Positions 1 through 64,000 of a stretch of DNA of 64,000 bases are shown here, piece after piece. The notes beneath the pieces are model-generated. The model ran no database searches. It saw nothing but the letters and a program-made list of their open reading frames with translations, and was not told where the DNA came from. Made by a program: the position numbers and the translations under genes. The DNA lies in assembly GCA_951406725.2 (NCBI GenBank), contig OX597833.1:1178001-1242000 (forward strand). The letters are read 5' to 3'. How positions within the stretch are numbered: the first letter of the stretch is position 1; every line of letters begins with the position of its first letter. Source of the stretch: Octopus vulgaris (Eukaryota).

Positions 1-70
1 CCCGAAAGGATGAAAGGCAAAGTCGACCTCGCCGGAATTTGAACTCAGAACGTAACGGCAGACGAAATAC
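1..70 (-). mobile_element. SINE family B fragment
   Basis: Near-identical to the unit of the arrays at 14858-15640 and 61584-62495 (gaaaggatgaaaggcaaagtcgacctc...cagacgaaatac). Confidence 0.85.
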
Positions 71-456
71 AAGTGAAACCGTCACCCAGATAGATATATG
101 ACCCTTATAAAACTTGAACATATGATTCAATTATTCATAAGGGAAGCAAAATTTGTAAGGGTTAACTCCCATTTAAACCACTAAAGAACCGTACACGTCT
201 AGGTGGATATAAAGGACAACATTGAAATATTGATAATCATGAAACTACCTGAAAGAGACGGGAAACGATGTCTGTGAATCCTGACAGGGTGTGAAACTAC
301 AGAGAGAATTTTTCTCCGTGTTAACTGCAATAGATATGCGTTTTAACAGTTGGATCGTGTTACACACATGTGTCAACTGACCTAAACTTTGCTTATGCCT
401 AAACACTGCTTGGCGGTAAAATTACGGTAATATCCACGACGTCGGTGGCCGACTAG
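71..456 (+). mobile_element. Possible Helitron 3' end
   Basis: Hairpin ccacgacgtcggtgg (434-448) followed by CTAG (453-456) then T; no 5' end identified. Confidence 0.35.
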
Positions 457-563
457 TGCAAATCAGTCGATGACAGATAGATAGACAGATAGATAGATAG
501 ATAGATATATAGATAGATATATAGACGGACAGACAGACAGACGGACAGACACACAGATACATA

Positions 564-1110
564 AGTTTCTTTATTGGCCACACAGGGCTGCACGCAGATG
601 GGACAAGTTACAAGGTAGAGCTTTTCTTTTGGGGGATGAAAAAAATGGGGTGGCGTAGGTTTTCTATCAAGAGGGATCGTAAAAGGGAAGAAAAGAACAA
701 AAAAAAATAAAAAATGAAAAAAATAAATAGAATAAAAAATAAAAAGAATAAAAGAAAAAAAAAGGGAAAGGAACAAAAGAAAAGAGAAATGAAAAAAGAA
801 GAAAAGGGGGAAAAAAGGGGGAAGAGGAAAAAAAAAGAAAAAAGAACGATCAATAGGGATCGTGTATCACAGTGTTATGATATATGGTGTAAAGGGGAAA
901 GCAAGTAAGGTTTATCCGTGGGAAGAAAAGCCTACGAAAAAGACCACGGTAACCTTGGTCAATATTGTTATATGTTACCACATTTGTTTGCAAGTGGGTA
1001 ACCCTCTGTTTTCAATTTCTGGGTTCATAGGATCATGCTCAAGGTGGCTTCGTCATTCATACGTGCCATCCTTGCTACATTCACCCATCTTTTTTTAAAA
1101 CATTCGCTAG
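564..1110 (-). mobile_element. 5'-truncated LINE (L1/Tx1-like) 3' end: ORF C-terminus plus 3' UTR
   Basis: Minus strand reads SECFKKRWVNVARMARMNDEATLSMIL*, then a pyrimidine-rich UTR ending aataaagaaact; flanked by acacagata(c/g)ata at 551-563 and 1111-1123 (TSD-like) in GACA/GATA repeats. Confidence 0.5.
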
Positions 1111-1170
1111 ACACAGATAGATAGATACATACATACATACATACATACATACATACATACATACATACAT

Positions 1171-1337
1171 AGTGAGAATTTACAAAAATACAAACGGCAA
1201 AGACGGGTATGGAAACAACAAATAGATGTATTAGTTTAACGCTCGGGAAGTGAGAAAGTCTTTCACGTTTCGAGCCTACGCTCTTCGACAGAAAGGAACA
1301 GAAATAAACAGGGTGAGAAAATAGAAAAAAGGTTTAG
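1171..1337 (-). mobile_element. Short Penelope-LTR-like element (family E) with a minimal hammerhead-like motif at 1260-1295
   Basis: Homologous to 5146-5350 and 49001-49167; minus strand CTGTCGA-A-GAGC-gtag-GCTC-GAAAC-GTG; lies between TACA and TA tracts. Confidence 0.6.
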
Positions 1338-1476
1338 TATATATATATATCTATTAGTATATATTTAAAAGCCATTTCGCTAATTCCGGAGATATGTATA
1401 CGTCTATGAGTGCGTGCGTGGTCATAAGTTGCACTCATCTCTCTCTCTCTCTCTACATATATATATATACATATAT

Positions 1477-1597
<121 letters not shown>

Positions 1598-1787
1598 AAA
1601 CAGACAGAGAGACAGACATACAGACAGATCCGTATTTGACCATTCTCTCAATATATACCGATTTGTCCAGTTTCAATACATTTTCAGAGATATTGTTTTT
1701 CTTGTGAATGCTGTTTAACGAATCGCTTGAATGGTCCATTTCTTGCCACGACCGAACATGTTACCAAATGCGCACCGTTTCTCATTA

Positions 1788-1826
<39 letters not shown>

Positions 1827-1920
1827 AACACATACACAACACGCACGCAGATGCAGTCACGTACACGCTGTCCGTCTATCTCTTCTGCCAATTGTACAAA
1901 TATACGTATGTATATATATC

Positions 1921-1951
<31 letters not shown>

Positions 1952-2024
1952 ATGTATGTATGTATGCATGTATGCATGTATGTATATATCTATGTATGTA
2001 TGTATATATATATATGTGTGTGCG

Positions 2025-2058
<34 letters not shown>

Positions 2059-2137
2059 CACGTGTGTGTACGTGTGTGTGTGTGTGCACGTGTGTGTACG
2101 TGTGTGTACGTGTGTGTGTGTGTGTATCTTTCCTTAC

Positions 2138-2209
2138 CGTAGCCCATTTCCTGCGGTTGTTTACAGTCCTCTGTTCTTGAATGATTAACTGTGCACAAGT
2201 TTAACTTGG
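2138..2209 (-). CDS. Candidate internal coding exon (72 nt, phase 1-1) of an unidentified minus-strand gene
   Basis: Acceptor tgatgtttcag and donor G|gtaagg; open frame KLNLCTVNHSRTEDCKQPQEMGY; phase compatible with the exon ending at 5581. Confidence 0.5.
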
Positions 2210-2512
2210 CTGAAACATCATGGAACTTAATATAATCGGACCATTATTTCACATTACACCGGAAGCCATTACTTCCCAATACTGTCAGATCTCGGTCTTG
2301 ACTCTCCTGATTCGTCATTTATTTTTTTTGATTCTTTTAAAACTTTTATTTTTTTTTTGCTTTTGTGTCGTTCCTTTTTGCGTCCTTCTCTGTCGATGAC
2401 GCTTTAACGTACGAGATTATCTCCGTCCTTTTTTTTTCGCTTGTTCGTCTTTCACCTTTTCTCCACTCTTACCGTCTCCTTGTCCCTCTCTATATCTCTC
2501 ACTCTCTCACTT

Positions 2513-2543
<31 letters not shown>

Positions 2544-2544
2544 G

Positions 2545-2599
<55 letters not shown>

Positions 2600-2624
2600 T
2601 CGTTCAGCTCATTTCTTCATACAC

Positions 2625-2691
<67 letters not shown>

Positions 2692-2850
2692 ATATATAAT
2701 ATATATAAATGCATCTATTTATTTATCTCTCTTTTCCCTTCTCTCTCTCCCTTCTCTCTCTCTAATTATCTCTCTAACTATATGTATGTGCGTGTGTGTC
2801 TGTGTGTGTAAACAGAGAGATATATTTTTACTATATATATATATATATAT

Positions 2851-2925
<75 letters not shown>

Positions 2926-3237
2926 TACACACATACATATATATATGTGTGTGTGTTAGTATTTGTGTATTTGTGTGTAGACAGAGTTGCACATTTTTAG
3001 TTATATTGATATTTATATATATGTATATATATATACATATATATATATATGTATATATATATACATGTATATATATACATGTATATATATACATGTATAT
3101 ATATATATACATATATATATATGTATATATATGCATACATGCATATATACATTCATGCATATATACATACATGCACATATGCGTACATACATACATGCAT
3201 ACTTACGCACATAGACACGTAATTACACACGTACAAA

Positions 3238-3298
<61 letters not shown>

Positions 3299-3800
3299 TC
3301 GATAACTATATACGATCTTCTTACGTCGTACTTAATCATCGTTTAAAACCAATCAGACGGTGGAGGTGGACGGAAATTTAGTCTCAGATGAAACACACGC
3401 CAGCGGTTAACATTGCCTCAACATTCGTCTGTATTTCATTTCTGCTCTTCAGCATCGTTTTACAATTTCGACTCCCCCCCCCTTTACATGTTCTTCCAAA
3501 GCAATGAATACGAAATTCTCACAAAGTATTAATGTGTAATATCTGAACGGCTTTATATCTGTCTATTTATTACTTTATTGATGTACTCGTCTATCTGGCT
3601 TTGTCTGTCTCTGTTAGTACATCTACATATATAGTTATTAACTCCTAAGTCCTTGCTTCTTTTCTTATTGATTCATCTACCTACCGACCTAGCGCTCTGT
3701 CTATTTACCTATTAAATAATGTAACTCTTTCTAAGTAGTCCGTCTAAGTGAACAAATTTAAACACTTGCGCGTTTAGTCTTTTCCCTATATATATATATA

Positions 3801-4110
3801 TCACCGTGATCACCGTGACCGACCAGGCTATCAGATGTTGCTACACGTCGCTGGTCACAATGCGCTTCGCATTGTTTTAGCCTTCAAGTGACGCCACCCC
3901 GCTGGCTAAGCAAGCAGGCCAACAGAAGAAAGAGTGAGAGAAAGTTGGGGCGAAAGAGTACAGCAGGGATTGCCACCATACCCCTGCCGGAGCCTCGTGG
4001 AGCTTTAGGTGTTTTCGCTCAATAAACACTCACAAGGCCCGGTCTGGGAATCGAAACCGCGATCCTACGACCGCGAGTCCGCTGCCCTAACCACTGGGCC
4101 ATTGCACCTC

Positions 4111-4113
<3 letters not shown>
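3801..4113 (-). mobile_element. tRNA-derived SINE family C, tail type 2
   Basis: A/B-box head tggcccagtggtt...ggtttcgattccc; same tail as 29149-29453. Confidence 0.85.
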
Positions 4114-4144
<31 letters not shown>

Positions 4145-4145
4145 C

Positions 4146-4488
4146 TATTTTACACTTTTCAGTCATGTGACTGTGGCCATGCTGGAGCACCGCCTTTAGT
4201 CGAGGAAATCGACCCCAGGACTTATTCTTTGTAAGCCTAGTACTTATTCTATCGGTATGTTTTGCCGAACCGCTAAGTTACGGGGACGTAAACACACCAG
4301 TATCGGTTGTCAAGCGATGTTGGGGGGACAAACACAGACACACAAACATATACACACACATACATACATATATACATATGTACGACGGGCTTCTTTCAGT
4401 TTCCGTCGACGAAATCCACTCACAAGTCTTTGGTCGGCCTGAGGCTATAGTAGAAGACACTTGCCCAAGATGCCACACAGTGGGACTA
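4146..4488 (-). mobile_element. SINE family A, 5'-truncated
   Basis: Matches the full copies at 44677-45100 and 55848-56240. Confidence 0.85.
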
Positions 4489-4531
4489 TATATATATATA
4501 TACATACAGACAGACAGATAGATAGATCGAG

Positions 4532-4578
<47 letters not shown>

Positions 4579-4658
4579 CAGACAGATAGATAAATAGACA
4601 GACAGACAGATAGGCAGACAGACAAATAGGCAGACAGATAGATAGATAGGTATGATCA

Positions 4659-4965
4659 GGGTGAAGGGTCACATCTCAGTGGTTAGAGTTCGATTCCCGG
4701 ACCGGGCTGTGTGTTATGTTCTTGAGCAAGACACTTTATTTTCACATTGCTGCAGTTCACTCAGCTGTAGAAATGAGTTGCGGCGTCATTGGTGCCAAGC
4801 CGAATCGGCCCCTTTGCTTTTCCCTTGGACAACATCGGTGGTGTGGAGAGGTATGCATGGGCGACTGCTGGTCTTCCATAAACAACCTTGCCTGGACTTA
4901 TGCCTCGGACGAGGGGAACTTTTTCGGTGCAATCTCGGTCGTTCATGATCGAAGAGGGTCTTTAT
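4659..4965 (+). mobile_element. SINE family F (tRNA head with an internal deletion, conserved-core-like centre)
   Basis: cagtggttaga and gttcgattccc boxes, then ttgagcaagacactttat...cactcagctgtagaaatgagt, resembling SINE central domains; single copy in the window. Confidence 0.6.
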
Positions 4966-5115
4966 CGATTTTACATATTTATTATTTGCTTCTATGTTCA
5001 GTTCTATGAAAACAAAATTACGTTAATCTAAAGGACTATTCATTACTTTTGTAGAAGACGAATTACTTATTCTTAACTAAGAATTTTACTGGCAGTGACT
5101 TCGAAGTTTTGGCCC

Positions 5116-5145
<30 letters not shown>

Positions 5146-5146
<1 letters not shown>

Positions 5147-5350
5147 ACGGGAAGCTTTATGAAAATAAACAAAAGACGAAGGCAGGTGGTGTATAAACAA
5201 ACAAATGTATTAGTATGGCGCTCAGGAATAGAAATAGAAAAAGTATTTTACGTTTCGAGCCTACGCTCTTCAACAGAAAGATACACAGAAAAGAAACAAG
5301 GAGAGAAACAAGGAGAGAAAAAAATGCGTGTAGGAGCTAACGATCTATCA
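5146..5350 (-). mobile_element. Family E element with a minimal hammerhead-like motif at 5245-5280
   Basis: CTGTTGA-A-GAGC-gtag-GCTC-GAAAC-GTA on the minus strand; flanked by (TA)n on both sides. Confidence 0.6.
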
Positions 5351-5580
5351 TATATATATATGTCTCAGATTATATGTCCAACTCTATCAAATCTCATTAC
5401 TGAACACGAATTATATGAGGCAGTTTTATTTTTGCATATAATTATTAGTGATTTCCTGTAAAATACCAGCCTCTTATACCAGTAACCAACTATTAAGTCT
5501 CTTCTATATGCCTTCCCATTATGCAGTTCGCCTACAACTCCGTGTCAGTTCCATATTTTTTTACTTATATCTTAGCTTAC

Positions 5581-5803
5581 CGGCTCGTGGTACCGGCAAC
5601 TCGGGAAGTCGCCCGGAGCACGATATGCAAGAAGGGCGTGACAGAGTCAAGGAAAATTCCACGATCATCAGCTTGTGCACGCCGAAGTTCAGCTTGTCCC
5701 GGACAACAGGAACCCTTGGGCCGGCTCGGCTTAATGATATTGTAGTTCTGTTTTCGTCGGTGGTGGTATTGTCAATTTCAGCTATAATTGTGTCAACAAA
5801 GTT
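5581..5803 (-). CDS. Candidate coding exon of an unidentified minus-strand gene
   Basis: GC-richer unique island; donor G|gtaagc at 5580; 74-codon open frame NFVDTIIAEIDN...MIVEFSLTLSRPSCISCSGRLPELPVPRA. Acceptor either tag at 5804 or the stronger ttatttccctccag at 6098 (then ATG at 5668). Confidence 0.5.
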
Positions 5804-6208
5804 CTACGTAGTATTAGGTATATTTCCTAAAATACACTCTCAATAATGCTACGCTGGTAGATTTAATGGGAGAAATGAACCAGGTACTGGTTTAGGCTGG
5901 AGGAGTTGGCATAAATACAGAAATAAACGTCCAAGAATATTTTTTGACTGATATTTTCAGTCGAATTTCCTTAAGATTCACAACGTATAACGCTCAGAAG
6001 AGAGAATAAAACGTAACTCGTATCGAATGCTCTTAAAAAGAAGGGAGATATTTGATTGAAAATCGTTTGGCCATAGATATATTTCAATGGGTTTCAACTG
6101 GAGGGAAATAACGACTACGGATATAAAAGAAGTGCAGAGAGTAAAAGCTATTAAAATTTCTTCGCCTTAAAGACTGAAATATCATTACGAATTTATGTAC
6201 ACACACTG

Positions 6209-6275
<67 letters not shown>

Positions 6276-6545
6276 TGTATGCGTGAGTGCATAAAAACAT
6301 ATATATGTATATGTATGTATAAATATATATGCATATATACGTATATAAATATATACATACACACACATATATACATATATACATGAATGTATGTATGTGT
6401 ATATATATATATATATAACACGTATATATACATACGTATATTATATATACGTATATTTAAATATATATATATATGTATGATTTAACAATATATATATATA
6501 TATATATATACATATATATGTATGTATGTTATATATATATATATG

Positions 6546-6600
<55 letters not shown>

Positions 6601-7407
6601 TATATATATATATATATGGATAATGTATGTATGTATATGTGTATATAAGTTTGTAAGTATATATATGGTGGATATATATTTATATACGTGTAGAAATGCA
6701 TATATTATTGTACTTAGTTCCTGCATCTGTTTAATCATCAGCGTTCACATGTTAAGCTGTTTTAAGTCTCCATTTCAATCAGAACCTCAATAATCTTCTT
6801 TTTTTTTCAAAAAGCAAATTTAAAATACGAACTTCAATGCAAACATCAATAGCATACTTTTATTTATTAAAACGGCAATAAAAGTATTCAACGATAATTT
6901 TCATTTATTTATATATTTATATATTTATATATTTATTAATATTTCATTTAAAATATCGAAAACGAAAAGAAAAGGACAACCAAACATACGTCAATAAATT
7001 TGTTAATTTTTCTTTCTTTTTTGTAGTGTTCGATATTTAATTTAGACTTCAGAGAAATAAGGGCCTATTTTTATAATGTCATAACAAAATGCTTTCGATT
7101 GTTTCCTAGTAACATATTTAGAATTTGTGGTGAAATAAATTAATTGTGTAGACTTTAGAATACTTTTGCGTTTGGATTTTAACTTTGAAGACACAGAAAG
7201 AAAAGTAAAAATAAAATAAACGGGAGTGACGTTTTGATGTTTGCAACCGAAATATTGTGTAAATTGAATTATGATGTAAAAGGAAAAAAATTTATTAACT
7301 TTAAATAAGTTTCCTTCAACGGTTGTTTTCTTAATGCAAATATCATCGAGTAGATTTATGCAACGTGGGTGTATATATATATATATATACATACATATAT
7401 ATATGTA

Positions 7408-7492
<85 letters not shown>

Positions 7493-7535
7493 GTGTATAT
7501 ATATATAGATATATATATGTGTATATATATATATA

Positions 7536-7607
<72 letters not shown>

Positions 7608-7686
7608 CCGATACGAAGAAAAAGTGACAATGCATGTATATGTATGCGCACATACATACTTATAAATAAATATATGTCTGTGTGTG

Positions 7687-8300
<614 letters not shown>

Positions 8301-8639
8301 TCACTCCTAACATCTGGGCCCCAACTCCCCAGACTGCGACCCCCTTGTTTATTATGTGTGGGGCGCAGTTGAGCAAGAGATCAACAAAACTCCTTGTAAC
8401 ACTAAATATGCAGCATTGACCAATTTAAACAAGGATACCATCCAGAAGGGTTGCAGGAGATTCCGAAGTTGTCTGGAGGCCGTGGTTGGAGCCAATGGCG
8501 ATTTTATTGGATACATTTACTCTTTAGTATTTGAAGATATTTTTATGTAATTTTGGTAAATATATCTGTTAAAGTGAGATGTCAGTGTTAATTTCATTTT
8601 TGTGTCATTTTGACGACAATATATTCACAGCACACTGTA
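8301..8639 (+). mobile_element. Tc1/mariner transposase 3' remnant with terminal repeat
   Basis: Encodes PNSPDCDPLVYYVWGAVEQE...RFRSCLEAVVGANGDFI (SPDxNP motif); ends cacactg-ta. Confidence 0.75.
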
Positions 8640-8688
8640 TGTATGTGCGCATACATATACATACATTGTCACTTTTTCTTCGTATCAG

Positions 8689-8781
<93 letters not shown>

Positions 8782-8865
8782 TTACATACACACACACACA
8801 TATATATATATATATTTATACATACACACACACACATATATATATATAAATACATAATATATATG

Positions 8866-8919
<54 letters not shown>

Positions 8920-8941
8920 GGTATGTGGACTCATGTGGAAA

Positions 8942-9027
<86 letters not shown>

Positions 9028-10061
9028 GGATACGTTGGTAGGTATGTTGGTTGGTAGATAAGTAGGTAGGTACGTATGTAGGTATGTTGGACGAACAACT
9101 TACAAGAGGACCGGAAACTAAGTTTATGAATAAAAACGAATAAATTGCATCTAAAATAGATTCGTTGGTCAGTAATTTTCCTGATAAAATATTAAAATTT
9201 CACTGACAAACCGGAAGTGAAATCGTCTGGAAGCAAACAGCCCAAAGAAGTTTATGTAAAATGAACTGAGATGATCGGCCTCTGATAAGGGGTGGGTGGC
9301 GTGAAGGGAGGGTCATGGGTGTGATGTATGTGGTGCCTAATGAGGAGATGATGGGGTGGCTTTCTTTTTTCTTATTGATGATATTGAAAAAGATGATGAT
9401 TGTGATGGTGGTAGTGGTGGTGGTGGTGGAGATGGTGTTGGTGATGGTATTGTTATGGTAGTGATGCTGGTTGTGGTGTTGGTGCTGGTGGTGGTGATGA
9501 TGTTATTGATAGCAGTATTTGTGGTGATGTTAGTGATGGTGTTCGTAGTAGTAGTGGTGTTGATGGTGGTGGTGGCTGTGGAGGAGGTGTGCTGATGGTG
9601 CTCCTGAGCATGTTGTTGTTGTTGGTGGTGGTGGTGGTGGTGGTAGTGGTGGTGGTGGTGGTGGTGGTGGTGGTGGTGGTGGTGGTGGTGGTGTACTTCG
9701 TGGTTTTGGCGCTGGCTGAAAGGTTGATGATGATGATGGTGAAGGGCGAAAAAAAAAAGAAAGGATCACAGATTGAAAGAAAGATTGAATGAAAGAAAGA
9801 AAGAAAGAAAGAAGAAAAGAAAAAGAATTAGGACGAATCCAATGATTGATAGGCAGAAAGTCAGAAAGACTGACAGACAAACAGGCAGAGAAGCAGGAAG
9901 CCACCAAGAGAAACATATATTCAACAGGGAGACAGAGAGAGTAAAATAGAGAGAGATGTATACCTGGAGGAACATATAGAGATAGAGAGATACAGAAAGG
10001 CAAACCGGAAGATTTACAGGAGAGACAGATACACAGATGAAATAGACAGGCTGACAAAGAA

Positions 10062-10308
<247 letters not shown>

Positions 10309-10554
10309 TGATTGTCTTACTGTAAGTCTGCCGAGATCTTAGATGCAAAAATGGCTGTAGTTGAGAAGTTCATTTCACATTTCAATAATGCTGTTTCGGT
10401 TTTAGTCTCAAGTTGCCCATGCTCCCCAGGACAAGCGTCTTCTACCATAGCCCTGGGCCGACCAACACTTTTGGGTCGGTTTGTCAATATCCCTGTAACA
10501 ACAAATTTCGGAAAAAAAGATTCGAATGGAATAAGGAGCCGACTTGATCGACTA

Positions 10555-11097
10555 AAGCATCATATTTCTATGGATCCCTTTGATTGCTATTTTATTATGA
10601 TGGACCCCCATAGCTATTCCATGTTTAAAAATTAGTTTTGTACATCATATGTGCGTCTGTGAGTATTAATGTTTTTCACATATTAACTTGCTTGCTTCTT
10701 GCAATACATACCAATAAATCGTACATCTAAGGCAAAATTTTTTCAGGGGCCCTTAAAATGCTGCCGTTGACCCCCAGTTTACTACGTTGCTTGCGTGGAC
10801 ACCCATTGATTATTCGTTTATTCTGGTGGACTCCCACAGCTATTCGATGTTAGAATCTAGTTATAGTGAAGCTCCTTTCGAAATTCTTATTTTGTTTAAT
10901 CCCACATTAACTTGTGTCAGTTGAACATGGTAAAACTTTCGAGAAAGAAACCTTGTTGCTCCTTGCAATACATTCCAATACATACACCTAAAGCTCAATC
11001 TTTTCAGGATCCCTTAAAATATCATTGTGGATCCTCGATTTACTGTTTTATGCATGGAACCTTACGGGACATATAAACCCCTGTTGAGACCCACCGG
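10555..11097. mobile_element. Degenerate non-autonomous DNA transposon (hAT-like) with an internal ~264-bp duplication
   Basis: ttgcaatacat...ttttcagg...cccttaaaat occurs at ~10699 and ~10963; ends gttgagacccac, resembling hAT termini. Confidence 0.35.
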
Positions 11098-11966
11098 AGT
11101 AAAGCAAAACAAATGCTCTTCAAGACATTGTACTATCGCAGCCAGAGTCCAATGACTGGAACAAATAAAAGAATTCAAGAATAGAGGAATAATAGAGTAA
11201 GTGAATATGCCAATTCTCATTTGAAATTAAAATGTCGACTACAAATATTTCGAAGTCAATTACAGACGAGATTATTCCGCTGTGATTTAGACCGTTTTTA
11301 TTCAAGATTCTATAGAAAAAAGGGGCAATACTTTCAATAAGTGACGAGTGCTGTTCTAGAAGGTCAACCCCAACACCAGCACTTAAATAGACATCAGCGT
11401 CACCATCAACACCAACGCTTATACCTTCACCTACATCACCTTCAACACTGATAAAATCAAAGTGAATTGAACAGCCGAAACGTGAAAATAAGCTAATTGT
11501 GCTTTTCTTGGTTTCTATATTTTGTTTTTACTTTTGTTATCTGTCGATATATTTGTTGTGTTTTCACAGAGAAATCCTGTGAGGAGGATGAATGGATGAA
11601 TGTATGCGTTCTAGTTTCATTTCCAGTGTCAGATTTAAATACACTAGACAACTTCAATTGTTATACTTCAACATAGATATATTCATACGTGTATATGTGT
11701 GTGTGTGAGTGCAAGTGTGTGTGACTGTCTGTATATGTGTATGTATGTTAAAATAAAGACTACTTCTGTTGTTTATATCTTAAATTATATGTGTGTATGT
11801 GTGTTTGTGTCTGTGTCTCTGTGCGTGTGCGTGGATGTGTTAAAATAAAGTCAACTACTGTTTTTTTATTTTAGTGCTGCGTTATTAGACGTCATAAGAG
11901 ATTTCTAATGCTGGTGATTCATACATACATACATACATACATGTATATATATGCATACACACACAC

Positions 11967-12017
<51 letters not shown>

Positions 12018-12092
12018 AAACATATACACACACACATATATATATATATGTTTACATACATATATAAATATACATATATACATGCATATACG

Positions 12093-12185
<93 letters not shown>

Positions 12186-12277
12186 TTACTTGACTTACTA
12201 CCCAGCGTTGACTGGTAAAGTATTCCCGGAATTGTTTCCCAGTTTGTAGAATGGGAATTCATGGTATTTATGCATAC

Positions 12278-12324
<47 letters not shown>

Positions 12325-12714
12325 ACCTAACTTCTGGACTTATCTAATTGGAACTATCCAAACAATAATAATCAATTTAATTGCCACGATGATCACCGTT
12401 TCTTTCCGCCTGACATAACTGGTCAGCGCTTAATTTTGTATGTAACGCTGTGTTAAGGAAATTAATTCAACGCGACAGAGATTACAAATGTCAAATAAAT
12501 GAAATAGAATAAAATCTGAAATGATGAAACGATAAGTAATCTCCGCAAATAGGATGTTTCTCTACGTCAAAGAGTCTGTACGTCAAAAAGACGACGTTTT
12601 ATTATTTTCTTAGTGTGATAGAGAGAGAGCTCGAGGACTATGTGTGTGTATATGTCAGAGATAGCGCCGGTGTGTTTGTGTTGATTCACACACCATGACA
12701 TACAATATATGTAT

Positions 12715-13081
12715 ACTCTTTTACTTGTTTCAGTCATTTGACTGCGGCCATGCTGGAGCACCGCCTTTAATCGAGCAAATCGACCCCAGGACTTATTCTA
12801 TCGGTCTCTTTTTGCCGAACCGTTAAGTAACGGGGACATAAACACACCAGCATCGGTTGTCAAGCAATGCTAAGGGGACAGACACAGACACACAAACACA
12901 CACACGCACATATATATATACATATACATATATACAACGGGTTTCTTTCAGTTTCCGTCTACCAAATCCATTCACAAGGCTTTGGTCGGCCCGAGGCTAT
13001 AGTAGAAGACACTTGCCCAAGGTGCCACGCAGTGGGACTGAACCCGGAACCATGTGGTTGGTAGAGAAGCTACTTACCACA
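12715..13081 (-). mobile_element. SINE family A
   Basis: High identity to the other family A copies. Confidence 0.85.
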
Positions 13082-13155
13082 CATGTGTGTATTCTGTATG
13101 TGTGTGTGTGTGTGTTGACGTCACGGAAGCTATGTGTATATATGTATCTATATAT

Positions 13156-13199
<44 letters not shown>

Positions 13200-13200
13200 G

Positions 13201-13239
<39 letters not shown>

Positions 13240-13355
13240 ATATATGTATGCAGATATATATGTATGCAGGTTTATATATGTATGTATATGTGGGGAGTGT
13301 TTGTGTGGGTATGCATAAATGTATGTATTCGTGGAGACCCTTACATGTCAGCATT

Positions 13356-13670
13356 TGTTTTTTGTTTGTTCCTTCTCGAGCCATGCCTGGCTCATAAGGG
13401 CCGGTTTTCCGGTTTCCTTGGCGTATAGGTTCCCCACCTGGACGGGACGCCTGGCTCATAACGGCAGGTGAGCTGCAAGATGCAGGCGGAAAGGGTGAGA
13501 GAGAGTTGTGGCAAAAGAGTCAGCAGAAGTTCACCATTACCTTCTGCCGGAGCCGCGTGGAGCTTAGGTGTTTCGCTCATAAACACACGCATCGCTCGGT
13601 CTGAGATTCGAACTCGCGATCCCTCGACCGCGAGTCCGCTGCTCTGACCACTAGGCCTTGTTCCTCCGCT
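13356..13670 (-). mobile_element. SINE family C-related, tail type 3
   Basis: Head ggcctagtggtcagagcagcggactcgcggtc shared with family C; distinct tail aaaccggcccttatgagccaggcatggctcgagaaggaacaaac. Confidence 0.8.
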
Positions 13671-14316
13671 ACACATCAGCATGAATAGCACCAACACTCT
13701 CAGCGCCGTCACCCTTGCCACTGTGATCCCGTAACCACCGACGCCATCACCACGACCACCACCACCAAAAACAAGACCACCCCCGTCCACACCATCCGTC
13801 ACCCGCCTCGCCACCACCGCCACCATCACCTTCAACGCCATCTCGACCACAACCATGACCACTAGTCTTACGACAAATGACCACGTTGAACCATGATCAT
13901 TAAATGATGGAAATAGCAGCGTTTTAGGTGGAGGCCATTTCATTAGATCTCCTATTAAGTATTGGTTATTGATCTTCGTAGTAACTAGTGTGTAGTGAAT
14001 GAACTGGTGCAGAGATTGTTACCAAACTGTGAGAACTTCACTGTAGACTATCTTGGCTTCTTACCAAATGTCTTGCGGGAAGAAAGAATGGCGTTAAGTA
14101 GAATTTGATATTACTTACACACACTCACACACATATACACATGCATTTTAATATACACACGGATATATACATAAATATATATGTCTGTGTGCGTATGTGT
14201 GTGTGTGTGTGTATGCGTGTGTGTGTGTGTGTGTGCGTGTGTCTATGTTTGTAAGTATTTTTAAACGCACATATACGTATGTGTATGCACTTTTATATAC
14301 ACATATATATACATGT

Positions 14317-14371
<55 letters not shown>

Positions 14372-14857
14372 CATACGTGTATGTATATACATATATATAC
14401 ATACATACACGTATGAATATATATATATATATATACACACAAATATGTATATATGTATGTATATGTATATATGTATTTATACACACACACATATATATAT
14501 ATATATTTATACATTTCTACACACACACGTGTGTGGGGGTGGCAATGTGTGTGCTCAAAATAACACATACAGCCATATACAGAGACAAACACACACTCAC
14601 TAACACCCAAAACAAAGCACAGATATACAAACACACAACACGCATACACCCACATATGTGAGATTAATACTCACAGACGCACATATGATGCCTATGTATG
14701 AGATTGAATTCAAAACATCAGCGTACAAAACATGAGTGTATGTTATGTTTTTATTTACTCAGCAGAAATTACGAAAGTGATTCGGGAACTGAGTGCTTTG
14801 CTGTTATCATTTGCTGAGATTTCGTTCAGACAGATATAGTTAGTAGTTAATAAATTC

Positions 14858-15640
14858 ATTTTTTTATTACCCTCAAGGGGTTAAACATAGAGGGGACAAA
14901 CAAGGACAGACAAACGTATTAAGTCGATTATATCGACCCCATTGCGTAACTGGTACTTAATTTATCGACCCTGAAATGATGAAAGGCAAAGTCGACCTCG
15001 GTGGAATTTGAACTCAGAACGTAGCGACAGACGAAATACCTATTTCGTTACTACCCACAAGGGGCTAAACACAGAGGGGACAAACAAGGACAGCCAAACG
15101 GATTAAGTCGATTACATCGACCCTAGTGCGTAACTGGTACTTAATTTATCGACCCCAAAATGATGAAGGGCAAAGTCGACCTCGGTGGAATTTGAACTCA
15201 GAACGTAGCGACAGACGAAATACCTATTTCGTTACTACCCACAAGGGGCTAAACACAGAGAGGACAAACAAGGACAGAAAAACGGATTAAGTCGATTACA
15301 TCGACCCTAGTGCGTAACTGGTACTTAATTTATCGACCCCGAAATGATGAAGGGCAAAGTCGACCTCGGTGGAATTTGAACTCAGAACGTAGCGACAGAC
15401 GAAATACCTATTTCGTTACTACCCACAAGGGGCTAAACACAGAGGGGACAAACAAGGACAGACAAAGGGATTAAGTTGATTACATCGACCAGAGCGCGTA
15501 ACTGGTACTTAATTTATCAACCCCGAAAGGATGAAAGGCAAAGTCGACCTCAGCGGAATTTGAACTCAGAACGTAACGGCAGACGAAATACGGCTACACA
15601 TTTCGCCCGGCATGCTAACGGTTCTTCCAGTTCGCCGCCT
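14858..15640 (-). mobile_element. SINE family B tandem array: one head plus four 184-bp units
   Basis: Junction gaaatacc|tatttc recurs at 15040, 15224 and 15408; the head occurs only at 15591-15640. Confidence 0.9.
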
Positions 15641-15793
15641 TCTTTAGTAGTTAATAAATCGTATGTTAAACCCCTGGTAGTTTGCCGTTTGCACATACGA
15701 GGAGGGGACTGAAGTGTTTCTGGTTTTAACTGTTTCGCGAAAGTTCTGGCTGGAGGCCCAACACCCCGAGTTATGTGTGCAAATATGTCTGCA

Positions 15794-15850
<57 letters not shown>

Positions 15851-15873
15851 TGCTTTCCTTCCTACTGTCTTGT

Positions 15874-16283
15874 ACTCTTTTACTTGTTTCAGTCATTTGA
15901 CTGCGGCCAAGCTGTAGCACCACCTTTAGTCGATCAAATCGACCCCAGGACTCATTCTTTGGAAGCCCAGTACTTATTCTATCGGTCTCTTTTGCCGAAC
16001 CGCTAAGTGATGGGGACGTAAACACACCAGCATCGGTTGTCAAACGATGTTGGGGGTACAAACACAGACACACAAACATATAAGCACACACACACACACA
16101 CACACATATACATATATACGACGGGTTTCTTTCAGTTTCCGTCTACCAAATCCACTCACAAGGCGTTGGTCGTCCCAAGGCTATAGTAAAAAACACTTGC
16201 TCAAAGTGCCACGCAGTGGGACTGAACCCGGAACTATGTGGTTAGTAAGCGAGCTACTTACCACACAGCCACTCCTACGCCTA
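15874..16283 (-). mobile_element. SINE family A, full length
   Basis: Complete head to tail; matches other copies. Confidence 0.9.
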
Positions 16284-16671
16284 TACATATATATGTAAAC
16301 GTTATATGATCGTTTTCGAATAACCGAGATGGCCATATTTGAACACCTGATTATTTAAGCAAACACTAAAGCAAAAGTACTAAATTGATTGTTAAAGTGT
16401 CTGTATATTGGTATTCAGCTACTTCAAGGCAGCAATTTTCTCAGAATCTATCTACACACACTCACCCCACTTGCGCACGCGCTCAGGTGCGCACACGTGC
16501 ACATACACCAAACCACACACAAAAACCAGCAGCATCGTAGGTATATATACATGCATGTGTGTGTGTGTGCGTGGGCGCGTATGTATATATATATATATAC
16601 ACATTTACACACATTCAGAGGCACAAACACATGCACACTCACATATATTACATATGCACACTTAGGCATAT

Positions 16672-16794
<123 letters not shown>

Positions 16795-16945
16795 GCATAT
16801 ATATATATATATATATATAAATGTATATATGCATATATATATATATATGTATAAATATATATATATGTATGTATATAAATATATGTATATATATATATAT
16901 GTATGTATATATATATACATATATATATATGTATATATGTATATA

Positions 16946-17009
<64 letters not shown>

Positions 17010-17073
17010 TGCAGCGTGGAAGGTGTTTGTAAGCCACTTTAAAATTTGAATTTAATTTGCCAAAATATATATG

Positions 17074-17110
<37 letters not shown>

Positions 17111-17116
17111 ATACAG

Positions 17117-17560
<444 letters not shown>

Positions 17561-18043
17561 CTCTTGCGCTGATGTATATGTGTTTGTGTGTCTGTCTGTG
17601 TGTGTGTGTGTGTGTGTGTGCGTGTGTGTGTGTTTGTCTATGTGTGTGTGTGTAAGTGTGTATGTATCTGTGTTTCTCTCCCAACACTGCTTAATGCCAA
17701 ACAGAAGAATATATTTCCTATCACCTAAATAGGATTGCATTGAAAAATGCATAACGAATGGTAAAGATTTAATCATTAACGGGTAATTCAATTAAAACAA
17801 TCCTTGATTTAAAAATATATCTTTATTGATTAACATAGAGCAGGAAATAAATGATAAAGTAATTATAAATTTAATATGATTAGTAAGAAAATGAAAGAAT
17901 GGCATTCTCAGGAACAAAAGTGGTCGTTGCATATTCTTCTCCTGGAATTGATGAAACAATGAGAGCAGCCAGGGACAGGGGAATTGTTTAAGAGATAAGA
18001 CGATTCCTTTCTCTGTCTAGCTAACTAGCTTTGTGTCTGTCTG

Positions 18044-18091
<48 letters not shown>

Positions 18092-18235
18092 CCTACCTAC
18101 CTACTTATATACCTACCTACCTACCTCTCTCTGTCTCTCTCTCTTTATATATATATATATACATATATATCTTTATTATTCTATATTTCTACCTTTCTAT
18201 CTCTCTATCTATCTATCTGTCTAACTATATCTATC

Positions 18236-18319
<84 letters not shown>

Positions 18320-18497
18320 GTCTGTCTATCTGTCTATCTATCTATCTATCTAACTGTCTGTCTGTCTGTCTATCTCTTTATTTGTCTTTCTTTCTATCTA
18401 TCTTTCTCTCTCTCCCTCTCTCACTCTTTCTCTCACTCTCTCTCAGAAACCATGAGAGCCACTGCCTGGTACTGCATTATTATAATCGTCATCATCA

Positions 18498-18550
<53 letters not shown>

Positions 18551-18554
18551 ATTA

Positions 18555-18613
<59 letters not shown>

Positions 18614-18659
18614 GTTATTATTATTCGTTTCCTAAGCCCATAATAAACTCTTTAGAGAA

Positions 18660-18786
18660 TTTTGAGTCTGGTACCTATTCTATCGGTTTCTCTCTTGACG
18701 AACCGCTGTGTTATGCAAATATCCACAAGCCACATCGGATTGCGAATGACAAAACTAAAACAAACACTAACGAACAAACGGGCAAG

Positions 18787-18820
<34 letters not shown>

Positions 18821-18970
18821 TATCCATGTTGATGTTCGGGTATGTATACGATGATCTTCCTTACAGTTTCCATCTACCAATTTCACTAACTGGGCATCGG
18901 TCATCCCAGGATTACAGTAGGAGGAAGTCGCTCAATGTGTCCCTCATGGGGATTGAAACTCAAACAGCAC
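18660..18970 (-). mobile_element. Degenerate SINE family A
   Basis: ctggtacctattctatcgg...cagtttccatctaccaa...gggattgaa motifs in family A order. Confidence 0.6.
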
Positions 18971-19099
18971 TTCATCTCTACGATTTCGATGAGAAGGACA
19001 AATTTAGCCTCGGTTTCATTTGGGCGCAAAACATAAATACTTGCATGGAAATGCGACATTTTGTTCGACGCACAATACAGTCTGTCAGTGACATCGTCA

Positions 19100-19358
19100 A
19101 CAATCGTCATCGTTGTCGTCGTCGTCGTCATCGTAGCCGCTATTGTTATCAACATTGCCATCATGATTATGATCATCATCATCATCATCGTCATCATCAT
19201 CATGATCTTTATCATCATCATTATCATCACCGTCATCATCGTCATCATCATCGTCATCATCATCATCAACATCGACATCGTCGTTATCGCCGTCATCATC
19301 AAGATCAACGGCATCATCACAATCATCGTCATCATCATCGTCATCATCATCATCATCC

Positions 19359-19393
<35 letters not shown>

Positions 19394-19496
19394 GTCGTCG
19401 TCGTCGTCGTCGTTATCATCATCGACATCGACATCGTCGTTATCGTCGTCATCATCAAAATCAACGGCATCATCACAATCATCGTCATCATCATCG

Positions 19497-19552
<56 letters not shown>

Positions 19553-19788
19553 GTCGTCGTCGTTATCATCATCGACATCGACATCGTCGTTATCGTCGTC
19601 ATCATCAAAATCAACGGCATCATCACAATCATCGTCATCATCATCGTCATCATTATCATCACAATCATCGTCATCATCATCGTCATCATTATCATCATCA
19701 TCATCATTATTATCAATATCAACGTCATCGCTATCGTCACCGTTAACGCCATCATCATCATTATCCTCAACCTCATTAACATCGTCAT
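19100..19788. repeat. (CAT/CGT)n microsatellite with three ~150-bp higher-order units
   Basis: catcgacatcgtcgttatcg...atcaacggcatcatcacaat repeats near 19270, 19427 and 19577. Confidence 0.85.
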
Positions 19789-20028
19789 CATTCTCTGGAA
19801 CAATTCTCTGTACAAAACCAAATATATAGCACCCTAGGCATAACACCAACATGAATTTCTAACTTTTTCTTATGGTTTCTTAAACATTCTCTGGAACAAT
19901 TCTCTGTACAAAACCAAATATATAGCACCCTAGGCATAACACCAACATGAATTTCTAACTTGTGTCTTGAGGTCTCTGGGTGAGACTTGGAGCCAACTTG
20001 TACAAATACAAAACAAAAGTCAAACATA

Positions 20029-20030
<2 letters not shown>
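19789..20030 (+). mobile_element. R4/Dong-type LINE 3' UTR fragment (family 2) with a 5' ~76-bp duplication
   Basis: Homologous to 21760-21908 (ctaggcataaca...ttgaggtctc...gggtgagacttggagccaac...aaagtcaaacata); followed by (TAA)n. Confidence 0.75.
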
Positions 20031-20114
<84 letters not shown>

Positions 20115-20121
20115 CAACAAC

Positions 20122-20183
<62 letters not shown>

Positions 20184-20184
<1 letters not shown>

Positions 20185-20703
20185 TTGCTCTCATGGCTTC
20201 TGTTCTTAACTGATTGGAAGTGTTATCAGGTACATTATTTTGTCTTTGTATTAAAAGATGCACCACAGCAAGTATTCTGCTCAATACCACAGATTTGCTT
20301 GTCAGTTGCTTGACCTTAACTAGTTGAGCGTGTCCCTTAATGGCTGACGATATGTGCATTTCTGCATTTCTGATCACGAGCAGAAGTAGTGAGGTAGAAT
20401 AATAGCCATGTTTTGAGAGGAATTGTTTAGAGTTTGTATAATTCGACTCTGGAAACATGGGTGTTTCGTTCAACATCCTTAAACAACCCTTATTTAAGGA
20501 TCATTTGAGCGCGATGGGCTACTCTGCCCGAGGAAAATTCTAACTGAGCCCCATCTTCAAGGTCATGTGTTGTCTAACTTAATAGATCACCATGTCGGGC
20601 ACCTATGGTTGTGAGCCATGTGCTTGGTGTACCTTTGGATATACTGTGCTTCGTATATTCGTGCCCCAGTGCCACTTTGATGGCATTACTGCTCTCCTAC
20701 ACA
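20184..20703 (+). mobile_element. (TAA)n-embedded non-coding element D, older copy
   Basis: Colinear with 22396-22950; (TAA)n on both sides. Confidence 0.8.
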
Positions 20704-20724
20704 AGGATGATAATAATGATGATG

Positions 20725-20791
<67 letters not shown>

Positions 20792-20795
20792 CAAC

Positions 20796-20872
<77 letters not shown>

Positions 20873-20874
<2 letters not shown>

Positions 20875-21400
20875 GAAAAAAGATGGTATAGGCACACACC
20901 AGAAAAGGTCACAGAAAACGAGAAAGCAACCATACTCTGGGATATGTCGATACACACAGATAGAGAAATTAAGGCCAACAGACCAGATATAGTTGTCAGA
21001 GACCATGAAGAAAAAAATGCTTTCTAATTGATGTATCAGTACCGGCAGATGACAACGTGTCTCTAAAAGAAATGGAGAAACTCTCAAAATACAAAGACCT
21101 GGAAATAGAGGTAACTCGAATGTGGAATCTAAAAACAGAAACAATTCCTATCATAGTAGGTGCATTAGGCATGATAAAAAAATATTCAGACAAATACATA
21201 ACAAAAACACCAGGACTTACAAACACATATAACATACAGAAAATTGCACTACTAGGCACTGCACACATCCTACGCAGAACACTTTCCATACAATAACCAT
21301 CAGAGCATCACAACAAATCACAGCACATGCCCAAGGCACACAGAGCTGCGCTCGGTAGTGAAGTGAAAGCACGCTATAAAAATAAAAATAAAACTACTGA
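20873..21400 (+). mobile_element. R4/Dong-type non-LTR retrotransposon 3' end (restriction-like endonuclease), family 1
   Basis: WYRHTPEKVTEN..ILWD..TDREIKANRPDIVV / LIDVSVP..KLSKYKDLEIE..PIIVGALG..QKIALLGTAHILR*; frameshift in the A-run near 21015; (TAA)n on both sides. Confidence 0.9.
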
Positions 21401-21420
21401 ATAATAATAATAATAATAAT

Positions 21421-21907
21421 ACAGACAGAAAGATAGATGCAAATAGGCCAGACATCATAGTGAAAGACTTCAAAGAACATGCCTCCTCATTGATATGACT
21501 GTCTCAATCAATATAAACGTATCTGTCATGACCTACCAAAAACTGAGCAAATATAAAGATCTTGAAATAGAAATCAGCAAAATGTGGAAGCTGAAGACTA
21601 AAACAATACCTGTTGTCATAGGTGCCCTGGGAATGATAGCGAAAGGGACTGATTGCTACCTAACTCAGATACCAGGAAACCTCAAAATGGCAGAAATTCA
21701 AAATATTCTCTATGTAATCCCAAGGTTTAAAACAAAAGTTTCTTTGTTTTTTTTTGTATTAGACATTCACTGGTACAACACAAAAAAACCCAAATATATG
21801 GCACACTAGGCATAACAACAACGTGAACTTCCAACCTGTTGTCTCTTGAGGTCTCCGGGTGAGACTTGGAGCCAACTGGTACAGACATAAAGCAAAAGTC
21901 AAACATA

Positions 21908-21908
<1 letters not shown>
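21421..21908 (+). mobile_element. R4/Dong-type non-LTR retrotransposon 3' end, family 2
   Basis: TDRKIDANRPDIIVKD / LIDMTV..KLSKYKDLEIEISKMWKLKTKTIPVVIGALG; 3' UTR differs from family 1; (TAA)n on both sides. Confidence 0.85.
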
Positions 21909-21979
<71 letters not shown>

Positions 21980-22395
21980 TAATAATAATGATAATAGTAA
22001 CAATGATTTCAAATTTTGGCGGGATTTGAACTCAGAAAGTAAGATGCCGGAATAAACGCTGCAATGTATTTCGTCCGTCGTGTCTACTACCCTGCCAATT
22101 CCGTTGCTCTAATGACGGTGATAATAATAACGATAGTGGCGGTGATTATGATGATGATGGTGATGATGATGATGACGACGACGACGACGACGACGATGAT
22201 GATGACGTCAACGACGACGACGACGACGATGATGATGGTGGCTAATGAAGACGATGACGACGACAATGATGATGATGATGATGACGACGACGATGATTGC
22301 GACGACGATGAAGATGAGTATGATGATAATGATGGAGATGTCACTAACAACAACAACAACAACAACAACAAGAACAATAATAATAATAATAATAA

Positions 22396-22950
22396 TGCCC
22401 TGATGCAGTACCAGGCAGTGGCTCTCATGGCTTCTGATCTTAACTGATTGGAAGTGTTATCATGTACATTGTTTTGTCTTGGTATAAAAGATGGGCTACA
22501 GCAAATATTCTGCTCAATACCACAGATTTGCTTGTCAGTTGTTTGCCCTTAACCAGTTGAGCATGACCCTTAGTGGCTGACGACATGTGCCTCTCTGATC
22601 ACGAGCAGAAGTAGTGGGGGAGCATCATAGCCATGTGTTGAGAGGGATTCTTTGGGGCTTGAATAATTCACCTCTGGAAACATGGGTGGTTCTTTCAACA
22701 TCCTTAAACAACTCTTATTCAGGGACCTTTTGAGCGGGATGGGCTACTCAACCTGAAGAAATTTCTAACTGGGCCCCACCTGCAAGGTCATGTGCTGTTT
22801 ATCTTGATATGAGATCACCATGTCGCGCACATATGGTTGTGATGCATGTGCCTGGTGTACCCTTATCAGACGGGTAGTCATGATGGGTATATTGGGCTTC
22901 GTATATTTTACCCCAATGTCACTTTGATGGCATGAACTGCTCTCTCACTC
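22396..22950 (+). mobile_element. (TAA)n-embedded non-coding element D, apparently full length (~555 bp)
   Basis: Starts gccctgatgcagtaccaggcagtggctctcatgg and ends gctctctcactc-(AAT)n; its head also occurs at 18445-18477 on the minus strand next to (TTA)n. Confidence 0.85.
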
Positions 22951-23057
<107 letters not shown>

Positions 23058-23589
23058 TAATAATAATAATAATAATAATAATGATAATAGCAATAACAAT
23101 AAGAAGAAAGCAGCAGAAATAGAGAGCGTAGGAGATAGGCAAGAATTGTCTTGATGCAAATAACGGTAGACCTTAATTACTGGAAGGTCAGATAATTTCT
23201 AATATTAGACGAGTTGATTTATGCAACTTAACGAGCTAAAGAGTTCAATAATCGCAGACAGCTATAAACACCTCTGCCGTCACACAGAGTCAACCCGAGC
23301 GCCACATTCGGACACGTATTAAGAAAGACGCGAAGACACAAACGCATATGTGAAAAACAAAAACACAAACATATACGCAAATTGAATAAAGAAATATATA
23401 TATTTTTAAAAATAAAACCACGTTTTTGTGTGTTTAAGTGTCTTCAGTAATGAAAGACGAAAGTGTGATAGAATTAAAATTGGTTATAATGTAATTTTCT
23501 TTCTTTTGTTTATAGAGACCACCCTCTCTTCTACACCCCCTTCTCATCCACAATATACACACATACATTGTATATGCGCATATGTGCAT

Positions 23590-23703
<114 letters not shown>

Positions 23704-23899
23704 CATATATATACGCATATATTATACATTGTAATATATATATATAGAGAGAGATATAGATATAGATATATACACACATATACATATATACATATATATA
23801 CATATATATACGCATATATTATACATTGTAATATATATAGAGAGAGAGAGAGATATAGATATAGATATATACACACATATACATATATACATATATAGG

Positions 23900-23953
<54 letters not shown>

Positions 23954-24068
23954 AGATATATATTTAAGATAGAATACACGGTGTATATGACACATACGCA
24001 TACGCTCTCTCTATTTATCTATCACTGTCTTCCTCTCTCTCTCTCCTTCCCTCCCTCTCAATCTTTGT

Positions 24069-24110
<42 letters not shown>

Positions 24111-24138
24111 TATATATATGTGTGTGTGTACGTATAAG

Positions 24139-24171
<33 letters not shown>

Positions 24172-24632
24172 TCATATATATATTTATATATATATACATA
24201 TATATATACATACATATATATGTATATATGTATAAGATATATGTGTGTGTGTGTGTGCGTGTGTGTCTGTCTGTGTGTGCATGCGTATATGCGTGTGTGT
24301 ATGTGTGTATGTGCCTGTGTGTGAGTATGTGAATGTGAGTTCGCGTTTGTGTGTGTATAATTGTAAATACGTATGGCTATATATACATATATATACTTAT
24401 CCACAGATACGCACGTACACACATATATACGAGTATTTGTTTTTTTAAGTTTGTTGATTCAGTTTATTAGAGTCTGAATTTCCTGATTTTCATGTATATA
24501 TACACACACACACAAACACACAAACACACATACACACACACATATATATATGCTTACTTGCACACAAATATATACATATATATAAATGCATACATATACA
24601 TGTACTATATGTTTGTACATATACATACAAAC

Positions 24633-24769
<137 letters not shown>

Positions 24770-24770
24770 A

Positions 24771-24826
<56 letters not shown>

Positions 24827-25405
24827 ATATATACATATATACACACACACATAAAGACATATATACCATATATACATACGTATGACTACGTATATGCACA
24901 CACACGCAAAGGCGCACATATATACACATATATAGTTATGTGTATGTGTATTGTCTAGTTCTGTAGCTTACCATCGCCATTTCGGTTTTAGTTTTTGAAT
25001 ATTTTATATTTTCACTTGTTTTTTTTATGGGGGGGAGCATCTTTGTTTTGTTTTTTGCTTTATTCTAGTTTTTTCTCAGTCTCGTCATTCAATTTTTGTT
25101 TTTATTTATGACTTCTTTCAACCAATAAATTGTCCATTTATATAATATTAATAGACTCTTTTGAATAATTTTGCATCTTATTATATCCATTGCTTCACAT
25201 TTATCTCTGCCAATTACAAAACGTCGCAGCTAGACACAGCAATCTTCAACAACGATGGTGGTTACTTTAGCCTTAACATCTTATCTCACAATCACTCTTG
25301 TATCTGTGTTTAAATATAAAGCTGCGAATTAAATGCACCGCTAGGGTAACAAATATATTATTCTGTGCCGTCTCTAATAACGATAGTGATACTTTAAGAA
25401 GATAT

Positions 25406-25814
25406 ACTCTTTACTCTTTTACTTGTTTCAGTCATTTGACTGCGGCCATGCTGGAGCACCGCCTTTTTTAGTCGAGCAAATCGACCCCGGGACTTATTCT
25501 TTGTAAGCCCAGTACTTATTCTATTGGTCTCTTTTGCCTAACCGCTAAGTGACGGGGACGTAAACACACCAGCATCGGTTGTCAAACAATGCTAGGGGGA
25601 CAAACACAGACACACAAACACATATATATATATATATATATACATATATACGACAGGCTTCTTTCAGTTTCCATCTACCAAATCCACTCACAAGGCATTG
25701 GTCAGCCCTGGGCTATAGTAGAAGACACTTGCCCAAGATGCCACGCAGTGGGACTGAACCCGGAACCATGTGGTTGGTTAGCAAGCTACTTACCACACAG
25801 CCACTCCTGCGCCT
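25406..25814 (-). mobile_element. SINE family A, full length
   Basis: Complete head and (gtaaaaga) tail. Confidence 0.9.
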
Positions 25815-25973
25815 ATTAAAATCTTTCTTGTAAAAGGTTGCGTAAAAGATTTTCTTCGGATCTTCACTGGTGACATTTGGTAACTTGTACCCTATGTCTT
25901 GCTATGAATTAGATACAACTTTTGGTGCAGTCGTTGCAGAGCTGTTTATTCTTTATTTTGGTATGTGATATAT

Positions 25974-26102
25974 AGGTGCAGGAGTGGCTGTGTGGTAAGT
26001 AGCTTGCTTACCAATCACATGTGTCTTCTAGTGCAACCTCGGGCTGACCAAAGCCTTGTGATTGGATTTGGTAGACGAAAACTGAAAGAAGCCCGTTGTA
26101 TG

Positions 26103-26162
<60 letters not shown>

Positions 26163-26350
26163 TATTTCTGTGTCTGTGTCTGTGTTTGTCCCCCAACATC
26201 GCTTGACAACCGATGCTGGTTTGTTTACGTCCCCGTAACTTGGCTGTCCGGCAAAAGAGACCGATATAATAAGTACTAGGCTTACAAAGAATAAGCTGGT
26301 GCTCCAGCATGGCTGCAGTCAAATGACTGAAACAAATAAAAGAATAAAAT
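25974..26350 (+). mobile_element. SINE family A with internal deletions
   Basis: Head ggagtggctgtgtggtaag, tail gactgaaacaaataaaaga. Confidence 0.85.
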
Positions 26351-26359
26351 AATATAAAC

Positions 26360-27735
26360 ATTCATGGTTTATTTTTTATTTTACAGCTTTGATGAGTGGT
26401 GGAAATATTGCAGCTAGAGCAATTTTACGCTAGCTTTGGAAAAGGAAATTAAGGATGTGGAAGACCCAGGAATTATCAATGAGCGTGAGGCACAAAATTG
26501 GTTGAGACGTTTCAGGAATGATGACACCAGCCTCGAAGACAAACCAAAGTCAGGGAAAACTTCTGTTGTGGAACATAAGGCCTTGCTTGAAATAGTTGAA
26601 CAACAACCAAGCACCAGCGCTCGTACATTGTCGGCAGCACTTGGTCCTTCACAAACTACTATCAATTGATTCCGCCATAGCTCAGCCATGTGAACAAACG
26701 CTGTCGAGAAGTTCCCCGTGAACGGACCTATGATTATTCTCAACGACAAATGAACATTTGAGAAAAACTGTTGACAAATCCTCCAGGTGCCCGTTTTTGA
26801 CGTCGAATGGTTACTGGAGATGAAAAATGGTGACTGGAGATGAAAAATAATCCTTATAGGACAAATCGGTTGCTTCAAAACCTGTTGACAAATAACGACT
26901 GTTTGAACATCTTTATATATAAAAGAGAAGTTGAGTGTCTGTCTCCTACGATTTAGATTCCTAACTACTCCCAGATTTTGCGGTGCAGTTTAACCAAACC
27001 CGGGTATCTTATAGTCGTGATTCATATCGAGCTCTTCTGGGTATTAGCGCGCGTCTACGATGAGTCTACGATTTTAAAAATAATTTACCATAATTTTTTT
27101 CCATTTTAATACATTTTTTCGCCATTATAAGGGAAGTAACTCTCTAAAAATGTCTACGATGAGTCAACGATTTTTAAAAAAATTTACCATAATTTTTTTT
27201 TCCATTTTTAATGCATTTTTTGCTATTTTTTGGCTATAACTCTCTAAAAATGCTTATATAGTTATTTCCCTTACAAACCCGAGCAACGCCGGGCGATACT
27301 GCTAGTGAGGTATAAATGTATGTTTGGTAGAGTTCTTGTGTTGCACTTTGTGATCATACTCGGAAGAGTAAGCTTTGTGTTCAAGAACCACAGCCAGCAT
27401 ACGATGTGTTGAAAACCTGCCACTTGGCATTAGTCAATCGAAAATGCGCCCTCCCACAGCATGACACTGTCCCAGCTCACACTGCCGATATGACTCAGCA
27501 AAAGCTTGAAGAACCCGAGGGGCTGGAAGTGATACAATCACTAAGCCTACAATCCATGACTGGTAACATCAGAGTACCACTTTTCCCGAGCCATTGCTCA
27601 TTTCTTGAATGGACAGAGGATCGACAATGCGGATCGGTTACAGAATATTTTTGCCTCTAATCCTTACAATTGTTGCAAACGTGTAGAGTTTCTACTACAA
27701 CGAAGGGAACAGACAGCAGAATATGATAGGATATA
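26360..27735 (+). mobile_element. Decayed mariner transposase interrupted by a Helitron
   Basis: HTH region AQNWLRRFRNDDTSLEDKPKSG, RMVTGDEKW at ~26805, LVNRKCALPQHDTVPAHTA at ~27430, C-terminal RREQTAEYDRIY. Confidence 0.85.
26910..27305 (+). mobile_element. Non-autonomous Helitron
   Basis: 5' TC (tctttatatataaa), 3' hairpin cccgagcaacgccggg then CTAG, inserted between A and T with no TSD. Confidence 0.85.
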
Positions 27736-27915
27736 CTGTTGTGTCTGGGGAGAGTCATTTTCTTTTTGTGCCTTATTATGTAACACACTCACCGGTAAAA
27801 TTTCCACATATTTCTTATTTTAGGACAATAAAATAAGAAATAAGTGGAAATTTTACCGCTGAGTGTGTTATATAATAAGGCACAAAATGAAAATGACTCT
27901 TCCCAGATACAACAG
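27736..27915. mobile_element. Palindromic MITE (180 bp)
   Basis: ~86-bp arms ctgttgtgtctggggagagtcatt... and ...aatgactcttcccagatacaacag; TA on the left flank. Confidence 0.8.
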
Positions 27916-28370
27916 AATATGCTTCAACACAAACCAAATCCAAAAACGAAATATGATAGAATATATATTTTGATGAATAAACGCTTTCTGTATACAGTTC
28001 GTTCGAACTATTTATTAAAGCTTGTAATATGGGAAACACATTGGACTCAATCACGCTTTTTGTTTAATCAACTTTAAATATGAATAAGTGCGAATTAGGA
28101 CTGGTAGAGCATCGGATAAATTACTCTGTGCACCGCTAATAACAATAGTAGTACATTTAGCTTTTACACGACATCTCTCCCTAGCTAAGTACATCTAGCA
28201 TTTAATAGATGCCAGCATGAGGATCACAGAATCACTCTTGTAGTTTGTTTGCTTATTTTTAAATAGGGGTAAGTGTGCGAATCAATATAACCCTTAGGGC
28301 ATCGGATAAAATGTATTTTGTCCGAAACTCTGGCCCACTCTCTATTAAAGAATATGATAATGCAAGTATT

Positions 28371-28755
28371 GTGGAGGCGCAATGGCCCAGTGGTTAGGGC
28401 AGCGGACTCGCGGTCGTAGGATCGCGGTTTCGATTGCCAGACCGGGCGTTGTGAGTGTTTATTGAGCGAAAACACCTAAAAGCTCCACAAGGCTCCGGCA
28501 GGGGATGGTGGTAATCCCTGCTGTACTCTTTCGCCACAACTTTCTCTCACTCTTTCTTCCTGTTTCTGTTGTACCTGTATTTCAAAGGGCCGGCCTTGTC
28601 ACTCTCTGTGTCACGCTGAATATCCCCGAGAACTACGTTAAGAGTACACGTGTCTGTGGAGTGCTCAGCCACTTACACGTTAATTTCACGAGCAGGCTGT
28701 TCCGTTGATCGGATCGACCGGAACCCTCGTCGTCGTAACCGACGGAGTGTTTCCA
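28371..28755 (+). mobile_element. SINE family C, tail type 1
   Basis: tRNA-like head; tail ...cgtcgtcgtaaccgacggagtg; atgcaagtatt at 28360 and 28757 is a TSD-like direct repeat. Confidence 0.9.
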
Positions 28756-29148
28756 ATGCAAGTATTAATTTCTTATCTCTTTGCTACTTACATCTGACAC
28801 TTAATTCTCCGTTACTTACCTCTAATAGCAGAAGTCGTACCTAGATCCTTAACACCTGACCTCACGCTTGATATCTACATCAAGCATTTAATAGGTACCA
28901 GATTAGCATAAAGAGCACAGGATCACTATCATATTTAGTGGAATAAATTGGTCTGTTCTGTTAATATCTTATAGCGATGGTGGTACAATTAACAATAACA
29001 CCTTATCTCACGATGCTAATTACATCTAGCGTTAAATAGTTAAAAACATCAGCTGCCCAAATACACATATTCATGCACAAACACAGACGCACACGTGTAT
29101 ATATATATTGTAAGCGTGTATACTTGTATGAGTGTATATATATATATA

Positions 29149-29453
29149 TCACCGTGACCGACCAGGCTATCAGATGTTGCTACACATCGCTGGTCACAAT
29201 GCGCTTCGCATTGTTTTTAGCCTCCAAATGACGCGCCACCCTGCTGGCTAAGCGAGCAGGCCAACAGAAGAAAGAGGGAGAGAAAGTTGTGACAAAAGAG
29301 TACAGCAGGGATCGCCACCACCCCCTGCCGGAGCCTCGTGGATATTTAGGTGTTTTCGCTCAACAAACACACACAACACCCGGTCTGGCAATCGAAACCG
29401 CAATCCTACAACCGCGAGTCTACTGCCCTAACCACTAGGCCATTGCGCCTCTA
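29149..29453 (-). mobile_element. SINE family C, tail type 2
   Basis: Matches 3801-4113. Confidence 0.85.
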
Positions 29454-29477
29454 CATATATATATATATATATATATA

Positions 29478-29710
29478 AAGGCGGCCAGCTGGTAGAAACG
29501 TTAGCACGCCGGGCGAAATGCGTTGCCGTATTTCGTCTGCCGTTACGTTCCGAGTTCAAATTCCGCCGAGGTCGACTTTGCCTTTCATCCTTCCGAGGTC
29601 GATAAATTAAGTACCAGTTACGCACTGGGGTCGATGTAATCGACTTAATCCCTTTGTCTGTCCTTGTTTGTCTCCTCTGTGTTTGGCCCCTTGTGGGTAG
29701 TAAAGAAATA
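29478..29710 (+). mobile_element. SINE family B monomer
   Basis: Head ggcggccagctggtagaaacg, B box gagttcaaattcc, central gcctttcatccttccgaggtcgataaattaagtaccag (recalled similarity to the Deu/Nin SINE domain). Confidence 0.9.
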
Positions 29711-30115
29711 TAAATATATATATATATGAGTGAATTTGCATATGGATTTATATACATTTATACAGATAAATGTGTGTGCTCTTGTTTCCGTATGTGTGTG
29801 GTCCTGTGTGTGTGTGTGCGTGCGTAAGGGGCAGGGAGAGGGACAAGGTCTGTTGGGTTTTCGTTATTTTCGTTAGACGATATTTTCATTAGACGATATT
29901 TTCGTTAGACGATACTCTATGAAACCAGGGTCAGGTCATTTAACAATACCCTCGCCACTCATTAACAGATTAGAGAAAACTAATATACTACGATATTTTG
30001 GTGGTCTAAAATATCTCTGACAGATAACGCGGTGACCTCGCTTGTGCGATCGTCACCTTTCTTAACCCACTCTGCAACAAGTAAACAATAAGAGTATGTG
30101 TGTGTGTGTGTGTGT

Positions 30116-30199
<84 letters not shown>

Positions 30200-30433
30200 T
30201 GTATGTATGTATGTATGTATGTATGTATGTATATATGTATGTATATTTATATATATGTAAGTGTGCGTACGTATACTTGTGTGTATGCGTGCGTGTTAGC
30301 GTACGCGTGTGTGTATATGTGAGAGAGAGAGAGAGCGAGAGAATGAGACACATATACATATATGTGTGTAGGTATATATATATGTATGTATATATATATA
30401 TGTATACATACATATATATATACACACACACAC

Positions 30434-30480
<47 letters not shown>

Positions 30481-31429
30481 CATATATCTATGTATGTGTG
30501 TGTGTGTATGTATATATGTATATATAGCTATGGAGACATTCGGGCGATCAATTCATCGATTAGCTCAGTAATTAATTGATTGATTGATTGATTGATTGAT
30601 TGACGACTTTCATAAAGTTTCGTTAAGGTGTTGTTGTTGTTCTTTTTTTTTGCTTATTGTATTTATCAATGTTGTTGTACCTTGTTTTTTGTTTTCTTTT
30701 GTTTGCGATTTTGGTTTCGTTTTGCTTCTTGACTCTTATTGATTTGTCTGTATCGTGATGTTTCGTTAATTTAATTTATTGCTTTATTTCTATTTTATTA
30801 ATTTTCCTCTGTAGAGGGCAAGGCCGGAGAAGTATTAAATTACTAAAAATAATTTTTATTTTTCGATCAGATTCGTATTTGGTAAATATAAGAAAAAATA
30901 AAAACTCTCCAAATTAAATTGAAATCGTTAAAAAAAATATTGAATTTGTTCTATGTTTGTGGACAGAAGAATGGCTGAGTGGTGAAGAAATTAGGTTGGC
31001 AAAGTTGTAGTCTTAGAATTGAACTAAAAGCCAGACATTGTTATTAAGGATTTTTACCTATAAACTCCAGATCGTTAGCAAATTTGTGAAGACACAAACA
31101 CACAAACACACAGATTAACTGACACACACAAGCATTTTTACACATATACACCTACTAGCCTCACACACACTAGACACAGGCTTTCTCACTCCCACACATA
31201 TATGCAAATCCACACACATCCACACGCACACATAACAACACAGAGCACACATCACCCAACGCAAGCCCTGATTTACTTCTACACAGATACACACACGATC
31301 CCTTCCTCACAAGCAAACTAACATACTTTTCAGCTCTCCCACACACATATGCCTTGCGATCATCTCCATACACACATACATATACACACTTTTGCAAAAA
31401 GTTTGAGGTCATCTATGAATAACACTATG

Positions 31430-31501
<72 letters not shown>

Positions 31502-31711
31502 TTTTTTTTTTTTTAGTAGAAGCAACCGAATGAATAAAGGGCCGAGAATTTCAATCACAATATAAGGGCCAACGTACGAAGACTGGGTAATTGAGTCGCC
31601 GACCTTCTTCGCTAAATTATTACTCATACACACACACTCACACATATATATATATGTGTGTGTGTGTGTGCGTGTATAAATGTATATATACATACATAAA
31701 TATATATACAT

Positions 31712-31775
<64 letters not shown>

Positions 31776-32040
31776 TTACGCTTCTAGTCGTTTACTTGTA
31801 TCAGCAATTTAATTGCGGCCACGCTGGAGCACCGCCTTTAGTCGAAAAACTTGACCTCAGGACTTATTCTCTGCAAACTTAGTACTTATTTTTATTTATT
31901 TTCATATTTCATGTTGTTTGCGTTCTATGACGTCCTGTGCCCATGTATGCAAGTGTATATACACATACATGTAAGCATGTAAATATATGTATATATACCT
32001 GCATATATGTACATTATTTATATTACATATATATGTATAC

Positions 32041-32147
<107 letters not shown>

Positions 32148-32369
32148 TGTAGCCATATATAGTTTATACCGTTTTATCATCAGAATATCTCTCTTGTGTT
32201 AAAAGTTCTTTTATCAAACGAATCCAGCCGTACGTTCTTCCGCTTTTCTGCCGTTTCTTCTCCTCCTTCAAACTCTTTCGCTCCCTCCCTCTCTTTCTCT
32301 CACCGACACTTATTCCATCAAACACACAGCACACACACGCACACATATATATACAAATACGTATATATC

Positions 32370-32421
<52 letters not shown>

Positions 32422-32485
32422 CTTCCCTCCCTCTCTTTCTCTCACCGACACTCATTCCCTTTCTGAAACACACGCACCACACACA

Positions 32486-32528
<43 letters not shown>

Positions 32529-32612
32529 GTATATGTATACAAATACATATATATCTGCATATATATATATATATATTTGCTTCCGTACATATACATCTAT
32601 ACATATACACAT

Positions 32613-32662
<50 letters not shown>

Positions 32663-32947
32663 TTATATGTATGTATATATATATATATGTGTGTGTGAGT
32701 GTGTGTGTTGTTTGTGTTTTTGTGTTGTGTTGTATATGTATTCGGGATTGTGTGTTTTAGGTTGGTTAGTTTTTGTTTTTGTTTTATTTTTTTTTTTTTT
32801 TTATATTTTTTTTTTGTGTTTTTTTTTTTTTTTTGTTGGTTGTTGTTTTTTTTTTTTATTATATATATATATATATGTTATGTGTGTGTATGTGTATGTG
32901 TGTGTGTATGTGTGTGTGTGTGTATATATGTGTATATTATATATATA

Positions 32948-33036
<89 letters not shown>

Positions 33037-33067
33037 TTTTTTTATTTATGTTATTATATATATATAC

Positions 33068-33099
<32 letters not shown>

Positions 33100-33106
33100 G
33101 TGTGTG

Positions 33107-33152
<46 letters not shown>

Positions 33153-33827
33153 TAGATATATATATGTTTATTTTATATTTTTGTTTTTAGATGTAGATAC
33201 ATATGGATGGATGGATATATATATTTTTTTTTTTTTTTTTTTTTTTTTTATTTGTTTTTGGTGTTGTTATTTTTTTTTTTTTTTTTTTTGTGTGGTTTGT
33301 GTGATAATATAAAAAATATATAAAATCATTTTCATCAACAAACTTTATTTCAATATTTGTTATTTATAAAACTGTATTTTCTTATAACGAATTTCACTGA
33401 CGCTTGTTTTCATTTTCATGTTCTCTCAAATTCGCCCATTTTTTCTTAGAATTAATTTCTAAAAATCGACACAAAAACTATAATTAAAATACAAATAAAA
33501 ATTAATAATATATATATTTATTTTTTTTTGTTCTTTCTTTTTAGAACCATCATTTCTGGAAAAAAGAAAAATGCTTCTTTTAAAAAGAAATAATATATAT
33601 GTTATGTATCAATACCTATATATCCATTTTAAAATTATTTAACATCTATACATATACATAAACACACAACTTCATATTATATATATAATATATATATATA
33701 ATTATATGATGCTTTATAAATATGTGTGTGGATGTGGTGTTTAGTAAAAAAAACATAAACATGTATTCTATTAATCAACAGAATAACATTTAAATATTTA
33801 CAATACATACATACATACATACCATAC

Positions 33828-33859
<32 letters not shown>

Positions 33860-34463
33860 CATACATAAGACATACACACACACATCATATACATACATAT
33901 TACATACATACATATATACATACATACATACATACATACATACATTACATACACACACATACATACCTACATACCTACCTACATACATACATACATATAC
34001 GTACATTCATATACATACATACACATACATACATACATATATACATACATACATCAGTGTATGTGTGACGGATCTTTTACCAATCAAATAATATATGTGT
34101 GTGTTTATGTGTGTGTTTATTCTGTTTGAGTGATGTGTGTGTTTTTTTTGTACTTGAATTACGAAATAGTCCTGAATTGTATATAAAATAAAATAAAAAA
34201 GCAAACATAATCTTTAACAATTTGCAAAAAATTTTTTTTTTTTTAAAATTTCATCATTTGATAACTGCGCCTTTAATCGAGACTGATGGGTTGAAGTCGT
34301 GTAAATAGATATAGTGTGTGTAAAAACAAGCTCTATCATATACGCAGACGACAAAACAGAAGATAATAATATAGTCATATATATATGAAATATAGAGGTT
34401 TTGAAATGTAGATGAAGTGTGGTGTGTAGAAGACAGACAGACACAGACGAGGCAGAGACGAAC

Positions 34464-34486
34464 GTGGTTCATATCAGCTACCCCGG
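34464..34486 (-). other. Candidate 23-nt microexon
   Basis: Strong acceptor cttttctcacttccattttgcctttccag followed by a weak donor gttcgt; would read xGVADMNH (phase 1-0). Confidence 0.25.
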
Positions 34487-35226
34487 CTGGAAAGGCAAAA
34501 TGGAAGTGAGAAAAGTAGTCATGGTTGAAAGTAGAGGTTACCACTGTTTGGCTATAGAAAAGAAAATAAGATGGTTGGAACAGAAGTTTCTCAAGTTACC
34601 AACGATCTTCATCTCTTGATCCAATAACTAAACAGAAATATTTTCCTTCTCGTGTTATGAACATGTTTTCCTTTTGGAATAGATACTTTGCTCTGTTGAA
34701 TTGTTATTAATTTTCGTAGCCGACGTTGCTCTTTGTTCGTACTTTAGAATATCCTAGCAGTGCATTATCTATGGATTTATCTATCGATCATCATTTTTAT
34801 CTCTTATATATATCCTCATTTCTATTAAATTTTTTTATCTAGAATCCAGCCTGCTATTACTCTATATCACGACTATAAGATTCCCTTTTGTTAAACTGCA
34901 CCGTTATATTAAATCTATCGTCAGCCATTCACTTCTATATATAAAGATATTTTAAATATTCTTTTAGAAAAAAAGAATGCTTATTTTTTATATTTGTAAT
35001 ATATACTTGTGTTCTAGATACTAAAATATGACAAGCACTGTTGCATATATGCGTTTTAGCGAGATAGATAATAGAAAGAAATAGTCTTATTTTGTCCAGA
35101 TAGTAGATAGATAGATAAATCAAGCAGCATCAAAAATCATGAGTAATATCCACAAAAATATATATAAATATTCCGTTATATAACATATACATACACGTAA
35201 TATGTATACATATATTTATATAATTC

Positions 35227-35274
<48 letters not shown>

Positions 35275-35281
35275 GCATACA

Positions 35282-35317
<36 letters not shown>

Positions 35318-35383
35318 CAACACATAATACATACAACAGTATCTTTGTTTCTATCATGTGTGTGTGTGTGTGTGTGTGTGTGT

Positions 35384-35940
35384 AGAAAAATGAAAAGTGG
35401 AACGGCTATTAGGAGGTAACTGCAGATTTACCTGGGTGCCAGGTTTTCTTTCCCATCCCAGTTTCGAAAAAACCAGATATTTTGATGTGGTGTGAAAGAA
35501 AGAAAGTTGTAAATATAGTCGAGCTAACGGTTCCTCACGAAGATAATATGGATGCCGCTCGAGCTCGAAAATCAAACCGTTATGAAAACCTCCTCGAGGA
35601 ATGTGAAGACGCAGGCTGGAAAGCGGAACATTTTCCTACCGAAGTCGGATGTAGAGGGTTTGTAGGACACAGCGTTAGACGACTGTTGTTATCGTTAGGC
35701 CTAACTCATCGTAAAGTCAATACCACCATGGCTGATATCCAATATACAGTGGAGAAGGCTAGCCACTGGATTTGGTTAAAAAGAGACGATGAGCGATGGT
35801 TAGAAGAATATTGAGTTCTTCATAACCAACTGATCTAGCAAGCGGGGCCTCATATCAGTGAGGGGGGGCGGTGCGCATTGATGCCGTCGAGAGGTAGGCC
35901 CCGAAACGGCGCGCATTCTCTCCTGATGACCCCATACACT
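35384..35940 (+). mobile_element. HERO-type non-LTR retrotransposon 3' end (restriction-like endonuclease plus 3' UTR)
   Basis: ADLP..FP..KPDILMW..IVELTVPHED..KSNRY..GW..EVGCRGF..EKASHWIWLKR; stop at 35814; starts immediately after (TG)n. Confidence 0.85.
35872..35937 (+). ncRNA. Permuted hammerhead-like motif in the HERO 3' UTR
   Basis: gccGTC-gagag ... GAAAC-ggc ... ctctc-CTGATGA; stems I and III pair, stem II is weak. Confidence 0.55.
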
Positions 35941-36879
35941 TGCTAGCTTCCGATATACGGAGCTTTTAACTGGTAGCACTTGCATGTGCAAGTTGTTTGC
36001 AAGACATCTGGGGGTTTATTTACCGACACTGAACTGCCGACAGAATTTAAACTTGGCGTGACTTCAAATCAGAACGTAGATACCCGGAACAGTTACCGCA
36101 ACGTCATCTATCCGACGCTCTAACAACTTTGTCAATTGGCCAATGCACCACCTAAATACCTATTTATCTATGGATACATCTTTATCTCTCTATATATATC
36201 CAACTAACTATCCATCATTTCATTTATCGCTAAACCTCTCTGTTTATCTATTAATCTTTCAGCCTCGCTGTTTATCTATCTACCTATCTACCTATCTACT
36301 TATCTCAATAGATATCAATCCACCTTGCCATATCGGATTCAAAAACATCTGTGCTTCACTTAATTCCATATTTTAACTTCCACTTCACCCAGGAATCGCA
36401 GGGCAATTACGCTTAAATATATCTGTTCTATATCTTTTGTCACTCAGTCGTTATTTCAACACAATTATTTCCTCTTTTAGAAACTAAAGAATGCTTATTT
36501 TTTTCAATTACCTATAATTATATATTTTCTGAGCCTTTGTCTTTATGATCACGCACCGACCTGTGTGTGCATGTATTCATGTTATACGTAAAAATACAAA
36601 TACACTTCCAAATGTATGTGTTTATATATGTAGGTATAAAGAGATAGATAGATAGATAGATAGATTAAGCAAGAAATAGAATCATGAGTAAATATCCACA
36701 AAAATATATATAAATATTCCAGTATATATAAAATACTTCAATATATGTAAATGTAATTGCATATGATTATATATAATTCTATATAATTATCTAAATATAT
36801 ATATATACATATACATACATACATACATGCATACATACATACATACATACATACATACATACATACATACATACATACA

Positions 36880-36910
<31 letters not shown>

Positions 36911-37192
36911 GCGTGTGTATGCTATGTGTATGTGTGGTGTGTATTCTCCTGCGTGTAGAGAGAAGGGAAAATATAGAATGGATGGAACAATAAGTATATA
37001 TGTGTCTTACTGGGTTTCTGGGCCTCTGTGTGTATGTGTTTGTGTGTGTGTATATGTTAAGGCTAGCATACATGCAGACATAAACACGTGTATACACACA
37101 GTCTATCATACATAAATAGCGACATAATTCTTGTGCTCTCGCGCTTCAAAGACACTGCTGACTTCTGTTGTATTTATGGCGTGTATATATCA

Positions 37193-37281
<89 letters not shown>

Positions 37282-37448
37282 GCGCACAGAAACGCACACA
37301 TCCACACATATATATTCATATAATTACATGCATATATATATTTGCATACATGAATATACGTAGGTAAAAACGATTATGGACATGTACGCGTGGGTGTACA
37401 GATTGACGTTGTCTCCCTCTACCTCTCTTAATATTTATTTCCATCTTT

Positions 37449-38322
37449 AGGCGACGAGCTGGAAGAAACGTTAGCACGCCGGGCGAAATGCTTAGCAGTA
37501 TTTCGTCTGTCTTTACGTTCTGAGTTCAAATTCCGCCGAGGTCAACTTTACCTTCCATCCTTCTGAGGTCGATAAATTAAGTACCAGTTGCGTACTGCGG
37601 TCGATCTAATCAACTGGCCCCTCCCCCAAATTTCGGGCCTTGTGCCTTGACTAGAAAAGAATATCTGTATATATATATAGAGCGGCGAGCTGCCAGAAAT
37701 GTTAGCACCCCAGACGAAATATTTAGAGGTATTTCGTCTGTGTTTACGTTCGGAATTCAAGTTTCAGCGAGATCCAATTTACCTTTTATCCTTTCGGGGT
37801 CGATAAATTAAGTACCAGTTGCGTACTGCGGTCGATGTACTTAATTTATCCCCCCTCCCCCAAAATTTCGGGCCTTGTGCCTTGACTAGAAAAGAATATC
37901 TGTATATATATATATATATATAGGGCGGCGAGCTGGCAGAAATGTTAGCACGCCAGACGAAATGCTTATCGGTTTTTCGTTTGTCTTTACGTTCTGAGTT
38001 CAAATTCCGCCGAGGTCGAATTTACCTTTCATCCTTTCGGGGTCGATAAATTAAGTACCAGTTATGCGCTGGGGTCGATATAATTGACTTAATACCTATG
38101 TCTGTCCTTGTTTGTCCCCTCTATGTTTAGCCCCTTGTGGGTAATAAAGAAATAGGTATTTCGTCTGTGTTTACGTTCGGAGTTCAAGTTTCAGCGAGGT
38201 CGAATATATCTTTTATCCTTTCGGGGTCGATAAATTAAGTACCAGTTGCGTACTGGGGTCGAAATAATCGACTGGACCCGTTGCACAAAAATTTCGAGCC
38301 TTATGCCTAGAGTAGAAAAGAA
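37449..38322 (+). mobile_element. Cluster of SINE family B copies: two monomers with tail 2, then a head-unit-unit dimer
   Basis: Heads at ~37449, ~37681 and ~37923; internal junction gaaata|ggtatttcgtc at ~38155. Confidence 0.85.
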
Positions 38323-38721
38323 TATTTATTTCCATCTCTTCCCCTCATTCTCTCTCACTCACTCACTCTCTCCTCCTCTCTCTCTCTTTCTCTCTCTCCC
38401 TCTCTCCTATACATAATTCTACCTTTGTCCGCCATATACAAAATCGCAAACACTTAACTAGAAGGAATCTGTATGTCTTCCTCTCTATTGCAAAATTCTT
38501 CCCGTACATTAGAACAGCACCTGTACCACCACCTTCCCCTATACCCGTCACCTACATACTCTCAAAGCCCTACTCATGAAATGTTACAAACTTTGCATAT
38601 CTCTAAACATCTCAAAATATTTTCTTTATATTTCTATATACTTTCTTTGTCATAATGTTCCCTTTACTTCACTCCACCCACTATCTTCCCTAACTGAATC
38701 TTTCCGCTTATTAACCAATCA

Positions 38722-38788
<67 letters not shown>

Positions 38789-39531
38789 TCTTTCTATCTA
38801 TCAATGTCTCTCTCTCTCTTTCTCTCCCCTACTCCCCTTCTCTCTTTTACATTTCCTGGCAATTTTCGGCACAAATCAGCTTATTCTTTGAAAATTCATT
38901 ATAGCATCCGCCAATTTTAATTTCCAAGACAACAAAACAACTTTAAATCATAACCAATTCGGTCCCCTGTTGCTATTGGTCCTCATCCAGCGGCTCTTTG
39001 CCGAAAATTAAATACCAATTTATTCGCATCTTTCCCCACGCCTCACCTCTTACGCCCGCTCACACACTTACCCACAATGCAGCTCTCCATCCATTTATCT
39101 CGACATGTATTATCTTATTATCTTATTACTATACACGCACAATCAAACTTGTGTAACTCTGTGTGTGTGTACATGTATTGTGTACACACACATATAAATA
39201 TATATTAATTTATGTATGTATGTATGTATGTGTGTGTGTGCATATATATATATACATACATATATATAGAATATACTCATATATGTAATACGCGTACACA
39301 TATGAGAATACATGGGTGCATATGGGTGTCGATATACATATGTGTGAGAGAAAGAAACATAAAATAAAAGAAACAAACAAACAAGCAAATAAACAAAGAA
39401 GAAAACAGAGAAACAATGGAACGTTAGAAAGAAAGAAACAAGAAACAAACAAACAAAGAAGGAAAGAAAGAAAGAACGAAAGAACAAAAGAAAGAACGAA
39501 AGAAAGAAAGAAAGAAAGAAAGAAAGAACGA

Positions 39532-39563
<32 letters not shown>

Positions 39564-39796
39564 AAATAAGAAAGAAAGAAAGAAAGAAAGGAAGAAAGAA
39601 AGAACGAAAGCAAGAAAGGGGCTTTATTTATCCGCCGCCATATTCCTTGCGCTTAACGTTAGGTTTGCCCACCATTTCCTCGCTGTCGTCTGCTTTCTTC
39701 AAAATCCATTCTGTGATCAACAATGGTTTCCTTCTAATAACTTCGCAATTACGTATTTATTTTCAATATATATTTTTACTTACTTTCTTCGCAAAA

Positions 39797-39837
<41 letters not shown>

Positions 39838-40022
39838 AATATATATTATACATATACACATATATATATATACATGTATGCGTATATTTATACATAATCA
39901 TATACATGCACATATATATATAAATATATACATATATATATATATGTGAGTGTGTATATATACATAAATATTTATAGACATATTGTTATTAATATATTGT
40001 TTTTTGTGGTATTTTAAATTCT

Positions 40023-40069
<47 letters not shown>

Positions 40070-40070
<1 letters not shown>

Positions 40071-40275
40071 GCGTGTGTCTGAAGTTGTCCCCCCAACATC
40101 GCTTGACAACCGAAGCTGGGGTGTTTACGTTCCTGCAACACAGCGGTTCGGCAAAAGAGACTGATACAATAAGTACTTGGTTTACAAAGAATAAGTTCTG
40201 GGGTCGATTTGTTCGATTTAACGGTGGTGCTCCATTATGGCCGCACTGAAATGACTGAAACAGGCAAAGGAATAA
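40070..40275 (+). mobile_element. SINE family A, 3' half
   Basis: ccccaacatcgcttgacaaccg...atgactgaaaca. Confidence 0.8.
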
Positions 40276-40327
40276 ACAAATTAAAGAAAATACATAAAAG
40301 CGCTTATGAGTTGACTACTGATATATC

Positions 40328-40386
<59 letters not shown>

Positions 40387-40391
<5 letters not shown>

Positions 40392-40608
40392 TAATCCAAA
40401 CAAGAAAACAAAAAAACACAGCAACGCCAGGATGTGGAACAAATAAAGTATTATTGGACGCTCAGGAAAGAAGGGAAGACGGAGGGTTTAACGTTTCGAA
40501 CGGAGCTCTTCGTCGGAAACATAGGAGAAGGAAAGATCCCGAGAAGGGAAGACAGAGGAAAAAAATCGCCAACGGTACACACGAGGTCACATTTTGAAAA
40601 AGGTGACC
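40387..40608 (-). mobile_element. Family E-related element with a minimal hammerhead-like motif at 40484-40520
   Basis: CCGACGA-A-GAGC-tcc-GTTC-GAAAC-GTTA on the minus strand; shares gtatta...acgctcaggaa with family E; inside (TA)n. Confidence 0.6.
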
Positions 40609-41351
40609 TATATATATATTTGTGTATATATGTATGTATATATATATATTTGTCGATATATATATATACACATATATATATGCATGAATATTTAGCTATA
40701 GATATGCATGTATATTTTTTTGGTAATATATATATATACTTACAAATTATGGATCTTATATAAGAGACTGCTTGAGCGTGTGTGCACATGTATGTACGTA
40801 TGCAGGATAAACTACGTATGTACGAACTTATATGTGTGTGTGTGTGTTTGTGCGTGTGTATTTAAATATATATATGTATGTATATATACATATGTATGTT
40901 TGTATACTTATATATATAATTATATATATATTTAAATATATATATAAATATATATGTGGGTGTATGTGTGGTTATATATTTCAGCTATGTATGAAGAATA
41001 TTATTTTCGTTTTCTTACGTGAAGTCAAGTGGCTAATTCAATAAAATGTTTTCAAGCACACAGATATGTGTGTCTATATTTAGCTACAACAATATCTGTG
41101 TGTCTATTCTTCTGTCAGTCTATCAAACAATCTTTCTATACAGAGAGAGAGAGATGCATAATTATATTTAAATTTATATAGAGCGGTTATACACGCGCCC
41201 ATACATGCACACACGTAGAGAGATAGATATAGATATAGATATGCATACACACACACAAACACACATATATATACATATATATAAAGGAATTGAGCTGAAC
41301 ATACATGCAAATGTGCATATATGTATATATATATAAATACATATATATATG

Positions 41352-41427
<76 letters not shown>

Positions 41428-41560
41428 CATACATAGATGAAAAAAATACATAGATATGCGTATAAAATAATGTATATTTACACGCATGCATGTTTATCTA
41501 GGTATATTCATATATATTCCTGTATATATATATATATATATATATACATGTGTGTGTATT

Positions 41561-41593
<33 letters not shown>

Positions 41594-41653
41594 TTAATTA
41601 TCTATACACATATATATATACATATTTATATATATATATATACATACATATAC

Positions 41654-41853
<200 letters not shown>

Positions 41854-41965
41854 TTATATATGCATATATATATATATATATGTATGTATGTATGTATATA
41901 TATATATACATATATATATCCACATATATATACATATATATATATGTATATATATTTATATATGC

Positions 41966-41997
<32 letters not shown>

Positions 41998-42029
41998 GTA
42001 TATATATATATATACATATATATATATGC

Positions 42030-42093
<64 letters not shown>

Positions 42094-42456
42094 GCGTACG
42101 TCAGCTTTTGCAGTTACATGGTATTCACGTTGTCTCATTTCCTCAATTTTATAATTTCTTCCCTCTCTCACTCTTTCACTCCCTCTTCATCATTCCCCCT
42201 CTCTCTCTCTCTCTCCCACTATCTGTCTCAATCTCTCTCTCTCCTTCTCTCGCTCCTTCTCTCTCTCCTTCTCTCTCTCTCTTCCGCTATCTCTTTCTTC
42301 CTTCCTTCCTTCCCACTAATTCTTCTTCCGTTCTGCCTATCACTTTCCAAATAAACAAAATACGGATTGTGAGACTATTTCTATCGTGTTTGTGTATGTA
42401 TGCACACAAATACACCAACATGCACGTGCGCACACCTGCACAAAAGTACCCAGATA

Positions 42457-42516
<60 letters not shown>

Positions 42517-43003
42517 TACACACACATAGAGATTATGTAGATCGATACGTACATACACTTAAACATATATTCGTAAGTATGCGATCATATATTAGACACA
42601 TATGAATATAGACGTATAAAATGAATGTAAATTCGTATTTGTGTGTCTGTATATCTGCACTTCCTGCTCCATTCCTCTCCCCACTCTCTGACTCACTGTC
42701 TCTCTCTCTTTCTCTCTCTCTCTCTCTCCTTCCTCTCTCCTTCCTCTCTCTTGTACTGGTATGTTTGTGTTCTGATGTAGGCGCTTCACTATGTATGTTT
42801 TGGGGTGTGAATATATGACTATATACAAACACACACACACACACAAACACACACAAACACATACATATATACAGATAGATGGATCGAGAGAGAGAGAAGA
42901 GAGAGAGACGAAGAGAGGGAGATTGATAGATAGATACAGAGATATAGATAGAGATAGAGATAGAGAGATACATGGATACATAGGGATAGATAGATAGATA
43001 GAG

Positions 43004-43086
<83 letters not shown>

Positions 43087-43187
43087 TAGATAGATAGATT
43101 TAAGCTTATTTATATATATATGCTTAGATATATATATAACTATTATGTGTATATGTATATATATATATATGTGTGTATATATATATG

Positions 43188-43346
<159 letters not shown>

Positions 43347-43421
43347 GTATGCATGTATATATATATACATATATATAAATATATATCTATATGCATATAT
43401 GCATATATATAGAAAAACCAA

Positions 43422-43487
<66 letters not shown>

Positions 43488-43787
43488 CACACACACACAC
43501 ACATATATATACATATATATACGTGTATATAGCTTCGTATTGTTGCATGCGTTTGTGTACTTCTATATTTAAGCTTCATTGTTCAGCTCACAATCGTGTT
43601 ACGTGCATCGTTAAGCCTAAAAGCATAAAAGCAGTAAACAATGAGATATCATTTATGGGAAACAGACTCCTCCGCTGGTGTAAGGCGTAGCCATACGTGG
43701 CCCTCACTAGGAATACATGTATGCGTCTACAGAAGCCTATATGTAAATATGCAAGCGTATATATGAATATATATGTATATATATATG

Positions 43788-43888
<101 letters not shown>

Positions 43889-43962
43889 TATATTCATATA
43901 TATTCCTCTATTTACATAATATCGAGGTCTCTTTCTTTCTTTTGTTATTTTACCGTTTTTAT

Positions 43963-43998
<36 letters not shown>

Positions 43999-44083
43999 CC
44001 CTGTCAATCTACCAATCTATATGTCTATAGATAGGTAATGAGGTACATATATATGTACACAGTCCGACGGGCGGACACACAAG

Positions 44084-44198
<115 letters not shown>

Positions 44199-44201
44199 AT
44201 G

Positions 44202-44269
<68 letters not shown>

Positions 44270-44633
44270 AGATCATATGCATATTGTGTGTGTACATGTT
44301 TATATATTTGTATACAAATAAATTTATAGGAAGATATGTAGACAGATACATATTTTGATAGATACATAGCGAGAGAGGGAGAGAGAAAGAAAGAAAGAGA
44401 GACTATTGATTGACTGATGTATTCGTTCATATTTCGATCAACATTTTGTTAGATAGATGTATCGATGGATAATAGATATAGATATAGGAAATGGTCTTCT
44501 TTGGGTAAATATTTCGCATTCATACCGAATCCATTCATATAATTTAGATGCGTTGCTCTATCGCAAAATAGTATAGCAAATAACTCTCTATACATATAAG
44601 CTACAGAGGCATTCATATATACATATATATGTA

Positions 44634-44665
<32 letters not shown>

Positions 44666-44676
44666 CATATATATAT

Positions 44677-44842
44677 AGGCGTAGGAGTGTTTGTGTGGTA
44701 AGTAGCTTGTTTACCAACCACATGGTTCCGGGTTCAGTCCTACTGCGTGGCACCTTGGGCAAGTGTCTTCTACTATAGCCTCGGGCCGACCAAAGCCTTG
44801 TGAGTGGATTTGGTAGACAGAAACTGAAAGAAGCCCGTCGTA

Positions 44843-44879
<37 letters not shown>

Positions 44880-45100
44880 GCGTGTGCGTGTTTGTGTGTC
44901 TGTCTTTGTCCCCCTAGCATTGCTTGACAACCGATGCTGATGTGTTTATGTCCCCGTTACTTAGCGGTTCGGCAAAAGAGTCAGATAGAATAAGTACTGG
45001 GCTTACAAAAGAATAAGTCCCGGGGTCGAGTTGCTCGATTAAAGGCGGTGCTCCAGCATGGTCACAGTCAAATGACTGAAACAAGTAAAAGAGATAAAAG
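44677..45100 (+). mobile_element. SINE family A, full length
   Basis: A/B boxes, core-like gtggcaccttgggcaagtgtcttc, internal microsatellite and tail. Confidence 0.9.
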
Positions 45101-45155
45101 AGAAATATATAAGTCAGTAAATAGTAGGGTTGTGTTAACCGCACATGGAGAAAGG

Positions 45156-45323
45156 ATAGGAGAGGAAAAATTATAGTAAGGCAGAATGGTAAATTGAAAG
45201 TAAATGTTAATAAAAATGGGTGTATGAAAAATTTAAAATTTTTAAAAACTTTCATACACCCATTTTTATTAAAATTTACTTTCAATTTAGCATTCTGCCT
45301 GATTAGAATTTTTCCTCTCCTAT
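45156..45323. repeat. 168-bp imperfect palindrome
   Basis: ataggagaggaaaaatt...gggtgtatgaaa is the reverse complement of tttcatacaccc...aatttttcctctcctat. Confidence 0.9.
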
Positions 45324-45332
45324 ATATATATA

Positions 45333-45716
45333 CTAACAGTATCGCCCGGCGTTGCTCAGGTTTGCAAGGGAAATAACTATAAAGCATTTTTAGAGAGTTA
45401 TAGCCAAAAAATAGCAAAAAAATGGAAAAAAATGATGGTAAATTTTTTTGGAGAGTAAAAAAAGGTGGAGTTGCGTCCCCTAGACAGTTTGCGGTTTGTG
45501 TTTCTGATTCTCGACCCCATGTCGAATTTATCGATTTTTTTCAGAACTGGGGGAACTTTTCAAAATTTTGGTTGCGTTAGTTTTGAATTATGACATTGGG
45601 CTACGTGTGTGTCAAGTTTCATCAGAATCGGTTGAAAGCCGTGGTCAGTGTGAGGGTACAAGCAAACAGACACACAGAAACACGCACAGACAAACTGCCG
45701 TTTATATAGAGAGAGA
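45333..45716 (-). mobile_element. Non-autonomous Helitron, second subfamily
   Basis: Minus strand starts tctctctctatataaa; its 3' ~100 bp match 27200-27305 including the hairpin; ends TTAG|T. Confidence 0.8.
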
Positions 45717-45791
45717 TATAGCGTTCAGTAAATCACTATACATATCCATCATGTTCTGTTAAAATGTCTTATTGATGAGCTTCATTTCTTC

Positions 45792-45878
45792 ACTTCCCTG
45801 AAGAGACGATTACATTGCTTTACACCATTTATTCTTTTGAATAATATCAATGAAATCTTCGAAACATGTGTCGGAAGT
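45792..45878 (+). ncRNA. Type I hammerhead ribozyme in a ~350-bp element (about 45720-46082)
   Basis: acttcc-CTGAAGA-gacgattacattg...caatgaaatcttc-GAAAC-atgt-GTC-ggaagt; all core nucleotides present and stems pair. Confidence 0.8.
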
Positions 45879-46077
45879 AAACGTATTTGAATTATACCTG
45901 CGTTAAACTCCTTTTATTTATTTATATATTATGCAAAAATTTCCACGTAAAGCTGAAGTTTCTACCTTTAAAAACAAGGAGTTATATCCTCTTTACTTGT
46001 GTGATATTTTGCTACCCTGGTAACTATTTATTTATCTATTTTTTCCGTGTTAATTGTTAACAAGGGAAAATACACTC

Positions 46078-46154
<77 letters not shown>

Positions 46155-46407
46155 CACACACATATATATTTTTTTTTTTTATCTAGTTTCAGCTCACAAG
46201 CTGTGGCCACGCTGGGGTACCGCCATTTGGTGTTGCTACATGATTTTACTTCACGAATGCTTTTTAACAATTGCCATTTGGTGCATGAGAGAGTTCGACG
46301 CAGCTGCCCTCATCTGCACCTCCTTTTTCTATTCCTGAGCGTTATACTAATACATCTGTTTGTTTTGTACACCACCTGTCTTCATACTTTGTTTTTTCGT
46401 AAACTCT

Positions 46408-46450
<43 letters not shown>

Positions 46451-46453
<3 letters not shown>

Positions 46454-47427
46454 TCTATTTTTTCATTGTTTAAGAAAAATGTCCATTTCCTTGGTTTTGT
46501 GTTTATGTTTTCGTTTCTCATTGTGTTCGACGTTTTTTGGTGTCCTGTACCCATATATGCATGTATATATACATGTAAAGGTAGGTACGTACATATATGT
46601 ATGTATATATGCATATGTTTTATTTATTTATTAATTTATTATATGACGGAACGCACGCATCCATTTCTAAGTAAGATTGTTCTTAATATTTATAATGATG
46701 TGCACTCTTAACCTTCTCTCCCCCTCTCTTTCTCAGCCTTCATTCTTTTGGCTTTCCTTTCCTTCTACCTTACTGTCTCTCTCTCTCTCTCTCTCTTTCT
46801 TCATTATTTTCTCTACAGCCATTCCCTTTTTTCTCTCCCTTTCTCTTACTCCTCCTCCCTCCCGTCGTTGACCCGCGACGAGAACTCTGCTACTGTCTTT
46901 CTTCTCCTGGCTACCTTCAAGTAGAGACGGCACATCTGTTGCTCCCTCGCCGTTCTCAAAAAATAGCGTTCGTAAAAGATGTTATCTCGTTCGGCTTAAC
47001 AGCCCTTCTTGTTTGTGTTACTGTTATTCTCCTTGTCCTGTCTTTTACTGTTTATATTTTGTACTGTCGTTACTGTCCTGTTTTTGTTGACATTTTACCC
47101 CTCCGCAAAAAAATCGCAAATTTTATTTAATTTGAAGGATTGTTTCATTAAAGTCATGTATCGCCTTGACCTTCGAAACGTGGAGTAGATGAAACAAAGG
47201 CGACTGAAGAAGGGGAATTTTCCTTGTTTTGTATGTCCTGTACTGTATTTTTTCGTTGTTTAAGAAAAATGTCCATTTCCTTGGTTTTGTGTTTATGTTT
47301 TCGTTTCTCATTGTGTTTTTTTTTGTGTCCTGTACCCATATATGCATGTATATATACATGCAGAGGTACGTACATATATGTATGTATATATGCATATGTT
47401 TTATTATTTTATTAATTTATGATAGAT
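46451..47427 (+). mobile_element. Element with ~190-bp direct terminal repeats (period 790), Penelope-pLTR or retrozyme-like
   Basis: 46451-46644 is repeated at 47241-47427; TA-rich flanks; hammerhead motif just before the second repeat. Confidence 0.6.
47141..47215 (+). ncRNA. Non-circularly permuted hammerhead ribozyme candidate
   Basis: catGTA-tcgcctt / cttc-GAAAC-gtg / aaggcga-CTGAAGA-a-gggg, plus an extra helix tgtttcat/atgaaaca. Confidence 0.65.
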
Positions 47428-48264
47428 ATATATATATTTATATATATACTATAAGAAGGTATGAACGAAGTAACGTTACGGTTTCATGCGACAGGAGAAT
47501 GGCCGAACCATGTGGAAGATTTTCGTTGAAGTGTTGGCATCAACGTATTGTAAAAGTTTACGATACATGACAACGAAGAATATTCTAAGAGAACTACAAC
47601 AATATCTTCTAACCATCTACAAATCAATAGCACAAATGATGAAATATTTAGTTAATCCCTGATTTTAAGCAATTTATAAACAAGAATAAATACGTAAGAA
47701 AATGGCGCATATTCGTCGAGGAATAAAAGAAGAATGAAAGGAAGTGATTATCTGATGACTTTACATACGTTTCCATAGAATGCATGAATATTTGGTTAGG
47801 AATTTGTTGCATTTCGTCTCACATCATAGCGTCGTTAAAACAGAGGTTGATCTGTGGTTTGATTATACAATGACGACAGACGATATGTACCGGTTATTTT
47901 GTACTACCAAGCAATATATTACGTACACGACATGATTCAATAATCATTCATATAATTATATAATTATATATGTATGTATATGTACGTATATATATATGTG
48001 TGTGTGTGTGTGTGTATGTCTGTATGTGTGTGCGTGTGTAAATGCACATACATATAACAAATTAGAATGAATGGAATCCATTATTAAGTTATCATACGGA
48101 CATTTCCATATAATGATTATTTACAATTCATATATATATGGATATATGATATATATATATATATATACACATACGTATGTACATATACATGTAGCGATAT
48201 ATACATACATATAAAACACACATAAATATACATGTGTACATATATATAAAAATATATTTATTAT

Positions 48265-48321
<57 letters not shown>

Positions 48322-48395
48322 ATATACATACATATCACTGAATTTCCATTCTAAATCTCAATGTGTCTAAGTACATATATACATACATATGTGTG

Positions 48396-48450
<55 letters not shown>

Positions 48451-48831
48451 GTATGTATATACGTATGTATATACGAATGTATAGACCTTCGTACTAAGTA
48501 TTCACGTAATACGTAACGAAAGTTGTATTTTTCTCCATTGAAAAGAAGTGTAGCAAGAGAAAATCCTCAACAATGCCAACACCATTCGTGTCTGGCTCCG
48601 AGAGGCAAATAAAAGTTTTCTGCTCGTCTTTCCTCGTAGTCGTCGTGTTGACAGAATAATATAATTTTAAACAAACCATTTTTTGCTCATCGAATATCTC
48701 GAAGATGCTTTCAGCTTTCAGCAATATTAAAATTTTAAATTTCAATAAAAATATGATTTGAATGAATATATTTTCTCATTGCTGAAGCGTTGCTCTGTGC
48801 ATATATCTATATATATATGTATGTATATATA

Positions 48832-48918
<87 letters not shown>

Positions 48919-49000
48919 AGAGAAGTAGATAGATAGATTGAGTGATAGATAGATACATAGATAGATAGATATAGATATAGATATAGATATAGATATATGT

Positions 49001-49165
49001 AGTTGAAATCTACAGAAAAACAAAAGAGGAAGACAGGTGTGTAAACAACAAGCAGGTGTATTAGTTTAACGCTCGGGAAGGTGAGAAAGTCTTTTACATT
49101 TCGTGCCTACGCTCTTCAACAAAAAGGAACGCGAGGAGATAAACAGAGAAAGAATACAAAAACTT

Positions 49166-49167
<2 letters not shown>
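49001..49167 (-). mobile_element. Family E element with a decayed hammerhead-like motif
   Basis: Homologous to 1171-1337. Confidence 0.6.
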
Positions 49168-49215
<48 letters not shown>

Positions 49216-49407
49216 TGAATGAATTATCCTATGTTTATCGTCAGCATGGAAAATTCGTTTAACCGAAACCTGGGTAGCAAATTCACGTCAGAAACACGGT
49301 TGAAGCGACCTGTCCAAGGGTAGAAACTCCGGGTTCATGTGCAGTAATTTGTGTGTTGTATATGAATAAATGAAAGAATGGAGTCGAACGAAGATGTTAA
49401 CAAAATT

Positions 49408-49500
49408 CCTTTACTCTCGACATATGTTTCGAAGACAACATGTTTTCATTCCAAAGAAATAAAGGGTGCATTATGCAATCTTCTCATCAGGAAAGAAAGG
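49408..49500 (-). ncRNA. Type I hammerhead ribozyme in a ~350-bp element (about 49213-49563)
   Basis: Minus strand ctttc-CTGATGA-gaagattgcat...atgttgtcttc-GAAAC-atat-GTC-gagag. Confidence 0.8.
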
Positions 49501-49609
49501 CAGCCTCTCTCGACAACAAGACAAACAAAAATTTCGATGACTGCCTACATGGTAAACAAAACGATATATATATATACTAAACTTATAAACGTGCGTGCAT
49601 TTATTTATG

Positions 49610-49685
<76 letters not shown>

Positions 49686-49698
49686 ACTTACAATTTAA

Positions 49699-50330
49699 GC
49701 TGCCAGAAAATCAATCATTAAATTTGAAAATAAGTTATCGGTCCGTAAAGACACGCCTCGTAGTTTTGATGTCACGATGGGCAGTTCTGACTTAGCACAA
49801 TTGGCTGATTTGGTCGGTATATACATCCTTTATGCGATGGCTGACCAATTCCCAAACATCAATGGAAGTTTATATCGTCATGATTGTCTACTCTGCCTTC
49901 AAAATGTTTCTAACCAAAAATTACAAAGAGTTAAAAATAGGTTGGTTAAATTTTTCGGAAACCTAGGCTTAAACATTATTACCATAAATCCTTAGGTAAT
50001 TTAAAATATATTAACTTTGTCAGTAATCATCCGAAGATTATTACAAGAGACTTGTAATATTTCACGTAAACTTTCTAGATTATCTGCTAATCTTGATATC
50101 TTTAACGATAAAGCTGAATTTTATAACTCTGCCTTACTTAAAGTAGGCCATAAAGAAAAATTTACTATATCAACGCCATTGACATTAATTCTGCTTCTGT
50201 TAATCAGGACATGAAATCAAATCATAACGATAATCACAATATAAATTTTAGTTGGAATAATAACCATAAATCGAAAAATGTATTTTTGCAGCGTAAGGGA
50301 GATAACCGTTCCTTATTTCCCTTGGTAAGC
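49699..50330 (+). pseudogene. Penelope-like element reverse transcriptase remnant
   Basis: FDVTMGSSDLAQLADLVGIYIL...LYRHDCL (decayed YRDD)...FFGNLGLNI, then NISRKLSRLSANLDIFNDKAEFYNSAL. Confidence 0.8.
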
Positions 50331-50475
50331 AATAATAATAAGTCTAGGATATTTTGCTAGATGCAGAGCACACTACGTCGGGAGTAAATTAACATTGCCT
50401 CTCTCTTTCTCTCTCTCATACACACATACATACACACACACGCACGCATGTACACACACACACACATACACACAC

Positions 50476-50510
<35 letters not shown>

Positions 50511-50818
50511 TAAAATAAGAAAAAGATGGACACTGGCAAGTCAATAATTGTTTATTATTAGGAGCAAACTGGTAATTAGTGAAGACGACCAATTTGCTGT
50601 TAACAATAAACAATTAATTACTTCCCAGTTTCCATTTTCTTTGTCTTCTTTTAAATTAATAAAAACTGTTCTTAATATATCTCTTATTCTAAGGAAATTC
50701 ACCCCCTCCCCCCCAAAAAAATATTAGATATTGAAACAATTTTTCCTTGGATGAAACCATCCCTTCATGAGGTTAATACAACCTCTAATTAAATATATAT
50801 ATATATATATTTATATAG

Positions 50819-51045
50819 CAAATATGAAAATGGAGAAGTACATTATTTGGTTCATCAACTTTAGGATATTAAAATGTTGACTTATTTATCAAAAGGACAA
50901 CCATAGTAACATACATACATTCGATGGAATACTGTATATAAGCATGTATGTTATTATGGTTGTCCTTTTGACAAATAAATAAGTCAGCATTTTAATATCC
51001 TAAAGTTGATGAACCAACTAAATTGTTTCTGCATTTTCTTATTTG
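50819..51045. repeat. Fold-back palindrome with ~70-bp near-perfect core arms
   Basis: 50848-50917 is the reverse complement of 50944-51017; ~26-nt spacer. Confidence 0.9.
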
Positions 51046-51641
51046 TAATATAAATTAGTGGTAAAATATCTCTTTACCTTCACCCATTTAATACAATAAG
51101 TAAGTTTATTGCATTGCAATTAAAAACACTTGTCTATTAATAATTGGGTATTATAACAACAGTATATTGGATAAGTATTATCCCTTAGTGAGTTGCATCC
51201 ACAACCCCTAACTTATTGGGTGGTATATATATATATATATATATATACTTTTTTATATTCTCAACATACTCTTGTCACCAAAGAATGTATATTTATATGG
51301 ATTATATTACTCTGTGTAAACCAATATTCTGTGCATGTTTGAATATACAGATACAATACCAATATCAATTCCTTCTGGAAACTATCTTAAGCATCTCCTT
51401 GAGAACGATTATTTATGTAGTAATCTTTTGTGCCCAATATTTTAAGGAACTTGTTGAACTTTTTTATGTCCTTAACATGTCCCTGTTACCAAAGACTGTA
51501 TATATGTAATGTAGCAATTTGCAACAACCAATAATTAACGCAACCAAACTTCTACATGTTACTTTTGACAATCTTTTTCCAAAGAGTGAAACCGGTAAAG
51601 TAAATAAACATCTTTTAAATTGCATTTTCAAACCTTCTTTC

Positions 51642-51755
<114 letters not shown>

Positions 51756-52475
51756 CGCACGAACACATGTGTATTGCTTGTGTGTCTGGGCCTTAATATT
51801 CGTGTGAGTGTGCGTGGGTGTACATGATGTAGGTATTGTAGGTCGATATCTTAACCGAAAGCAGAGATTAATAGATAACGTGTGTGATACAGGTTCAGAG
51901 ATATCGCCAGTATTCGGTGCCTTTGTAAAATATCTTATTTTTTTAAATGTGTTCATTTTTCACAACGATGCGCTCTCAACAGAAAAATTTCCATTACACA
52001 GTTGTTCATGTGGTACTAAATTGTATGTTTATCGCTACTGCTTTGCAGTTTCTTAATGTGCATAAACAATGATGTGCTAAGCTGTTTCCTTTAACAAATT
52101 TCTACTGGGGTCCGAAGAGCAGATTAATGTACAAAAATAGGATAGTATTGAAATAGTACTTATAGGATCGGTTGAGAAATTCTTCAGCGACCAATATACA
52201 CAGTAAAATTATTCTTTGTAATCCCGATGTAAAATGAATTCTATAGCATCGCCACTGTATTTTTGGAGTTTTAAAGAATGACGTTAGTATAAAGTGGAAT
52301 ATCACCGAGAAAGCGACGCCATATAAATACGAAATGAATAGAAGTGATATATTTATGGCAGAGAAATTGCCTGCGAAAAATCGTTTGTGTTTCACGCGCT
52401 TTCTTTTTAGCGAGGTCAAAAATTAGTTCACAGGCATTAAATTTATCACGATTGTTCAAATGGCAAATATGTTGC

Positions 52476-52517
<42 letters not shown>

Positions 52518-52718
52518 GTGATGTGATGTGATGTGTGTGTGTGTGTGAGTGAGTACATATACGTAAATGTGGAACAATGAGAATGAGTGTTCAATACTGC
52601 ATTGATGGATAAAGTCTTTTATTTGCATATTATGTCTGCCAATGGTTTCATGTTGAGAAAATATCTAAAGTCGTTGGCTTGTGATCAAAATGAAAAGTTG
52701 TACATATGTGTATATGTG

Positions 52719-52756
<38 letters not shown>

Positions 52757-53065
52757 CATATATGTACATATGCATATACATACTTATACATTTGTGTGTA
52801 TGGAGAGAGAAGGGAGACATAGAGAGAGGGGACAAAGCGAAGGAACACAGAGCGAGAAGTAGGGAGATAGTTAAATTCACATATGTTTTAAACATATATT
52901 TACATGGAGCACAAAATACAGATTACGGAATAAAGAAGAACCTAATAAAGTACAGAATTGAACTCGGAATCTTGGGGTTAGTAGCCTGCGCTCTTAAACA
53001 CTACGCCATATATCCGTCAAATGTAAATAATGGAAATAAAGTACAGAATTGTGTAAAAATCTTAC

Positions 53066-53262
53066 CGTAACAGCTGTTTCCGTAATAACCATATTCATAT
53101 CAACGTGCATGATGTCATACCTTTTTGTGCTGCTGCAAGACAAAACTCGATAAAATTGATAACGTGATTTACTCATCCCTTCATAAGAGTAAGGTGGCAA
53201 AACTTTGCCACCTGGCTCTTCAGAAGGGATACCTATCTTAAAATACGGCCATCTGGAAACAG
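53066..53262 (-). CDS. Candidate coding exon, product unknown
   Basis: Donor ACG|gtaaga; open frame VSRWPYFKIGIPSEEPGGKVLPPYSYEG...ETAVT; in phase with 53392-53497 (donor gtaagt). Confidence 0.3.
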
Positions 53263-53540
53263 CTGTCGAGATGAGACTTCACATAATTCTTCTACTTTAT
53301 AGGTTTTTTCTTTATTCTGTAATCTGCATTTTTGTTCTACATGTAATTGTACATCTCAAATCCATAAGGATTTTCTGTACAGCCGACTTACGATGTAGAG
53401 GTGCGAGGCCCTCAAAGAAGACGTCGGAGTTTAAGTTCCCATCTATTTGTACATTAAACTGTGTTATCAATGCTAACCTAATTTCCCTTGCATCCATTCA
53501 CTGTATACATACATACAAACACACACACACACACACACAC

Positions 53541-53570
<30 letters not shown>

Positions 53571-53571
<1 letters not shown>

Positions 53572-54034
53572 ATAGAAATTTTAAAATTACTAAGTCTCTC
53601 TAAAGGAGATTACGGCAGCGTTACTGGATATTAATAGTTATCGCCATACAAATATGGCAGTCTATAAATATAAGACTAAAGCTGTCGCTGATTAGCTCCA
53701 AGAGGCCATCGTCTCTAGCTAGCTATATGACACACGAACCTGCGTCCATTACAACCTTCGAACAGGGGAGGTCAGCCGCTTCACCTTGCTAGTCAGACAT
53801 CTGCAGATATGTTTCAGGGTTGTTGCCCTTTATCAATGCAGCGTAGTCAGAACCAGCAAGTGTCGCTACTGACCGTCTGTTCGAAGATTTTATTTACCTA
53901 GTTACAGTGGAATACATCCAATTGTTTTCAATAATAGAAATATTAAAATTACTAAGTCTCTCTAAAGGAGATTACGGCAGCGTTACTGGATATTAATAGG
54001 TATCGCCATACTAATATGGAGGTCTATAAATATA
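53571..54034 (-). mobile_element. Element with ~100-bp direct repeats (period 362) and a degenerate hammerhead
   Basis: 53571-53672 is repeated at 53933-54034; minus strand ctgca-TTGATAA-aggg-caacaa-ccct-GAAAC-ata-TC-tgcag at 53801-53841. Confidence 0.6.
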
Positions 54035-54568
54035 CATTGATAGGTAGATATAAATATATATGACAAATGAACAAGACTTATGTAACAACCTACAATATTG
54101 GAGCTTTCTGATTCTTTGCATCATAAACACACAGACACGCTCGCCCACACAAACGCACATATACACATACAATACACACACACACACGTATACATATATA
54201 CATATATGTATATGTATGTATCTATCTATTATTTTAGTATGTATGTATACATGTGAGTGTGGTGTTGTGTGTACTGAACTCACAGTTAACGTATTTGCCG
54301 CTATTTATTATTCATATACATTATTAAACATATATATTGTTGCACTTCCATAAAAAAAAATGTTACAATTCACAAAGTAGATATCTAAATTGCGTTGAAT
54401 AATATATACGAAATATTGCAAAGAAACAGAATCTTAGAAACTTCGTGATAATTTTGTTGCGGATAAAAGCATTCAGGGTTGTCAGCGTTATATATAATTT
54501 AATAACAATCACATCTGCAATTACGATTACCTAGTTTTAAGAGTAAGAACATATGATTATATGTATTA

Positions 54569-54610
<42 letters not shown>

Positions 54611-54967
54611 TGCAGACTTATGTATGCTTGTGACTAAGAATGCGTAGATCGTTAATTACGTATGCGTAATTATGTAAATATATATAATTGTATGAAATGC
54701 TATCTCTGTTTATATATGTATATGCGTACACACATGCGTATACGCATGTATATAGATATAAGTATGTGTGTCTTTGTGTATATATATATGCATATGTATA
54801 TATATATATACATATACCATATACGTAAATGTATATGTACATATATGTGTGTATATATATATATACACATATATACATATATATATATATATATATGCAT
54901 ATAAATATATATATATATACACACATATATATATATAAATGCATACATGTAAGCATATACGTGTATA

Positions 54968-55009
<42 letters not shown>

Positions 55010-55403
55010 TGCACACACAGAGACACACACACAAACATATGTATATATGTAACAAAAGATGTTCCAGCATAGAATACGTACAAATATCCATACACGTATA
55101 CATGTATACACGAAAGGATTCTCATACATACACACTTCCATACGTTATTATACTAAAAGCCTGTACGTATATTCTCACACGTCTTTCATGCTTACAGACA
55201 TGTATGTATGTTTGTATATATCCGATAAAATATACACCCATGCTTGCTCTCGCACATGGATACATAGTGCATACATATGCATCCATACATAAATACATAT
55301 GCACACATACATAGATACGTAAAATAGACATATCAGGATATAAGAATAAACATGCATAAATACATACACACATATACTTACATATGCACACATAGATTCA
55401 GAA

Positions 55404-55451
<48 letters not shown>

Positions 55452-55784
55452 CACTTGCAAGCATACATATATGCATAGAGTATCTACACACACCCGCACG
55501 CACACACACATACACACATACATGTGTATGTGTGCACACACACACATACACACACACACACACACATCAAAAACTGACACTTGCAAACTCGGTCAGACTG
55601 TCTGGATTTGATTTTCGCGTGTTCTCTCCCCATCTATTGTATTTTTGTTTGGCTGTGTCCCATTTTATCCTGGCATCTAATGCTATGCGTGTGCGTGTGT
55701 ATGTATATATGTACATATGTGCGTTTGTGGTGTATATATACATATATGAGTGCGTATGCGTATATTTATATGCATATATATGTA

Positions 55785-55847
<63 letters not shown>

Positions 55848-56240
55848 AGGCGGAGGAGTGGCTGTGTGGTAAGTAGCTTGCTAACCAACCACATGGTTCC
55901 GGGTTCAGTCCACTGCGTGGCATCTTGGGCAAGTGTCTTCTACTATAGCCTCGGGCCGACCAAAGCCTTGTGAGTGGATTTTGTAGACGGAAACTGAAAG
56001 AAGCCCGTCGTATATATTTATGTATATATATATATGTGTGTGTGTATGTTTGTGTGTCTGTGTTTGTCCCCCTAGCATCGCTTGACAACCGATGCTGGTG
56101 TGTTTATGTCCCCATCACTTAGCGGTTCGGCAAAAGAGACCGATAGAATAAGTACTGTGCTTACAAAGAATAAGTCCTGGGGTCGATTTGCTCGACTAAA
56201 GGCGGTGCTCCAGCATGGCCGCAGTCAAATGACTGAAACA
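55848..56240 (+). mobile_element. SINE family A
   Basis: Near-consensus copy. Confidence 0.9.
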
Positions 56241-56325
56241 AATATGTATATATGTACATATGTGCGTGTGTGGTGTATATATACATATATGTGTGCGTTT
56301 GCGTATATTTATATGTATATATATG

Positions 56326-56376
<51 letters not shown>

Positions 56377-56417
56377 GTTTAAATATTTGTTGTGCAAATA
56401 TGACCATTCCGAAATAT

Positions 56418-56467
<50 letters not shown>

Positions 56468-56770
56468 GTAAAAGAGTATATATATATACACACACACATT
56501 TGTGGCGTGTGCCTGTATATGTTTGTGTCTACGTGTATACAATATTACCTATTCGTATATGTATTTGTGTATGCCTCTATGATCCATGCATACATTTTTA
56601 CAGGCATATATACACATCTTTATATATACAGACACTATGTGACGTTCAGTCGCATTGGACTGCGCAAAATAACGTGGTTGGAAATTTAGCTTTACAATGA
56701 CAGTGGCTTTTCGCAACCCAGCGTCTGACTTCCCCTAGCGTGTTCAGGTGCGTGTGTGTGTGTTCGTATA

Positions 56771-57620
56771 TAGGGTGGCCAAAAAGTCACGCGCCATGGG
56801 ATTTGTCAAGTATGATTTATTAGCAATGAAGTCGGTAATCCATTACAAATGTTCAAAGTGGTGGCCATGTAGCTCTAAACAAGTGTTCATACGGAATTTG
56901 AAATTGCGATGAACCCTTTCAAATAACTCTTCATTGCCGTTGAATTGTTCACATGCTTTGAAGATGTCCTTGGTCAAGAAACCTCTCAGAATACACAAGG
57001 GGATTAATGTACCCGATGAAGAAGAATGTCCATGGGAGTTAAAATCTGGTGACCGTGGTGCCCATCTCCCTGGAAAATGTTCATTCAGAAAATCCCGAAC
57101 CTATAATGAATAATATATTTCTTTATTACCCACAAGGGGCTAAACATAGAGGGGGCAAACAAGGACAGACAAAGGGATTAAGTCGATTATATCGACCCCA
57201 GTGCGAAACTGGTACTTTATTTATCGACCCCGAAAGGATGAAAGGCAAAGTCGACAACGTCGGAATTTGAAATAAGAACCAGAACATAATATAAAGAGCT
57301 GGAATAAGAACCGCAAAGTACTTTTTTCCTGCTGCTCTAACGATCCTGCCAACTCGTCGGGCGGAGCCCCATCCTGCTGGGACCAGACAGGAACTCCCTT
57401 TCCAAATGAATGCATGTGAAGCATCATCTTATTGCCAATCGTGTCCAGATACGAATCACCTGTCCCAGGGCCCTCAATCTAAAATGGTCCACATAATTAG
57501 ACCACAAAGTTACCCTGCCCCCGCCTTGTTGAACATCTGGTCTATTCTTAGCGAGATATTTCTCTTGTAATCATTTCGCTTTTGAAAGAGCGTCGGTCAT
57601 ACTATGGCCTGACACACACC
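56771..57620 (-). mobile_element. Tc1/mariner-superfamily transposase remnant interrupted by a SINE B
   Basis: QQDGAPP near 57370, VRDFLNEHFPGRWAPRSPD near 57050-57100, C-terminal HGHHFEHL*; TIR-like tagggtggccaaaaagtcac. Confidence 0.75.
57119..57360 (-). mobile_element. SINE family B
   Basis: Matches the family B unit; divergent head. Confidence 0.8.
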
Positions 57621-57714
57621 TGGACTACATTTTATCTCACCTCACTAATTGAGCCAGCAATCTTACCTTAGTTTACATGACTTCGTACCTGTACATAGTT
57701 TTCCACTTTTTTTT

Positions 57715-58585
57715 TCTTTTTATTCGGTTCGGTCATTTCTTTGAGGCCATTCTGGGGCACCGCCTACAAGAAATTTTAGTTGAGGAATATCGACCCCGGT
57801 ATTTAATTCGTTTTTAAATCCTGGTACTTATTCTGTTGGTCATATTTCTCGAAACTATAAATTACAGGTACATAAACATACCAACACCGGTTGTGAAGTG
57901 GTAGTGAGGGACAGGCACAGATACACACACACACACTTACACACATACTCACACGCATATATTTGTATGTGTGTTTATGTATGTATATGTATATATAAAC
58001 ACACACACACACGCATATATATATATATGCTGGAAGCTCAATGGAGCAGTGGTTAGGGCAGCAAACTCGCGGTCGTAGAATCGCGGTTTCGATTCCCAGA
58101 CCGGGCGTTGAGAGTGTTTGCTGAACAAAAACAGCTTCACGAGGCTCCGTCAAGGGGGATCGAGTGGCGAACCCTGCTGTACTCTTTCACCACAACTTTC
58201 TCTCACTCTTTCTTCCTGTTTCCGTTGTACCTGTATTTCAAAGTGCCAGCCTTGTCACACTCTGTGTCACGCTAAATCTCCCCCGGGAAATACGTTAAGG
58301 ATACACTTGTCTGTGGAGTGCTCGGCCACTTGTACGTTAATTTCACGAGAATGCTGTTCCGTTGATCGGATCAACTGGAACCCTCGTCGTCGTAACCGAC
58401 GGAGTACCACGACATGTATATACGATTAGCTTCATTTAATCTCCGCCTATAAATCCATTCACACGGCCCTGGTCTGTACAAGGCTATAGTAGAAGACACT
58501 TGCCTACGGTGCCACACAATGGGAGTGAACCCGGAACCATATGGTTGGGAAGTAAACTTCTTACCACACAGTAACGTCTACGTCT
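57715..58585 (-). mobile_element. Old SINE family A split by a SINE C insertion
   Basis: 3' half at 57715-58030 and 5' half at 58415-58585. Confidence 0.75.
58031..58410 (+). mobile_element. SINE family C, tail type 1
   Basis: Colinear with 28371-28755. Confidence 0.85.
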
Positions 58586-58757
58586 ATAGTTGTTGACTGT
58601 GGGGCAGGTAATGTCTTTATCTTACTCGGTTTCTGGTAACCGTCCACACCAGGCACCCGCGTGGTGGTGGCACCCGTTTCGTCATATACGGTCCGTCTCT
58701 ACACTTCATACTACATGTAAACGAAATAACTCTTAAACGGCCAAGTATAAATCTTAC

Positions 58758-58880
58758 TTCTTTATGGCCCACAAGGGGCTAAACATAGAGGGGACAAACA
58801 AGGACAGACAAAGGGATTAAGTCGATTACATCAACCTCAGTGCGTAACTGGTACTTAACTTATCGACCCCGAAATGATGA
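58758..58880 (-). mobile_element. SINE family B 3' fragment
   Basis: cccacaaggggctaaacatagaggggacaaac...tatcgaccccgaaatgatga. Confidence 0.8.
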
Positions 58881-58935
58881 TAGGCCTAGTATAAATCTGA
58901 CAATTTTACTGCTGAATACAATTAGATGGATGGAT

Positions 58936-59318
58936 GGAAGCAGTCCGTCGGTTACGACGACGAGGGTTCCGGTTGACCCGAATCAACGGAACAGCCTGCT
59001 CGTGAAATTAACGTGTAAGTGGCTGAGCACTCCACAGACACGTGTACCCTTAACGTAGTTCTCGGGGATATTCAGCGTGACACAGAGAGTGACAAGGCCG
59101 GCCCTTTGAAATACAGTACAACAGAAACAGGAAGTAAGTGTGAGAGAAAGTTGTGGTGAAAGAGTACAGCAGGGATCACCACCATCCCCTGCTGGAGCCT
59201 CGTGGAGCTTTAGGTGTTTTCGCTCAATAAACACTAACAACGCCAAGTCTGGGAATCAAAACCGCGATCCTATGACTGCGAGTCCGCTGCCCTAACCACT
59301 GGGCCATTGCGCCTCCAC
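58936..59318 (-). mobile_element. SINE family C, tail type 1
   Basis: Reverse complement of 28371-28755; acaattagat flanks both ends (58918 and 59319). Confidence 0.9.
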
Positions 59319-59676
59319 ACAATTAGATATACAGGATATATACCCAAAACACCCGATATCTACGTACCCGAAATTCAACAGATTTTAACAAAGTGCATTT
59401 GAGACTTACAGATTTTGCAAGACGTTTTACGGTCGACTTACGACGTGGGTAAGTATGGACAGAGTAATCCATTCAGAGATTAAATCTGTGCGTTCTCTGT
59501 CCGCTTCGATGAACGAGCAAACATGGCTGTCATTCAAAGAAGGAATTGATTGAAAACGTAAACAGAATTTGTGATATATATTTCAATACGTATGTTTGAG
59601 CTTGTGTATAGATGCATAGCAATACATGCATATATATAAAAATATGCGTCTATACATAAATGTATATCTGTGTGGG

Positions 59677-59740
<64 letters not shown>

Positions 59741-59841
59741 GTGTGTGTGTATTTGTATATATACATATGTATATATATATATATAAGCACATATTCATGC
59801 ATATGTATGTATGTATATATATATATATATGTATGTGTATG

Positions 59842-59884
<43 letters not shown>

Positions 59885-60003
59885 GCATATACGTATATAT
59901 ACATACACACATATCTACGTATTCATACATATATATATGTATATATGTATATATATATGTATATATGTATATATATATGTATATATGTATATGTGTATAT
60001 ATA

Positions 60004-60070
<67 letters not shown>

Positions 60071-60758
60071 TATTTGTGTATAAGCTTAAAGCTTAGGGTG
60101 ATCACTGTGCTATGACTAAGGAACATAGTCCAATGAAAGGGCATATAAGCTCCCGATTGAAAAATAAAGAAGGCTTTCCAATCCGCGTGGGTGGTGGGTT
60201 CGAAAGAAAATGGAGAGAGGTAGAGGCAGAGGGACAAAAATGTTGAAAGTAAACCGTATTCTGCGTGAGAAATTACACCAGTATACGAAGCTGCAAACTG
60301 TTTGGTTAACAAAAATTAATTCTAAAAAAAAACTGTGAGGCAAATTGAAAGGATCCGTCCTTGTCTTATCATACGTAGCTGTGGCTGAAGACACTTACCG
60401 AAAATGCTACATGTACGATTGAATCTGAAAACCATGTGGTGTTTTCAAGAAATAGCGATGCGTTCACTGATTACTATCTACTTCATCCATATGTTGTGTG
60501 TGTGTGTATATGCGGGTATATGTGTCTGTGTGTCTGTGTTTATCTGTGTGTGTATTGAAAACACACTTTCTGCGCAGTGGCAGATATTTTATGCAGCTAT
60601 ATTTATGCCACTCAAGCATTTCAAGGTGTGCATACATTTGCACCGGCAGCATAAATATGCTAGTGATGCATATTGATGCATTTAAAACATTTGATAGATT
60701 GAATATAAATTGGAAAATTTTTGAATATGAATATCAATTGAAATGCATGCATACATAC

Positions 60759-60888
<130 letters not shown>

Positions 60889-61221
60889 ATATATAAATAT
60901 ATATATAAACATATATATATGTATATATATAAATATATATATATATAAATATATATATGTATATATATATATGTATATATATATGTATATATATATGTAT
61001 ATATATATATATGTATGTATGTATATATATTTATATGTATATATATATATATACATATATATATGTATATATATATATATAGATATATATATACATATAT
61101 ATATTTGTCTATCGATTAATGAGAGCGTTTGAATGTGAACTTGTGTACAACATTTATATGAGCACGTATATATATGTATATATATATATATATATATACA
61201 TATAATAATAAATAACGCGCG

Positions 61222-61272
<51 letters not shown>

Positions 61273-61583
61273 GTATGTATATGGTGATATGGATGCATGC
61301 ATTATCACAAAAATGCGTATATGCATATATCTAAGTATACCTAAGTATGTATATGTATGTATATATATATGACTACACATACACACAGAGGTTTGTGTGT
61401 GTATGTTTGTTTATGTGTGTGTCTGTGAGTATATAGTTTCGTGCACGTGTATATGTGTAACAACATTTGTTCATAAATATATAATTTCATCGATATGTTC
61501 AATTATTACTTGATAGAATTTCTTGGTTGTCTCCTAACGCATTAACTTCTACTTGGAATATTATCTTCATACGTCTCTTTTTT

Positions 61584-62495
61584 AGGCAACGAGCTAGCAG
61601 AAACGTTGGCACGCCGGGTGAAATGCTTAGAGGTATTTCGTTTGCCGTTACGTTCTGAGTTCAAATTCCGCCGAGGTCGACTTTGCCATTTCATCCTTTC
61701 GGCGTCGATTAAATAAGTACCAGTTAGGCACTGGGGTCGATATAATCGACTTAATCTGTTTGTCTGTTCTTGTTTGTCCCCTCTGTGTTTAGCCCCTTGT
61801 GGGTAGTAAAGAAATAGGTATTTCGTTTGCCGTTACGTTCTGAGTTCAAATTCCGCCGAGGTCGACTTCGCCATTCATCCTTTCGGCCTCGATTAAATAA
61901 GTACCAGTTAGGCACTGGGGTCGATATAATCGACTTAATCTGTTTGTCTGTTCTTGTTTGTCCCCTCTGTGTGTAGCCCCTTGTGGGTAGTAAAGAAATA
62001 GGTATTTCGTTTGCCGTTACGTTCTGAGTTAAAATTCCGCCGAGGTTGACTTTGCCTTTCATCCTTTCGGCCTCGATTAAATAAGTACCAGTTACGCACT
62101 GGGGTCGATATAATCGGCTTAATCCGTTTGTCTGTCCTCGTTTGTCTCCTCTGTGTTTAGCCCCTTGTGGGTAGTAAAGAAATAGGTATTTCGTCTGCCG
62201 CTGCGGAGCTCAAATTCCGCCGAGGTCAACTTTGCCTTTCATCTTTTCGGGGTCGATTGAATAAGTACCAGTTACGCACTGGGGTCGATGTAATCGACTT
62301 AATCCTTTTGTCTATCCTTGCTTGTCCTCTCTGTGTTTAGCCCCTTGTGGGTAGTAAAGAAATAGGTATCTCGTCTGTCTTTACCTTCTGAGTTCAAATT
62401 CCACCGAGGTCCACTTTGCCTTTCATCCTTTCGGGGTCGATAAATTAAGTACCAGTTGCATACTGGGGTCGATTTAATCAACTGGCTCCCTTCCC
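61584..62495 (+). mobile_element. SINE family B tandem array: one head, four full units, and a last unit with tail 2
   Basis: ggtat unit starts at 61632, 61817, 62001, 62185 and 62365. Confidence 0.9.
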
Positions 62496-63562
62496 CCTTC
62501 CCTCCGGCCCTCAAGCGTGTGTTTTCCTCTGCCTTCTCCCTTTTTTTCTATTTCTACTAATGTGGCCGGTTTCTGAGATCTATTTTGGTTTTTCCCGCCA
62601 TCACTTCGACACCCCAGAGCCATTCTTCACATCGACTTCTCAACCACGTTGTTGTGTCCATCATCCGTCATCCCAAGCCCTACACTGACCATTAATGTCC
62701 AGCTCTTTCCTCTCACACTATAACCATAATTCTATGGGCACCTTCTCTCTGCTACTGCTTTCTTTTCCGCGGGTCGTGACTCGCAACGGTTTAAACGGGT
62801 CATTAACGACAGCAAGTTTACACGCGCTCCACGGTTTGCAAAGATCCTGCGAACTGTCCCCTACCACCAGACACAACAGCGTTTATATGCGTGCGCACAC
62901 ATCACACACACATACACGCATATATATGTGCATGTATGTGTGTGTGTGTGTGTACGTGTGAGTACATGCGTATGTATATAAATATGTACATATAGGATAC
63001 AGAATGAAAGTTCGATAGATATATACAAACATGCATACCTACGTTCATACATAAATATACGTATGTGTGTGTGTGTGTGTATGTGTGTATTTGTGTGTAT
63101 GTATTTGTGTGTGTGTATGTGAGTGGGTTTGTGTGTGTGTGTGTGTACAGGTTTGTGTGTGTATTCATGTATGTATATACATGAATCCGCATTTAAATAT
63201 TTGTACATATTTAGAATTTCGGATGTTATCGACAGAGATAATTAAATATTTGTTCTGTGCTCGCGTTTCGTGCGCGTGTGCACGCGGGTGCGCATGAGTG
63301 TGTGCGTGTGTGTGTGTCTGTGTCTGTGTCTGTGTGTATGTGTCTGTGTGTGCTCGTGTCTGTGTGCGTCTGTGTGTGTGCAAGTCATTGATACCCAGGT
63401 ATTTCCTTGTGCAGGAAATGGAACAAAATACCCAATTAACTACGGGGTACCTTTTCGCGGTATCCACCCATCTGCATTGATTGATATGTTAAGGCGTGTG
63501 TTCACTTCGAGTTTATATGTGCGCGTTCACATCTTAATATCTGCTCATGTGGCACGAGCATG

Positions 63563-63615
<53 letters not shown>

Positions 63616-63639
63616 GTGTGTGTGTGTGTATATATATAT

Positions 63640-63698
<59 letters not shown>

Positions 63699-63845
63699 CT
63701 TTCACTGCCTTTCTATACTCGCCTTTATAGGTTAGGAAATCACTGAAGCGTAAATGCAATAATTTCAAACCTTAATCACTCAACCGTGACTAGTTCCCTA
63801 TTCCTGCAATCCTGTCTTATTTTTATTTGAGATTTCATTTCCCAC

Positions 63846-63873
63846 CTGTTGCCCTCTTCTTCTGCGTCAGCAT
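63846..63873 (-). CDS. Candidate first coding exon MLTQKKRAT (phase 1)
   Basis: gccATG context and donor CAG|gtggga in unique sequence; short, so it could be chance. Confidence 0.25.
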
Positions 63874-64000
63874 GGCTTAGAATCGATTAGGCCAGAGAGG
63901 AGGTGTCGATGGATTTAAGGAGGAAGTGGTGGTGATGTTAGGAAACATGGAGGATTTTTATGAGAGGCATGAAGAGTTAGCGTATGCGAGCGTGCATGAG

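Follow-up and report, generated by a model that had tools for sequence, protein, structure and literature searches.

A permuted hammerhead core in the 3′ UTRs of HERO-type LINEs, its predicted split fold and a possible circular RNA template

The window analysed here (a stretch of 64,000 nucleotides from contig OX597833.1 of Octopus vulgaris) contains a truncated LINE copy in whose 3′ untranslated region the three conserved blocks of the hammerhead ribozyme occur in an unusual order. The locus raises the question of whether these blocks can form a ribozyme and, if they do, what a self-cleaving RNA at this position would contribute to the replication of the element. The most far-reaching reading compatible with the evidence is a scheme in which HERO elements would replicate through a circular RNA made by a hammerhead with a split core, by internal priming and rolling-circle reverse transcription, in a design shared with unrelated retroelements; for this scheme as a whole the chances appear even.

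The element and its permuted core

The window copy (35384..36008; all features described here lie on the + strand) is a 5′-truncated RLE LINE copy of the HERO clade, with boundaries taken from BLAST, that is 97-98% identical to other copies and corresponds to the final ~625 nt of a unit 3738 nt long. It is probably a truncated product that is inactive by itself, and probably a dead passenger. A full unit of 3738 nt (L031:4595-8332) has a single ORF of 1175 amino acids, whose translation contains an N-terminal C2H2 finger, a reverse transcriptase (RVT_1 match, E 5.7e-19), a CCHC knuckle and a C-terminal RLE, the motifs having been read from the translation. Only the last part of this ORF remains in the window, as a 133-aa RLE frame (35413..35814; PDILMW...VELTVP...EVGCRGF) that ends at the stop codon 35812-35814. 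The family comprises 2728 first-look candidates in the 2.8-Gb genome.

Homologues include lancelet and fish proteins, and 53 of 84 reverse transcriptase residues are identical to HERO-1_BF in the supplement of PMC7650587, a count made by eye; R2 proteins are distant, reaching only E~1e-17. The flanks of the insertion sites are varied and many lie in TA/CA repeats, and the available definition of the HERO clade (PMC4640811) describes insertion as non-specific or microsatellite-biased. Both the domain order of the ORF and this insertion pattern are those of HERO elements, to which the element likely belongs. It has neither a GIY-YIG nuclease nor a telomerase-like reverse transcriptase; it resembles Penelope-like elements (PLEs) in the tandem layout described below, yet it is not a PLE.

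In the window copy, GTC (35886-35888), GAAAC (35903-35907) and CTGATGA (35923-35929) follow one another in the order S-G-C, the non-circular (SGC) permutation of the hammerhead core. Block S (35882..35893) consists of a stem III strand, GUC and the stem I strand GAGAG, with the predicted scissile bond after C35888; block G (35897..35911) consists of the 3′ strand of stem II (C11.1 being 35902), GAAA (35903-35906) and the other stem III strand; and block C (35918..35929) consists of the stem I strand CTCTC and CTGATGA, without its stem II strand. Stem I pairs GAGAG 35889-35893 with CTCTC 35918-35922, stem III pairs TGCCGT 35882-35887 with ACGGCG 35906-35911, and an extra helix pairs TGCGC 35872-35876 with GCGCA 35911-35915, G35911 being common to the extra helix and the stem III strand. 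These three pairings had been proposed in an earlier note, made from the sequence alone, which also placed the permuted blocks in the 3′ UTR of a HERO-type LINE about 70 nt after the stop; they are found as described, with 74 nt between the stop codon and the predicted cut. The full motif spans 35835-35946 and is longer than the 35872..35937 given there.

The conserved elements of the hammerhead core (CUGANGA, GAAA, and NUH with A15.1-U16.1) are all present, and the blocks follow the order of type-SGC ribozymes, S, G, C; the motif is not of type I, II or III, which have the orders CGS, GSC or SCG, and it has no Rfam hammerhead match. At the motif itself Rfam models gave no hammerhead and two chance matches, and the best 150 of the 779 Rfam matches listed for the window are all microsatellite-driven miRNA models. 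A structure descriptor run on both strands of the 64-kb window had two matches, the HERO motif and a motif at 47141. The nested minimum free energy fold of the motif is not significant (z -1.1), as expected because the proposed fold is pseudoknotted.

The core is intact in all 30 family copies that were fetched. More distant relatives were retrieved with a profile of the RLE domain, which gave 79 metagenome loci (from the best 80 of 302 metagenome matches) and five loci from a genome collection, 30-54% identical; addition of the element's own copy brought the set to 85 loci, in which the diversity of the HERO family is represented by metagenome loci only. Viral contigs were searched and contained no relatives. 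GUH, GAAA and CUGANGA together with stems I and III were found within 480 nt of the RLE match in 52 of the 85 loci, compared with none of 85 reverse strands, one of 2460 dinucleotide shuffles and none of 68 coding stretches. When the reach was extended to 900 nt and any base was allowed at position 17, there were 55 matches; N17 is never G, and GUC is replaced by GUU or GUA in 34 of the 55. Among the 33 misses, nine records end too early, three share a single GAAA>AAAA change, and at least six carry a recognisable motif below the thresholds or further downstream; the majority of the misses are thus degenerate copies or records that are too short. Two loci that passed the core descriptor (L132 and L138) are retained in these counts, lack the stem II described below and sit on long branches; they are probably spurious. 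Motif-bearing and motif-less rows are interleaved in an RLE tree made by a quick method. In one small clade of related loci (L095, L116 and L130), no motif was detected out to 466-2500 nt from the RLE domain; this clade offers a natural comparison for asking whether partial tandems need the ribozyme. The motif is thus shared by the family and by other HERO elements, and the hammerhead core of HERO 3′ UTRs is, by this comparison of sequences, real and clade-wide.

HERO-like RLE pieces also occur in contigs filed under bacterial genomes (L136, L135, L137-L139), two of them with the motif, and are probably eukaryotic contamination; one such contig, of 539 kb, is ORF-poor with 37% GC in the fetched part.

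A predicted upstream strand for stem II

The part of the core that does not fold in the ordinary way is stem II, which the earlier note had described as weak with C-C at its closing position. The C-C opposition at the supposed closing position is there; the weakness was not borne out, since stem II has 4-6 bp when it is formed with a partner upstream. A canonical stem II, in which the strand right after CUGANGA closes the helix with or without a 1-nt bulge, was rejected, its closing pair being present in 7 of 42 relatives, no more than expected by chance (0.17); what follows A9 pairs instead in another helix, P0. Folding of a dimer, considered as a way to rescue stem II, was superseded once the upstream strand was seen to pair.

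The predicted stem II has its 5′ strand at 35864..35869, beginning with G10.1 and pairing with GGCCCC 35897-35902; the window copy has GGGGGC where the majority of the family has GGGGCC, which leaves one mismatch. Upstream of it lie the 5′ strand of P0 (35835..35847) and a hairpin, H (35848..35863), set flush between P0 and stem II. In P0, CTAGCAAG at 35835-35842 pairs with 35939-35946 and GGGG 35844-35847 pairs with CCCC 35930-35933 right after A9, so that the 3′ strand occupies 35930..35946. A further helix, P4, has its 5′ strand at 35870..35876, which pairs with 35911-35917; it bridges stems II and I at their distal ends, as the 'I' helix does in type-SGC ribozymes.

Comparison of 42 non-redundant motifs supports this arrangement. 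The partner strand of stem II starts 20-26 nt upstream of the cut, and G10.1 is opposite C11.1 in 38 motifs and opposite U in the other four. Positions 2-5 of the stem are paired in 40, 41, 41 and 37 of the 42; each position shows 3-5 pair types, and the 3′ strand occurs in 23 different sequences. At least five Watson-Crick pairs are formed in 30 of 42, compared with 5% when partners are swapped. P0 has at least 7 bp in 26 of the 42 (10% with swapped partners), and in 25 of these 26 relatives with a clear P0 the hairpin H fits flush between P0 and stem II with no spare base. When the position of the stem II strand was predicted blind from P0 and H alone, the prediction was right in 25 of 26, compared with 15% with swapped partners. 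Stems I and III show 3-6 pair types at most positions, both stems having been search criteria, so that covariation is seen in all three hammerhead stems, in stem II by way of the upstream strand. P4 forms 4-12 bp in all 43 non-redundant motifs, a figure from a best-helix search with no null for P4, and connects stems I and II at their distal ends, as is characteristic of type-SGC ribozymes. A kink-turn pattern (a 3-nt bulge with tandem G-A/A-G pairs, from stem III to P4) is present in 28 of 43 motifs, counted with no null, and is absent from the window copy and its four nearest relatives.

The fold is very probably 5′-P0a-H-IIa-P4a-[III-GUH-I]-[IIb-GAAA-III]-P4b-[I-CUGANGA]-P0b-3′. It can, with the same high confidence, be read as a type-SGC ribozyme whose two termini have been joined and whose chain has been opened anew between A9 and G10.1, P0 and H occupying the gap. 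No solved structure of a four-way junction at A9/G10.1 was found in the literature.

Copy layout, stubs and the proposed cycle

The earlier note had suggested that the ribozyme might define the end of the RNA: it would trim the transcript, and target-primed reverse transcription would use the cut as its 3′ end. The location in the 3′ UTR agrees with this suggestion, but every one of the 30 aligned copies retains the entire motif and goes on for ~120 nt beyond the cut, and in full-length copies the motif is also found upstream of the 5′ start. A trimming function of this kind is therefore most improbable. The conserved tail (35889..36008 in the window) ends where reverse transcription is inferred to start internally.

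The 5′ ends were studied at 30 fetched 5′-UTR loci (from 99 candidates, of which 40 were scored), and 24 of them reach the start of the unit. These full-length copies are 85-100% identical to the unit, and 23 of them clearly, and one borderline, run upstream into their own tail, which makes them partial head-to-tail tandems; two of these loci may have arisen by duplication of a single one. Where the case is clear, the upstream repeat is 31 to 1981 nt long. Eighteen of the 24 cross the cut seamlessly, none stops at the cut, and none has a whole upstream unit. The junction at the cut is also seamless in 30 of 30 aligned copies, and no insertions of 1-12 nt at the bond were found in family copies matching both flanks. 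At many 3′ junctions, 0-6 nt are shared with the beginning of the following unit. Among the relatives, 12 of 53 loci with at least 300 nt of downstream sequence run into the N-terminus of a HERO protein, a count that collapsed repeats in assemblies may lower and that short-read metagenome contigs, which can fake tandems, may raise.

Several other features of the copies were observed. Many internally deleted copies (L177, L184, L186, L187, L189, L147 and L164) consist of the first 260-840 nt of the unit fused to its last 300-630 nt; their right-hand breakpoints cluster at unit positions 3313-3434, and they are possibly non-autonomous derivatives or the result of reverse transcriptase jumps. At L033 (G000:C11:84626500-84635500), two copies are inverted head-to-head with an inverted duplication of the flank, which recalls inverted PLE insertions. 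The 5′ UTRs of HERO elements contain GGAAAGAC/GGAGAGAC repeats at a spacing of ~20 nt, often preceded by CAGTGAC and conserved across distant elements (L031:4615-4720, and downstream of the motif in L075, L078, L103, L114, L115, L117, L127 and L128); they are possibly a promoter or a protein-binding signal.

A product of the cut itself may be recognised among the shortest copies. Genome-wide searches for exact patterns with the break at the predicted bond gave 11 matches, nine of which are true 120-nt stubs that start at the base following C35888. The nine are independent, having unrelated flanks and belonging to different subfamily variants, and none is followed by a unit start (0/9); a tenth stub occurs among the 30 copies that were selected by their tails. 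Controls with the break at other positions gave one at -8, one at -3, two at -1, two or three at +1 and none at +6. The excess at the bond (binomial P 2-7e-4) is an approximately sixfold enrichment over five control positions, which are few, differ in CpG content and include two, -1 and +1, that may share the signal. Stubs are rare, at ~1% of copies. T precedes eight of the nine, so that in some of them the break may lie at -1 and the C have been deaminated. The 5′ flanks of L220-L230 place AT before seven of the nine stubs, and the 3′ ends are GACAT/GATAT, possibly a 2-bp AT target duplication.

Because the core is invariant and stubs start at the bond, cleavage at the predicted site is likely to occur in vivo. 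A non-catalytic RNA element that derives from a hammerhead or resembles one, such as a binding site for the HERO protein or a positioning signal for reverse transcriptase, is an alternative explanation. LINE 3′ UTRs generally bind the protein of their own element, the core is interrupted at A9/G10.1, and catalysis is here a prediction from sequence. However, all catalytic positions are preserved, and the NUH rule is obeyed, in elements that share only 30-46% identity in the RLE domain, and stubs start at the exact bond predicted for a hammerhead. The non-catalytic explanation is accordingly held to be improbable, if less so than trimming.

The second motif of the window (47134..47225) has the same block order as the HERO motif, as the earlier note had claimed, with blocks at 47160/47175/47204, and it too has an upstream stem II strand (GAAGG / CCTTC-GAAA). 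It is not part of the HERO element. The family to which it belongs (window 46800-47450; L036-L055, L244-L250) is a ~1-kb repeat with 2746 candidates, apparently non-coding and with a TA-rich 3′ end, and its fetched copies have no similarity to HERO proteins; the earlier suggestion that the architecture may recur in unrelated elements thus holds for this family. Its copies also form partial head-to-tail tandems (L047, L052). Of seven pattern matches, three start at the predicted cut, a number for which there were no control positions, and two have a 2-nt insertion there. Elsewhere in the window, a near-perfect inverted repeat of ~200 nt (27725-27925), with a match to the MIR2630 model below threshold, is probably a MITE.

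In the cycle proposed here, a partial-tandem locus would be transcribed through two motifs, and cuts at both would release an RNA of the form [120-nt tail][5′ UTR][ORF][3′ UTR to GUC], whose ends could be rejoined at the same bond into a unit-length circle. Reverse transcription would start internally, at the joint of tail and 5′ UTR, as suggested by the fixed 3′ end of the copies and by short matches between 3′ flanks and the beginning of the next unit. On linear RNA cut at both motifs the priming site would lie 120 nt from the 5′ end, and only a 120-nt stub could be made. On joined RNA the reverse transcriptase would copy round the ring, producing ordinary 5′-truncated copies or, if it went on beyond a full turn, another partial tandem able to serve as a donor in its turn. 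The assignment of stubs to linear RNA, and of truncated copies and new tandems to joined RNA, is slightly favoured; under it, copies longer than 120 nt would require that the two cut ends be joined. Favoured by a similarly narrow degree is the combined reading that the SGC-order core with its upstream stem II self-cleaves and that the rejoined circle is copied from an internal start.

Two other templates have to be weighed against the circle. The first is an uncut read-through transcript of the tandem locus, with cleavage that is real and is slow or regulated, serving another role such as 5′ processing for translation, RNA turnover or copy-number control. The insertion of PAc, discussed below, is a precedent (PMC11167929); the site is traversed in the majority of copies, stubs being few; GUU or GUA is the common triplet in relatives; and one contig of a presumed RNA run bridges the tail and the 5′ start, which is weak support, as it has 35 nt on one side and fits DNA tandems equally; none of the sequencing runs that contain the element is recorded as RNA, and all of them give contigs. 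Yet an uncut template is disfavoured because the upstream repeat would not be renewed: upstream repeats could only shrink over generations, whereas 23-24 of 24 full-length copies have one. Moreover, no full upstream unit exists, the longest upstream repeat being 1981 nt, and no copy has its start at the upstream cut, which is where copies of an RNA cleaved at that site alone would begin. Read-through is thus judged unlikely.

The second is a linear unit-length RNA whose two ends are both defined by the ribozyme, with the reverse transcriptase jumping from the 5′ end to the 3′ end and no covalent circle. The reverse transcriptase of R2 is capable of template jumping, the same partial tandems and stubs would be explained, and the 2-nt insertion at the bond in two 47141-family copies is more easily explained by a jump than by ligation. 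On the other hand, such insertions are missing from the HERO family copies, the junction is seamless in all those aligned, and a precise jump would be required for each copy exceeding 120 nt. A ligated circle is favoured over the jump because the joint is seamless, and the jump is assigned the same low probability as read-through. Comparison of repeats within loci does not single out the circle, because at only 3-4 of 18 loci (L175, L180, L179 and, marginally, L184) do they resemble one another more than they resemble other copies, and at several they are further apart. The template is, on balance, probably Penelope-like and circular.

Known hammerheads and ribozyme-bearing retroelements

The SGC order has already been published. 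It is described in the accessible text of Eckert 2023 (PMC10085705), where CUGAnGA and its stem II strand are assumed to be contiguous and where SGC ribozymes are stated not to have been found in genomes of known organisms. Two things are new relative to that text: the CUGAUGA-stem II block is split, and the host is a LINE. A split between A9 and G10.1 is excluded by the six permutations published there. The literature searched contained no HERO hammerhead and no split-core permutation, and used 'type-SGC' only in Eckert 2023; most subscription papers, Repbase Reports and patents lay outside it. Hammerheads of Penelope elements have an extra nucleotide at position 9/10.1, according to the available part of Cervera 2014 (PMC4209133).

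If the proposed fold is correct, a hammerhead topology exists that the six-permutation scheme bars by assumption, and counts of ribozymes in animal genomes are too low, because Rfam models miss this topology. A hammerhead would also be present in an autonomous RLE LINE, a group in which the literature, as far as it was accessible, describes HDV-like ribozymes at the 5′ end. If the cycle is correct, a whole clade of LINEs would have a Penelope-like life cycle, possibly with circular RNA, and would prime internally, against the textbook priming at the RNA's 3′ end. The long-standing idea of ribozyme-made circular templates for partial-tandem retroelements becomes testable in a young and nearly intact family, and uses of RLE retrotransposons for gene insertion may depend on the right form of template.

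The type-SGC ribozymes (HRIMA-1 and variants, PMC10085705) resemble the HERO motif, in their available description, in the S-G-C order, the full core, the short linker from stem I to stem II and the helix that joins the far ends of these stems. They differ in having the stem II strand right after CUGAnGA, whereas in the HERO motif this strand is located on the 5′ side, P0 and H being placed between A9 and G10.1; and their cleavage has been demonstrated, whereas that of the HERO motif is predicted and its hosts are genomic LINEs. Naiad elements (Craig 2021, PMC8557442) carry an 'HHR_half_core' that is comparable in that halves of the core lie outside canonical descriptors, in the 3′ UTR of a partial-tandem retroelement; the accessible account proposes no fold for it, and Naiads are PLEs. 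The HDV-like ribozymes of R2 and other non-LTR elements, as described in the portions of the literature available, likewise free the RNA of an RLE LINE from a co-transcript, but they belong to another ribozyme class, lie at the 5′ end, make one cut and have no tandem requirement. The closest parallel to the proposed cycle is in PLEs, for which Cervera and de la Peña (PMC4209133, in its accessible part) proposed the same circular cycle, and for one of which, PAc (Frangieh 2024, PMC11167929), insertion in vitro does not need cleavage and uncut RNA is the main template. In the available parts of these two papers, PLEs combine a telomerase-like reverse transcriptase and a GIY-YIG nuclease with minimal type-I hammerheads in pseudo-LTRs. 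HERO elements, in contrast, are RLE LINEs whose predicted hammerhead is pseudoknotted and non-circularly permuted.
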